Assembly (NCBI GenBank): GCA_963847185.1
Contig: CAWJYV010000007.1
Coordinates: forward strand, 672,001-736,000
Direction: 5' to 3'
Source: an uncultured Methanosarcinaceae archaeon
Lineage (GTDB): Archaea > Halobacteriota > Methanosarcinia > Methanosarcinales > Methanosarcinaceae
Length of the DNA: 64,000 nt
Every line of letters starts with the position of its first letter. Within the stretch, counting starts at the first letter, position 1. Under the pieces are notes generated by a model. That model worked only from the letters and a program-made list of their open reading frames with translations, searched no databases and was not told where the DNA came from. Made by a program: the position numbers and the translations under genes. Positions 1 through 64,000 of the stretch are shown one piece after another.

Positions 1-1
1 C

Positions 2-553
2 AGCAATAATATGCTTGTCAATAACACGGCAATCAGCAGCATTTATGGCATATGGATGAATTCTTCCAGCAATAATAACAATCTGACTGATAACAGAGCA
101 TCAAACAATGAAATCGGGATTTATTTGAGAACATCCAGTTACAACGAGTTGTCTGGTAACGGGGCAAACCTGAACAGTAGGTATGGAGTCTACTTATGGT
201 CTTCTGGGAACAATAAACTGGATAGTAACAGGGTTGTTTCGAATTCTGAATACGGTCTCTACATTCTTGACTCAGAAAACAACTCGATTTATAATAATTA
301 CCTCAATAACTTGAACAATACTTATCTCCAGGGTATAAACTCCGGAACAATGTTGAATACGACCAAAACAGAGGGAACGAATATTGTCGAAGGGCCCTAT
401 TTAGGTGGGAATTTCTGGGCTACACCAAACGGAGATGGTTTCAGCCAAACTCAAGTAGACTCAAATAACGATGGTATCTGCGACGTAGTTTATGCCTTGA
501 GTAACGAAAGCATTGATTATCTGCCTCTTTCGGGTTCTGGTACTACGGATTAA
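2..553 (+). CDS. NosD/parallel beta-helix cell-surface protein, C-terminal part (gene starts before the window)
   Basis: GIYL-x-SS-x-N-x-L-xx-N repeats, ending in the Methanosarcina-type YLGGNFW...GFSQ...NDGICD...DYLPL tail; frame open from position 2. Confidence 0.85.
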   Translation, partial: SNNMLVNNTAISSIYGIWMNSSSNNNNLTDNRASNNEIGIYLRTSSYNELSGNGANLNSRYGVYLWSSGNNKLDSNRVVSNSEYGLYILDSENNSIYNNYLNNLNNTYLQGINSGTMLNTTKTEGTNIVEGPYLGGNFWATPNGDGFSQTQVDSNNDGICDVVYALSNESIDYLPLSGSGTTD

Positions 554-759
554 TAGAGAGCTTTGTATAAGATGTGTTATCCTTACTCTCCGGTATAAGC
601 CAGCAACCTGGGTGCCAGTGAAAACAGCGAACAGCATTAATGGAGATTGGTGTATGGATTTTATAGGCACCTGCCTGCCAATCTCCAGAAAATGTTTGAT
701 AAATTATTTTTTTTCTTTTACCCGCCTGAAAAAACTCGGGTAGCTGATTGATTATACAA

Positions 760-1317
760 CTACTCACTTTCTTTTTCAGGGGTATTTTCGAGGAATTTCT
801 GCAACCACACAACATCAAAATACTTCCCAAACTTGGTTCCTGCAGATTTGAACCTACCACATTCAACAAATCCGTTTTTTAAGTGAAAATTCAGGCTTGC
901 CTCATTTTTCGAAGAAACATTTACAAGGAGGCTTTTCATCTTTTTCTTTTGAGCTTCCCGGCAGAGTGTATCAAATAGCTTTGTTCCTAGCCCTTTTCTC
1001 GTATATGTCGGCAGAATAAAGTATGAGAGAACACCTGTGTGAAGAAAATTCGGAAAGGGTAAATAGGGTTTCAAGGCTCCTATGCCTATAATCCTGCTGT
1101 TTACTTCTATCACATAAAAAGGAAATTGCTCATCTTTCTTCTGCTCATTTCCTTCATAGATATTCTTGAAAAAGTCCGGGCCTACGGGAGTTTCGAGATA
1201 TGCTGCAAAACTATTTTCCACGTAGTAGTTAAAGACTTCAAGCATTTCCTGAATATCTTCAGACATAGCTTCTCTTATTGCAAAAGTTTTGAATTTATCT
1301 TCTTCCAGCATATGCAC
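760..1317 (-). CDS. GNAT N-acetyltransferase (YncA/Pat-like)
   Basis: TRKGLGTKL acetyl-CoA motif, NEASLNFH, GF...G.KFGKYFDVVWLQK; ends in TAG. Confidence 0.85.
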   Translation of the reverse strand: MHMLEEDKFKTFAIREAMSEDIQEMLEVFNYYVENSFAAYLETPVGPDFFKNIYEGNEQKKDEQFPFYVIEVNSRIIGIGALKPYLPFPNFLHTGVLSYFILPTYTRKGLGTKLFDTLCREAQKKKMKSLLVNVSSKNEASLNFHLKNGFVECGRFKSAGTKFGKYFDVVWLQKFLENTPEKESE

Positions 1318-1740
1318 ATAATCTGAGCATAATCATTTAAATTTTTTTATCTGTTGACGGTTAGTTTAGGAAAAGGTTTTACCAGGCGAGTTTAGGGAAG
1401 GGTTGTATCTATAGACACACAGAAGCTTTTCTAAAAGGCATTTTCAATTTTTAAGCCCTTTATGAGGCATATTGCTAGAACCTTGATATAATTTAACTCT
1501 AACCCCATATTTTTTCTACGCCCATCTTAAATTTTTAAGATATGATGGTATATTATCGAAACTGGTGTTTTTTGGACCGGATATTTGTCATGATTTATAT
1601 TTATAATTTATTTTCAGTGAGAAATATATTTATATACTTATGTTTTTCTATTATCCCTGTATAAAATAATGTGATCTTACTCTAATTTCCAGGCTGGGCT
1701 TTAATTTATTAAGAGGGGTCTAAGAGTCCAGAACTCTGAG

Positions 1741-2898
1741 ATGGTTATGCAACTGATATATTTCACTCAATACTCAGTCTTGGAAAATAAAAACCTAAGA
1801 GAAGATATCTTCTCAAGAAGTGAAAAATAGATGTTCCCTAAAGAAAACAAAATTATAGACAAAATTTGTGAAATCCCGGTTACACTTGGAGATGTCTCTG
1901 AAAGCATCTTCGGAGGTGTAAATACAAAAAACAGTCTGTTGAACAGACTTATCCTTCCTGAGGAAGGCGGTTCTGATTCATTTTATCTCTGCGAAGGTCT
2001 CTGCAGACCTGTATTTTTAGAGCCTGAACTTGTTTACCCATATGTATCTGGGTTATTTTCCGAAAAGTTTACTTTTCACCCTTCCCCTTACAGCTTTATG
2101 CTGCCTTATGAGTTTTCCGACGAAAGCAAAAAGGAAGAGTATAGAGTAATTCCTCCCGAGAAGCTAAAAGTCGAATTTCCTATGGCTTACAGAAGAATTC
2201 TGGAATTCAAAAAAGAGTTCCTTCACGATAATTCTTCACTTAGCTCTGCAGATTATAGTATAAAAGGGAGAAAATTCCTGGAGTACTTTAATACTCCCAA
2301 AATCATTGCTACTGAAGGCTATCACTTCCAGGCTGCATACGATTCTGCAGGAAATTGTGTATTTGAAGATGGCTGCGGAATTGTTCTCAAAGATCAGAGT
2401 AAATATCCTTATGTTACTTCAGTACTTAACAGCTCTATTGCTAGACTCTTTCCTGCAGTTTGCAAGTCTGAAATGATGTACTCGAGTGCCTCAGCGCCTG
2501 CGGTCTTAAAACATTTCCCCATTGTATTTCCTGATAACAGGTTGACTGAATCGCTTATAGATACTATTTACAGTTATCTTATGTACCTCAAAAGACAGAA
2601 ATATATAGCATACCATGAGACTTCAGCCTGGTTTGGAGAACTTGAAGGTTTCTACGAGCAAATCTTAGACCTCCTGGTTTTGGATACCTACTTTATAAAT
2701 GAACTTGATTCCCGGCTCATGGATGCCCTCGAAGAAAATATCCATCCTTATGCCGGAGACATGGAATCTGAAAATAGTGAAAACCTTCTAGGTGCTCTGT
2801 ATTACATAAAGCAGAAGATTCTTGAAACCTCAAGTTTTGGAAAATACAGGTTTAATACGGGATTAGCTGGCCTTCTAAGCTTTTCCTCTGAATGGTGA
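1741..2898 (+). CDS. Stand-alone TaqI-C-like target-recognition domain of type IIG R-M enzymes; start at 1741/1747 through an in-frame TAG (1828-1830), or at 1831
   Basis: TLGDV..IF.GV.T, LEPELVYPY, FP.AY, F.TPKII, Y...VLNS and FPI..P motifs; no methyltransferase or nuclease motifs. Confidence 0.65.
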
Positions 2899-2911
2899 AG
2901 AAAGCTCCTTT

Positions 2912-3256
2912 GGATCTTATCTCAAAATCCCTTTTTTAATTTTTATTTTTCCGTTATTTCAAGGGCTTTATCTTTCATTATTTTACATTTAGATTTATAT
3001 GAATAAGTTTATATCTCTTGACATCCCCTGACCCACGAGGTTACAAGCCCTCTCAGGGCAGAAAAGTAATTCTCAAGCAGAAGTAAAAAGACATTTAAAA
3101 TACAATTTTACTGCTTCAGTGATTATCTTTTTGGAGTTCCTTATGCTGCGGAGGTCTGGAGATAATCTATGCAGGCTATTCCCTCCTTAATGCTTACAAA
3201 TTCTTACAAACAGAAGCTCTGAGAGATTTCTAACCTTAAAGTTTTGAGATTGGATA
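2912..3256. mobile_element. MITE-like element (~345 bp) with imperfect terminal inverted repeats
   Basis: GGATCTTATCTCAAAA (2912-2927) versus TTTTGAGATTGGATA (3242-3256); no internal long ORF. Confidence 0.55.
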
Positions 3257-3367
3257 TCATCTTTTTCTAAAATCGATAGCCTTCTTTACAATGAGGAAAG
3301 TAGTTTTTCAACACATGCAACTTTATATCTAAGTCTTCGATACATCTAAAGATAACGGAGGTTTTTG

Positions 3368-3844
3368 ATGCCCGAGGTTACTGTTGTTGAACTAAGCCCC
3401 CAAGTAGTACTTGGAATACGCAAGAAAGGCTCTTACCAAGAAATTCCTTTAATGTTTCCCAGAATTTTTGATTTTGCTCTCAACAAAAATATTCAGATTG
3501 CTGGCTATCCCGTTTTCATCTGGCATGAGACTACGGTTGAAGAAGCTCAAAAAGCCGATACAGAAGGAAGTGCTGATATTGAAGTTTCATTCCCGATCTC
3601 AGAAATTATCGAAGTCCCGGAAGATAAGGAAATCCAGGTATATAAACTTCCGGGAGGAAAAATGGCAAAGATTGTTCATAAGGGTCCTTATGAAGAATGC
3701 ATTCTGACCTATGAAAAACTTTTTTCGTGGATTGCAGAAAGTGGAAAAATAATTGTTGGGCCTATTCGTGAGGTATATCTGAATGATCCCAGGGAAGTTC
3801 CGCCTGAAGAGATAACTACTGAAATTTACGCGCCTCTAGATTGA
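3368..3844 (+). CDS. GyrI-like small-molecule-binding protein
   Basis: LPGGKMA...HKGPYE....YEKL..WI...G...GPIREVYLNDP...TEIYAP. Confidence 0.9.
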   Translation: MPEVTVVELSPQVVLGIRKKGSYQEIPLMFPRIFDFALNKNIQIAGYPVFIWHETTVEEAQKADTEGSADIEVSFPISEIIEVPEDKEIQVYKLPGGKMAKIVHKGPYEECILTYEKLFSWIAESGKIIVGPIREVYLNDPREVPPEEITTEIYAPLD

Positions 3845-4147
3845 AACTGAAAATTTAATGTCCTTTCCTGAGTATTTTTTTCTTTCATTTTCTATTTTTC
3901 TCTTCTCTGTTTTCTTTCCCTTATTTTGTATATTCAGACTTTTGTCTCTTATAAATTCTATACTTCTTCTTAAATTAACACATAAACTTATATACATATT
4001 ACTTACGTAATTACTACAACATCCAGTGTTTTTTGATTTGATCTCGCTTGATTTGATCTTGCCGCCTGTGACAATTTCTCTAACGTTAATTGAAAATAGG
4101 AAGGTCGTCTTATAAATCTTCAAATCTACAATGCTGCATTTCCTTAC

Positions 4148-5833
4148 ATGGGAGCATTAATTTTTTCGGGGCTTATATCCATTTTACTTGCAATTAAAGC
4201 ATACAATACCTTCAATTCTCGAAAGACGCCTTCTTCAAAATATTTCATACTTATTATGCTAAGTATGTCCTTGTGGTCTGTTATTTACTCTTTTGAGGTA
4301 GGATTTATTGATTATGAACTCAAATTTCTTTTTGCCCGCCTGGAGTATTTTGGAATCGCCCTTGCTCCCGTAGCATGGTTTCTATTTGCAGCTGAATATT
4401 CAGGGATATGCAAACAATTCGTGAGAAAGTACGAGAGTATACTTTTCCTTTTTCCTTTTCTTACAATCCTGCTGGTGCTTAGCAGGTTTCATGAGCTCTA
4501 TCTTAAGGTTAGTCCCGGTTTCCATGGAGGCTTACATCTTGTTATCTCACATGGGCCCCTTTTCTGGATTTTTTATGCTTACTCCTTTATTTTAATTGTT
4601 TTTGGAATTTCTTTCTTTTTCAAGCAGTTCTTCAGTCTTTCTGCGCCCTTTAGAGGTCAGGCGGGAATCGTTCTTATGGCAGCTTGTATCCCTCTTCTGG
4701 GAAATATGCTCCATATTGCAGGTGTTGGTCCTTTTGAATTTCTCGATCCAACTCCTTTCTCGTTTACAATCACAGGTTTGATCCTTTTCTGGAGTACAAG
4801 GCAGTATGGATTTCTTAATATCGTTCCGATTGCAAGAGAAAGTGTTGTTGAATCAATGAAAGATGGTTATGTCGTAGTAGATCTTAAAAATTCCATAGTG
4901 GACATCAATAAGGCTGCTCTTGAGCTGACCGGAAAAACGAGAAAAGAAATTCTCGGGAAAGATTTTAATGAACTTTTCGGGGAGGGGATAGACCTTTCTC
5001 ACAATGATATTTATGAAGGTGATTTAGGCAAAGAGCTTTCTTTAAAAAGGGGACTTGATACTAAATTCTTTACTTTCAGTGTCAGTACCCTCAAGACCTG
5101 GGATTATCCGGAGGGTAAATTGATCCTGATTCATGATATTACTGAAATATACCGATATCAAGAAGCTTTGAAACAGGCTAACAAGAAGATAAATCTCATG
5201 AGCACTATCACCAGACATGATATCCTCAATCAGGTAAATGTGCTTTCAGGATATACGGAATTGATCGCTGAGACTCTTCCTCAGGATATTAGGAACGATC
5301 CTCGAATAGGAAAGTACCTTAAAAACCTCAATAAAGGAATTGAGACCATCCATAACCAGATTATTTTCACTAAAGATTACCAGGAACTTGGAGTGGTTTC
5401 TCCAATCTGGCAGTCTATAAACAGTGTGGCAAAAGATGCGGCTTTTGCCTTTTCTGGTCAGGGATTGAAATTTTCCATCGAGGAAAATGAACTGGAAGTG
5501 TACGCTGATCCTTTGTTCAGAAAAGTCTTTTACAACCTTTTTGACAATTCAAGAGCTCATGGAGAGCATGTTACTGAAATCAGCGTCAGCTCCAAGAAGG
5601 TTGAGGAAAGTGTTGTAATCGAAGTAAAGGATAATGGCATAGGAGTTTCTCCTTACATGAAAGAGCCAATTTTCGAGAAATCTGTCGGGAAAAACACGGG
5701 GCTTGGCCTTTTTCTGGTTCGAGGCATTCTTTCTATAACCGGCATGGGAATTAGAGAGATTGGAACTGAGGGAGAAGGCGCGAAGTTTGAGATCACAGTA
5801 CCGCCAGGTAATTGGCGCGGAAACATCCCTTAA
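4148..5833 (+). CDS. Sensor histidine kinase (7TM N-terminal domain, PAS, HisKA, HATPase)
   Basis: Multiple TM helices; PAS (ESMKDG..VVD...IVDINKAA); H-box TRHDILNQ; N box NLFDNS; G boxes DNGIG and GLGL. Confidence 0.9.
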   Translation: MGALIFSGLISILLAIKAYNTFNSRKTPSSKYFILIMLSMSLWSVIYSFEVGFIDYELKFLFARLEYFGIALAPVAWFLFAAEYSGICKQFVRKYESILFLFPFLTILLVLSRFHELYLKVSPGFHGGLHLVISHGPLFWIFYAYSFILIVFGISFFFKQFFSLSAPFRGQAGIVLMAACIPLLGNMLHIAGVGPFEFLDPTPFSFTITGLILFWSTRQYGFLNIVPIARESVVESMKDGYVVVDLKNSIVDINKAALELTGKTRKEILGKDFNELFGEGIDLSHNDIYEGDLGKELSLKRGLDTKFFTFSVSTLKTWDYPEGKLILIHDITEIYRYQEALKQANKKINLMSTITRHDILNQVNVLSGYTELIAETLPQDIRNDPRIGKYLKNLNKGIETIHNQIIFTKDYQELGVVSPIWQSINSVAKDAAFAFSGQGLKFSIEENELEVYADPLFRKVFYNLFDNSRAHGEHVTEISVSSKKVEESVVIEVKDNGIGVSPYMKEPIFEKSVGKNTGLGLFLVRGILSITGMGIREIGTEGEGAKFEITVPPGNWRGNIP

Positions 5834-5999
5834 AAACTCATTTTTGCAGTTCACTTTCCTATAAAAAACCTTATTCTGAAGGATCAAGCCAGAATCGAAA
5901 TACTTCTTTTGTTTAAACCGCACTTAATATCAATTTCACTATCATTTCAATAATATGAGTCTCATTGAGTCAAATTTAAATTCTGGAAAATATGCGGGG

Positions 6000-6320
6000 T
6001 TAAGAGACACCTGTAAAAGCCAGAAAGGCAGTTGATATTACCAGCAACAGGGTTGCAATTATCACTGCAATTAAGAGTTTATTTTGTTTTTCATTTATTT
6101 TGTCAGATCTCTTTCCCATTTCGAAAATTGCTCCTATGCTCACTCCAGCCCCAATCCCAATTGAGACACCTATAACTATCCCTTCCAGAGGGCTTCTCAA
6201 AGCAGGTCCAAGAATAAAAGCTCCATAGAGGCTTCCAAGGGCCGCACCTGCGGCAAAAGATAGTAGCATCCAGCACTTTTCGTTTTCATGTTTGTCTGAT
6301 GTTCCCATTTTCCCTCCCAT
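6000..6320 (-). CDS. Small membrane protein (glycine-zipper-like helices)
   Basis: Three hydrophobic segments, GVSIGIGAGVSIG; start uncertain (6308, 6320 or 6356). Confidence 0.6.
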   Translation of the reverse strand: MGGKMGTSDKHENEKCWMLLSFAAGAALGSLYGAFILGPALRSPLEGIVIGVSIGIGAGVSIGAIFEMGKRSDKINEKQNKLLIAVIIATLLLVISTAFLAFTGVS

Positions 6321-6456
6321 GTATTCAATCTTATATTCTTTCGAAAGTTTCTTCATTTATATGTTTTTATATTCCTTTGCCATTATATTATTTAATTCTA
6401 AAATATTCTCCAGAGAGCATTCTTTCAGTGAACAATTTTTCCACCCGGTGACAGAA

Positions 6457-7482
6457 ATGAGTAAACTTACCTTGAAAGAGAGATTTGAAAAGGCACTAAA
6501 AGGAGAAGCCTTAGATATGGTTCCTGTCTGTTCTGTAACTCAGACCGGCACTGTCGAACTTATGGAAATGGCTGGAGCATACTGGCCCCAGGCAAACTAT
6601 GATGCCAAAAAGATGGCTACGCTTGCACTGGCAGGATATGAGATTGCAGGATTCGAAAATGTCCGCTGTCCTTTCTGCACCACGGTGCTTGCCGAAACAT
6701 TTGGCTGTACGGTAGCTGAAGGAAGTATTGACATACAGCCCTATGTAACCGATTTCCCCTGCAAGAAAAAGAAAGATGTCAAAGAGTTAACAGTTCCTGA
6801 TTCGCTTCTCGAAAGCAGACGGACTTCAATAGTGCTGGATGCAGTTGAAATTCTAAAGGAAAAAGTCGGGGAAGACGTGCCTGTTATTGCCGGACTTGTA
6901 GGCCCTGCCGGACTCGCCTCCATGCTTGCCGGGATGAGAAACTATCTTATGTGGTTTGTAACAAATCCCGAAGTTGTTGAAGAGCTCATGGGGATTTTGA
7001 CCGAGGCATGTATAGAGTATGCAAACGGATTGCTGGATAGGGGAGCGGATGCAGTAACCCTTATAGATTCTGAGGCCGGACCTGATATTATTGCTCCTGA
7101 AATGTTCCAAACATCTGTCTTTCCTCTTTATAGAAAATTCTGCAGGGAGGTTAAAGGCTTGAGAATCCTTCATATGTGCGGAGACGCAACTGCGGTCCTT
7201 GATCCCCTTGCAAATGCAGGGTTTGAGGGGATAAGCATTGAAGAAAAAGTAGGTGTCAGTTTTGCAAAAAAGCTCGTGGGTAATCGAGTACGTCTTATAG
7301 GAAACGTTTCTCCTTCCGACACTCTGCTGACGAAAGGACCTGAAGAAGTTATAATAGAGGCTACTGCCTGCCTTGAAGATGGGATCGATATTCTTGCCCC
7401 TGGTTGCGGGCTTGCTCCTCAGACTCCACTTGCAAATATAAAAGCGCTTCTAAAGGCAAGGGATCTTTATTTCTCACAGTGA
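6457..7482 (+). CDS. Methylcobamide:CoM methyltransferase, MtaA/CmuA (URO-D) family
   Basis: PVCSVTQTG, zinc ligands HMCG and APGCG; ATG 6457 preceded by GGTGA. Confidence 0.9.
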   Translation: MSKLTLKERFEKALKGEALDMVPVCSVTQTGTVELMEMAGAYWPQANYDAKKMATLALAGYEIAGFENVRCPFCTTVLAETFGCTVAEGSIDIQPYVTDFPCKKKKDVKELTVPDSLLESRRTSIVLDAVEILKEKVGEDVPVIAGLVGPAGLASMLAGMRNYLMWFVTNPEVVEELMGILTEACIEYANGLLDRGADAVTLIDSEAGPDIIAPEMFQTSVFPLYRKFCREVKGLRILHMCGDATAVLDPLANAGFEGISIEEKVGVSFAKKLVGNRVRLIGNVSPSDTLLTKGPEEVIIEATACLEDGIDILAPGCGLAPQTPLANIKALLKARDLYFSQ

Positions 7483-7486
7483 TTTC

Positions 7487-8455
7487 TTACAGTATTTTTT
7501 CCTTAAGGGTCTCCTGAGGAAGCTTCTTAATAAGAAACTCTCTGGTTTCTTTAATCCTGTCTGAATCTTTAAGGCTAATGAATGCTGCACAAATCATTAT
7601 GAGAGCGCAGCCTGCAAGAGTCTCGGCGGATAACTTGATTCCCAGCAAAGCTATATCAAAAAATACCCCGCTGACAGGTTCTATCAGGGCAAGAAGGCTG
7701 CCTGTCTGGGCTTTGAGGTTGGCAAATCCCAGAACCGTGAAAATTTCTCCAAACCCTATGGATACTATCCCGAAGGCTGCAAGCACTTTCAGATTTCCAT
7801 AGAGAATTTCAGGGGATACATCAAGCGCAAAAGGGCTCAGCAACAAAAGAGCGATTCCCATTGGCCAGAAGATGATCGCAAGTTCCGGATACTCTGTTTT
7901 CAGGACTTTTACGTTCATAATCAAGGCTGCAAAGACCACTCCTGAGAGTAATCCTGCCACAATGCCAAGTATGTAATTACTGGTAAGTTCCAATCCTGAG
8001 AATCCTTCTGCAGGTCTGACGATCAGGAATACACCTGCAATTGCGATTAATAGAGCCGCTACGCTTTCTTTTCCTACTTTCTCATTCAGGATAAGAGGAG
8101 AAGCCAGCATTACATATATAGGGGCTGTATACTGGAGCAGGATGGCAATAGAAACACAGGTAATTTTAAGGCAAGTGAAGTAAAGCAACATGCAGGCAAT
8201 AACAAGAAATCCCTGCAATAGAAGGTTTCCTTTCTTTTTCTTTAATTTCAGATCTGAGGTTTTTCCTCTGCTAGCTATATATATGAAAAGAAATAGCAGT
8301 CCGAAAAATAATCTGTAGAAAATTATCGGAGAAATGGCCATATCATGGATCCGGGCAATGAAGAGTCCGTTCATACTGTAAAATATGCAGCCTGTAATTA
8401 CTGCCAGGTGAGCCTTTTTGTTCTCCAGAAGCATTTCAGAGTGGATATTATGCAT
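7487..8455 (-). CDS. EamA/DMT family transporter
   Basis: About 10 TM helices, LQYTAPIYV..ASPLILNEK, LIEPV; start uncertain. Confidence 0.85.
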   Translation of the reverse strand: MHNIHSEMLLENKKAHLAVITGCIFYSMNGLFIARIHDMAISPIIFYRLFFGLLFLFIYIASRGKTSDLKLKKKKGNLLLQGFLVIACMLLYFTCLKITCVSIAILLQYTAPIYVMLASPLILNEKVGKESVAALLIAIAGVFLIVRPAEGFSGLELTSNYILGIVAGLLSGVVFAALIMNVKVLKTEYPELAIIFWPMGIALLLLSPFALDVSPEILYGNLKVLAAFGIVSIGFGEIFTVLGFANLKAQTGSLLALIEPVSGVFFDIALLGIKLSAETLAGCALIMICAAFISLKDSDRIKETREFLIKKLPQETLKEKIL

Positions 8456-8507
8456 ACTATTTATATATCTATTGGGAAGTGTCATTATCATCCGGTAATA
8501 AGCAAGA

Positions 8508-8888
8508 ATGACTCATGGCAAATTTATGGAAAGAAAAAACTCCAAAGCAATCAGAGATCTTATACCCGAAATTACAAAACTTTCAGGCCGGAAATGCATA
8601 TTCAGGCAGCTTTCAGATCTCACTTTCCTTCCTGAACTTGAGGATAAGCTTAAAGAGGAACTCGAGGAGTACCTTGAAAGCAAAGAGCTTGAGGAGCTTG
8701 CAGACCTTCTTGAGGTTATTTACAGGATAGCAGAACTGAGGGGATCCTCAAAAGATGGTCTTGAGGCTTTAAGGGTTCATAAAAAGCTCGAAAAGGGAGG
8801 TTTTGAGAAAAATCTGCTCCTTCTTTCTCCTGCTGAAAAGATAGATCCTTCCTTCCTCTTCTTCTTCTTTGGACTTACTTCCTGCTGA
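8508..8888 (+). CDS. All-alpha NTP pyrophosphohydrolase (MazG/PRA-PH-like); possibly the N-terminal half of a fusion with the next ORF
   Basis: K.IRD.IPEI, KLKEELEEY....LEELADLLEVI, K..EKGGF. Confidence 0.8.
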   Translation: MTHGKFMERKNSKAIRDLIPEITKLSGRKCIFRQLSDLTFLPELEDKLKEELEEYLESKELEELADLLEVIYRIAELRGSSKDGLEALRVHKKLEKGGFEKNLLLLSPAEKIDPSFLFFFFGLTSC

Positions 8889-9270
8889 ATTACATCCCTC
8901 TGACCTTTCAGAATCCAATCATATAGTTTTCAGGCCTGAAAATGCAGAATTAATTGAGAAACACGGGGTCAGGATGAGGATTTATACCACTAAAGCGGAC
9001 TGCAAAAATGCTGCTCTCCTGTATCAGGATACAGAAATCGGACATACAGAAGAGTTTCTGCACGAAAGAAGTGATTTCATTTATTATATTCTTGAAGGAA
9101 GCGGTAGCTGGATAGTTGAAGACAGGGAATTTGAAGTCCAAGCCGGAGATGTGGTTGTCGTGCCTGCAGGGAAAAGATTCTGGTTCAAGGGAAGCCTTAA
9201 ACAGATTTGTATTACAGCTCCGGCCTGGGAAGAACAGTACGAGAGACACATAAAGTATCTTGAATTATAA
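8869..9270 (+). CDS. Cupin domain protein
   Basis: H.RSDFIYYILEGSG...AGDVVVVPAG; overlaps the preceding ORF in the +1 frame. Confidence 0.8.
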   Translation: MDLLPAELHPSDLSESNHIVFRPENAELIEKHGVRMRIYTTKADCKNAALLYQDTEIGHTEEFLHERSDFIYYILEGSGSWIVEDREFEVQAGDVVVVPAGKRFWFKGSLKQICITAPAWEEQYERHIKYLEL

Positions 9271-9313
9271 CTGCGTGAAATTTAATTATTTAATTATTGT
9301 TACTCATTTTGTT

Positions 9314-10174
9314 TCATCCAAGTTCAAAACTTGTAACGCCGTAAACTCGTTCAAGCTTTATTTTCGGCTCTTCCAGGCTGTACATGCGAATAGTTTTGAA
9401 CATTACGTTCATCCTGTATTTATCTGCAATTTGCACTGCTTTTTTGTTTGGTTCCGGGACATCTAAATATATGGCTTCACCCGGGACAGAGGCCTTGAGG
9501 CCCAGAAATATTTTTTCCGCAATTGCCTGGTTGTCTGCAAAAAGAGGTCCTATTTTGTATCCTTCCCGGCATTTCCTTATAACACCATATCCTTTTAGTT
9601 TTCCTGCTTCAAGGGCAGCAAAAGAATAAGAATCAGGTTGTTTGATCCATCTTTTCAGAAAACCGGGCCTTGAGGCCGGAAACATTTGCCTGTCGTATTC
9701 CAGCAGTTTTTCAAATGGGACGGCTGAGATTTCTACAAGCCCATCTGGAAACTCTCCTCCACCCTTGCCTTCAAAACGCAGGTTACTGTAGAAGGAACGG
9801 AATTTCATTACCTTCTGATACTTTTTTTCGTTTTCTACTACCCCATCAAGCCCTATATTCCTGTTCCCCATATATTCCAGACATTTCTCGGTTAGTTTTG
9901 CCCCTACACCTTTTTCCCTGAACTCTGGCTCAACTACGTAAAGACCTAAAAAACCAAAAGAATCATCGTATGCAACAGCAGAAGCACAGCCTACTGTTTT
10001 TCCTGCCACTTCTGCAATGAAAAAGCCGTCAGGGTCAGTATCGTAAAAAAGTTCTCCATCATGGATGCCGGGATTCCAGCCTTCTGCAGCTGCCATTTCA
10101 ACTGCGAATTTGGCTTCTTCCCGGCTCATTTTTCGGATTTTCAGTTCTTTTATCTTTTCCTTATTTTTTTCCAT
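9314..10174 (-). CDS. Tandem GNAT acetyltransferase (YitH-like C-terminal domain)
   Basis: EGWNPG, GLYVVEPEFREKGVG, YKIGPLFAD, LDVPEPN, YGVTSFELG. Confidence 0.9.
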   Translation of the reverse strand: MEKNKEKIKELKIRKMSREEAKFAVEMAAAEGWNPGIHDGELFYDTDPDGFFIAEVAGKTVGCASAVAYDDSFGFLGLYVVEPEFREKGVGAKLTEKCLEYMGNRNIGLDGVVENEKKYQKVMKFRSFYSNLRFEGKGGGEFPDGLVEISAVPFEKLLEYDRQMFPASRPGFLKRWIKQPDSYSFAALEAGKLKGYGVIRKCREGYKIGPLFADNQAIAEKIFLGLKASVPGEAIYLDVPEPNKKAVQIADKYRMNVMFKTIRMYSLEEPKIKLERVYGVTSFELG

Positions 10175-10199
10175 GTAAGGTTTTATTCTTACTTCCTAT

Positions 10200-11336
10200 T
10201 TATTTTTTAAGCCTCTTGCTCTTCCCAACCGTTACTGCAAGATATGCCGCTACAATCGCGGCTGCTACAGGGTATATGCCAAAGGGCGATTTTTCTACTT
10301 CTGAATTTCCGTCTCCTTTAGAGGCCGTTTCACTTGTAGAGCTCTCGTCTGTAAACATAAATATATCCATAGCACCTTTGCGTTTGTCCTGCCAGACTAT
10401 CCTGCTTCCGTCAATTGCAGGGTTGCTCTCATACTCTGAGGCAGTAGAGACAGTCTTTTCTTCCCCTGTGGGGATATCGTAGATATAGATATTTGTTCCC
10501 TTTATTCTTCCGTCAGCCCATACGACTCTTCCATCTGATATAGCAGGGGTTTTCTGGGGAGATGTATTGGTAACTACAGGCTTTTCCTCTCCTTTAGAAA
10601 GGTCGTACATGTAAATGTCAAGGTTCCCATTGCGCCTGTCTTCCCATACAATATAATTGCCTTCAATCGCAGGGTTTGACTGTTCTGCAGAATCCGTAAC
10701 TACCTCACTTTCTTTACCTGTGTTGATATCGTATATGTAAATATCATCATTGCCGTTTCTGGTGTCTTTCCAGACAATTTTATCTCCTGAGATTGCAGGC
10801 TGAGACTGATCCGCTTTATCTGTTGTTATTTGAGTTTCTTTTTTGGTTGTAAGGTCGTACATGTAGATATCCGTATTCTGGTTCCTGCGGTCCGTCCATA
10901 CAATCTTATCGCCTGAGATTGCGGGTTCTATTTGGGAAGCCTTATCCGAGGTAATCCGGGTTTCGGTTTTGGAATCAAGATCATATATATAGATATCAGA
11001 GTTGCCTCTTCTGTTATCTGAGATAACCAGAAGGTTGCCAGATATTGCAGGTTCCATTTCATCTTCTGAGCCTGAAAAAAGTGCAACTTCTGTCCTTCCC
11101 ACAGAAAGATCGTACATGTAAATATCCCAGTTTCCGTCCCTCTCATCCTGCCAGACAATATAGTTCCCTGAGATTACCGGGCTAACCTGGTTCCCAAAAG
11201 CCGAGCTAATCTCCTGTTCTCTTCCATTCAATGCTTCATCAGCAGCCGACCCTGTGAATGTACACATTGCCATTAATAAAATAATCGAAATCAACAGAAT
11301 TGGAAAGTTTCCTTGTTTCAATCTTTTCACTTCCAA
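10200..11336 (-). CDS. Secreted beta-propeller repeat surface protein (Methanosarcina PAISG..IVW.D.R repeat) with C-terminal anchor
   Basis: Signal peptide; about seven PAISGxxIVWxDxRxGxxDIYxYD repeats; C-terminal SPFG, TM helix and basic tail. Confidence 0.9.
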   Translation of the reverse strand: MEVKRLKQGNFPILLISIILLMAMCTFTGSAADEALNGREQEISSAFGNQVSPVISGNYIVWQDERDGNWDIYMYDLSVGRTEVALFSGSEDEMEPAISGNLLVISDNRRGNSDIYIYDLDSKTETRITSDKASQIEPAISGDKIVWTDRRNQNTDIYMYDLTTKKETQITTDKADQSQPAISGDKIVWKDTRNGNDDIYIYDINTGKESEVVTDSAEQSNPAIEGNYIVWEDRRNGNLDIYMYDLSKGEEKPVVTNTSPQKTPAISDGRVVWADGRIKGTNIYIYDIPTGEEKTVSTASEYESNPAIDGSRIVWQDKRKGAMDIFMFTDESSTSETASKGDGNSEVEKSPFGIYPVAAAIVAAYLAVTVGKSKRLKK

Positions 11337-11563
11337 TATTCCCTCTGGAACTTCAGTATGGATTTTTGAATATGTAGAATGCTTTTATTTTTCAGCATGT
11401 ATCTAAATAATATATTCCAGCAAAGAGTCTTTTTGACAGCTAGAAATCCTCGAATTGTATATATCTTCCATACTTTTTATCAATTTCCTGAGTCCGGCTT
11501 CTTCTTCTCTTTTAAAGAAGATCTTTTGATATTAAGTCTGAGAGTCTGTTTTCATTGGTCATG

Positions 11564-12166
11564 CTAAAACCTTTCAAGTTCTGCCTTATTTTTTGTCTGG
11601 TTTTTTACTTTTTCGATTAATTCATTTTCAAGATCTTTTTTTACGAAAAGAGTAAACTCTACGGTCTCAGAGTATTTTTCTTCCTCTATGTTTCCATATC
11701 CCTCTATCAGATTTCTTATTTTCTGACTTTCAGGATATCCTGTGCGTATTTTAAGCCTGACCTGTTCATAAACTTCAATAGTTCCTGCCTCTTCAATAGC
11801 TGAGAGTGCTGTTTCTCTGTATGCTCTTGAAAGGCCTCCAAAGCCCAGCTTTGTTCCCCCAAAATACCTGGTCACAACCACAATAGAGTTCTGAATGTCC
11901 TTTGACTCAAGTATTTTTAATATGGGCTTTCCGGAGCTTCCGGAAGGTTCTCCGTCATCGTCCGATTTGAAGGCAAAGGAATTTTTTTCTCTTACAAAAT
12001 AGGCTGAAACGTTATGATCTGCATCCCCATGCAATTCCTTTATCTTTTTTATGAAAGCCTTTGCTTCATCCTCATTTTTTATAGGACTTGCATAACCTAT
12101 AAACAGGGAATTCTTGAATTCCTTTTGAGTCGTGCTGGAGCACCTAAGGGTTTTATGATAATTCAG
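11564..12166 (-). CDS. YigZ/IMPACT family protein; frame extends to CTG 12166
   Basis: KNSLFIG...H.DA.HNVSAY, SDDDGEPSGSSGKPIL, VVVTRYFGG.KLG.GGL.RAY. Confidence 0.9.
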   Translation of the reverse strand: MNYHKTLRCSSTTQKEFKNSLFIGYASPIKNEDEAKAFIKKIKELHGDADHNVSAYFVREKNSFAFKSDDDGEPSGSSGKPILKILESKDIQNSIVVVTRYFGGTKLGFGGLSRAYRETALSAIEEAGTIEVYEQVRLKIRTGYPESQKIRNLIEGYGNIEEEKYSETVEFTLFVKKDLENELIEKVKNQTKNKAELERF

Positions 12167-12556
12167 TTTTTATCCCCATGTATTTTATCTCTTTTATATA
12201 CTGAAAGTTAATAAATTTTTATTATTCAGCGGGGGACCTTCAAACCTTTAAATATTTTCCTTTTTTTTTCATTATGTATTATCTAACTTGTTTATAATAT
12301 ATGAAACATGGGCATTTATTACGATTCATTTGATAAATATAATTATATTTATTTTTACATTGGAATTAATTAATTTTATTATTCAAATTGCGTCATATAT
12401 TTCTATTATATAAACTATTTCGGTCTCTTATTTTTTAACCAAATCGAAAAGTTTTAATCTTATTGGCTGATCATGCATTACTATCTCATATGAAAAATCT
12501 CATAATTTTCTATGAGCTGGGTGTAAAAAAGGAAGAGAACTTTCGAGGTAAAATTA

Positions 12557-12850
12557 ATGAAAAAAATGTTAAAGATCATGGCTATGCTCCTCGTTATTGC
12601 TACTGTCATCTTTGCAGCCGGCTGTGCTGACAAAGAAGCTCCAGCAACAGAAGAGGAAAATACAGAACAGGTAACTGAAGAAACTAATGTATCAGATGTC
12701 GGTCTTGGAGAACAGACTGGAAACGGTGATGCACCAAACATGACTGAAAACATCACTGAAAACATGACTGAAAACATCACTGAAGACATCACTGATGAAA
12801 ACATCACTGAAAACATCACTGATGAAAACATCACTAACGAAACAAAGTAA
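12557..12850 (+). CDS. Small lipoprotein with acidic, N-glycosylation sequon repeats
   Basis: Lipobox AAGC; tandem ACTGAAAACAT[CG]-type repeats encoding TENI/TENM. Confidence 0.8.
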   Translation: MKKMLKIMAMLLVIATVIFAAGCADKEAPATEEENTEQVTEETNVSDVGLGEQTGNGDAPNMTENITENMTENITEDITDENITENITDENITNETK

Positions 12851-12877
12851 GAGTTTTTTGTTTCCACAAAAATCTGA

Positions 12878-12910
12878 GTAGCCTTTATAAAGGCTACAAA
12901 CTTCTATTTT
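12878..12910 (+). terminator. Hairpin plus T-tract terminator
   Basis: GTAGCCTTTATAAAGGCTAC followed by a T-rich run. Confidence 0.6.
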
Positions 12911-13457
12911 TTCAATACCAGTAATTCAACTTAGATTATCTAATGTTTCTCTGTGAACGATAATCATTTTTCTAGACCGTAAGTTATCAATTTTTTTACC
13001 CTGCTATCGAAGGAGCATTGTAATATATTTTCTTTATTTTAACTATCTCTGATTATCGATTTTAAGGCATCTAGAACTAATTTAAAGGTCTTTTACTGTT
13101 CGGTTTTTCCTGATGAGTTGAATCAGTATTGTTAACACTTAATCTCACGCATAAAAAACGCCATTTATTAACCTGGACCTTTATAATCCTCAATTATAAC
13201 AGTAACTTTATTATTGGACTGTATTTTGACTATTCGTTTTACAATTTTTCTATTTATTATCTAAATAGTTGCAAATATGTCGCAAATCTATATAAATATT
13301 AATTTTTCTTTATTTTTGAAGCTTATTTATTTGATATTTATGTTTAATTATATAAATACGAATTAAAAATAGAAATCTTTTAATCTATTGTTTTACTTGT
13401 TATAAATTTGGTGTTTATAAATTAATTTTTTTAATGAAGGCTTTTAGAGGTACTGAT

Positions 13458-14345
13458 ATGCAAAAAATGTTAAAAACAATTGTATTTTTTCTTTTAATTG
13501 CTACCATTGTCTTTGCAGCCGGCTGTGCTGAAAAGAGTGTAGACGATACAAAAGAAGTTGCCCCAGCAGAAGAAAACATTCCTGCTGAAGGAAGTGTTGG
13601 TGCTGGAGAAAATACTACTGCCGCAGAAAATACTGTTGCAGATAATACATCCGGGGAGATGCCCACTTACATCGTAGGAACAGAAGCCCAGTTTCCTCCT
13701 TTTGAGATTGTTGATTCTCAGGGGAATGTTATCGGCTTTGATGTTGACCTTCTGAACGCAATTGCGGAAGACCAGGGATTTAAAGTTCAGTATATGGACC
13801 AGGACTTCGCAGGTCTTATCCCAGCACTCCAGACCGGAAACATTGACATTATCGCCTCAGGGATGACAATTACTGAAGAGCGCGAAAAAGAAGTCGATTT
13901 CAGTGAGCCTTACATTACTGCAGGACTGGCTCTTGCCGTAACTGTTGACAATGAAGATATTAAAAGTGTAGATGACCTGAAGGGCAAGACAGCAGCTGTT
14001 CAGACAGGTTCCACTGGCTATATGAAAGCAGAAGAGCTTAAGAATGCAGGAGTTATTGCCGAAATCAAAGATTTCCCTCATGTAAATGAGGCTATTGAGG
14101 AAATAAAGATCGGTGGTGCAGATGTAATGATCAATGACCTGCCTGTCACAAATGCTTTTATTGCAGCTCAACCTGGAGTAATTAAAATCGTAGGTGAACC
14201 TCTTACTGGCGAATCCTATGGTTTTGCCGTTCGTTCTGGCAATACTGAACTTCTTAATAAGATCAATAAAGGTCTTGAAAACGTCAAAGCCAGCGGCAAG
14301 TATGATGAACTTATGAAAAACATTCCAAATTATATGGAAGAATAA
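13458..14345 (+). CDS. Polar amino acid ABC transporter, substrate-binding lipoprotein (GlnH-like)
   Basis: Lipobox; VGTEAQFPPFE, GFDVDL, SGMTITEER..VDFSEPY. Confidence 0.92.
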   Translation: MQKMLKTIVFFLLIATIVFAAGCAEKSVDDTKEVAPAEENIPAEGSVGAGENTTAAENTVADNTSGEMPTYIVGTEAQFPPFEIVDSQGNVIGFDVDLLNAIAEDQGFKVQYMDQDFAGLIPALQTGNIDIIASGMTITEEREKEVDFSEPYITAGLALAVTVDNEDIKSVDDLKGKTAAVQTGSTGYMKAEELKNAGVIAEIKDFPHVNEAIEEIKIGGADVMINDLPVTNAFIAAQPGVIKIVGEPLTGESYGFAVRSGNTELLNKINKGLENVKASGKYDELMKNIPNYMEE

Positions 14346-14759
14346 ATGAAGTTCTAACTTGAGAATCAAGCACTAATTGTGCTTCTCTCATTTTCACTTC
14401 TGTTTTTTCAGGCCAATTTTGCTAAACTCTTGTTGAAAGATTATTTGATTTCTAAAATCTCTTTATTTTCCTTTCTCATAACATTCTAACTTATCATGCC
14501 CCTGTTTAAAATGATTGGTTTTATATAATTGAATATTATTTATCAATATGTATTTCTATAAAACAGGTAACTGCACTGGATATTTCTCTAAAGGTCTTAT
14601 TAAGGACGCTCTGAAAGCTATATGCTGAAATGTGCACCGAAAAGACCCTGTTCTGGTTGCATCTGGAAAAACGTACATTCTTCATAAAGGTACTCTCAAC
14701 ACTTGCCATATTTGCTCCAAGTCCATCTCTATATTATCGTAAACATCTGAGGTCGAAGT

Positions 14760-15455
14760 TTGTCTCTTTTAGCCTCCTATCTTCACCACATTATCGCCGT
14801 GTTCCCCAGTTTGCTAAGGGGGGCAGTAATTACTGTAGAGGTCACTACCTTTGCAATATTTTTTGGATTGATGCTGGGGACTATTGCAGCCTTTGGAAAA
14901 CTCTCCAAAAGATCGCTTTTCAGAATTCCCAGTTCTATTTATGTTGATTTTATCAGGGGAACCCCTTTATTTGTTCAAATCCTGATTTTTTACTATGGTA
15001 TTCCCGGTCTTATTAACGGACTTACAGGTGAAGTGTTCCGCGTCGATCCAATTATCGCAGGTATTGCCGTATGCAGCATCAACAGCGGGGCATACAATGC
15101 GGAAATTGTACGTGCAGGCATCAAGTCTGTTGACAGAGGCCAGATGGAAGCAGCTCGTTCCCTTGGAATGACCGAAGGGCAGGCTATGAAGGAAGTAATT
15201 ATGCCTCAGGCTGTCAGGCTCATTATCCCCCCTCTGGGAAATGAATTCATTGCACTTTTGAAAGACTCTTCTCTACTGGCAGTTATCAGCGTACATGAGC
15301 TTTCCAAAAATGGAATGCTCTATGTCTCAAAAACATTTGCAGCCTTTCCAGCGTATATTTCGGTAGCTTTTGTGTATCTGGCATTGACCATGGGAATTTC
15401 CAGGATTCTTAATTACATTGAAAGGAGGCTCGGTGTAAGTGATAGAAGTGAATAA
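14760..15455 (+). CDS. Polar amino acid ABC transporter permease (GlnP-like)
   Basis: [33 protein letters not shown]; TTG start after GAGGT. Confidence 0.92.
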
Positions 15456-16161
15456 TCTTCACAAGAACTTCGGAAATTTGAAAGTCCTTAAAGGAATCAC
15501 TGAGAAGATTGAAGACAGTGAAGTGGTCTGTATAATTGGCCCTTCAGGGTCCGGCAAAAGCACTTTCCTCCGTTGCTTGAACCTCCTTGAAACCCCTACT
15601 TCCGGGGATATCTGGATTTATGGGGAAAAGATCACATCCCCTACTGTTAATATAAACAAAATCAGGGAAGAAGTAGGCATGGTTTTCCAGCGCTTCAACC
15701 TTTTTCCTCACATGACTGCTCTTAAGAATGTAGCTCTTGCCCCGATAAAGGTTCGTGGTATTTCCGAAAAAGAAGCTTACGACCGTGCCCGTGATCTCCT
15801 TAAAAAAGTAGGGCTTGAGGATAAAGCCGATGTCTATCCCAATTCTCTTTCCGGGGGTCAGCAGCAAAGGGTTGCAATCGCCAGAGCTCTTGCCATGCGT
15901 CCCAAAGTCATGCTTTTTGATGAGCCCACATCTGCTCTAGATCCTGAAATGGTCGGAGAAGTCTTAAACGTCATGAAAAGCCTTGCAAAAGAAGGCATGA
16001 CAATGGTTGTCGTGACACATGAAATGGGTTTTGCCAGGGAAGTAGGGAATCGAGTACTTTTCATGGATGACGGTATCATAGTCGAAAAAGGGACACCCCA
16101 CGAAATCTTCTTTGATGCTCAGAATGAAAGAACAAAGTCATTTTTGAGCAAGATTTTGTAA
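15439..16161 (+). CDS. Polar amino acid ABC transporter ATPase (GlnQ-like)
   Basis: [34 protein letters not shown]. Confidence 0.95.
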
Positions 16162-16444
16162 AGTTTTACTTAATCTAGGTTCCCTTTTCAGATATTTGCG
16201 TCTCAATATTTTAAAATACAATTGAAAAATTCTTTAGCTGGCTAGATTTATGCGGAAAGTATTTCCTGGATTGAAATAAACGAAATATCATACCCTGGGT
16301 TGTAATGTTAGTAGCAATACTGAAATTAAATCAAGCTTTAATAAGCTAACTCAAGTTTTAAGGTCCATTATTTACTAGCTTATTGGGGAGCGAAAAATGG
16401 GGTATCTATGTTTCTACCTCTGTGTTAAAAATTATTATATTTAC

Positions 16445-16777
16445 TGAGTTTGTTTGATGGAGTTGAGCCTGAGGTCATAGATAAGGTGAAAAATTGTTGA
16501 AGGTGTTTGCGAAATTACAGACCTCAGAGCCCGCTGGATTGGCCCCAGGCTCCATGTAGAGATCAATGCTTCCGTTTTCCCTTCGCTTTCTGTTAAAGAA
16601 GGGCACGACATTGCTAACGCGATAAGAGAAAAGCTTCTGGAAAACTTTTCTCACCTTTCAGGTACTACTATTCATGTAGATCCCCTTACAGCTTCAGGAG
16701 AGTGCTGTCACTGCGGGCTTGAAAGTTCTGAAATAAGGCATGTGAAAAATACACATATTTTAAATGTTCACTCATAA
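16445..16777 (+). pseudogene. Remnant of a cation diffusion facilitator (C-terminal dimerisation domain only)
   Basis: Manual translation gives LFDGVEPEVIDKVK, then after a frame break IVEGVCEITDLRARWIGPRLHVEINASV..SLSVKEGHDIA...TIHVDP; TM domain and start codon absent. Confidence 0.8.
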
Positions 16778-16890
16778 TGAAGTTAATGAAATATCAGTTT
16801 CTTTCCGATCCGTCATGATTTTTACTTCTTACTTTTTTACGTTTGCTGCCTGAAGCTTTTATTTATCTCTTTATTTGTCATGCTGTTTTG

Positions 16891-17559
16891 TCATGCTGTA
16901 AACACTACGTCTACTCTTTCTACATCCCACAAAGACCCCAGTTTTTCCATAATGTCTTCTTTTATTGCAGATGCAAACTGGTGATCTGCGGGCAGGTCTA
17001 CGACCACTCTAATCACTCCGTTTTCAACACTTGTTTTCAGGATAAGATTTGTACGGATTATGTCCAGGCCGGTTAGCGGGTTCATTACATGCTTAAGCCT
17101 ATTCCTGATAACTTCCTCTGTCGTAGGCTCCTTTTCGGTAACAAGTCCGTGCTTTTCTTCATAGTCTCTGATTGCAGCACGAAGACCCTCAACTGCAAGC
17201 ACTGAGCAGTGGGCTTTAATCGGAGGCAGCCCTCCAAGTTCTTCAGAAGCCTGTTTCCAGGTTATTTTTTTTGCTTCATCAAGAGTCTTTCCACGTGCCA
17301 TATCTGTTATAACCGAACCTGTAGCGATATTTGAAGCACAGCCATAAGATTCGAATTTTATGTCCTCAATAACCTTTGTGTCAGGATTGACCTTAAGATA
17401 AACTGCAACCATATCCCCGCATGCAGGGCTTCCTTCAAGACCTTTCCCATCAGGATTTTCTATTTTTCCTACGTTATGTGGATTCCTGAAATGTTCCAGC
17501 ACTTTTTCAGTGTAAGGAAACTTTATTGTTTCACTTTTCTCTTTGCGTTTAATCTCCAT
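16891..17559 (-). CDS. iscU: Fe-S scaffold IscU/NifU-N fused to a C-terminal DUF59/SufT-like domain
   Basis: YTEKVLEHF.NP.N.G, PACGD, YGCAS, LPP.K.HCS; C-terminal L..V.NP.TG.DI...NLI. Confidence 0.9.
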   Translation of the reverse strand: MEIKRKEKSETIKFPYTEKVLEHFRNPHNVGKIENPDGKGLEGSPACGDMVAVYLKVNPDTKVIEDIKFESYGCASNIATGSVITDMARGKTLDEAKKITWKQASEELGGLPPIKAHCSVLAVEGLRAAIRDYEEKHGLVTEKEPTTEEVIRNRLKHVMNPLTGLDIIRTNLILKTSVENGVIRVVVDLPADHQFASAIKEDIMEKLGSLWDVERVDVVFTA

Positions 17560-17608
17560 TTTCCGACCTTCTTTTATCCTGATTTCTTATGTTTCCTTTA
17601 TTTTCAGT

Positions 17609-18775
17609 TCATTTTCTTGCAAGGGGACTTATTTCTCTAAGCTTTGCCACAATCTCACTCATGGCATCAATAGCCGCATCGACATCTTCCATCTTATTGT
17701 ATCGTCCGAAGGTAAAACGAACTGATCCATGAGCTCTTTCATGATCTCCTCCAATACCCCTTATCACATGGCTGGCTTCAAGGGAGCGGCTAAAGCAGGC
17801 TGAACCTGTACTTACTGCAAACCCTCTCATGTCCATATGCAGAGTAACAGATTCTCCTTCTACATAGTGGAAAGTCAGGTTTGCGTTCTGTGGCAGGCGT
17901 TTTTCTCGGCTCCCATTGAGGGTAACATCCGAAATTTCGGAAAGGGCTTTCTCGATTACCCTATCTCTCATGGCTTCAAGCCTTCTATTTTCTTCTTCAG
18001 TTACGAGTTCTACTGCCTTTGAGAAACCTACGGCCCCTGGAATATTTTCCACTCCAGCCCTCAGGTTGAACTCCTGAAAACCTCCGTCCATAAATTTACT
18101 TATTGGCGTGTCTTTTCTGATGTAGAGAGCACCTACTCCCCTGGGGCCATGAATGGTGTGGGCTGACATAGTAACCAGATCTACGGGCAGTTCCTTCACA
18201 TTGAGGGGAAGCCGGGTAAAACTATGGGTGGCATCCGTATGCAAGAGCACATCTTTTTCTTTGCAGATCTCTGAAATAAGCTTCAGATCCTGCACTGTTC
18301 CTATTTCCTGGTTTCCATGCTGGATTGAGACAAGGATTGTCTCTTTTGCGATCGCTTTTCTTAGTCCTTCGAGGTCTACAAACCCATGTGCGTCTACGTC
18401 CAGGAAAGTTACGTCAAATCCCTGTTTCTGGAGAGCTTTTGCCGTATTCAGGACAGGAAAATCCTCTATTTTTGAGACAATAATATGCTTGCCTTTTCTT
18501 TCTTTAAGGGCCCAGGCCACTCCTTTAAGAGCAGTGTTGCTTGACTCCGTATCTCCAGAAGTGAAAATTACCTCGTTTGAATCAGCGCCGAGTCTTGCAA
18601 TTATACTTTCGCGTGATTTTTCGAGCCCTTCTTTTGCATCCAGGCCCATTGAATACCCAAATTCAGATGTTGCTACTGCATAGGTCTCAAAAAAATAAGG
18701 TTGCATTGCCTCAAGCACCCTTTCATCAAGACGGGTGGACGCAGCATTGTCAAGATAAACTATATTCTCAAATAT
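17609..18775 (-). CDS. iscS: IscS/NifS-like protein lacking the PLP lysine; frame extends to ATA 18775
   Basis: VYLDNAAST, FTSG.TES.N, GGFQE..LRAG.EN, STGSAC; SAHT in place of SAHK. Confidence 0.88.
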   Translation of the reverse strand: MFENIVYLDNAASTRLDERVLEAMQPYFFETYAVATSEFGYSMGLDAKEGLEKSRESIIARLGADSNEVIFTSGDTESSNTALKGVAWALKERKGKHIIVSKIEDFPVLNTAKALQKQGFDVTFLDVDAHGFVDLEGLRKAIAKETILVSIQHGNQEIGTVQDLKLISEICKEKDVLLHTDATHSFTRLPLNVKELPVDLVTMSAHTIHGPRGVGALYIRKDTPISKFMDGGFQEFNLRAGVENIPGAVGFSKAVELVTEEENRRLEAMRDRVIEKALSEISDVTLNGSREKRLPQNANLTFHYVEGESVTLHMDMRGFAVSTGSACFSRSLEASHVIRGIGGDHERAHGSVRFTFGRYNKMEDVDAAIDAMSEIVAKLREISPLARK

Positions 18776-18965
18776 TTTTTCCCCTCCTCAGATTAAATAG
18801 ATCTTCTACTTTATAATTAAATTTCAAGTTTACAATTAAATTTTGAGAATTATCGGATAGGATTCTAAACACGTTATTTGCTGAATATAACTGATTAAGA
18901 ATTGAAACAAATCAAATAGAAATTCGGACTGCCATAATAACCTAAGCCTTAAAAATTCCTAATAA

Positions 18966-19385
18966 TCAAATAAATAGAGTTACGTTAGCATCTCTTGCTT
19001 CATGGATGTAAGACCCTACAGCTCCCCACTCATCTATCCATTCCGTTCGGAGTTCTTCTTTCTTTATGCCCATAATTTCCATGGTCATTTCACAGGCGAT
19101 TATCTTTCCGCCAAGTTCTTTGAAATCACTCATGAGCTTTTCAAGTGAAGCAACGTTGGCTTTGTCCATTCTCCTTTTGACCATCCACCTTCCAAGTCCA
19201 AGCATGTTCATCTTGGAAAGAGGCCCCTTCTCAAGTTCTCCTTTCTTTAACCTCATTAGTCCCCAGAAAGTGAAGTATATCGAGGCTTCCATCCCCATTG
19301 CCAGGGCACCGTTCCCAATTATAAGTGCACTGTATACTTTGTCCATGTCTCCACTGTGCAAAACAATAACTGTCTTTTCCCCCAT
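18966..19385 (-). CDS. DsrE/DsrF/DrsH-like sulfur carrier
   Basis: GA.AMG....IYFTFWGL, IIACEMTM..MGI. Confidence 0.9.
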   Translation of the reverse strand: MGEKTVIVLHSGDMDKVYSALIIGNGALAMGMEASIYFTFWGLMRLKKGELEKGPLSKMNMLGLGRWMVKRRMDKANVASLEKLMSDFKELGGKIIACEMTMEIMGIKKEELRTEWIDEWGAVGSYIHEARDANVTLFI

Positions 19386-19404
19386 TTTCCTTCCCCTTTC
19401 GGTT

Positions 19405-19632
19405 TCACCTGCGGATCTTTATCTCCCACTCTTTACCTCCCTCTTTGTCTTCAATTTCCAGTACCTTGAATCCCATTGCCTCACAGGCCATAGGAATTTC
19501 TTTTTTTGATGCCGGATGCGTACCCTTTACAATTACAAGATCTCCTGGAGAAGCTTTTTTTAATGCTTTTCTGCACTCCACCAGTGGAACAGGGCAGGTC
19601 TGCTTGCGGACGTCTATTTCTATTTCTGCCAC
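19405..19632 (-). CDS. TusA/SirA family sulfurtransferase
   Basis: IDVR...CPVP motif; 75 aa; GTG start after GGGGTGA. Confidence 0.9.
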   Translation of the reverse strand: MAEIEIDVRKQTCPVPLVECRKALKKASPGDLVIVKGTHPASKKEIPMACEAMGFKVLEIEDKEGGKEWEIKIRR

Positions 19633-19786
19633 TTTCTCACCCCCAAAGCAAGAGAAATGAAAGAATCATGACACATTTCTGCCGTCTGTTCATGATTCAG
19701 TAATCTCGAAAAATATGTCACGGTTTTATATTGAAAATATTATTTGGAAATAACCCTTAATATTCTTATTCTAAATTATTTTCTCT

Positions 19787-20206
19787 TCAGAGTGCTCTCC
19801 TTATTTTCTCTGCAATCTCTTCCATATTTGTAGTGTCAGGTTCGGTCCATACTATTGATTTTATTCCTCTTCCTCCATCTCCCTTCTTTCTTGGAATAAT
19901 ATGTACGTGTACGTGAGGAACTTCCTGACCGGCAACTTTCCCATTATTGATGCCAATATTCGATCCTTCTGCCGAAAATGTTCTCTCGACTGCAATTGTA
20001 ATTTTCCTTGCAGCTTCAAAAAGCGAGCCGACTCCTTCTGCATCCATGTCCTTGAATGAGTTAAAATGTTTTTTAGGAGCTACGAGAGTATGGCCTTCGC
20101 TTGCCGGGTGAATGTCCAGAAATGCAAAAGTGGAGTCGTCTTCATATATCTTATTCGAAGGAATTTTTCCTGCTATTATTTTACAAAAAAGGCAATCTTC
20201 TGTCAT
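19787..20206 (-). CDS. HIT family nucleotide hydrolase
   Basis: CLFCKI, GHTLV.PK.H, GQEVPHVHVHIIPR. Confidence 0.95.
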   Translation of the reverse strand: MTEDCLFCKIIAGKIPSNKIYEDDSTFAFLDIHPASEGHTLVAPKKHFNSFKDMDAEGVGSLFEAARKITIAVERTFSAEGSNIGINNGKVAGQEVPHVHVHIIPRKKGDGGRGIKSIVWTEPDTTNMEEIAEKIRRAL

Positions 20207-20357
20207 AACTGTATCCCCTTAGAGGTTTAAGAGGTACACTTATATCAGGGTTCTGTATCTTCCTTAATTTATTGTTGGACTTTGAGACTAAGATTCTGAC
20301 AAGATCAACTGTAAATACATTTCCAACTCTAATATTTATCAGGAGAGTGAATTTTTC

Positions 20358-20669
20358 ATGATTGGTTATATTGCAGGAGCGCTAACAACCATAGCTTTTG
20401 CTCCCCAGCTTTTAAAAGCCCTGACAACAAAATCTACAAAAGACGTATCTCTTATGATGTTACTCTGCTCAACTTCAGGCATGTTTCTCTGGCTCTTTCA
20501 TGGGATTCAGGTGAATGATCCCGCAATTGTCGTAGCAAACAGCATTTCTGTAGTACTTGCTTCCTTACTTCTGGGGCTCAAAGTCAAGAATGATTATGCC
20601 AATCATGTTTTCAAGTCTAATCGAGATCTTAGGAAGTCCAAAAATAGTTTTCTTTCTTCTCGAAAGTAG
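20358..20669 (+). CDS. SemiSWEET/PQ-loop transporter
   Basis: LTTIAFAPQ..K...TKSTKDVS, three TM helices, AN motif; ends in TAG. Confidence 0.88.
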   Translation: MIGYIAGALTTIAFAPQLLKALTTKSTKDVSLMMLLCSTSGMFLWLFHGIQVNDPAIVVANSISVVLASLLLGLKVKNDYANHVFKSNRDLRKSKNSFLSSRK

Positions 20670-20770
20670 GATATTTAATGCTCAACTATATATCTGAGAA
20701 TAAATATAATTCCTCTTATTATATTGACCATTTTTTATCCTTTTTTTAATTGGTGTTGGGGTGAAAATGA

Positions 20771-21127
20771 ATGTCTAGAGTTTTAGCTGGTGCACTGATA
20801 GGTATGGTCTGTACTTTTATCTTCTATTTCATTCCGGGTGTAAATGTTATAGCTCCCCTACTGGGTGGTCTTTTAGCTGGTTATTATGCAGACGGAGAGT
20901 TTAGAGGAGGTCTTGAAACTGGAGTTCTAATGACTATATTTATGATTATTCCGGGAATCGTTCTTGGGGGATTTCTGGGGTCAATACTCAGAGATGCTCC
21001 TGTGCTTGGGGGATTCGTAGCTGCCTCTACATTTGTAATTACACTGGTTATCGTAGCGCATACGGCTGTGATGGGTATAATTGGCTCGATAATTGGGGCC
21101 GTACTGGCGGAAAAGAGAGTAGTATAA
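20771..21127 (+). CDS. Membrane protein (DUF5518-like)
   Basis: IPGVN.IAPLLGGLLAGY; Gly-rich TM helices. Confidence 0.7.
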   Translation: MSRVLAGALIGMVCTFIFYFIPGVNVIAPLLGGLLAGYYADGEFRGGLETGVLMTIFMIIPGIVLGGFLGSILRDAPVLGGFVAASTFVITLVIVAHTAVMGIIGSIIGAVLAEKRVV

Positions 21128-21252
21128 CAGTTAGGTTTCGCTCTGGAAACTAAAAGTTAAGCTCTAAAAGTAATGAAAAATATCTTCTGAGCTAAGGAAG
21201 TTAATATTCTTTTGAAATAAGAAAAATAGATTATGAAGAAAAAGAAACTTTT

Positions 21253-23180
21253 TCAGAGCTTTTTCTTCAATATGAAATATTCTATAAGGATCATCAATAA
21301 AGGCAGGGAAATAGCCATTAGAATTTTCGCTTTTCCCATTGGTTTTGTTGTTCTTCTGTCCTCATTTCCTACGCCTTTATCCAAAATAGATTTTCCTTCA
21401 TCCTCCAGGCCTTTTAGAGTTTCCTTGATTGATGCTCCTGTCTGAGTTTTATTTTCGTCTGTTTTTTCTTCAATGCCATTGTATCCGGTTATTGCAAATG
21501 GAGAGAATCCAGGACTTTCTGCCTTGAAATACAGATATTTACTGTCTTCCCCTGAAAGAGTGGTTGGAAGTTCATTCCATTTCTTGTCACTGTACCTGTT
21601 CAGGATGATTGAAGACTTGTTAATACTTTTATCCTGCATCCAGGATTTTTCAACTCTGAAATTTATGACTGCATTTTCGAGATTATCTGTGTCGCTTCCA
21701 TACCCGCTGTTTCCAACCCATATATTGAGGTAGTTATAGACTTCGTCTTCAGGTGCATCCGGAGTGAGAGTGGATTTATTTTTCAGCATTTCAACAATAG
21801 TTGTTGTCTTGCCAACAGTCTTCTTTGAATCAAAGCTCAAACTTACAATAGCAGTAGCGTTATTTATGAACTCAAACTTTATAAATTTTCCACTGGTAAT
21901 GAAAACCTGGGAAAGTTCCTTTACTTTCACATTCGATGCGGGCTCTGGAGAACCGCCGCCAGCACCGCCACTAGAACTTGATTTTGATTTTGAGCTGGAT
22001 CCAGAGCTGGAACCTGAACTACTGAATCTGAACCTGAACTCTCGCCTGAAGAGGATTTTGTCACATTCACAGTTTTTGTGAGTTCATTGTTTGTTTCGTC
22101 TTTTTCACGTATCACTGTTCCGGAATCCACTGTAAGTTTTACTTCGATTTGTCCCTCGACTGTAGGAGTCCAGAAAAATGTGATCGGTGACGTTCCACCT
22201 GCAGAAAGGGCAGGTACCGTTGTTTGCCCGCTGGAAGTCTCATTGATTCCCTTGATGTTATATTTGAGTTCGCATCTTGATGAGCTCCCAGGCCCATTAT
22301 TTTTTACTGTTACTGCGAAAGTAATGTTTTCTCCGGGCTCCGGAGCTTCCGGATTTACAGAAAGAGACTCTATAGTCAGATCAGGAGGTATGGCTAATAT
22401 GTTCACTTTTTTTGTGAGTCCGTTGTTCGTTTCGTTACTTTCATATACTGCTGTTCCTGAATCAATAAGTCCCCCTATTTCTATCTGGCCTTCTTTGTCT
22501 GGGGTTAAGGAAAATACAACAGATGTACTCTCTTCCGCTGGAAGAGGTGAAACATTAATATCCTGACCTGCAACCCCGTCAATATAATATCTCACCATAA
22601 CAGCTTCTGAGGGGGCTGTACCCTGGTTTTTTATTTTCAGGGCAATATTTAAGAGATTGCCTACTTGAGGGGCAGATGATCCCGGAACAATGTCTTCAAT
22701 TATCAGGTCTGGGAGAGGATTTTCTATTACCGTTAATGTGGCTGTTCTCTGGTTATTTTCATCATTGCTTTCGACTACCAAATTTTCTTCATCGACCTTT
22801 GCGGTCATCTCCACGGTACCCTCAGTTCCTAAATTCCATAACAATGATATTTGTCTACTCTGCCCGGCTACTATTTCAGGGACTTCGCTCTTTCCTATAG
22901 AGTTTCCATCGCTATAATAAGCTACATCAGTTACTCCCGAGCTTGCTGTTCCTTGATTTTTTATTGTTGCTGTAATAGTTACCGTTTGTCCAGGTTCTGG
23001 ATTCACTGGATTAAAAGAAAGATCTTCAATTATCAGATCTGGAAATTCATTAACAGTTGAATTATTTCCTGTATCATTTTCATCTGCGGCAGTTATAATT
23101 TCGGGCATTAGTCCTGGGATGATTAAAACTATTAATAATATCGAGATTAAAGAATTGTAAAAACCTGTTTTCATTTTCAT
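21253..23180 (-). CDS. Cell-surface protein: three CARDB domains, Ser/Gly linker and PGF-pre-PGF domain; frameshift near 22023
   Basis: PDL.I...KNQG...VD....V.E..E.NN three times; the other frame continues SSSGSSSGSSS...GGGSPEPASNVKVKE...PGFSPFAITG. Confidence 0.85.
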
Positions 23181-23692
23181 CGGCTTTGCCCCCACCTTTG
23201 TAAACAAAAATGTCTGATATATACTACTGATTCTCCGATAATTATTTCGTGGATAATATAAATAAAGTTTCTGATCTTTAATTCTGAAATATATCTTATT
23301 ATAAAATTGTTTATTAAGACATTTATATATTGCCCCGGTATAATCCTCGTACAATTTTTGGAGCAAAAACTTTAATCATTTACTATTTTTAGTTTAGTTT
23401 TTCAGTTTATACAATTTCTTTTAAGCTTACAATGTAAAAGTGAATTTTCCCAGCCATTATATATCTTTTGTTATTTTTTCCAATCCCAATCATAATAGAA
23501 TATAATTTTGTAAGCTTTCAAAGTAAATGGACAATGTACAATAAAAGGGCAAAGAAAAAAAAGTGCAAAAAGGAAAAAAAAAAAAAAAAAAATAAATAAA
23601 TAAAAAATAAATAAATGCTGTATGAGAAAAGTGAAATAAATAGAGTAATAAGCGTAAAGTCTCTAAGAGTAAAGAGTAAAAATAAAGAGGAA

Positions 23693-24865
23693 TCAAGCAA
23701 TCAGATATTTTTTATCTCTGATCTGGGCTCTGCTATCTACCCCAAGTATTCCGGCAATTTCTACCCCTTCACTGCCTACCTCCGCAAGCCGGGAGTAGAT
23801 TTCTGATCTTGAGATGTATTTTTCAGTCCTTGTTCCATCAGCATCTTCCATTTTGATGGTTATCTCTTCTTTATTGTGTCCTTTTGCCAGGCATTCCTGA
23901 ACGATTACCCCGTATTGTTCGGCAATAACTTTCAAGCAGTCAAAAATCTGGTTTGTGGAAACTGCATCTTCTTCGTCAAGCAGAACTTTTAAAAGATCAT
24001 AGGTACGGATATTTGTCCTCAAGTAAGCCTGGATTCTTTCCGGAACTTCTGCCAGTTTTTCCGTATCTACAAAAGCTCTGAGTTCTTTATCAGCAGTGAT
24101 TTCCTTATTGTCTTCATATATGAAATATCTTAATTCTCCGCCTTCGATCCTGTATTTTCTGTTTGCTTTTTTGTTTTCAAGGGTTAGGCGGAAGTTTTTA
24201 TCACTATCATATGCCAGAAAAGTTACAATAAAGTCAGATAGATCCTGCATTTTTATTTTCTCTTCTTTTCGAAGAATACCTGCCCTGGTCCAGCCCGGCA
24301 GGCTTAAATTCCCAAGCAGCTTTTCTACTGTCAGGGACTCTTCTAAGAACTCAAGCTTATAATAATACTGGAGGCCTGAGACCGAACCCTCTATCTCTCC
24401 TGAAATGCCGTTTATGCTGCTGGAAAGCTCAAATCTCTTCTCGGCCCCATAAACTCCTGAGATTAAAAATCTGCTAAGCACTTCCAGGATTTTGCTTTCA
24501 ATTTTTTTGTATTCGTGAGCGTTTCCACTTTCAATTTTTTTGTGCTCTGTTTCGAGGACATCTCTTTTTTTCTCAAAATTCTCACTGCAAATCTGGAGGA
24601 GTTTATTGGCACAGGGTATGACATCTTCAGTGCCCACTTCATTCACTAATCTTTTGAGTAGTAAGCCCAGTTTCTCTTCAAAAATGTTCATTCCATTTAT
24701 TCTGCTGTTCAATTCATGGAGCGCTTCTTTATGTTTGCACTTTATTTCTATTATGGAGTTCTCCAGAGGGATTACTTTGGAAGTCATATCTAAAAATATT
24801 TTCAGATCCTCAATGAAATCTCGCTGCACAGGCAGTTCTGTGGAGTCTTGGTAAATATATTTCAT
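23693..24865 (-). CDS. Hypothetical protein with N-terminal coiled-coil
   Basis: Long uninterrupted ORF with typical codon usage; no motif recognised. Confidence 0.75.
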   Translation of the reverse strand: MKYIYQDSTELPVQRDFIEDLKIFLDMTSKVIPLENSIIEIKCKHKEALHELNSRINGMNIFEEKLGLLLKRLVNEVGTEDVIPCANKLLQICSENFEKKRDVLETEHKKIESGNAHEYKKIESKILEVLSRFLISGVYGAEKRFELSSSINGISGEIEGSVSGLQYYYKLEFLEESLTVEKLLGNLSLPGWTRAGILRKEEKIKMQDLSDFIVTFLAYDSDKNFRLTLENKKANRKYRIEGGELRYFIYEDNKEITADKELRAFVDTEKLAEVPERIQAYLRTNIRTYDLLKVLLDEEDAVSTNQIFDCLKVIAEQYGVIVQECLAKGHNKEEITIKMEDADGTRTEKYISRSEIYSRLAEVGSEGVEIAGILGVDSRAQIRDKKYLIA

Positions 24866-25034
24866 GAAAGCACCCTGGATAGCTAAACAACCCTTCAAAT
24901 ATTCTATGACCTATAGCTATATAATATTTTATCCAAGATCTTATCCTATTTTTAAGTGATGTTTCTCTTTTCTTATGTGGGTTACCCCCTTATACTCCCC
25001 AAGGATACCCACTAAAGGTCCAGACACTTCTATT

Positions 25035-25988
25035 TTATAGCAGAATCTTTCTGACAGGGTCCAGAATTTCATTTATATATTTTGCAGCTGAATTTTTAAG
25101 GTCCATTGGATGAACGTTTTCTGCTACAAAAGCACTTTCCATTTCAAAGTAACTTGCATATGTCAGGTTTCCACCAAACTTTTCAGGTCTCTCTATGACA
25201 ACTGTTTCATATCTGGGGAAGATGTGATAGCGGAAAAGAGCAAGAATAGGGTTTTCTTCTACATCTCCGATTTTACAGAAGGCTTTCTTAAACTTTCTGT
25301 ATATTTCTTCTTCAGTGTCGTCTACTGAGATGAAATTATCTTTTGAAGAAGCCATCTTGGTTCCATCCAAGCCGAGAAGAATCGGGGTGTGAATGCAGAT
25401 GGGCGTTTGGAACCCTAGATTTTTTAAATTTTCACGGGCAAGCATATGGATTTTCCTCTGATCAATACCTCCAACTGCAACATCTACTTCGAGCATGGCA
25501 ATGTCAACAGCCTGCATCAAGGGATACACCATCTGGGAGACCATTGGGTCATCCATAGCACGCCCAACCTCATCCATGCTCCTGCGTGCCCTGTTAAGAG
25601 TTACTGCCCCTGAAAGCTTGAGGACATTTAACATGTACTCGTCTCCAAGCTGAAAATCCGATCCATATACAAAATTAGTTTCTTCTTCATCAAGCCCGAG
25701 TGCAATAAAGCATTTCCTGTTATAATCTGCTATTTTTCGTACTTCTTCAAGTGTGCCTTTTCTGTTCAGATAAGCATGTATATCTGCAAGTAAGACAGTG
25801 ATTTTGAAGCCGGCCTTTTGCAGATCAATTAGTTTGTTTACTGTCAAGACGTGTCCCATATGGATTTTCCCGCTAGGTTCGTATCCTACATAGGCACGTG
25901 GAGCTTCCTTTTTCTTAAGGAGGTCTTCAAGTTCATTTTCAGTTACAATTTCCTGAACATTTCTTTTTATAAGTTCGAATCTGTCCAT
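25035..25988 (-). CDS. tyrS: Tyrosyl-tRNA synthetase
   Basis: YVGYEPSGKIHMGH, YPLMQAVD, GGIDQRKIH, KMASS. Confidence 0.97.
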   Translation of the reverse strand: MDRFELIKRNVQEIVTENELEDLLKKKEAPRAYVGYEPSGKIHMGHVLTVNKLIDLQKAGFKITVLLADIHAYLNRKGTLEEVRKIADYNRKCFIALGLDEEETNFVYGSDFQLGDEYMLNVLKLSGAVTLNRARRSMDEVGRAMDDPMVSQMVYPLMQAVDIAMLEVDVAVGGIDQRKIHMLARENLKNLGFQTPICIHTPILLGLDGTKMASSKDNFISVDDTEEEIYRKFKKAFCKIGDVEENPILALFRYHIFPRYETVVIERPEKFGGNLTYASYFEMESAFVAENVHPMDLKNSAAKYINEILDPVRKILL

Positions 25989-26030
25989 TGCCTCTACAAT
26001 CCTTATCTTTATTTTCTTATTCTCAAAAAC

Positions 26031-26762
26031 TTAGTTTCTATTAATAAGTTTCTCTAAAAATACCATCCCTTCTTTTGATTTAAAATTGGGAACTTCCCAG
26101 TTTTGGGTGACTTTTCTACGCAGAGATTTTGTTTCCTTACTAAGAATGGGGTTAAAGCCAGAAATTTCATATTCTTCCTTAGAAATAATAATTCCTCTCC
26201 TCTGCCAGGCAGGGAGTGTGGCAAGATTAGTTCCTCTTTCAAAAAGCATTTCGTGAATTTCCCGTTCCTTTTTCCCTTTCAGATATTTTGCAGCCTCATC
26301 TTTTTCCATTCCTTCATCCCTCAGGGTATAATACCCCCAGGCTGCTACAAAATTGCGCCAGGCTTCAAGCTGTCTCCACTGAAAATAAGTAGAAATTTCT
26401 TCTTTTTGAAGGGCAACTATTCTAGAATCAAAAGCCACAGGTTCTTCAAGCTTTAAATTTATTGTAAGGGAACTTCCCAGAAAGCTTGCTACGATGGAGT
26501 CGATTTTTTCCACCCTTCCTTCAAATGGAAGCTCCATGAATAAAAAGCTGATTTCATCCGAAAAAGTATAGGCAGAGAGGGGACTTAAACCGCTTTTTTT
26601 AATTAAAAGTTCGGCAGTATCCGCCATTGCCCTGGCGAAGGTTTGATCATAGGGTTTTTTAAAGCCCAGTCCCAAAAGCGTATTTCTAAAATTCCTGCCG
26701 TCAGCGCGCACAATCACAGGAGGGATACAGCGCATTTCAGCATAGATTTCCCGGCTTTTCAT
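26031..26762 (-). CDS. thg1: tRNA(His) guanylyltransferase Thg1 / Thg1-like protein
   Basis: RADGRNF, YTFSDEIS, GRVEK, FDSR, WRQ.EAWRN, WQRRG. Confidence 0.95.
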   Translation of the reverse strand: MKSREIYAEMRCIPPVIVRADGRNFRNTLLGLGFKKPYDQTFARAMADTAELLIKKSGLSPLSAYTFSDEISFLFMELPFEGRVEKIDSIVASFLGSSLTINLKLEEPVAFDSRIVALQKEEISTYFQWRQLEAWRNFVAAWGYYTLRDEGMEKDEAAKYLKGKKEREIHEMLFERGTNLATLPAWQRRGIIISKEEYEISGFNPILSKETKSLRRKVTQNWEVPNFKSKEGMVFLEKLINRN

Positions 26763-26779
26763 AAACCTTTCGAAATTTG

Positions 26780-27040
26780 TCAGTCTTCCTTCTGTTTCTT
26801 GTATCTCTGGACAATATCTCTAACTATGATAATATCTGCTGCTGTTATAACCCACCTGTAAGGAATAATTATGCCTCTGGTGTTCAGATCAAATAGTTCC
26901 CTGTTAATCTCCGAAACAGCAAGTCCGGTGATCTTCTGTTCTTCTATATCAATTACGAGATCCTGTAGCTTTCCAACATAGACACCATTACTTGTGTATA
27001 TGTTTAAACCAAAGAGTGATGTAATTTCTGCGCGCATCAT
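26780..27040 (-). CDS. PRC-barrel domain protein
   Basis: IYTSNG.YVG...DLVID...IIPY.WV....DIIIV. Confidence 0.88.
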   Translation of the reverse strand: MMRAEITSLFGLNIYTSNGVYVGKLQDLVIDIEEQKITGLAVSEINRELFDLNTRGIIIPYRWVITAADIIIVRDIVQRYKKQKED

Positions 27041-27626
27041 ATCCCTGCTTTGTAAATTAATTTAAATCTTTCTCCTAACCTTATAGGAAAAACATACTTA
27101 TATATCTTACAGTTTTACTGGCTTATGATTACTAATTTTCTGTCGTTATTTGGGTAAACTTGGATTAACTCTTTATTATAATAACAATTCTTATTAAGTT
27201 AACGAAAGAAATGAAGACATTTAGACATTTAAATCCTTTTTCCAATACTGAATGAAAAAGAAATAGTTTTAGTTGCGTTAAGTCGTTCTTGAAGATTCGA
27301 TCAAAGGGGCAACTTTTGTTTATTGTCTTTGCCGTTAAGTATTATACGTAGTTACACGTTCTATTGTGAACCGGGCCACTGTTATATCATGAACTGAAAG
27401 CTGATATCTTTTTATAATTTTTGGCTCATAGGTAAATTTCTAAATTACCTATGAGCAGAACTTTTTAATCTTTTATGCGACCTTTTTTACTTTCATTTGC
27501 TTATTTTTACGTTAGATTAATTTTGTTTTATTTATCTACATCAATTTGTTTTACTAGTTATACTTATTTTTTATCAAACTTACTCTAATTATTTTCTTCT
27601 TTTTGCACCGAGGTTATTTCCATTAC

Positions 27627-28550
27627 TTATATTTCCAGCCCTGAGATTACAGTTCTGATATTTTCGGCTGATTTCCTCAAGATTTCATGTTGATTCTCAT
27701 TAAGCTTGAGTTCAAGGATTTCTTCAACTCCGGATGCTCCGAGTTTCACTGGTACGCCAAAATAAATTCCTTCCTGTCCATACTGTCCTTCCAGATAAGC
27801 GCAAGCCGGAAGAACTCTTTTTGTGTCTTTAATTATGGCCTCTGCCATAGATACTATAGCTGAAGAGGGAGCATAAAACGCACTTCCCTGTTTAAGAAGT
27901 TCAACAATTTCGGCTCCTCCGTTTATTGTTCTTTCTACCAGCCTGGAAATTTTATCCTTCGGAAGCAAGTCTGTAAGTGGAATCCCTGATACTGTCGTAT
28001 ACTGAGGGAGGGGTACCATAAGATCACCGTGTCCCCCTATTACCATTGCCTGTACGTCCTTTTTCGAACATTTAAGCTCTTCTGCAATAAAGCTAGAAAA
28101 ACGGCCTGCATCCAGAACTCCGCTCATTCCGAATACTCTTTTTGTCTCAAATCCTGTTGACTTCATAGCTACATGGGTTATAATGTCAAGTGGGTTTGTA
28201 ACAGTAATTACTATAGATTTCGGAGCATATTTTGCAATATTTTTGGAAATTTCTATTATTATTTTAGAGTTTGTTTTAATCAGGTCTTCACGACTCATTC
28301 CTGGTTTCCTGGCAATTCCGGCTGTAATAATTACGAGATCAGAATCTGCGATATCTGCGTAGTTATTGGTACCCAGTATTGAGGTATCATACCCCTTTAT
28401 CGCTCCTGCCTGCATCAGATCAAGAGCTTTTCCTTGAGGCATTCCTTCTACAACATCAGTCATAACAATTTCGCCAAGCTCAAGTTCAGCTAGCCGCTGG
28501 ACTGTAGTTGCTCCCACATTTCCTGCACCAATAACAGAAATTTTAGCCAT
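27627..28550 (-). CDS. mdh: LDH-like malate dehydrogenase
   Basis: GAGNVG, TAGIARKPGMSREDL, NPLD, GGHGD. Confidence 0.95.
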   Translation of the reverse strand: MAKISVIGAGNVGATTVQRLAELELGEIVMTDVVEGMPQGKALDLMQAGAIKGYDTSILGTNNYADIADSDLVIITAGIARKPGMSREDLIKTNSKIIIEISKNIAKYAPKSIVITVTNPLDIITHVAMKSTGFETKRVFGMSGVLDAGRFSSFIAEELKCSKKDVQAMVIGGHGDLMVPLPQYTTVSGIPLTDLLPKDKISRLVERTINGGAEIVELLKQGSAFYAPSSAIVSMAEAIIKDTKRVLPACAYLEGQYGQEGIYFGVPVKLGASGVEEILELKLNENQHEILRKSAENIRTVISGLEI

Positions 28551-28823
28551 TACTTGCACTCCTGTATCATACAATTATTCAGAATAGTTCCTTATCTTCG
28601 GAATTAAATATTTATTCTTTACTTTGTTTATTATTACTGGTAAACTATTATTTGAATATTTATTTTTTGTTGTTCCATCCTAAAATTTTTCATCTTATTT
28701 TTCAAGATGCACCAATAACAGAAATTTGACACTATTTTTTTCGAATACTTTCAGTTTTCATGCAGTATTTTTATTAGACATTACTCTCAATTAGGCAGAG
28801 AAATATGCTGGATCAGGGAAAAC

Positions 28824-29573
28824 ATGCTGAATAATACATATATTCATATTCCGGGTATAGGGAAGAATCTCGAGCAGAAAATCTGGGCTCAGGGAATACA
28901 TACATGGGAAGAGTTCCTTGAGATGAAAGAGATAATTCAAATCCCTTCTGCCCGGAAAGTCAGAATTTGCGAAGGAATTGGGGAATCCTCTGAGCGTCTG
29001 GCTTCGAAGGATTACTCTTTTTTTTCGCAGTGTCTCCCTTCTGTGGAACACTGGAGAGCTTATCCTGTATTTTCCGACTCTGTCGCGTTTGTTGATATTG
29101 AGACAACGGGCCTTTCTCAACATCGAGATAAAATTACCATTATTGGAATTTATGACGGGAAAAAACCAAAAACATATGTAAAAGGTATAAATCTCGATGA
29201 TGCCGTCGAAGAGTTTTCAAAATACGGACTGCTCGTTTCTTTCAACGGTGCTCGTTTTGATCTCCCCTTCATAAAGTCCGAATTTCCTGATATTAAATTT
29301 AATCAACTCCATATTGACCTGATGTATCCGTTAAGAAGAATTGGATACAGTGGAGGTCTCAAAAAAATTGAAAAACTACTCGGAATCTCCAGAAGTGAAG
29401 ATACTGAAGGTATAACTGGGTTTGATGCTGTCAGGCTCTGGAAAAAGTATGAGAGAGGGGATCAGGAAGCTCTGAACCTACTTGTTAAATATAATGAAGA
29501 GGATATTGTAAATCTGAAGACGATTATAGAGCTCACTTACCCTAAAATGGTTGAAAAGGCTCTAGAGGTCTGA
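28824..29573 (+). CDS. YprB/RNase H-like (DEDD) exonuclease with N-terminal HhH
   Basis: HIPGIG, DIETTGL, FNG.RFD.PF, GGLK.IE, YN.ED. Confidence 0.85.
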   Translation: MLNNTYIHIPGIGKNLEQKIWAQGIHTWEEFLEMKEIIQIPSARKVRICEGIGESSERLASKDYSFFSQCLPSVEHWRAYPVFSDSVAFVDIETTGLSQHRDKITIIGIYDGKKPKTYVKGINLDDAVEEFSKYGLLVSFNGARFDLPFIKSEFPDIKFNQLHIDLMYPLRRIGYSGGLKKIEKLLGISRSEDTEGITGFDAVRLWKKYERGDQEALNLLVKYNEEDIVNLKTIIELTYPKMVEKALEV

Positions 29574-29673
29574 AGGCTAGAATCTTTTCAAGATCCGAAA
29601 TTAATAAAAGACAAAGATCTCAGGCAGTAGGTATATATTTTCCATTAATACTTATACCTTATACTGATGGTCT

Positions 29674-29743
29674 TAGATTCTGTCTCATGGTAGATACTGG
29701 CCTTTTGATAGACTCTGTCTCATAGTACATACCAGCCCTTTGA
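29674..29743. repeat. Two tandem imperfect 35-nt repeats
   Basis: TAGATTCTGTCTCATGGTAGATACTGGCCTTTTGA / TAGACTCTGTCTCATAGTACATACCAGCCCTTTGA. Confidence 0.75.
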
Positions 29744-29799
29744 AAAATGTTGTCAACCGTTTAAAATTATCTCTGTGCTTATCAGGAAAGGGGAATTTA

Positions 29800-30540
29800 A
29801 TGGAATTAACACTGAAGTTTGGGGACAAAACCACTGTAGCAGATATAAGAAAACTCCATGATATGGAAGATGTAGTGTTTGATAAAGAATGGTTTGAGAG
29901 AACAGAAATCAGAAATAAAGATACATACTATATGTTCAGAGATCTTGCTAAAAGTGATGCTGACCTTCAGACAATTACATCGAATCATCTGAGATACGAT
30001 ATTACTGTAATTCCGGCTGGAATGCTAGGGTCGGAATATATTAAAACCGTAGGGCACTACCATCCTCGAGTTCCCGGGACAGATATTTCTTATCCTGAGA
30101 TTTATCAGGTACTTGAAGGTTCTGCTACCTATCTCCTTCAAAAAGTGGAGTATGGAAAGGAGGATTTCGCTCTGGATGTTGTAGTCATCACAGCGGAAAA
30201 AAATGATCTGGTGCTCGTTCCTCCCGGATATGGGCATGTGACCATAAATGCTTCTGATAAGACTCTTGAGATGGCAAATTGGGTTTGCCGTGATTTTAAC
30301 TCTATTTATGAGCCTATTAAGAGGCTTTCCGGAGCTTCCTACTTCCTTCTTGATGATGGTTTTGTCAAAAATCCTCTTTACAGGAAGGTCCCATCCATTC
30401 GCCATCTTGAGCCTCTGCCTCCCAATACTCTTGGGTTGAGTTCTGGGGAAAACATGTATGAGCTCGTGCATGAAATTGAAAAACTCCGGTTTTTGACAGC
30501 TCCACAGGACTTCATGGGATTTTTTACAGGAATATTCTAA
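29800..30540 (+). CDS. Cupin-type glucose-6-phosphate isomerase
   Basis: YYMFRD, LRYDITVI, KTVGHYH, YPEIYQVL.G, VPPGYGHVTIN. Confidence 0.9.
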   Translation: MELTLKFGDKTTVADIRKLHDMEDVVFDKEWFERTEIRNKDTYYMFRDLAKSDADLQTITSNHLRYDITVIPAGMLGSEYIKTVGHYHPRVPGTDISYPEIYQVLEGSATYLLQKVEYGKEDFALDVVVITAEKNDLVLVPPGYGHVTINASDKTLEMANWVCRDFNSIYEPIKRLSGASYFLLDDGFVKNPLYRKVPSIRHLEPLPPNTLGLSSGENMYELVHEIEKLRFLTAPQDFMGFFTGIF

Positions 30541-30789
30541 AAAAACTATTTCAAAAATAGTTGTTAGATTTTTATCTTCAAAGCTTTATATGCTTTGATT
30601 CTCTTTTTCTTGCAATTCGTTCTGAACAATCCTGATTTTCCTTTATTTTTAAGAGCGGTTCTCTAACTTTGAAACAGGCTAAAAGCGCAAGAGTTTTAGA
30701 CAATATACTTTGGTAATTAGACAACATAATTTGGTAATAATACACAACTTATAAGAGGCATAAATACCTTCAATTAGTGGAGGGTTGAA

Positions 30790-31548
30790 ATGAAAAAAAA
30801 TGGATACCGTGTTCAATTTACATCATCCAGAATCAAGGATCTTATGTACAGGACTACTTTTGATCCCAAAAAGATGGATGGAGATATTATACTTAATCTC
30901 TCTATTATTGATAAAAAGGACCTTGATGACGTACTTAGAATCTTTAAGGTGGTTATCTCAAGCGGACTCTCAGTAACTCCCTATGTAAAAATAATCTCTG
31001 AAGGGGAGTCCATTGGAGACCTGACTATTGAAAAGGGAAAGGTAGGTATCGGGACAGTATGCAGTATAACAATTGATGGTGTTCTGCTCAAAGCAGGCAT
31101 TCCCATAAATCCGAAGCTAGGCGGAGTTGTTCAAATTCGAAATGGGATCCCGGTACGCTTTACTGATGTACTAACTTATGTAAGCACAACTGTAGACCCT
31201 CTTGAAATTCTGATGTCACAGGGTATTACTTCTGTTTCGGAAATGCTCAGAACAGGTTCAGGCAAAATCCTCGCAAACCTCAGAGAAGCCCCCATGGTTG
31301 CAAGAGACGAGATAGAAAGTTGTCTTTCTGATCTTCTGGATGCAGGTTTCAGTGGTATTCTGGAAGTCGGAGAACCAAATACAAGGGTTCTGGATGTCCC
31401 CATTGAGAGAGACCATCTTGGAATAGTGGTCATAGGAGGAACAAATCCTATGGCTGTTGTACAGGAATATGGAATCTCGATAAATACCAGCGCAATGTCA
31501 AGACTAATTTCATTTAAAGAGATGAGCAGAATTGAAGATCTGATCTAA
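30790..31548 (+). CDS. nrpRII: NrpR regulatory-domain (DUF128) protein without wHTH, NrpRII
   Basis: [37 protein letters not shown]; two NRD halves and no N-terminal HTH. Confidence 0.85.
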
Positions 31549-31662
31549 AATCTGAAATGTCCTTCTTTCTAAAAGTCTCTTTTCACGAGCTTTTATTTAG
31601 CATTCATTCGGCTTTTTGTTCGGCTTCCTAAGTTTTGTCTCTTTTCTTGTTTCTTTTATTTA

Positions 31663-33054
31663 TTAACCCTTCTTTCGCAACTGTTCCCCTATAAACAAAT
31701 TAAGCCTCCTGGCAAATTCTTCTTTTGCATTTTCAGGAATAGTTGCTCCGGCTGCAATATCGTGTCCGCCTCCCATCCCTCCAACTTCTGCCGAAACCGT
31801 CGACATGGCTTCCGAAAGGTTTACCCCTCTTCTTATGAGATCCTGCGTTCCCCTGGCTGAGACTTTAATTCCTCCGTCGGCTTTTGCGAAGGCAATAATC
31901 GGAAGATTCCTGTTCTCAACTATTGTGGAACTCATGCCTGCAATAATTCCTACAATGGTTTCTTTAATCTCCGAACCTGCATCAAAATATTGAATATTTT
32001 CCAGCTGGATAATTCCTTTTTCCTTAACATACATGAGTCCGTTAATGAGATTCTGCCTGTGTTCAGCAAGCAATTTACGGGCGTCTTCATAGGCTTCTTC
32101 TCTATTTCCCATGCAGACTGCAAGTCCTATTTCTGCATGGTCATAGCGTGCAGTGGCGTTAAGAAGTGTCGAAAATTCGGATGCATCTCTCATCTCCGTT
32201 CCTTCTCTTTCATTTCGAAGGATGTAAACTTCGCCTATGAGTTTCTCTATCTTGTATGAGGGTATCCCTGATTTAAGGCAGTACTGGATAAGCCCTGAGA
32301 CAATTTTTTGCTTTTCTGGAGTTTCAAGATCAATCCAGCGCCTCCAGCGCTCATCCTGGCCGAAGCGAACATTCAGTGAATGAATAAATTCAATGCAAGC
32401 TTCTTCATCGCCTGTAAGCCCGGGCAGGTACGGGTCCGAGGAGTACTGTAATAACTTGTAAATCGGGCGAGTTTGCTTTCCAAAAAGGGTCAAATCTTTT
32501 TTGAATTCAAGAGAGCCTTCTTTTACTCCCTCCTCAAGAATTTCTCTGTTAATGCCTACAAGCTGTCCCATTTTCAGGTGCTGCATATCTCCAATTGCTC
32601 CCACTATGGCAAGAGAAGAAAGATCCTTATTTTTTCCAAGAGCTGAGGCCAGAAGATAGGTGCTTCCAGAGCCGCTCAATTCATAGGAGCCGTTTGCCCC
32701 GAAGAGGTGGGGATTGAGGTGAAATTGATAGTTGCCCTGAGGTTGATGGTGGTCTGAGATTACTGCATGGATTCCACGAGATTTAATCTGTTCACACATA
32801 CCGCTTCCCAAGTCCGTAAAGATAACCATCTCATGGTTTTCATCTGCAATAGCATCAAGGGACTTTTCATCAAGCTGTTTCACAAAGTGTGCTGTATATT
32901 CAAAATCTGCTCGTTTAAGAGCAGTGCAGATAATTCCTGCAGAAGTCAGTCCGTCAGCATCAATGTGGGATACGACATGAATGGATTTGTGTTTCCTGAT
33001 CTCGTTGGCACATTTGCCTGCTTCTTTCTGAAGCTCTTTCATCGTCTCAGACAT
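31663..33054 (-). CDS. RecJ/Cdc45-like DHH-DHHA1 phosphoesterase
   Basis: HIDADG, DLGSG, DHH, SARG, GGGHDIAAG. Confidence 0.92.
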   Translation of the reverse strand: MSETMKELQKEAGKCANEIRKHKSIHVVSHIDADGLTSAGIICTALKRADFEYTAHFVKQLDEKSLDAIADENHEMVIFTDLGSGMCEQIKSRGIHAVISDHHQPQGNYQFHLNPHLFGANGSYELSGSGSTYLLASALGKNKDLSSLAIVGAIGDMQHLKMGQLVGINREILEEGVKEGSLEFKKDLTLFGKQTRPIYKLLQYSSDPYLPGLTGDEEACIEFIHSLNVRFGQDERWRRWIDLETPEKQKIVSGLIQYCLKSGIPSYKIEKLIGEVYILRNEREGTEMRDASEFSTLLNATARYDHAEIGLAVCMGNREEAYEDARKLLAEHRQNLINGLMYVKEKGIIQLENIQYFDAGSEIKETIVGIIAGMSSTIVENRNLPIIAFAKADGGIKVSARGTQDLIRRGVNLSEAMSTVSAEVGGMGGGHDIAAGATIPENAKEEFARRLNLFIGEQLRKKG

Positions 33055-33098
33055 ATTCTCTCCAGAATTTTTCTACTTGTCAACTTAAATTTCTTTTC

Positions 33099-33587
33099 TT
33101 AGCTTTGTTTTCTTTCCCATTCTCGAGGATCGATTTTGTAATCTTTTCCATCTCTTTTTATCTCTGGAAAACCCCTAATCTCCTGTAATGTGAGTTTGAG
33201 ATTTTGAGTTAGATATTTTTTCTTTAACTCTTCCCAGGGAACCATATATGCTTCTCTACCATGTCCTGCTCCCATACGAAGTTCTACCGCAAGGAATCCT
33301 TTTCTTCCTGATTTGTTAAGGTAATCTGAAATCCTTTCTATCTGATGAATTCCTTTTTTGTCCACTGTAAAATGTTGAGAGAAGTAGAGTGCATTTGCCC
33401 CTTTGTCTACCGATATACTTTTGCACTCAATTCCAAGGTATAAATCAGGATTAAGAGAATCTACAAGCACATCAAGAAACTGAGAAGTAAACCTGTGTTG
33501 TTTAAGCCTGTAGGAGATAGCCCTGATGCCTTTTTCTTCAATGTATGTGTTAAAGGAATTTACAAGCAGGCGTTCAAATTCGGTCAT
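33099..33587 (-). CDS. Predicted PD-(D/E)XK nuclease (Holliday junction resolvase-like)
   Basis: FE..LV...D.LVD...IECKS, HQIER, GFLAVE. Confidence 0.6.
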   Translation of the reverse strand: MTEFERLLVNSFNTYIEEKGIRAISYRLKQHRFTSQFLDVLVDSLNPDLYLGIECKSISVDKGANALYFSQHFTVDKKGIHQIERISDYLNKSGRKGFLAVELRMGAGHGREAYMVPWEELKKKYLTQNLKLTLQEIRGFPEIKRDGKDYKIDPREWERKQS

Positions 33588-34025
33588 GAAATCCTGTCTA
33601 ATGTCCTCGCTATTTTACTTAAGCTTTTAGAATATAGTTCTTCTGTTTCATGAATATAAAATGGGTCAGTGTGGATTACTCCCAGAAAATCATAAGAATG
33701 ACAATATTATAAAGTCTTGAGTACAGGTTTACTTTTGAGTACGATTTTCTTTAATCACTCGCAAATATGTTTTTTTAGAAAACATAGGTTCTCTAAAACT
33801 TATTTGTTTTTTAGTGGGATCTATTATAGATCAAAAATAGATCAAAATTTCTGAAATCAGAGAACAATTAGAGTAAAGTATGAATCTACTAAAGGTAAAA
33901 TTATGAAATTTGTTCAGAAGTATTTTTTCTAGTGCTTAAAAAGCTGGAAAAGAGCTGGAATAAAGTTGAAAGAAACAATTTTCTAAAAATAGAGCCGATC
34001 AATATGATCGGCAAATGTGAACTAT

Positions 34026-34421
34026 TTAATTTGCTATAATGAAGCTTACAAAATCCGGGCTGAGCCTCGTTTCCTTTACAAGCCTCTCTATAGTGTCTTC
34101 ATTGGAAAGACCTTCTTCTTTAAGTTCTCTTATGCGGTCAAAAACATGCTGAGATACTTCAGAATATTCATTAATATCTTTTCGGTGGCCCCATACATCG
34201 CCTTCAAGCAGAGAAATATTCTGCATGCAGAGATACATCTGTGCAGAACTGGAAATTGTCCTCTTGTATGAGCTTGGGATGTGGATCGCTTTTACTTCTG
34301 GACACTTCAGGATGAGCTTGAAAATATCCTTGTTAGAAGGTCTGAATGCCAGATGGATAATTTCCTCATCGAGTTTTAAAGTGTCTATTTCTTCTTTTGA
34401 ACTTACAACTCTTATTTTCAT
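34026..34421 (-). CDS. DUF1699 family protein
   Basis: MKIRVVSS..EI, HLAFRPSNKD, GDVWGHRKDINEY. Confidence 0.85.
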   Translation of the reverse strand: MKIRVVSSKEEIDTLKLDEEIIHLAFRPSNKDIFKLILKCPEVKAIHIPSSYKRTISSSAQMYLCMQNISLLEGDVWGHRKDINEYSEVSQHVFDRIRELKEEGLSNEDTIERLVKETRLSPDFVSFIIAN

Positions 34422-35033
34422 TTTTCATCACCGTTCTTTCCAGGCTTTTAGAATTCTCATAGGGTTTTTAGGGTTTCGTGAAATTTTAAGAGCTTTTTTA
34501 AGTTTGTGAGGTTTTTGGGTCCCTTTCAGGCTTTTTTAATTCATTTCTGAGCTCAATGATTTCTTTCTGTTCCGATTCCTGCGCTTGAATGGTCAGTTTA
34601 CCGAAAGGTATTTTTTTACTTATATTCTTTCTCACATTATAAATATTTTTATATATGACGTATCTATGCTATATTTATACGATACTATTTAATATTTTTC
34701 GGTAGGGCTCTTTTTAAATTTACTACTATGTTTTTGCAAAAAGATGCTTTTCTACTGAAAACTATATGAAAAAATTCATTTTCTGATGCAGGCCTTTCTG
34801 AATCGGGAATTATGAATTTTTTCGGTTCTCTTCCAAGCCTATTTCATTTATTTCATGCAAAATATATAGAGTGTGTCCGTGAGTTATTGATCAATTACGA
34901 AAAAGCGAGTACATTCCCCATATTTGAGATAAATGTAGAAAGAGTATTATGATTACGTTTTCAATAACTCATGCCCATTACCCTAATATAAAAGGAGATT
35001 ATTTTTTCCCTTTACTTTGAACTCACTATCTTG

Positions 35034-36689
35034 TTAATCTTCCAACATTTTAGACATATATACGTTATCAAGAGTATACCCTAATTTCCGGTAATATTCT
35101 CTGGCGCCTATTCCACTAATTATGCTGAGTTTACTGTAACCGGAATCATGCGCTATATTCTCTGCGTGTTCCAGAAGTTCCTTTCCATATCCTCGATGCT
35201 GCCAATCTTTTTGCTTTGCTCCTTTTCCTACAGGTACCATTGAGCCGTAAACATGCAGTTCTCTTATCAAAGCAGCTTCCTGAAGCTCCGGGCGGTGAGG
35301 GGCAGCCGGGAAACGCAGGCGAGTAAACCCTATTAGAACATCTGCAGCAAGATCTTCAAATGCGATGAAGTGCTCTTTACCTTCACAAGCTTCATAGGTT
35401 TCCACAGTAAGTTCGATGTCTTCCTCATTTACTTTTCTCCCCTTCAAACTGGTATGTCCTACTTCCCTGCAGCGGATACAGCGGCATTTCCCTCCTTTTT
35501 CTCTAAGCTTTTCTTCTGCCAATTGCCTGAGGTTACTCTTGCGGACTCCTGCAAAGATCTGATGGGCGGGAATATCACGCTGAACGCGTTGAAGCCTTAC
35601 CCATTTAGGCAGGATAGCTTTTATATCTGCAACCAGTTCTGCTGCTTCTTCATCAGAAAGAGCTTCATATTCTCCTGTTTCCCAGAGCCTGTATAGAGGA
35701 GTCCCTTCAGTTACAAGGGTAGGGTAAATCTTGAGATAATCAGGCCTGAAGCGAAAGTCCTCAAAGAGTTTTTTAAACCCTCTTAGATCCAGTTTTGAGT
35801 CTGCCCCTGGAAGATGGGGCATCATATGGAACCCAACTTTAAATGCGCTATCTCGAAGCACCTGGTTAGCCTTTACAATCTCTGAAACTCCGTGTCCTCT
35901 CTGCATGCGGGTAAGCACAAAATCATAGACACTCTGTACCCCCAGTTCTACTTTTGTCCCTCCAAGCCTGAGAAATTCGTCAACATGTTTTGCTTCTGCC
36001 CAGTCCGGACGAGTTTCAAATGTAATCCCCACATTACGGATTTTGGCTGTCTCGTTGGCTTTTTGCACCTCTTCAAGAGGGATATAGGGGATGTCCTTTC
36101 CAATTTTCCAGGCGTTTTTTCTCCATTCCTCCCCTGTGAAATCATTCATTGCCTCAAGACACCTTTTAGTAAACCATTCTTGATAATCAAGACTGCGCGC
36201 GGAAAATGTGCCCCCCATTACTATCAGTTCAACTTTCTCTATGTCATGACCTATTTCTTTGAGCTGGGAAAGCCTTGATGTCACCTGAGTGTATGGGTCG
36301 AACTCATGCTGGATAGCTCTCATAGCTGCAGGTTCTCGCCCCATATAGCTTTGAGGAGACTTAAATGCAGAGCCTGGACCTCCGGGACAGGGCAAACAGA
36401 CCCCGTGAGGGCATGGGGCTGGCGAGGTCATCACAGCAATTACCGCAACTCCGGAAATTGTTCTCACTGGCTTCCGTTTCAGAAATTCCTTAATAACTGT
36501 CTGCTCTTCGGGGGTACCCTGCATTATAATGTCCCCATTCCTGGGAAGGCTTGTCAGATGATAGTGCTTACTGACGTCTTTCTTCGCTTTATTTAATTGT
36601 TTCTCATCTTTTATTTCGCCCGCCAGTACTTTTTCGAGAACTTCCTTACAGGCCATGATATAGTCGTTTTCTTTCATCTCAAGTTCCAT
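35034..36689 (-). CDS. elp3: Elp3 radical SAM/KAT tRNA U34 modification enzyme
   Basis: CPHG.C..CPGG, MGGTF, ETRPD, KIYPTL, RVQRDIP, RELHVYG, WQHRGYG. Confidence 0.96.
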   Translation of the reverse strand: MELEMKENDYIMACKEVLEKVLAGEIKDEKQLNKAKKDVSKHYHLTSLPRNGDIIMQGTPEEQTVIKEFLKRKPVRTISGVAVIAVMTSPAPCPHGVCLPCPGGPGSAFKSPQSYMGREPAAMRAIQHEFDPYTQVTSRLSQLKEIGHDIEKVELIVMGGTFSARSLDYQEWFTKRCLEAMNDFTGEEWRKNAWKIGKDIPYIPLEEVQKANETAKIRNVGITFETRPDWAEAKHVDEFLRLGGTKVELGVQSVYDFVLTRMQRGHGVSEIVKANQVLRDSAFKVGFHMMPHLPGADSKLDLRGFKKLFEDFRFRPDYLKIYPTLVTEGTPLYRLWETGEYEALSDEEAAELVADIKAILPKWVRLQRVQRDIPAHQIFAGVRKSNLRQLAEEKLREKGGKCRCIRCREVGHTSLKGRKVNEEDIELTVETYEACEGKEHFIAFEDLAADVLIGFTRLRFPAAPHRPELQEAALIRELHVYGSMVPVGKGAKQKDWQHRGYGKELLEHAENIAHDSGYSKLSIISGIGAREYYRKLGYTLDNVYMSKMLED

Positions 36690-36910
36690 CTTTCCGGGTT
36701 CTATTATTCCGGATTTTTCTTCTGTACAGTTCTTTGAATAAAAGCAAATGTTCGAGGATTTTCAAAAAAGATTGCATTTGACCTTTTCTAAGGCCTTATG
36801 CTTTAGTTCTCACGGATTGTAAGCTAAATGAATACACTAGTTTGTGATTACAAAAATTTATTACTCTATGATATTTGCTTACCTCTACGGTCTTCACAGG
36901 ATTTTCCTGC

Positions 36911-37486
36911 TTAGCAGAGATCTAACCCAATTATAAAGGTTCCACGCCCTGTTTCTGGCTTTAAGTCCATTACGGATCTGATGTACTCATCTGAAGGAGT
37001 AGAAGGAGATGCGAGCACAATATTGCTTATGCCGTTCATACAATCTAATTCTTTACATTTTTGAGGGGGTAGAACTACTGTTATAGGTTCTTTCTTTGAA
37101 TCGTTTGGCTTAGGTACTGCACTTTTGTAAAGCACAAAATTACCCATAACCATCATATCTTTACATTTTTTGCATTCCTCAAGTTTTTCGGGGTCATAAA
37201 CATCTTCGCCGACTTTTTGCCCATATTGCATGAAAACAACATTGGGGCCCTCGGGCCATACATAGTCCATATTGGTTGTAAAGGCGATAATCACTTGACG
37301 CTTGAATACTTCCTTAATTCCCTGGTTATCTCCAATTCCAAGGCCCATAAGGACGGCTCCTTCTGCCTTCTTTTCGAGTTCAAGAACTTTTTCTTTGTCC
37401 TCTTCGCTCAAAATGTATGTTTCTTCCACACCTTTTATAGCTTTTATCCTGCATATGGCTTCCTGAATAGCATTTTTACATTCCAA
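36911..37486 (-). CDS. Hypothetical protein
   Basis: 191-aa ORF with SD AGGGG; ASPSTPSD motif; function not recognised. Confidence 0.7.
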   Translation of the reverse strand: MECKNAIQEAICRIKAIKGVEETYILSEEDKEKVLELEKKAEGAVLMGLGIGDNQGIKEVFKRQVIIAFTTNMDYVWPEGPNVVFMQYGQKVGEDVYDPEKLEECKKCKDMMVMGNFVLYKSAVPKPNDSKKEPITVVLPPQKCKELDCMNGISNIVLASPSTPSDEYIRSVMDLKPETGRGTFIIGLDLC

Positions 37487-38269
37487 TATAATTTTCCCCT
37501 TCGTATTTTTAGACCTATATATTACTAAGGTATAAAATATGATCTTATTTAATTCTCTGCATATTCAGAGTGTACAGACGATTTTGCTTTTTTCCAATCT
37601 CTTAGTATTCATACATAATATCTATTTTATATTTCTCCTCTTATATCGTCAATTTCTAATATCATAAATGATTTTTCCCGCAATGGCAAAGACATAATTC
37701 TGTTCAAACTTTATTATTATAAAAATAATAGAAGTACTTGCAGCAATTGTCTAAATTATTTTAAAAACAACCTTCAGCTTTGTATTGATATTTTTCTGAA
37801 TTAGGGCGTGATATGTTGAACTTTCATGTTGAACTTCCATGTTGATATTTTTGGTCATTCAGTGGACGTTCCATTAAGAAAGTATCTTCTGAGGATATTT
37901 ATTCTCAGGGCAAATTCTGTTATTGCTCCTGAACATGCATATCTTCGCCGACTTACCCGGGTGAAGCTAAAATCATGATTTCTGGAAATCGGGGCTTTAT
38001 GAAATAAGGGTAGCTTTCGGAGTTTCAGGAGTTTCTCAAAATTACAATCTACATTAACTTCGCATATTTTTAAAATTAGTAGTTACTGAATTTATTTAGT
38101 AAAATACCCTTTAATTATATATCTTTTTTTCATAGTCAATTATAAATATTTCGACTTTATCTCTCATGTTAACTTCTGACGAATCTCCCATCTGAGATCT
38201 TTCGACATTTCCCGTTATTTATATCGTTGTTTTGCGCTTTTCCTATTCAATTTCCCTGAAACAGACCAC

Positions 38270-38471
38270 AAAAGATTTAATAAGGCAATTATTTTATAGA
38301 ACACTTGTAATCCAATTTAGAGGGATAAGGAGGGAATGAAATCCTCTTCGACAATAGACGATAATTACTAAGTCTTATTTGGTGAAGAATGGTGAAACCC
38401 TTTAAGTGTGTTGATCCCGACACTTCTTCTTACATACGACATATCTTAACAAACATGGAGGAAACAATAAA
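38270..38471 (+). promoter_or_regulatory. S-layer gene promoter and long 5' leader
   Basis: TATA-like TTTAATAA (~38276) and TTTTATA (~38292); hairpins in the leader; SD GGAGG at 38457. Confidence 0.55.
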
Positions 38472-40509
38472 ATGAAGAGATTTGCAGCGGTAACACTGGC
38501 TGCTCTCATGCTTCTGACTGTATTTGCATCCGCCGCAAGTGCAGCAGACTCAGTTGAGATCCGCGGTCCTGTGTTCAACGGCTCTAACATTGACGATATT
38601 ATCGACACCCAGGGTGACGGTACAACCCTTACAGTCGATGCAACTAAATTTGCAGCATTCTACTACGACATTAACGACAACGTAACAACCGAAACACTTT
38701 CCATTAAAGACGTTGCAGGCACTGAAGGTAACGTCATTGGAGAGAATGGTCTTGTCTACACAACCCAGATTAAGAAGGTTGCTTACGAATACGAAAATGC
38801 AGATGCTGGCTGGGACAACTACAGCTTGATTGGTTTCTTTGCAGACAAGTATATCCCAATTAAACCAACCAAAGCTGACAAACTTGCCAAACTCGTAATG
38901 GACAGTGACGCCAAGCAGACCCTCAGAACCGGTGAAACCCTTGACCTCGGTGAAGGCTATGCTCTCGAAGCCAAGCAGGTTGATGTAGACGGTGAGAAAG
39001 TCTGGCTCGAGTTCACTAAAGACGGAGAATACGTAGATGACGAAATCATCTCAGTCGACTGACAACAGTGACAACACCTGGGACGTCGAACTCGATGACA
39101 TCCAGGGCGAAGACGATGTCGTTGTCCTTAAAGTACATGTCAACCAGGTCTTCCAGGGTGCAGTCGACAGCATTGCTCAGATCGAAGGTATGTGGCTCAT
39201 TGACTACGCAAACGCCATGAAGATCGAGTCTGACGATGAATTCGGCGAACTCAACAACGTTAAGATCAACGGTGACACCCTTACCATCAGCAATGAAGAC
39301 ACCTTCACTCTGACCAGGGACTCAACCCAGGAAATTGCTCAGGGATTGTCCTTCAAGATTGCTGACACCTCATCCAATATGCTCAGATTCTATCCAACAA
39401 AAGAAATCACAGAGCCTGGAACCTATGAGATCAGGGGACAGGTTGCATCTGGCACAGGTGACATGACCTGGACTGCAGACAACTTTGCAGGATTCTACTA
39501 CGACATCAATGACAATGTTAAAACAGAATCTCTCTCTGTCTCTGACATTGAAGGAAATGTAATTCCTGAAAACGGTCTTAAGTACTCAACCACAATTGAG
39601 AACGTCGCCTACGAATACGAGAATGCAGATGCTGGTTGGAAGACATTCCCTGTAATGGGCTTCTTTGCAGAAAAGTATGTTCCAATTAAACCAACCAAAG
39701 CTGACAAACTTGCCAAACTCGTAATGGACAGTGACACCAAGCAGACTCTCAGAACCGGCGAAAGCCTTGACCTCGGTGAGGGCTATGCTCTCGAAGCCAA
39801 GCAGGTTGATGTAGACGGTGAGAAAGTCTGGCTCGAGTTCACCAAAGACGGAGAATATGTAGATGACGAAATCATCTCAGTCTCCAGCGGTAGCGACAAC
39901 ACCTGGGACGTCGAACTCGATGACATCCAGGGCGAAGACGATGTCGTTGTCCTTAAAGTACATGTCAACCAGGTCTTCCAGGGTGCAGTCGACAGCATTG
40001 CTCAGATCGAAGGTATGTGGCTCATTGACTACGCAAACGCCATGAAGATCGAATCTGACGATGAATTCGGCGAACTCAACAACGTTAAGATCAACGGTGA
40101 CACCCTTAACATCAGCAATGAAGACACCTTCACTCTGACCAGGGATTCTGATCAGGAAATCGCCGAAGGTATGTCCTTCAAGGTCGCTGACACCTCAACC
40201 TCCGAACTCAGGTACTACCCATTCGTTGAGAGGACAGTCGGTGAAGGAAACGAAACCGTTACTCCGATCCGAGTAACAAAACTGATGAGAACAAAACTGA
40301 TGAAGAAGTGAACGCTACTGAACCTTCAGAAGAGAACGCTTCCGAAGAGCCAACTGAGGATGTAACCGGTGAGGAACCATCCGAAACCGAGCCATCCGAG
40401 GAAACTCCAGCTGAGAACGAAACTGAAGAACCAGACTCCAGGCTTCGCAGTTGTTCCAGGAATCCTTGGACTCCTTGCAGTTGTCTACCTCGTCAGGAGA
40501 AACAAATAA
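38472..40509 (+). CDS. Major S-layer protein (two DUF1608 repeats, linker, PGF-CTERM); three frame breaks near 39057, 40265 and 40434
   Basis: MKRFAA...ADSVEIRGPV, FAAFYYD; highly biased codon usage; the third frame ends TPGFAVVPGILGLLAVVYLVRRNK*. Confidence 0.92.
38856..40145 (+). repeat. Near-identical ~465-nt internal duplication (38856-39320 and 39682-40145)
   Basis: Direct sequence comparison; offset is 826 nt before and 825 nt after position ~39057. Confidence 0.9.
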
Positions 40510-40519
40510 ATTTCTAAAT

Positions 40520-40560
40520 GAAGGGTTTCCTTAACCCTTCTCTTTAATTCTTTTTTTAGT
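40520..40560 (+). terminator. S-layer gene terminator
   Basis: GAAGGGTT-TCCTT-AACCCTTC hairpin followed by T-tracts. Confidence 0.7.
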
Positions 40561-40681
40561 TATTTTGCAGATAGTTTTTTATTTAAGGATGTCTTAAGTC
40601 CTGTCTATTCTTTTTAATCCTAAAATCCTGATCCTTAGACCTGTCTGGTTATTTCTCAGGATTTTAATCAGGTGAAGTCTT

Positions 40682-41295
40682 ATGACAAAAATCATAACTT
40701 TAAAAAAATGTGTAACCTTAATATCCGTACTTGCGATTTTAATGATCGCTTTTTCAGGTTGCGTGGATAAGAATGCTCCTGCAGATAATGGAACAAATTC
40801 AGCAAATCCGGAAACAAAAGTAGAGGCCAAAGCAATTTCCAGTGATGATAATACCACTGGAGTAAGTACTCTTGAAACTCTTCCTGCAGGGTTTGAATAT
40901 GTTATTACTCTTCCGCTTACTACTGAACAAATTGGCATTGATTATAAAGCTGAAAATGTTTCCGGAATCCTTGAGGGTTCTGAAGGAGTCTACACAGGCT
41001 CTAATGAAACTGATTATTATATAGACGTAATAAAACTTGAAAATAAGGAAGCTGCAGATAATTTATCACTGCGTACAAGTCTTCTTTCCCGACACTAGAA
41101 AATGTTTCATTCTTTACGGATGAATCCTTTAACGGGCATTCTGCCGTGAAAATCACCGATTATATCACATCTGAAGGAAAAACTGTTCCAAGATACTCTT
41201 ATATCTGGAGCAATGAAAACTATGTAATAGTAGTATTCGGGAACACCGATGAAGAGTCTCCTGTCAAACAGCTGGCAATGGCAACAGGATACTGA
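40682..41295 (+). CDS. Lipoprotein of unknown function; frameshift near 41064
   Basis: Lipobox FSGC; adding one T in AATTTATC continues ITAYKSSFP...FNGHSAVKI...RYSYIWSNENYVIVV...ATGY*. Confidence 0.8.
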
Positions 41296-41450
41296 TATAC
41301 TCAATATTTAAATAAAGGGCTCCATTGCCCTTTGTTTCTTTTCTTTTTCTCTTATTTGGTTGCTTTCAGTTTATTCTCCTCATCTCTATCTATTTTGAAA
41401 TTTTACTGATTACTGGAGAAACAAATCTCCTCTTTTATTTCAGTCAAATA

Positions 41451-41630
41451 TTCCGTAGCTTGCTGCGGGGTGCGCCAGCGCAACTTTGATTATAATTACC
41501 CGATTATGTCAGCACTAACATAATATGTTTCATGATTCTACTCGTGCTTTTTAAGTCTTTTATGGATTATTTTTTCAGATCTCCAATCAAAATTTCATCT
41601 CAAAAAGTGTAAAACACCCCATTTTTACGT
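41451..41630. mobile_element. Short non-autonomous element or repeat remnant
   Basis: Hairpin TTCCGTAGC-TT-GCTGCGGGG followed by TGCGCCAGCGCAACTTTGAT, ending TCATCTCAAAAAGTGTAAAACACCCCATTTTTACG; resembles a repeat I recall from Methanosarcina intergenic DNA (not verified). Confidence 0.45.
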
Positions 41631-41679
41631 AATCCGATCGTTAGACTTTAATATATCTTTGTACATTTGTGTGTTGCAA

Positions 41680-41789
41680 GCCCGGATAGCCTAGTCGGTT
41701 GGGGCGCCAGACTCATAGGGACCTTATATGAGGCGTCTTTAATCTCCTGAGATATCTGGAGGTCGCGTGTTCGAGTCACGCTCCGGGCA
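41680..41789 (+). tRNA. Elongator tRNA-Met(CAT) with a 36-nt intron (41718-41753) at position 37/38
   Basis: GCCCGGA/TCCGGGC acceptor stem; CCAGA-CTCATA^A-TCTGG anticodon arm; GCGTG-TTCGAGT-CACGC T arm; TATA box at ~41647. Confidence 0.95.
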
Positions 41790-41931
41790 TCTAACTCTTT
41801 CCGATATCTTTCTTCCCGTTAAAGGTAATCTTTTCTACTATTTCACCCCACTTTTTATAGTGGTTTCATCCCTCATATCATCAAATGTTTAACTGAGAAC
41901 TTTTAAGCCCTTTTATATCTTTATTACTAAT

Positions 41932-42639
41932 ATGGTAGAATCTCCTGCTGAAGTATTCGAATTGGCAAGGATTCTTCTAGCCGATGCTCACTGGCTCTTT
42001 TTATTTGAAGTAATTCTCAGGTCAGTTTTCATGTTTATTTTCGCACTGATTTTCATGCGCTTTTTAGGAAGAAGAGCAATTCATCAGCTTACTTCTTTTG
42101 ATCTTTTGCTCATTATTGCTCTTGGATCGGCTATGGGAGATCCTATGATTTATCCTGATGTTGCTATCTTATGGTCAGTTTTTGGAATTGGAACCATTCT
42201 GGTACTTTACAGGATACAAAATACTCTGGCGAATAGATTTCCCTGGTACGAAGATTTAACTGAGGGTACTCCCGTAAAAATAATAACTAATGGGATTCTT
42301 GATTCAGAAGAGCTCAAAAAACACACTCCTACACAGGATGATCTTTTTCTTTTATTAAGAAATCAAGGAGTCAGGAGTTTGGGAGAAATTGAGGTCGCTT
42401 ATCTTGAAAGGGACGGGAGTCTAAGCGTGTTTAAATTTCGGGCTGGGAAACAAAAGCCTGGTCTACCTACTATCTCCGAGGATATGATTGAGGCTTGGAA
42501 CCCTCATAAAGCAGGCACGCAGGTTGAAGAATCTGGCTTTTATTCCTGCTATAAAACAGGTGAGACTATCTGGCTCGAAAAGGGAAATACTTTCACGGAT
42601 TGCGAAGGAAATACATGGATATCATCTGAAGAAGAATAA
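41932..42639 (+). CDS. DUF421/YetF family membrane protein
   Basis: GRRAI.QLT.FD...IALGS..GDPM, EG.P...I.NG, AYLE.DG.LS. Confidence 0.9.
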   Translation: MVESPAEVFELARILLADAHWLFLFEVILRSVFMFIFALIFMRFLGRRAIHQLTSFDLLLIIALGSAMGDPMIYPDVAILWSVFGIGTILVLYRIQNTLANRFPWYEDLTEGTPVKIITNGILDSEELKKHTPTQDDLFLLLRNQGVRSLGEIEVAYLERDGSLSVFKFRAGKQKPGLPTISEDMIEAWNPHKAGTQVEESGFYSCYKTGETIWLEKGNTFTDCEGNTWISSEEE

Positions 42640-42825
42640 AATATTTACTTGCTTTTTCAGGTAAATTCTGTGAAAAGATTGGGATTTTTGCTTTTTTGGG
42701 TCACTTTTTTATACCTTTTTTATAATATTCGTTGACGTACTTTTTTTATAAATTGTGGTCTATAGTTATATATTTATACTTTTGTAAAAATACTTTTGCT
42801 TATACCTCAAATGAGGGGGGGAGTT

Positions 42826-43266
42826 ATGGACACAATCTATGATATACTAAAAGCAGAACACAAGCAAGTCTCGGACCTTATACAACAAGCAATACGCGAT
42901 GGCTCAAAAGAATCTTTTATTAAAATAAAGGCTAAAACCGATCCTCATCTGGCTGGAGAAGAGAAGCTTCTCTATCCGCTGCTTCAGGAAAAAGAAGAAT
43001 TAAGTGATCTTGTTAATCATGCCTATGAAGAACATAACGAGATAAAATCAATTTCTTCTGAACTGGAAAGTATGGATGCCGGAAGTTCAAACTGGACTTC
43101 AAAACTCAAGGAACTGGATGAAACTATAAGTCATCACGTAGAAGAAGAAGAAAATAAAGTATTCCCAAAATCTCAGCAAGTCATAAGCCAGGATAGGGCA
43201 CAGGAGATAGCTCGTCGGTACCTGGAGTTTTCAAAGAGCTTTAAACAACAGCATCCCATGCCTTAA
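42826..43266 (+). CDS. Hemerythrin/HHE domain protein
   Basis: L..EH, H..GEE..LYP, EEH, HHVEEEE..VFP. Confidence 0.9.
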   Translation: MDTIYDILKAEHKQVSDLIQQAIRDGSKESFIKIKAKTDPHLAGEEKLLYPLLQEKEELSDLVNHAYEEHNEIKSISSELESMDAGSSNWTSKLKELDETISHHVEEEENKVFPKSQQVISQDRAQEIARRYLEFSKSFKQQHPMP

Positions 43267-43591
43267 TAATCAAAGAAAAATAAGGAAAATAATGATGAAT
43301 GATGAAAATGATGACAAATGAGAGATCGTCAGTCAATACATGATTTTTTATTAACTGGCTTTCTTTACTCTTTTTTCCAATCCTTTTAATTCACTTTTTG
43401 CTAATTATATATTACCTCTTTAACAGTCTATTTCAGTGTCCATTTATTAATTATAAGAAATTTCTCTACTTCTACACTGCTCAGTTGATATTTTTGAACT
43501 TACACGCTTTAGACTTCACATTTAAAAGCTAAAAATCTTATAGAATAAATTTTTAAAAAAAGAAATTTGGCTTCTCTAAAAAGAGTAATCA

Positions 43592-43927
43592 TCAGCGTTT
43601 ATTTGAAAGGAGGAGCTTGATCATGTAAATTCCTAGGATCATAACTAACAAACTAAAGAGGGCCTGCATAAGGGCCTGGTATTTTGGATGGAAAAGGGCA
43701 ATTATCGCCTCCTGCATATTGAAGAAAAAAGAAAACAGAGCGATGAAAATAAGGGCTACAAGAACAATCATCGCAGCTGCATTTACCAGTTTTCTAAACG
43801 AAGCGTCGTTATTTTCCTGTGTATCTCCTTTTCCAGGCATCCGGGCCGCCACCAATTGACGATCCGTGTCTTTTTCTTCAATGTAGGGATTATCTTCTTT
43901 TCCAATCATATATTTCCTCGTTCCCAT
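43592..43927 (-). CDS. Small membrane protein (2 TM)
   Basis: Two hydrophobic helices; overlaps the 3' end of the upstream gene. Confidence 0.7.
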   Translation of the reverse strand: MGTRKYMIGKEDNPYIEEKDTDRQLVAARMPGKGDTQENNDASFRKLVNAAAMIVLVALIFIALFSFFFNMQEAIIALFHPKYQALMQALFSLLVMILGIYMIKLLLSNKR

Positions 43928-44924
43928 CCTTTTTGTTCAAAAGATTCCTGTTTATTATAATGCCTGCCGCCATCAAGAAGGCTACACACATGATCAAACC
44001 TTCAAAGCCGGGAGTCGAACCTTCGGACTTGGAATTTTCTTCTTCCGCAGGGGATTCAACAGGCGTACCTTCCTCTATAAGTGGGTAATTTTTTGTAACA
44101 TTTCGTTCGATTTTATCCATTTTTATTGGCCCAGTGACTTCGGAAGTGATTATCTCCCTGCCATTTTCCTCCACAATAACCGAAAATGTATATTCTGCCC
44201 TTCTTGGTAGTACAAAGCGAACATGTCCTCTAAGCTGGCTTGAACCTTCGACAATTCCGAGTTCGTCGCTTTCAGTATACGAGGTATATGCGTCTGTTTT
44301 TGCAGTGACTACCATGTTCAGAGCTTTGGAATCTCCTCCCTGGTTATAAACTCCAGGGGAAATATCCACCACAACCTTTGCATCCCTATCAGTGAACTGG
44401 GTAATTACAAGGTTCATGTCAGTGAGCAGGATATCAGCAGGCTGGTCAACGGAGGAATTAGCTTTTATGATGATGAACTCGCTTCCGGAGTCAAGAATCT
44501 GGCCTTCCTGGAAAAGCTGGACCTCCACTGCATAATTCCCGGGATTTATAACTCCCAGAGATACAGTATTGTAAGCGAGAGATTGGGCTTTGACATATCC
44601 CATATCCTCATCTTTTTCTGCTACGATCAGCTGTGTCTCCTCATCAATAACTTTGACTTTGACAGAAATCATGGAACTGTCAGTATCCTGGTCATTGCGG
44701 ATATAAGGGGTGACTGTCAGAAGGGTGCCCTCTCCTTGCGGAGTTGACATTACATCTATATTCTGGATGGAAACTTCATTATACTCCCTGAAAACATCTT
44801 CTGAACTCTCAAAACAGCCGGAAGAGAGGATTAAAACCAGCAAAATGCTGATTAAAAATCCATTAAAAAATAAAAGAGGAGATTTCTTAGGTTTTATACA
44901 TAACCTGAATCTCATGGGAACCAA
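43890..44924 (-). CDS. Surface protein with lipobox and PGF-CTERM-like anchor
   Basis: ILSSGC lipobox; C-terminal STPGFEG plus TM helix. Confidence 0.8.
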   Translation of the reverse strand: MVPMRFRLCIKPKKSPLLFFNGFLISILLVLILSSGCFESSEDVFREYNEVSIQNIDVMSTPQGEGTLLTVTPYIRNDQDTDSSMISVKVKVIDEETQLIVAEKDEDMGYVKAQSLAYNTVSLGVINPGNYAVEVQLFQEGQILDSGSEFIIIKANSSVDQPADILLTDMNLVITQFTDRDAKVVVDISPGVYNQGGDSKALNMVVTAKTDAYTSYTESDELGIVEGSSQLRGHVRFVLPRRAEYTFSVIVEENGREIITSEVTGPIKMDKIERNVTKNYPLIEEGTPVESPAEEENSKSEGSTPGFEGLIMCVAFLMAAGIIINRNLLNKKDGNEEIYDWKRR

Positions 44925-44931
44925 ATCCGGA

Positions 44932-45726
44932 TTATAGCTTCACTTTAAGTACGAGGGTCTGGGAGTCAAGAAGATAATCCCCTTTCATCAGATTTACATA
45001 CACATTGGTTTCTCCATTGGGGGCATCTTTCAGAATAGGAAGCTCCGTACCTCTTGTATAGGAAGTTCCTCCTTTTGCCATCGCTTCGGTGATATTAACT
45101 CTCGAACTATTCCCTATCAGTTTGTTTTCTATATCTACTGTCACATACATGGAATCTCCGGCTATGGTTGTTTGTCCGTGATTTTTAACAGAGAATTTCA
45201 CTGTGATATTCTCACCTTTCTTAGTTTCCCAGGTAGAAACAGGGGGAGACGCACGCAGATTGTCCATACTTTCGGCAAAGCCGACAAACTGAAGTTTTGC
45301 ATCAGGCAAAACAACCGTCTGGACAGGCACGACCTTTGTCTTAATTATGGGCTTTTCCTCTTTATCGAGGCCAGATGTATATGACAGTGTTAACATAGAA
45401 GTATTCTCAGCTCTGTCAAACGCAGGAGCCATTACCTTAAAACTTAAAGAAGCCTCATTTTTTGCAGGAATATTGATCTGTGAACTTGTCCCGACAATTG
45501 TAAATGGATCAAAAGAGCTTACAGATACCGAGTCAATTGCCTGAGTACTGTTGTTATTCAATACATTAACAGAAATATCCTGCTCATTAAATTCCTTAAT
45601 CACCAGGGGTTCTGTACTCACAGCCAGATCTTCCGGATTGACTGGCGAGTTTGTTTTTTCCGTCGATGCACAACCAGATATAAAGATAATTGAAACGAGT
45701 AGTATCAAAGTTAAGAACTTCTTCAT
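44932..45726 (-). CDS. Lipoprotein with Ig-like beta domains
   Basis: MKK...ISGC lipobox; beta-rich sequence. Confidence 0.8.
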   Translation of the reverse strand: MKKFLTLILLVSIIFISGCASTEKTNSPVNPEDLAVSTEPLVIKEFNEQDISVNVLNNNSTQAIDSVSVSSFDPFTIVGTSSQINIPAKNEASLSFKVMAPAFDRAENTSMLTLSYTSGLDKEEKPIIKTKVVPVQTVVLPDAKLQFVGFAESMDNLRASPPVSTWETKKGENITVKFSVKNHGQTTIAGDSMYVTVDIENKLIGNSSRVNITEAMAKGGTSYTRGTELPILKDAPNGETNVYVNLMKGDYLLDSQTLVLKVKL

Positions 45727-46480
45727 ATAAGCACTCTCCTCAAATCTCAAATCCGGGTATTTCCGACAAAAAGTTGGGTAAACTGAAGAGTTCTAAACTT
45801 TTACCCTAAAATCATAAACCTACGTATACCCTGTAAATCGAAGATTTGATTCTTAATTTTCTTATATCGTAAAATGAGAGTGTGTGAATATAATCTTTAC
45901 TCTTCGTAGTCAAGTGCATGTCCTTCTCGGTTCAAAAGTCAATTAATTTGATTAATTGTATTTGTATAGTTAACCAATTTTTATAAGGGGGTAAACTTTA
46001 TTTTTATTATTCTAAAATTTATGTTATAAAATGAATTTTTTGTATTTATTGAAAATAATTATTAATTGTGTAGTTCGCATATGAAAAATCTATATTATTT
46101 TTTGACATAAGGAATAAACCTCAACTCTTAAACATAAAATTTGAAAACATTGATTTTATAAAATAAGATCAACTTTCTTTTCTATCGTTATTCTCTAATT
46201 TCCTTCATTAATCCAAAATAAGGGATAAACCGTTGAAAGCACGGAAAACGTGGAATAAGGAAGATATGGGCACAGTTTTTTTCAGTGCTTTCCACCCCGA
46301 ATTGCGCCACGGGAGTACGCAGTCCTTATCGCTGTGCTCAAGAGGACTAACTTATACGCACAGTTCTTCAGCGCTTTTCGCTTTTTCGGCGGTTACGGAA
46401 CCAAAAACATATTTTTCTGTGACTTGAAGTTTATCTTATTTTTAATGTAATAATACTTTTTTCTATGATACAATAAAAAA

Positions 46481-46560
46481 CCTATATACCTATAATTCAA
46501 TAATTGACCTATATACCTATAATTCAATAATTGACCTATGTACCTATATCCAATAACTAA
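46481..46560. repeat. 27-nt tandem repeat (two perfect copies, one degenerate)
   Basis: CCTATATACCTATAATTCAATAATTGA twice, then CCTATGTACCTATATCCAATAACTAA. Confidence 0.9.
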
Positions 46561-46697
46561 TCCTTATATCGTGCTTAGACGGAATTATCATGATTTATTT
46601 CTTACTTTATCGCTCTACTTTTTAGATACCTTTATATATCACTATTGTCTATATAGATCCTCCAAGATTCATTAGAATACCCTCAGGGGGATTATTT

Positions 46698-47702
46698 ATT
46701 ACCAAAGATAAAAGAAAAGTTCAGTTTACCGGAAATTCTACTTATATTGTGTCCCTCCCTATAAAATGGGTCCGGGATATAGGGCTTGAAGCAGGAGATA
46801 CCCTAACTCTTACACCCATGCCCAACAAAACTCTGCTTGTTTCTTCCAGCTCGGGTTCAAAAGATCATTCTGCTCTCAGAGCAACAATAGACTATGTTCA
46901 CTCTGATAGTGCGGAAAATAATCTAAGGATTCTCATTTCTCATTATCTGGTGGGTTACGACTCTATCAGACTGACCACTAAAAAGGGTTTCAGTGCTTAT
47001 GATCGCAAGTTTATCAAAGATTCTGTACGTCAGAAATTGATAGGTCTTGAACTTGTAGAGGAATCCAGAAACGAGCTGGTTTTCCAGTGCCTCCTTAATT
47101 ACAATGATCTGCCCCTTGGTCGTGTAATAAAAAACATGTATGGTCTCGTACTTTCAATGCTCGAAGACTCCATGACCGCTCTTAAGGATCATAATATTGA
47201 GATTGCCGAAGACGTCATCCAGAGGGATGATGACGTGGACCGCTTCTATCTTCTTGCTGTTCGCCAGCTCAAAGCCTCAATAGAAGATATTGAACTCTCT
47301 GAAAAAATTGGAATTAGGCATCCTCGGGAATGTCTTGGATACAGGCTTATTACAAAGAGTATCGAGCGTGTAGGGGACCACGCAGTCAGGATAGCCAAAA
47401 ATGTCCTGAAAATGAACTCCGGAGTCAGTGCTGATGATCCTATTTTCAAAATGGCTGAACTCTCCCGCAAGGTTTTCGAAAGCTCAATAGGCTCAATGTC
47501 AGAAGAAGACCTTCAGGCTATTAATAAAATTGTTGTGGAAGCTAAAAAAGTTTCCCAGTTTGGATATTCCATTGAGTCGGAGCATGTCGAGGGTTCAGGT
47601 AATGTTGAGTTTAGCATGATCCTGGAAAGCCTGCGGAGGGTAGCTGAATATAGTGCTGATATTGCGGAAGTTGCCCTAAACATGAGTATAAAACAGGTCT
47701 GA
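46698..47702 (+). CDS. AbrB-PhoU phosphate uptake regulator; frame extends to ATT 46698
   Basis: RKVQFTGNSTYIVSLP.KW AbrB motif upstream of the tracked GTG; PhoU repeats RDDDVDRFY and IERVGDHA. Confidence 0.9.
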   Translation: MTKDKRKVQFTGNSTYIVSLPIKWVRDIGLEAGDTLTLTPMPNKTLLVSSSSGSKDHSALRATIDYVHSDSAENNLRILISHYLVGYDSIRLTTKKGFSAYDRKFIKDSVRQKLIGLELVEESRNELVFQCLLNYNDLPLGRVIKNMYGLVLSMLEDSMTALKDHNIEIAEDVIQRDDDVDRFYLLAVRQLKASIEDIELSEKIGIRHPRECLGYRLITKSIERVGDHAVRIAKNVLKMNSGVSADDPIFKMAELSRKVFESSIGSMSEEDLQAINKIVVEAKKVSQFGYSIESEHVEGSGNVEFSMILESLRRVAEYSADIAEVALNMSIKQV

Positions 47703-47937
47703 ATCTCAAAGTTTAGACTTCTTTTTTATTTCTTTTTTGTTTCTCTTTTTCTTATCTCTCTATTTTTTTCATTTTTCTATTTTTCATCTCTTTTCAAGCT
47801 TTTGTTTCCTTCAGGCAGCTTTTCAACTTGAAGGTCTTCCTCTTTTTAATCTTAAGTTCTACAGGCTTCTTCGAAAATAGAATCCTGTTTTTTCGAAAAT
47901 ACAACAAAAGCTATATGTCTATCTAAAGCTGTAAACC

Positions 47938-50742
47938 ATGCCTATGGATTTTCAGATCTTGGATGCAGATTATGAAGTAGTTAACGACAGCGGGCCTGTC
48001 ATCCGCCTTTTTGGCAGAGGGGCAGATGGAAAGAGCGTTTGCTGCTTTGTCCCGGGTTCTGAGCCTTATTTCTATCTCAAGGCTTCGGGAGACCTGCATG
48101 CAGTGGCCAGACTCATCAAGGATACTTTCGAGCAGGTCAAAAAGGTCGAAATCGTTGAGAAATTCGAGCCTGTAGGATATCAGCAAGCCAGAAAAAAGAT
48201 GCTTAAAGTTACCACCAATCTGCCCAGGGATGTGCCTGAGATCAGAGATGAAATTCTGAAGGTCCAGGATATAGTAAAAGCTGAAGGTAAATGGGAAGTC
48301 TACGAAACTGATATCCTTTTTAGAAACCGTTTTTTAATTGATAATGGCCTTGGTGGAATGGTCTGGATCTCTGCAGAAGGAGAGTCTGTCGACCCTTCTA
48401 AATATTTACGGGAATATTCTGGAAACAGGTCTCGCTGTGAAAACTTTTCGTGTGATTCCTCAATTCTTGCATCCGGTTTGACGAAAATTGAAAGCCTTGC
48501 AATTGCTCCTCTAAAGTATCTGGCTTTTGACATAGAATGCCTGCCTCTTGACGGTGGGATGCCTTCCCCTGATGTTTCACCTATCATCATGATCAGCTTT
48601 TCCTTCGAACCGGAATATAAAGGGCATAAGACTCTGGTCCTTGTTGCAAAGCCGGTCGAGGGGGTGGACAGTGACGTTCTGCCCTGTAGAGACGAAGTTG
48701 AAATGTTAAATCGTTTTTTTGATATTTTTTGCGAATACGATCCTGATATTGTTGTAGGTTATAACCATCAGGATTTCGACATTCCTTACATCACAGAGCG
48801 GGTAAAAGCCCTTATTTCTAAAGGGGAGATAATTAACCCTGTTGCTGGCAGGGACGGTAGCCAGATAGGGTACAGGAAGTTTGGGCTTATTACCCGGACT
48901 GAATTAAAAGGTCGGGTGGTGGTGGATGCTCTTCCTCTTGTGCGCCGGGCATATAGCTTGAAACAGTACACTCTGAGAGCAGTTTCAAGAGAGCTTTTGA
49001 ACCGCGAAAAACTTGATGTTCCTCCCATGGAAATGGAAGCTCACTGGGTCGACTCCGGGGAAAAACTTAAAAAATTCATAGATTATGCCCGCAGGGACTC
49101 CGAGCTAGCCCTTGAACTAATCCTTAATCTGAAACTTCTGGATAAATATATTGCTCTTGCTCAGGTAAGTGGAAGTCTCCTGCAGGAAATTGTCGACGGG
49201 GGCCAGACTTCAATGGTCGAAAACCTTCTGCTGAGGGAATTCGGGCAAAAAGATAGGGTTCTTCTTCCAAAACCCGGGGATGAACTTTCAGCCGAGAGAT
49301 ATGACATGAGCTCGGATCTGAAAGGGGGAGAAGTTCTGGAGCCAAAAAAGGGGCTTCTGGATAATGTGCTCATCCTTGACTATAAGTCTCTTTACCCGAC
49401 CATAATGATGGCACATAATCTCTGTTATACTACTGTCGTTACCGAAGGTAGGCCTGAGGGAAAAACCATCAAACCTCCTTCAGGGGGAGAATTCGTACCT
49501 CCGGAGATATTCAAAGGCATTGTGCCCTCAATTCTTGAAAATCTTCTTTCTCAGAGAGGCGAGACAAAGAAAAAGATGAGAAATACGTCGGACGAAAATG
49601 AGTACCGAGTACTTGATGCTACTCAACTCGCTCTGAAGATCCTTTTGAATAGTTTTTATGGTTATTCTGGGTATGCAAGGGCAAGACTCTATAGTTTAAC
49701 GCTTGCAAACGCCGTAACCAGTTTTGGAAGAAACAATATTCTGAATACTCGGGACCTTATCAATAAAACTATAGGAAAAATTGTTCTCAGGAATTCGGAA
49801 GCTTTACTTCTGGAAGAAGCAGGGGAAATTTCTCCTCATGAGAGGATAGTAGAATTGTCGGTTGCTTACGGGGATACGGACAGTGTTTTTGTTCATTGTA
49901 CTTCAAAAGGTGATCTCTCTCTTGAAGAAGTTAGCCTCGTAGGAAACAGGCTTTCGGATATTGTCTCTGCTTCCTTGCCTGATCCTATGGAGCTCGAGTT
50001 TGAATCTATTGCAAAACGTGCCCTCCTTATTGCCAAGAAGCGCTACGCTCTCTGGCTTTTTGAGCCCAGAAATTCAGACTGGGAAAACAAAATAAAGGTC
50101 AAGGGAATGGAAACCGTCCGCAGGGACTGGTGCGAATTGACCTCGAAGACTCTTAACAAGGTCCTCGAGCTTGTACTTATTGAGGGTGATGTTGAGGGGG
50201 CTGTCGAGTATGTCAAAACGGTAGTTAGTGCTGTCCGCAACCTTGATCCAAGAAAAGACGCCGAAATAGTCGAAAGTCTTGTTTTAACTCGAACGCTCAC
50301 AAGAAAGTCTGATAGTTACAAGAATAAACAACCTCATCTGACTGTTGCAGAAAATCTGAAAAAAAGGACAGGTGTTATGCCTTCGATAGGGACAAGGATT
50401 CCTTTTGTCATTATTGCTGGAAAAGGCCTTTTTGTGGATAGAGCTGAAGATCCTGATTATGTCCGAGAACATAATGTGCCCATTGATGTGGATTATTATA
50501 TTAAAAAACAGATTCTGCCCCCTGTAGAGCGTATCCTTGAGGTTCTGGGAGTAAAAACATCTTCTCTTGACTTTGATCCTAAGCAGAAAGGACTTTTTGA
50601 TTTTGAGGCGAAAAGACCTGAAGCAAAAAAGCAGGAAAAGAAAGAAACTTTATTCGAAAGGGAGAGTGAAGATAAAAGTAAGGAGAATATTTTATGTTCG
50701 GAGAATGGATATTCAGGACAAAGTTCCCTGTTAGATTTCTGA
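47938..50742 (+). CDS. polB: Family B DNA polymerase
   Basis: FDIEC, GYN...FD, DYKSLYPT, K..LNS.YGY, YGDTDS, KKRY. Confidence 0.98.
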   Translation: MPMDFQILDADYEVVNDSGPVIRLFGRGADGKSVCCFVPGSEPYFYLKASGDLHAVARLIKDTFEQVKKVEIVEKFEPVGYQQARKKMLKVTTNLPRDVPEIRDEILKVQDIVKAEGKWEVYETDILFRNRFLIDNGLGGMVWISAEGESVDPSKYLREYSGNRSRCENFSCDSSILASGLTKIESLAIAPLKYLAFDIECLPLDGGMPSPDVSPIIMISFSFEPEYKGHKTLVLVAKPVEGVDSDVLPCRDEVEMLNRFFDIFCEYDPDIVVGYNHQDFDIPYITERVKALISKGEIINPVAGRDGSQIGYRKFGLITRTELKGRVVVDALPLVRRAYSLKQYTLRAVSRELLNREKLDVPPMEMEAHWVDSGEKLKKFIDYARRDSELALELILNLKLLDKYIALAQVSGSLLQEIVDGGQTSMVENLLLREFGQKDRVLLPKPGDELSAERYDMSSDLKGGEVLEPKKGLLDNVLILDYKSLYPTIMMAHNLCYTTVVTEGRPEGKTIKPPSGGEFVPPEIFKGIVPSILENLLSQRGETKKKMRNTSDENEYRVLDATQLALKILLNSFYGYSGYARARLYSLTLANAVTSFGRNNILNTRDLINKTIGKIVLRNSEALLLEEAGEISPHERIVELSVAYGDTDSVFVHCTSKGDLSLEEVSLVGNRLSDIVSASLPDPMELEFESIAKRALLIAKKRYALWLFEPRNSDWENKIKVKGMETVRRDWCELTSKTLNKVLELVLIEGDVEGAVEYVKTVVSAVRNLDPRKDAEIVESLVLTRTLTRKSDSYKNKQPHLTVAENLKKRTGVMPSIGTRIPFVIIAGKGLFVDRAEDPDYVREHNVPIDVDYYIKKQILPPVERILEVLGVKTSSLDFDPKQKGLFDFEAKRPEAKKQEKKETLFERESEDKSKENILCSENGYSGQSSLLDF

Positions 50743-51104
50743 GATTTTATTTATTTCCACTTTATTCTTCCGATTATCCGCTTTTTTAATTTTCATCTAC
50801 GATCTCTAATCTTATTCTTTTTCATTTTGTCTGAATAGTTTTGACTTACTTACTTTCAAATTTTTATTTTCTTGTTATCCCTTTTTATTCTTTCGGGGAG
50901 CACTCCTTCACTATCTATGGAATTATTGTATTAACTATATACTTTATTATTTATTACTTCGATCTATGTGAGTATATACCTCTCTATATTATATATTGGG
51001 AATATTTATATGCTTTTCTTCTTTTATACAACAATTATACTAAAACAAATTCGATAACTGTAGAGTAATGAGGTATTAGGATTTCTTAAAGGAGTATATA
51101 TAAA

Positions 51105-52040
51105 ATGACAACTAAATTAAAAACATGCGCAGTTCTTATATTACTGGTCATGGGATTTGTGTTTTTGGGAATTGGATGTACTGAAAAAAATAGTGGTGAC
51201 TCTTCTTCTGTTAATGAATCTTCTTCAGAGGGAGCCCCTGCAACTGAAACTACTACAGAAGAAACTACTGCTGGTGGAGCACAGAGTATTTCTCTGAAGG
51301 GCTCTGACACTGTTCTGCCTCTCGCACAGGCTGAAGCTGAAGAGTTCATGGTTGAAAACTCCGGGAAAAGTGTGACCGTTACTGGAGGCGGATCTGGTGT
51401 TGGTATCACAGCTTTAATTGATGGCGAGGTAGATATTGCTACCGCATCGAGAGAAATGAAGACTGAAGAAATCGAAGCCGCTAAAACAAACGGTATCAAT
51501 CCTGTAGAGACTACCATTGCTTATGACGGTATTTCAGTTATTGTAAACCCTCAGAATCCTGTTACCCAACTTACTTTTGATCAGCTTCGCGGCATCTACA
51601 ATGGAAGCGTTAGCAACTGGAAGGATGTTGGCGGAGAAGATAAGGAAATTGTAGTGATTTCCAGGGACAGCAGTTCTGGAACTTATGAGTACTTCAAGGA
51701 AGAAGTTTTACAGGGAGACGAATACCGGGCTGATGCCCTTACTCAGCCTGCTACAGGCGGAATTGTAGGTGAGGTTTCCCAGAACACCAATGCAATAGGA
51801 TATATCGGTGTTGCATACCTTGATGAAAGCGTAAAAGCCCTTAACCTGGATGCTGGAAACGGCTCTGAAGCTCCAACTTCTGAAAACATCCTCAGTGGTG
51901 CATACCCACTTTCAAGAGCTCTCTACTTCTACACCAACGGGGAACCCTCGGGTCTCACAAAGGAATTCATTGACTTTGTAACAAGCGAGAAAGGACAGAG
52001 TCTAATGACTGAAGTCGGGTACTTCCCGATGAAGAAATAA
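51105..52040 (+). CDS. pstS: Phosphate ABC transporter binding lipoprotein
   Basis: GSDTV, GGGSGVG, SRDSSSGT, YPLSR. Confidence 0.95.
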   Translation: MTTKLKTCAVLILLVMGFVFLGIGCTEKNSGDSSSVNESSSEGAPATETTTEETTAGGAQSISLKGSDTVLPLAQAEAEEFMVENSGKSVTVTGGGSGVGITALIDGEVDIATASREMKTEEIEAAKTNGINPVETTIAYDGISVIVNPQNPVTQLTFDQLRGIYNGSVSNWKDVGGEDKEIVVISRDSSSGTYEYFKEEVLQGDEYRADALTQPATGGIVGEVSQNTNAIGYIGVAYLDESVKALNLDAGNGSEAPTSENILSGAYPLSRALYFYTNGEPSGLTKEFIDFVTSEKGQSLMTEVGYFPMKK

Positions 52041-52079
52041 TAAAAAGTACTAAACTTTAAAACAGTTTAAGGGAAAAAC

Positions 52080-52970
52080 ATGTTTAGCAGGAATTATAAG
52101 GAAAAAGCGATCGAATCGGTGCTTTTCTCAGTAAGTGCGCTTACGGTGGTTATTCTTTTCCTTATATGCCTTTTTTTATTCAGGGATAGTCTACTTCTTT
52201 TTAAAGACACGTCCCTTCTGGACTTTCTTACAGGAAAGTTCTGGTACCCTACATCTGTGAATAGGCAGTTTGGACTATTACCTCTCTTTTTCGGTTCTCT
52301 TCTTGTCACTGCCGGAGCAATAATTTTCGCAGTGCCGCTGGGAATTGCCTGTGCTATTTATATTTCTGAGATTGCACATCCAAAGGTTGCAGATACTTTG
52401 AAACCCTTTATCGAAATCCTGGCAGGAATTCCTTCTGTCGTATTCGGATTTTTTGGGCTTGTTATTCTAGTTCCGGTTGCGCAGAACACCTTCAACTTGC
52501 CAACAGGACAAACCGCTCTTACAGGTTCCATTATGCTTGGAATCATGGCGCTTCCCACTATAATCACTATTTCGGAAGATGCCATAAGTTCGGTTCCCAG
52601 CACAATCAAACAGGGTTCACTTGCTCTGGGTGCTACAAGATGGCAGACCATATACAAAGTCATAGTCCCTGCTGCCCTCTCAGGAATCTCAGCAGCCGTA
52701 ATGCTCGGCATAGGGAGGGCCATAGGGGAGACAATGACTCTTATGATGGTAACTGGAAACACAGCAGTGATTCCTTCTTTTCCGGGAGGCATTCTAGATC
52801 CTGTAAGGACTATGACTGCTACAATTGCACTTGAAATGGGGGAAGTTCCTCAAGGGAGCGCTCACTTCCATGCTCTTTTTGCGGTCGGAACTGTGCTTTT
52901 TATTATAACTTTCCTGATCAACATGATTGCGGATTCTATTAAAAAGCGATACAGGTTCAAGGTGGACTGA
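52080..52970 (+). CDS. pstC: Phosphate ABC transporter permease
   Basis: LAGIPSVVFG, ALGATRWQTI, GRAIGETM. Confidence 0.95.
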   Translation: MFSRNYKEKAIESVLFSVSALTVVILFLICLFLFRDSLLLFKDTSLLDFLTGKFWYPTSVNRQFGLLPLFFGSLLVTAGAIIFAVPLGIACAIYISEIAHPKVADTLKPFIEILAGIPSVVFGFFGLVILVPVAQNTFNLPTGQTALTGSIMLGIMALPTIITISEDAISSVPSTIKQGSLALGATRWQTIYKVIVPAALSGISAAVMLGIGRAIGETMTLMMVTGNTAVIPSFPGGILDPVRTMTATIALEMGEVPQGSAHFHALFAVGTVLFIITFLINMIADSIKKRYRFKVD

Positions 52971-52972
52971 GC

Positions 52973-53896
52973 ATGGAGTTAAGTTCAAAATTAAATGAAA
53001 ATGATCATAACTTTGTTCAGGTGCAGGGTGGACTTAAAATGGGATTGAATGCAAGAACAAGTGAAAAGATCGCCTTTGCACTGCTCCGACTTTCGGCAAT
53101 GGCAGTAGCTGGATTTGTAGTAGTCATCCTTGCTTATATTGTTTACAATGGGTACAGTGCAATAAGTATTGAGTTTCTTACTGAAATGCCCCGCATGATG
53201 ATGACTAAAGGAGGAATTTATCCTGCGATTGTAGGTACCATTCTTCTTATTATGGGCTCAATGGCTGTAGCTCTTCCTATGGGGACTATGGCTGCCATTT
53301 ACCTGAATGAATACGCGGGAGAAACCCGTACGACCTGGTTTATAGAAATGGCAATCAACAACCTTGCAGGAACCCCGTCTGTAGTTTTCGGGCTCTTCGG
53401 ACTGGCGCTGTTTGTTAAATATTTTGGTTTTGGTTCTTCTTTGCTCTCTTCCTCTCTTACTCTTTCTCTTCTGATCATTCCTGTAATTATCCGTTCTACT
53501 CAGGAGGCTCTGATTGCAGTCCCGAATGAGTATCGTGATTCCTCTCTTGCTCTCGGGGTTAGCAAATGGCAGACTATAAGGCATGTGGTGCTTCCTGCAG
53601 CTATCCCTGGAATTGTTACAGGCTCTATTCTGAGTATTGGGAGGGTTGCAGGAGAAACAGCTCCTATTCTCCTCACAGGTGTCGCTTATTTTCTGCCGAG
53701 GCTGCCGGACTCAATTCATTCTCAGTTCATGGCCCTTCCATATCATCTCTTTGTGCTTGCTACCTCCGGAACGAACATTGTCAAAACCAGGCCCCTTCAG
53801 TACGGAACGGCTCTTGTTCTTTTGATGATTGTGCTGGGTTTAAATCTTATAGCGGTTCTTATCCGAAGGCACTACAGGCAAAAATTGAAAATTTGA
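52973..53896 (+). CDS. pstA: Phosphate ABC transporter permease (start may be 53039)
   Basis: LAGTPSVVFG, ALGVSKWQTI, GRVAGETAP. Confidence 0.95.
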   Translation: MELSSKLNENDHNFVQVQGGLKMGLNARTSEKIAFALLRLSAMAVAGFVVVILAYIVYNGYSAISIEFLTEMPRMMMTKGGIYPAIVGTILLIMGSMAVALPMGTMAAIYLNEYAGETRTTWFIEMAINNLAGTPSVVFGLFGLALFVKYFGFGSSLLSSSLTLSLLIIPVIIRSTQEALIAVPNEYRDSSLALGVSKWQTIRHVVLPAAIPGIVTGSILSIGRVAGETAPILLTGVAYFLPRLPDSIHSQFMALPYHLFVLATSGTNIVKTRPLQYGTALVLLMIVLGLNLIAVLIRRHYRQKLKI

Positions 53897-53971
53897 TTAA
53901 ATTCTTATAAATAAAGGATCAAGTTTAGATTCTCAAAAATGTCATGCTTATATGTAAATTGAGGTCGATAA

Positions 53972-54748
53972 ATGACTGAAGTTGTTCAAAACGTAGCTCA
54001 GCCTCATATAATTGTAGAAAATCTTAATCTGTGGTATGGGGAAAAGCAGGCCCTTAGAAATATATCTATGCGTGTCCCCAAAAACAGCGTAACTGCTCTT
54101 ATAGGGCCTTCAGGCTGTGGTAAGTCTACTTTTATCCGCTGCTTAAACCGGATGAACGATCTTGTTAAAAACTGCAGGATCGAAGGTAAAGTTTTAATTG
54201 AAGACCAGAACATCTACGGAGCAGATGTGGATGTTGTTGAGCTCCGGAAACAGGTGGGTATGGTTTTTCAGAAGCCTAATCCTTTTCCTATGTCCATACA
54301 TGACAATATTGCATATGGGCCGCGTATCCATGGAGTAAATAAGAAGGATCTTGATGGGATTGTTGAGAATGCTCTTCATTCGGCTGCTCTCTGGGAAGAA
54401 ACATCAGACAGGCTCAAGTCTTCTGCTCTTTCTCTAAGTGGTGGACAGCAGCAAAGGCTTTGTATTGCCAGGACTCTGGCAGTAAAGCCAAAAGTTATTC
54501 TTTTCGATGAGCCCACGAGCGCTCTTGATCCAATTTCCACTTCAAGGATTGAAGATCTTATAATGAACCTTAAAAAAGATTATACAATAGTAATTGTAAC
54601 TCATAATATGCAACAGGCAGCAAGGATTTCGGACTACACGGGATTTTTCCTTATGGGAGAACTGATTGAGTTCGGTCAAACAAGACAGATTTTTCACAGT
54701 CCCAGGGAAAAGAGCACTGAAGATTATATTACTGGCAGGTTTGGGTGA
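53972..54748 (+). CDS. pstB: Phosphate ABC transporter ATPase
   Basis: [38 protein letters not shown]. Confidence 0.97.
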
Positions 54749-55404
54749 TTAAAATGGTTAGAGAACGATACTTTGAGCAGCTGGATCTGCTTAAAAAGTC
54801 CTTGCTCTCTCTGGGAGAAATGTCTGAGCTGGTTTTTCGCGATTCCATGGAGGCGGTTATAGATCTCAATATCGAGCTTGCCAATAAGACTCTTGCCCTT
54901 GAGCCCAAAGCGGATAAGCTTGAGGAAGAAATTGAGGCCTCTATCTTTGACCTGCTTGCGCTTCAGCAGCCTATGGCAAGTGATCTCAGGCTTGTCGTGT
55001 CCACACTTAAGATTGCAGCAGACCTTAAAAGAATTGTAGGTCTCTCAATGAATATTGCCAAAATCCCTAGTAAAATCGAAGGTGGGCATATAAAGCCGCT
55101 TATAGATACGAGAAAAATGGCAGATATTGCGGCATATATGCTTGAAAACTCCCTAAAAGCCTTCGAAACTCAGGATCATGAACTTGCAAAGGCAACAGCA
55201 GCAAGGGATGACGAGGTTGACAAACTTTTTTACGCGGTTTGGGTTGAGTTAATAGAAATGATGGCAAAAGATACCAGCATTGTTTCCAAAGCGACGTATC
55301 TACTCTTCTTGGTCCGTTATATTGAAAGAATTTCCGATCACTGCTGTGTTATCTGTGAGAGCGTAGTATACCTGAAGACAGCTGAGAGGGTTAAGCTAAA
55401 CTGA
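54745..55404 (+). CDS. phoU: Phosphate signalling protein PhoU
   Basis: [22 protein letters not shown]...ICE. Confidence 0.93.
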
Positions 55405-55656
55405 AACGACTTTTCGTCTTTCCTTTTTAGTTTTCCTTCCTTTCTTTTATTTTTATTTCTGTCCTTTTTTGCTTTTTCGTCTTTGTTTTTTGTTTTATAT
55501 TTTTTGTTTCTTGTTTTCTATCTTATTTTTGCTTTTTACTTTTTCTTTTTTGCTCTTTTTAGTCCGAGTTTTTCTTTTTTCGTCTCAATTCTCCACTATT
55601 CTCTATTTCTCTTTAATGTACATATTTTAAGTATACTTATAAGCATATAGACGCCC

Positions 55657-57042
55657 ATGCCTGATATTCTTATCAAAAATACAAGGATCTATTACAATAA
55701 CTCTCTTCAGCCTGCCGAAATCATTATTGAAGGCGGTAAAGTAACAAAAATCGCAAAAGATCTAAGAGTCTCAAGTTCGGATCTTATTATCGATGCCGGG
55801 GGTTCTCTCACCCTGCCTGCAGGAATTGATGTGCATGTCCATTTCAGGGAACCTGGTATGACTGCAAAAGAAAACTGGTATACAGGTTCCTGTGCGGCAG
55901 CTGCCGGAGGAGTTACAACTGTTATTGACCAGCCCAATACGATTCCTCCCACAACTGATAGGCGTTCTTTTGAACAGAAACTTAAGCTTGCCAGGAAGAA
56001 GTCTATTGTTGATTTCGGGATTAATGGTGGAGTAACCGGAAATATGGAGAAGCTAAAAGAACTCTGGAATCTGGGGGTTACAGCCTTTGGGGAGATTTTC
56101 ATGGCTGAATCCACGGGAGGGTTAAATATAAATGAGGAAACCTTTGAGGAGGCTCTTGTTGAGATTAAACGCCTCGATGCCCTTGCAACCATCCATGCAG
56201 AAGACGAAAAGATGCGCCTTGAGCTGGAAGGGCTGTTAAAAGGGGATGTTTCTCCGGACTACCATTCCAGGGTGCGTCCCAATGCATGTGAAGCTGCTGC
56301 TGTTCAAAAAGCTCTGGAACTTATTTCAAGACTTAAAGTCAGGGCACATTTCTGCCATCTGAGCACACTTGAAGCTGTAGGTATGATAAGAAAGGAAAAA
56401 TATCTTGCAAGGAAGGAAAATAAAACACCTCTTTTTACCAGTGAAGTTACTCCTCACCATCTTTTTCTTTCCACGCGGGATTGGGAACGGTTAAGATCTT
56501 TTGGAAAAATGAATCCGCCTCTCAGGGGAAATCATAGTATTAAAGCCCTTGTAAATGGGATTAATGATGGGACTATTGACATGGTGGCTTCGGATCATGC
56601 TCCTCATCTGGAATCTGAAAAAGATGTTGACCTAAGAGTTGCTCCTTCGGGAGTTCCCGGAGTTGAGACTCTAATGCCTCTCATGCTTGCCGCAGTCAGA
56701 AAAAACATTTTGCCTCTTTCACAGATGATTATGCTTACAAGCTGGAATCCTGCAAGGGCTTTCGGGCTGGATGCTCAGGGCAAGGGAAGGCTTGAAGTAG
56801 GGTTTGATGCCGACCTCATAATTGTAGATCCCCGTGCCATTCAACCAATTAAGGCTGAGATGCTGCACAGTAAAGCTGGATGGACCCCTTTTGAAGACAT
56901 GGATGCGGTCTTTCCACAGTATACTTTGTCCAGGGGTGAGGTTATATGGGCTGAAGAGTTCATTAATGCAAAGGCTGGAAGGGGCAAGTTTCTGGAAGGT
57001 AAAGGTAAAGGTTCAGGAGAAAATTTCGAAGAGACCGAGTAA
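55657..57042 (+). CDS. pyrC: Dihydroorotase
   Basis: DVHVHFREPG, PNTIP, EVTPHHL, KMNPPLR, SDHAPH, SKAGWTPF. Confidence 0.93.
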   Translation: MPDILIKNTRIYYNNSLQPAEIIIEGGKVTKIAKDLRVSSSDLIIDAGGSLTLPAGIDVHVHFREPGMTAKENWYTGSCAAAAGGVTTVIDQPNTIPPTTDRRSFEQKLKLARKKSIVDFGINGGVTGNMEKLKELWNLGVTAFGEIFMAESTGGLNINEETFEEALVEIKRLDALATIHAEDEKMRLELEGLLKGDVSPDYHSRVRPNACEAAAVQKALELISRLKVRAHFCHLSTLEAVGMIRKEKYLARKENKTPLFTSEVTPHHLFLSTRDWERLRSFGKMNPPLRGNHSIKALVNGINDGTIDMVASDHAPHLESEKDVDLRVAPSGVPGVETLMPLMLAAVRKNILPLSQMIMLTSWNPARAFGLDAQGKGRLEVGFDADLIIVDPRAIQPIKAEMLHSKAGWTPFEDMDAVFPQYTLSRGEVIWAEEFINAKAGRGKFLEGKGKGSGENFEETE

Positions 57043-57215
57043 AACCTGTGCTATAACGACTTTGGATAGGTTGATCTGAACCTGAGTTGTGTGTCAAAAA
57101 AGTTTAAAGTAAACATTGATCTTAACCCGAAATTGTATTTAAGGAAAAAAATGCATGGAATAAAGTCCAGTTTCTTGGAAAAGCAGATACTTTTCCAGAT
57201 GCTGGTTTTTCCTAT

Positions 57216-57764
57216 TCAGTAAAAATCAATCGAGTCCAGCTGGGACTGCAAAAGTTCCTGATGTTTCTTTTCAAGGAATTTGTAGACTGCACCGTGGGTG
57301 GCTCCTTCAAGCAGCATTTTTATGGCAGTCCTTACTACGTTATTTTGTTCAGGATACCCAAGTATGGATACGGTTTTCCCATATACTGAAATCTTGACAT
57401 TAATCAAGGTCTCTGTGAGCTCTCTAGTTCTCCCATTTCTTCCGATAATCCGGCCTTTTACGCGCTGAAGTTCTTTTGGAGTAGTAGCGACGTCAGAAAG
57501 GTCAATGACTTCAAGAGCAAGCATCTCGTCATCAAGGAGCTCAAATGCTTTTTCAGGACTGAAACCTCTTCCTATGGCTTTGAGAGTTTCAAGAATCCTA
57601 AATTCCATTAGCGGGTCTTCCTCGCAGGTGACATCTATTTTTCCACTTTCACTGTCAATATCCAGTTGACACGCGGATTTATCCTCAATAAATTTCTTTG
57701 TTTCTCCTTTCGGGCCTATAATTACTCCGATTCTATCTTTGGGAATTTTGACATATTGAGTCAT
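57216..57764 (-). CDS. KH-domain rRNA-processing protein (Dim2/Pno1/Krr1 family)
   Basis: RIGVIIG..G, AIGRGFSPE, GRIIG..G.TR, G..H..VY. Confidence 0.92.
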   Translation of the reverse strand: MTQYVKIPKDRIGVIIGPKGETKKFIEDKSACQLDIDSESGKIDVTCEEDPLMEFRILETLKAIGRGFSPEKAFELLDDEMLALEVIDLSDVATTPKELQRVKGRIIGRNGRTRELTETLINVKISVYGKTVSILGYPEQNNVVRTAIKMLLEGATHGAVYKFLEKKHQELLQSQLDSIDFY

Positions 57765-58543
57765 TGTTGTTCCGCCTGTATTTTTGTAAGCAGTTCTTCA
57801 GGTTTGTCTTTGATCCCGTAGCGGCTGAAGAACCTGAGTATATTTCGTACGTCCCTGTAGAGGAACTCTCGGGCGTTAGGATGTTCCAGTGTTACGGATT
57901 GCCCCATATCGATGAATATGGGGGCTATATCGTGTGGATCGATCAGGATGTTATATTCGCTCAGATCAGCATGTACAAGGTTTGCTTCTTTGTAAAGGAG
58001 GCTCATGTATTTGACAATTGTGTCAAAAACAGATTTTACTTCTTCCCCTTCAAGAGGTGTGTTCTTCAGAAGAGGGTAAGGTACCTCTTTTTCTCCCATA
58101 AATTCCATGATCAAGATATTTTTTTCGGCAAGCAATGGCTCCGGAACCCGAACTCCTGCACTTTTTGCACGTTTAAGGTTCTGGAATTCCTTGCGTGTCC
58201 ATGCAAAAATTATGTCTCGCTTGTTATTTCGGATATTTGTGAAGCGAGGATCCTTCATAATGTAGGCATCCATAGCCTTGAAAGTGCTGCTAGAAATTCG
58301 GTATATTTTCACTGCCAGCTCTTTTTCCGGGCCCTCTGCATGAAATACATTCGCTTCTTTTCCAGTACTGATGGATCCACCCATTGCTTTTATTATGCCT
58401 TTATTGGAGAGAGTATAAAGTATTTTAAGGGTGGGTACATCGAATACATTTTCTTCTACCTTTAACCTCTCGGAGTCTTTCTCCCTGGCACGCGCTTTGT
58501 CTTTAGCGCTGTCGATGCGCCTGATTTTTTCTTCGTTGTCCAT
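57761..58543 (-). CDS. rio1: RIO1 atypical kinase
   Basis: STGKEANV, AVKIY, W..KEF.NL, VHADLSEYNIL, IDMGQ. Confidence 0.95.
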   Translation of the reverse strand: MDNEEKIRRIDSAKDKARAREKDSERLKVEENVFDVPTLKILYTLSNKGIIKAMGGSISTGKEANVFHAEGPEKELAVKIYRISSSTFKAMDAYIMKDPRFTNIRNNKRDIIFAWTRKEFQNLKRAKSAGVRVPEPLLAEKNILIMEFMGEKEVPYPLLKNTPLEGEEVKSVFDTIVKYMSLLYKEANLVHADLSEYNILIDPHDIAPIFIDMGQSVTLEHPNAREFLYRDVRNILRFFSRYGIKDKPEELLTKIQAEQQ

Positions 58544-58550
58544 TCCTACT

Positions 58551-58880
58551 TTATCCTTTCAGATATCCTTTCCTTTCAAGCCAGTCTATTTGCGGCCTTG
58601 TATACTTCCAGATCACATCTGCTTTTTCATTCTGGAATTCCCAGGGCACGACAATGACTACATCTCCTTCTCTAATCCATGTCTTTTTCTTCATTGAACC
58701 GGGGATTCTTCCCATACGAACGACTCCATCAATGCAACGTAGCCTCAAGCGGTTTGCGCCAAGAAGGCTCTCTACAGTTGCCAGGATCTCGTTATTATCC
58801 CTTCGCGGTGTGCGTACTCTTGTGACTGTTTCTTCCGTGTCAGGTTTGGCTCTGGATGTAGGTTTCTTTAAGTCTGCCAG
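58551..58880 (-). CDS. eif1a: Translation initiation factor aIF-1A; frame extends to CTG 58880
   Basis: RVRTP...EILATV..LLG.NR...[24 protein letters not shown]....KAD..WKY. Confidence 0.95.
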
Positions 58881-59094
58881 TGTGATTCCCCATTAATCTG
58901 GTTTGAATTATTATTGTGTTTTTTTATTTTTGTATCCTTAAATACCCTTATATAGATTTTTTCGGACTTTAAGGTTATTAGTTCTGCAGCTTTCATCTTG
59001 TTGTTGTTATTTTAATGCTGCGCTTTTCTGCTATCTTTTAATGTTCTTTTACGCACTTCTTATTGTTATTTTTTTCGAAGTAGTCATGTGGGCG

Positions 59095-59400
59095 ACAGTT
59101 ATTTATATCAGATGTGTCTTTGTATGTCCTACGCGCAAAACAAGTGCGCGCCGCTCTCGAATTCTAAGTTCAAGGGTGGAATTCAGGATTAAAATGAAAC
59201 AAATTTTTCTTATCTGTCAAGTTTGTTTTTTTGAAATGTTTCCTGGATGAAAAGCTTTATATACTAAAACTGATGTATATATGTTTCCCGTTCCAGCGTG
59301 AAATTAAGTCTGCTGAATGGTTTTCTTATAGTTATCTGGTTGATAATTCTCCTTTATTTAAGTGAGGATGGATGCCTTTAAATACTATGAGAGCGTATAT
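59095..59400 (+). promoter_or_regulatory. Tandem rRNA promoters
   Basis: TATA-like TTTATA at ~59102, AAGCTTTTATATA at ~59252 and CCTTTAAATA at ~59375. Confidence 0.55.
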
Positions 59401-59614
59401 ATAACTTCCTGCATCTTAAATGCAGCAAATACTACTCATTAAAATGGAGTCAGGAGTTGTTTCCTGACTGACGAGGATTTTGTCGGTTCGGTTAATTCTG
59501 GTTGGTAGTTGTTTTTCATAAAACATCTATCGCGAACTTGAATAACTGAATTGATGTTGTTAGTGCAAGTTTCTGCGACCAAGACCTTTAATTTTAAGTG
59601 TGCGATACTTAACA

Positions 59615-61089
<1,475 letters not shown>

Positions 61090-61312
61090 AAGCACAAAAC
61101 ACACCAACCAGATGCCGATAAACCGAACAAAATCCTCAAACCATTAACTACTCGATCATAATCTAATGATCAATTTTTAACTCATTTAATGCACCCGGTA
61201 AGTAAATTATCGGGGAAGGACGGATCGCCTGTGCGGAACCGCAGGCTCATGAAGTCATGTATAGGTGCTGTATACTGGACGCTAACTGGACCTGGTTAGG
61301 ATATACAGGAAT

Positions 61313-64000
<2,688 letters not shown>

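Follow-up and report, generated by a model that had tools for sequence, protein, structure and literature searches.

A lysine-less IscS encoded with TusA, DsrE-like and IscU-DUF59 proteins in Methanosarcinaceae: a candidate sulfane sulfur-fed module for Fe-S cluster assembly

[quoted passage not shown] The A. fulgidus IscS is inactive, yet its own Cys ligates a [2Fe-2S] cluster on IscU (PMC8918507, PMC7585200), and the protein is reported to bind PMP (PMC8918507). The sulfur source of this pair is treated as an open question in a 2022 review, which has only free sulfide to offer as an answer (PMC8918507). Deere et al. 2020 described an IscS1 without the lysine in Methanosarcina that perhaps acts like the inactive A. 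fulgidus protein (PMC7585200); the missing lysine and the likeness to A. fulgidus are therefore already known, and the initial annotation of the present DNA was right to suspect that such an atypical paralogue had been noted before. That study makes no comparison beyond Methanosarcina, and its main text contains no mention of TusA or DsrE; Fig. S1/S2 may name the neighboring genes. It also reports that recombinant IscS1 formed inclusion bodies and that only IscS2/IscU2 were consistently seen in M. acetivorans proteomes (PMC7585200). The M. acetivorans IscS1/IscU1 (MA0808/MA0807) are orthologues of the genes studied here, and protein P0094, which its source names as M. acetivorans, is 88% identical to our IscS1 and carries the same SAHT, EDFPV, and DATHS motifs.

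The founding paper of the archaeal MIS (minimal iron-sulfur) system (MisS/MisU) is Garcia et al. 2022. As at the present locus, the core of that system consists of two iscS-iscU-like genes and lacks chaperones; three copies are stated to be present in M. acetivorans, with sulfide considered a possible source of sulfur (PMC13066941). In the available part of that description, MIS includes no lysine-less subclass and no TusA/DsrE partners (PMC13066941). An IscS-family protein likewise pairs with a TusA-family CPxP carrier in E. coli, where TusA binds IscS (PDB 3lvj; PMC13066941), but in E. coli TusA is charged by a catalytically active, PLP-dependent IscS, the genes are unlinked, and the direction proposed below is the reverse. 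The DsrE3A/TusA proteins of Metallosphaera and the sHdr-associated gene sets also include a tusA-dsrE pair encoding Cys-based persulfide or thiosulfonate carriers (PMC11094781), but the DsrE/TusA cascades of sulfur oxidizers feed dissimilatory oxidation (sHdr, Dsr), whereas the pair described here belongs to anaerobes and stands in linkage with an Fe-S scaffold. SufT/DUF59 factors match PF01883, as does the C-terminal domain of the IscU at our locus, which differs in being fused to IscU and free of Cys in 44/44 fusions.

The window, a 64,000-nucleotide stretch of a Methanosarcinaceae genome, was analyzed through its open reading frames and their Pfam matches. Positions 16891-19632 of the minus strand encode a TusA, a DsrE2-like protein, a lysine-less IscS1, and an IscU-DUF59 fusion, with the following features.

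19787..20206, minus strand: HIT-family gene (PF01230), co-oriented upstream neighbor
19405..19632, minus strand: tusA, 75 aa, CPVP cysteine motif, GTG start (PF01206, 9.8e-21)
18966..19385, minus strand: dsrE2-like gene (DrsE_2 family), 139 aa, IIACEMTM Cys (PF13686, 2.1e-37)
18776..18965, minus strand: dsrE-iscS1 spacer, 190 bp, AT-rich, internal promoter possible
17609..18775, minus strand: iscS1, ~388 aa, probable ATA start at 18775-18773, stop at 17611-17609 (PF00266)
18155..18157, minus strand: Thr codon ACC at the site of the PLP Schiff-base lysine, from sequence and alignment
17795..17797, minus strand: codon TGC of the retained GSAC loop Cys, from sequence and alignment
16891..17559, minus strand: iscU-DUF59 fusion, whole gene, 222 aa (NifU_N plus FeS_assembly_P)
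17149..17514, minus strand: IscU scaffold domain, residues 16-137 (PF01592, 143.9 bits)
16906..17118, minus strand: DUF59/FeS_assembly_P domain, residues 148-218 (PF01883, 49.1 bits), zero Cys

All four genes are co-oriented, as originally annotated, with matching Pfam families, and iscU starts 49 bp downstream of iscS1. The HIT gene adjoins the cluster in 16/16 loci from the Methanosarcinaceae genera g1 and g7 and in 0/14 other Methanosarcinaceae loci; because this linkage is confined to those two genera, the HIT gene was rejected as a fifth member and lies outside the widespread module. The same genome also encodes a canonical IscS (SAHK) with IscU, plus a SufS-like gene, so the cell has no need of a cysteine-independent route. 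The label "cysteine-independent" given to this locus by the initial annotation is not forced for the organism.

IscS1 has an aminotransferase class V fold (PF00266, 216.7 bits, 6.4e-64) and aligns over its full length to IscS structures, with A. fulgidus IscS as the best PDB match (4eb5, 1.5e-100). In E. coli IscS, a His stacks on PLP and a Gln contacts O3'. In the structure-based IscS alignment, the Schiff-base Lys position is occupied by Thr (SAHT) in IscS1 and by Asp in the A. fulgidus protein, which keeps His104; IscS1 has Asp (EDFPV) for the PLP-stacking His104 and His (DATHS) for Gln183, and Cys328 is kept. Rereading of the codons and alignment to solved IscS proteins bore out the initial annotation on the SAHT threonine (ACC, 18157-18155), on the EDFPV and DATH substitutions, and on the GSAC loop Cys (TGC, 17797-17795). 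With respect to class I cysteine desulfurases, IscS1 accordingly has the loop Cys and lacks both the lysine of SxHK and the His/Gln cofactor contacts; with respect to inactive IscS of the A. fulgidus kind, the absent PLP lysine, the retained Cys, and the IscU partner are all found. No NCBIfam desulfurase equivalog was reached, the NifS/IscS models scoring 439.4 versus a cut-off of 530.75 bits and 385 versus 643.2. Sequencing noise does not account for the substitutions: the T/D/H pattern recurs in all 26 Methanosarcinaceae loci readable by regular expression (30 loci in total), and 13 of 14 further type-A loci show DHHTC at the five positions compared. The type-A clade, to which IscS1 belongs, carries Thr or Leu at the lysine position, and among 19 type-A sequences C327 never varies, while conservation of D105, H184, and H206 reaches at least 90%. 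From these residues, we propose that IscS1 is a non-catalytic pseudo-enzyme that has lost the PLP lysine along with two further contacts to the cofactor.

The start codon of iscS1 is most likely ATA at 18775-18773, which follows a GGAGGGG ribosome-binding site and is kept in 16/16 g1/g7 loci. The listed GTG start at 18718 was rejected, as it would truncate the protein and remove the invariant YLDNA motif. Both iscS1 and iscU1 are intact and stop-free in 30/30 Methanosarcinaceae loci, at 72-88% identity.

The cysteines of the other three proteins that the initial annotation had singled out are likewise present. TusA (PF01206, 73.8 bits versus a cut-off of 28.6) carries its CPxP motif as CPVP, with C13, P14, and P16 invariant in 16 orthologues, and scores 27.6-32.3 bits against the NCBIfam TusA/YedF/YeeD equivalogs, below their cut-offs of 78 to 147.5. 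The DsrE-like protein (PF13686, 128.9 bits versus 25) has 3pnx (1.1e-19) and 2qs7 (1.8e-17) as its closest solved relatives, and the ACE Cys, in IIACEMTM, aligns with the Cys of both; it does not reach the NCBIfam DsrE2 equivalog (63.2 bits versus 210). Both the TusA CPxP Cys and the DsrE Cys are conserved in every linked copy seen. The IscU retains its three Cys within the C/D/C/C ligand set, which is present in 44/44 IscU-DUF59 fusions, together with LPPIK; LPP[IV]K occurs in 30 of the 44, this gene among them. DUF59 proteins often carry a conserved Cys. The DUF59 domain here (PF01883, 49.1 bits versus 23.5) has none, nor does that of any of the 44 fusions, and the A. fulgidus IscU differs from ours in having no DUF59 fusion at all.

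The association of lysine loss with tusA and dsrE was examined in two samples totaling 141 more distant IscS homologues, 32 of them lysine-less and 109 lysine-bearing. In the phylum sample of 401 genomes, the 60 best-scoring listed IscS matches at ≤51% identity represented 61 IscS genes. An adjacent, Pfam-confirmed tusA was present at all 10 lysine-less genes, with dsrE between tusA and iscS in six. At the 51 lysine-bearing genes, no TusA or DsrE was found within ~4 kb by tblastn, by a custom hidden Markov model (HMM) at E≤10, or by Pfam on 132 flanking same-strand ORFs. The prokaryote-wide scan was seeded with five closer sequences, and the best 80 of 598 confirmed loci were taken; 22 were lysine-less, with tusA in 20 and dsrE as well in 15, and tusA was found at 0 of the 58 lysine-bearing loci at E≤1e-3, this absence being scored with the custom HMM only. 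In all, tusA is in the locus of 30/32 lysine-less genes, 21 of which also have a linked dsrE, and neither gene is linked to any of the 109 lysine-bearing genes in the two samples, so the co-occurrence of lysine loss and tusA/dsrE linkage that the initial annotation had proposed to test is seen across genomes. The two lysine-less genes without tusA in the locus are L153 (Thorarchaeota) and L179 (Ignavibacteria). Under relaxed thresholds, the best TusA match in L190 was marginal (E=0.034), to an opposite-strand ORF ~4.6 kb from a lysine-bearing IscS; no other locus gave a better one. The linkage survives rearrangement: tusA is mostly upstream of iscS, and in L084, L143, L149, and L183 it is downstream of iscU. 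In L136, an IscS near-identical to the crystallized A. fulgidus protein (E=4.8e-228 to 4eb5) lies in a tusA-dsrE-iscS-iscU cluster. Occasional neighbors of the module encode ferritin, Nfu, Rrf2, glutaredoxin, a rhodanese fusion, and an FTR1 iron permease, which are iron- or Fe-S-related. Across archaea and bacteria, tusA, often with dsrE, is thus near-exclusively linked to lysine-less IscS. This co-occurrence supports the view that TusA/DsrE work together with IscU and an IscS devoid of catalysis, and we consider functional coupling of the four genes highly probable. The link was not found in print.

Chloroflexi, Clostridia, Halanaerobiales, Nitrospiraceae, Heimdallarchaeota, and Thermoplasmata also carry the four-gene module, at 65-71% identity; all named hosts belong to anaerobic lineages. 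Such identity between distant lineages implies horizontal spread of the whole module between domains. The lysine-less genes form two clades (supports 93 and 92), with the type found in the window and A. fulgidus IscS apart in both trees. A single lysine-less clade is not rejected by the AU test (p-AU 0.125), and several convergent losses are therefore not claimed; the lysine may have been lost in one or two events only. The association with tusA may accordingly reflect one or two ancient events followed by inheritance rather than dozens of independent ones.

Within Methanosarcinaceae, IscS1 and a DsrE orthologue co-occur in 46 of the 52 family genomes other than that of the window, with IscS1 alone in one and neither in five. 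Three genera of the family have the genes in close succession, with gaps of 12-35 bp, and the dsrE-iscS1 spacer, 12-35 bp in the other genera, measures 82-484 bp in 16 g1/g7 loci. The initial annotation had called the locus an operon; the gene order holds, but in this genome, with a dsrE-iscS gap of 190 bp versus 12-35 bp in sister genera, the operon is no more than putative. Linkage is loosening in Methanosarcina, with wider gaps and two pseudogenes. Among 12 other Methanosarcina genomes sampled, 11 bear the cluster and one does not; two of the 11 have a frameshift in one of the carrier genes (tusA in G140, dsrE in G298), and iscS1/iscU1 are intact in both. In genome G268, the tusA-dsrE pair has been deleted, leaving an 80-bp remnant. 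In genus g5, eight genomes have a DsrE orthologue away from iscS1, no tusA or dsrE was found within 1.5 kb of iscS1 in the five loci examined, and in G388 the tusA-dsrE pair stands alone ~110 kb from iscS1. Relatives of each of the four genes appear in RNA-library contigs of two studies, with DNA carry-over possible. Among metatranscriptome contigs of relatives (shares 0.06-0.07) at 85% likeness, one spans iscS1/iscU1, two span tusA/dsrE, and the dsrE-iscS1 spacer is crossed by none. Such contigs are no proof of transcripts, and the spacer differs between species, so they permit no conclusion on an operon in either direction.

As IscS1 would be unable to abstract sulfur from cysteine, the sulfur is expected to come from the TusA and DsrE encoded beside it. 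In the reading we put forward, the four genes would form a conserved, self-contained Fe-S cluster assembly module. IscS1, like the related A. fulgidus protein, would most likely bind its IscU partner, here fused to a Cys-free DUF59/SufT-like adaptor domain, and lend its loop Cys as a cluster ligand or a persulfide relay site. Sulfur would be delivered as protein-bound sulfane sulfur by TusA, the universal partner, and the DsrE2-like carrier, a frequent one, passing from TusA/DsrE to the IscS1 Cys, or straight to IscU, and on to IscU; the carriers could be charged from inorganic sulfur (sulfide-derived polysulfide or thiosulfate) or by another sulfurtransferase. Our confidence in this explanation as a whole, an inactive IscS1 with IscU fed with sulfane sulfur by TusA/DsrE, is evenly poised. 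The direction of the relay from TusA/DsrE through the IscS1 Cys to IscU, the contacts, and the ultimate sulfur source are suggested more tentatively. Complex prediction for IscS1 with TusA, run without controls, scored 0.21 and 0.25, where the mark is 0.32, and weighs neither for nor against binding.

Sulfur could instead leave IscS1 through the carriers: IscS1-IscU1 would use free sulfide, and TusA/DsrE would take sulfur from the IscS1 Cys or the cluster for thiolation (tRNA, molybdenum cofactor, SepCysS-type). This has precedent in E. coli, where sulfur passes from IscS to TusA (PMC13066941), and in the free-sulfide hypothesis in print for A. fulgidus (PMC8918507); moreover, in L136 the genes after iscU are SepCysS and another DsrE-like one, and the tusA-dsrE pair of genus g5 works away from iscS1. 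We nevertheless find it improbable, because tusA is linked to 0/109 competent IscS genes, whose products are the enzymes known to charge TusA, and because a lysine-less IscS, making no persulfide from cysteine, would have nothing obvious to pass on. There is also a slight likelihood that TusA is a regulator and not a carrier: it would vie with IscU for binding to the surface of IscS1, and so control how far the scaffold is occupied, while transferring no sulfur. A title cited in PMC13066941 has IscU and TusA binding "different but competing sites" of E. coli IscS, but the Cys conserved in all linked copies of TusA and DsrE point to thiol chemistry, and DsrE is not known to have a regulatory role of that kind.

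A module that buffers, detoxifies, or stores persulfide or polysulfide in sulfidic anaerobes, with Fe-S assembly not its primary task, would suit hosts that all come from anaerobic lineages, and DsrE4-type proteins have been proposed to detoxify reactive sulfur species (PMC11094781); the IscU ligands kept in all 44 fusions to an Fe-S assembly domain and the Nfu, Rrf2, and ferritin neighbors point rather to Fe-S biogenesis, and we regard this function as quite unlikely. For Methanosarcina, the widened spacers of g1/g7, the two frameshifted clusters, the non-canonical ATA start, and the inconsistent detection of IscS1/IscU1 in the proteomes (PMC7585200) would fit a decaying relic with little present function. 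That too seems a slim prospect, given the absence of stops from iscS1 and iscU1 in every locus, the conservation of the replaced pocket residues, and the RNA-library coverage of all four genes in relatives, subject to the DNA carry-over noted above.

In a more far-reaching and rather doubtful proposal, lysine-less IscS with TusA, and often DsrE, would constitute a distinct, ancient, and horizontally mobile route to Fe-S clusters that draws on carrier-bound sulfane sulfur of inorganic origin in place of PLP-dependent cysteine desulfuration; the type-A pocket (D105/H184/H206) would be more than a decayed PLP site, having been rebuilt as a new one, for example for a metal or persulfide. If true, this would answer how the A. 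fulgidus IscS-IscU pair obtains its sulfur. The inactive, lysine-less IscS has remained puzzling ever since its structures were solved for A. fulgidus, and the linkage reported here suggests where its sulfur comes from by naming TusA and DsrE-like carriers as candidate donors. It also suggests that the "minimal" ISC/MIS systems include a further branch, passed as a single unit between bacteria and archaea, and it bears on the way in which methanogens and other strict anaerobes supply sulfur to the Fe-S proteins needed for methanogenesis.

Four co-oriented genes make up the module in the window, as the initial annotation had proposed.

Genes of the module in the window, with their Pfam matches
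19405-19632, minus strand: tusA, 75 aa (PF01206, 9.8e-21)
18966-19385, minus strand: dsrE-like gene, 139 aa (DrsE_2, PF13686, 2.1e-37)
17609 to ~18775, minus strand: IscS homologue (class V aminotransferase, PF00266, 6.4e-64)
16891-17559, minus strand: IscU-DUF59 fusion, 222 aa (NifU_N, PF01592, and FeS_assembly_P/DUF59, PF01883)

The solved structure closest to the IscS homologue is that of Archaeoglobus fulgidus IscS (4eb5, 1.5e-100). Alignment to structures placed Thr (SAHT) at the Schiff-base lysine site, which reads SAHK in canonical enzymes, Asp (EDFPV) at a position that is His in the others, and His (DATHS) at a position that is Gln in the others, whereas the loop cysteine of GSAC is kept. 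The lysine site is Asp in A. fulgidus IscS but Thr in the window protein, where its ACC codon was found on re-reading at exactly the coordinates first annotated (18157-18155). The window IscU keeps its three Cys, Asp and LPPIK, TusA carries CPVP, and the DsrE Cys lies within IIACEMTM. Pfam and the alignments thus bore out the earlier account of the SAHT, EDFPV, DATH and GSAC motifs, and the IscU, TusA (CPxP) and DsrE (ACE) cysteines were all present as described. All four proteins missed the NCBIfam equivalog cut-offs, and their sub-cut-off scores fit a distinct subfamily set. The genome also encodes a second, canonical IscS (SAHK, EHHAV, DAVQ) adjoining an IscU of the plain kind, as well as a SufS-like gene. 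Judged from translations, a putative ABC transporter operon of the amino-acid type (binding protein, permease, ATPase; 13434-16161, plus strand) lies upstream of the cluster region, and a putative repeat-rich secreted protein of 479 aa (21927-23366, minus strand) lies on its other side. Elsewhere in the window, GC content rises to 0.54 at 59615-64000 because archaeal rRNA genes lie there on the plus strand: 16S at 59615-61089, and 23S from 61300 until the window cuts it off.

The window derives from Methanosarcina, and its iscS gene is the orthologue of Methanosarcina acetivorans IscS1 (MA0808), which is partnered with IscU1 (MA0807). Orthologues at 85-97% identity bear Methanosarcina names, and SAHT, EDFPV and DATHS occur in all five of the Methanosarcina-named orthologues read. 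In the description by Deere et al. (2020, PMC7585200), IscS1 has neither the lysine essential for catalysis nor PLP-binding residues; the suspicion that an atypical Methanosarcina paralogue had already been noted was therefore correct, and the lysine-less IscS1 itself is known. The same paper reports that IscS1 expressed alone formed inclusion bodies and that only IscS2/IscU2 were consistently detected in M. acetivorans proteomes (PMC7585200). Its main text makes no mention of TusA or DsrE (PMC7585200). Term look-ups in relevant papers, PMC8918507 and PMC13066941 among them, returned nothing tying TusA/DsrE to lysine-less IscS, and no such link was found in the literature searched, which lay mostly outside subscription journals.

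The mechanically called iscS1 start, GTG at 18718, would cut off the family-invariant YLDNA motif, and the window frame, open back to the stop at 18790-18788, has no ATG, GTG or TTG before 18718. Since an ATA codon aligns with the ATG/GTG start of other genera and follows a strong GGAGGGG-type ribosome-binding site by 5-7 nt in 16/16 loci (L013-L028) from g1 and g7, that is Methanosarcina and its sister genus, the start in the window is likely the ATA at 18775-18773 (minus strand). The dsrE-iscS spacer measures 190 bp in the window and 82-484 bp across Methanosarcina and the sister genus, compared with only 12-35 bp in three other Methanosarcinaceae genera. Of the original designation as an operon, co-orientation stands, but given the 190-bp spacer a single operon in the window remains a candidate only.

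When representatives of the 150 nearest clusters at 50% identity were compared, 22 lacked the lysine, with T, L, D, M, S, R, P, G, I or A in its place; 18 of the 22 keep the loop cysteine, in three the sequence is truncated ahead of it, and in one Tyr replaces it. For the phylum, the 60 best-scoring of the listed matches at ≤51% identity were retrieved, yielding 61 IscS genes, ten of them lysine-less (nine Asp, one Gln). Each of these ten adjoins a Pfam-confirmed tusA, and in six a DsrE-family gene separates tusA from iscS. By tblastn and custom HMMs (E≤10), TusA or DsrE was found within ~4 kb of 0/51 lysine-bearing genes in this sample, and the 132 same-strand ORFs flanking those 51 genes gave no match to PF01206, PF02635 or PF13686, matching instead NifU_N, SUI1, HTH_3, CutA1 and other families. 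A prokaryote-wide scan with one genome per species gave 598 confirmed loci, the best 80 of which were analysed and comprise 22 lysine-less and 58 lysine-bearing IscS genes. In this best 80, tusA occurs at 20 of the 22 lysine-less loci, 15 of the 20 also having dsrE, and the two loci without tusA come from one Thorarchaeota and one Ignavibacteria; near the lysine-bearing genes tusA was found at E≤1e-3 in 0/58 cases, the best relaxed match being E=0.034. The anticipated co-occurrence of lysine loss with tusA/dsrE linkage was therefore recovered, tusA accompanying 30/32 lysine-less and 0/109 lysine-bearing genes when both samples are pooled. Gene order varies yet the linkage holds, tusA following iscU in L084, L143, L149 and L183.

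In an even sample of 401 phylum genomes, IscS1 matches at ≥69% identity were confined to Methanosarcinaceae (family by names), the next best matches reaching ≤51%. An IscU-DUF59 gene follows iscS1 in 30/30 retrieved family loci, and tusA and dsrE lie alongside in 24/30. Five of the six exceptions belong to genus g5, in which a DsrE orthologue is present in 8/8 genomes; in one of them, G388, tusA and dsrE orthologues (78% identity) sit as an isolated pair ~110 kb from iscS1. The sixth, G268 (L041), retains only an 80-bp remnant of the dsrE 3' end upstream of iscS1. Besides the window's genome, 52 family genomes divide into 46 with IscS1 and a DsrE orthologue, one with IscS1 alone and five with neither, counts behind which lie few independent events because the genomes are kin. 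A frameshift disrupts tusA in G140 (L016, ~3591-3817), and in G298 (L014, ~2258-2540) dsrE has both a frameshift and an internal deletion; iscS1/iscU1 are intact in these two genomes and in G268. On the evidence of the differing gaps and the frameshifted genes, the module looks ancestral and tight in Methanosarcinaceae and now loosening in Methanosarcina. A co-oriented HIT-family gene (19787-20206, minus strand) lies 154 bp upstream of tusA in the window; it is kept beside the module solely in g1 and g7 and probably belongs to the "four additional genes" mentioned by Deere et al. (PMC7585200).

Lysine-less IscS falls into two types. In type A, which includes the window gene, the five-residue pattern is D/H/H/T/C and every IscU carries a fused DUF59 domain devoid of cysteine (CDCC kept in 44/44 fusions, Cys in the DUF59 part in 0/44). 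D105, H184 and H206 are conserved at ≥90% and C327 is invariant; because the replacement residues are themselves conserved, the PLP pocket looks remodelled rather than freely decayed. Among the best 80 of 598 loci, representatives of type A at 65-71% identity come from Dehalococcoidales, other Chloroflexi, Halanaerobiales, Clostridia, Nitrospiraceae, Heimdallarchaeota and Thermoplasmata, and a protein from Thermacetogeniaceae shows 66% identity. In the tree, Methanosarcinaceae (95*) and a bacterial group (98*) form sister branches within a mixed clade (99*), a topology implying that the whole module was transferred between domains. Type B has the pattern H/A/N/D/C and a plain IscU. It is found in several families of the phylum to which the window belongs, one of which is Archaeoglobus-like judging from its IscS, as well as in Bathyarchaeota, actinobacterial and Dehalococcoidales records. 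The IscS of locus L136 gives a full-length match to 4eb5 (E=4.8e-228) and lies within a tusA-dsrE-iscS-iscU cluster. After iscU at this locus (L136:376-2970, minus strand) come a second DsrE-like gene, a family-less 346-aa ORF and SepCysS (579.7 bits), another enzyme needing a sulfur donor. The types lie apart in both trees, and since a single lysine-less clade is not rejected (AU p = 0.125), phylogeny points to one or two origins, not many.

Flanking genes of lysine-less modules mostly differ between loci, with occasional iron- or Fe-S-related neighbours (ferritin, Nfu, Rrf2, glutaredoxin, rhodanese fusion, FTR1, ferredoxin).

Module copies with iron- or sulfur-related neighbours
L149:7198-7692
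L149:10086-11471
L151:7842-9365
L115:2502-3335

In individual copies a ferritin gene separates iscS from iscU, dsrE is preceded by a metallo-beta-lactamase-rhodanese fusion, tusA is preceded by an FTR1 iron permease gene, or iscU is followed by Nfu-like, Rrf2, glutaredoxin and ferredoxin-thioredoxin-reductase-like genes. The ORFs directly upstream of lysine-less iscS in a Heimdallarchaeota locus (L141:5555-5929, 124 aa) and a Thorarchaeota locus (L153:5538-5993, 151 aa) had no Pfam/NCBIfam match and could be unrecognised carriers replacing DsrE/TusA.

A. fulgidus IscS is inactive and PMP-bound and donates its Cys to a [2Fe-2S] cluster on IscU (PMC8918507; PMC7585200; PMC13066941), and proteins of the TusA and DsrE families carry sulfur on cysteine (PMC11094781). 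On the reading preferred here IscS1 would be a pseudo-enzyme partner of IscU1, and TusA, often with DsrE, would deliver sulfane sulfur either to the cysteine of IscS1 or straight to IscU. That direction of flow is tentative, falling slightly short of an even call, and sulfur flows the opposite way in E. coli, which counts against it. The main points against supply by TusA/DsrE are the small number of independent evolutionary events, the separable or decayed tusA/dsrE of some Methanosarcinaceae, and the canonical IscS that this genome also encodes.

The sulfur source of A. fulgidus IscS-IscU is called an open question in the literature, with sulfide as a guess (PMC8918507; PMC7585200; PMC13066941); direct use of sulfide by IscS1-IscU1, with TusA/DsrE as a sulfur outlet, is conceivable here but unlikely. 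It is quite improbable that TusA gates IscU binding, and we hold equally low expectations of the module handling reactive sulfane sulfur or being, in Methanosarcina, a relic. The four module genes are very probably functionally coupled, and the reading of IscU1 and a pseudo-enzyme IscS1 supplied by TusA/DsrE, evenly balanced in our judgement, may describe what they do together.
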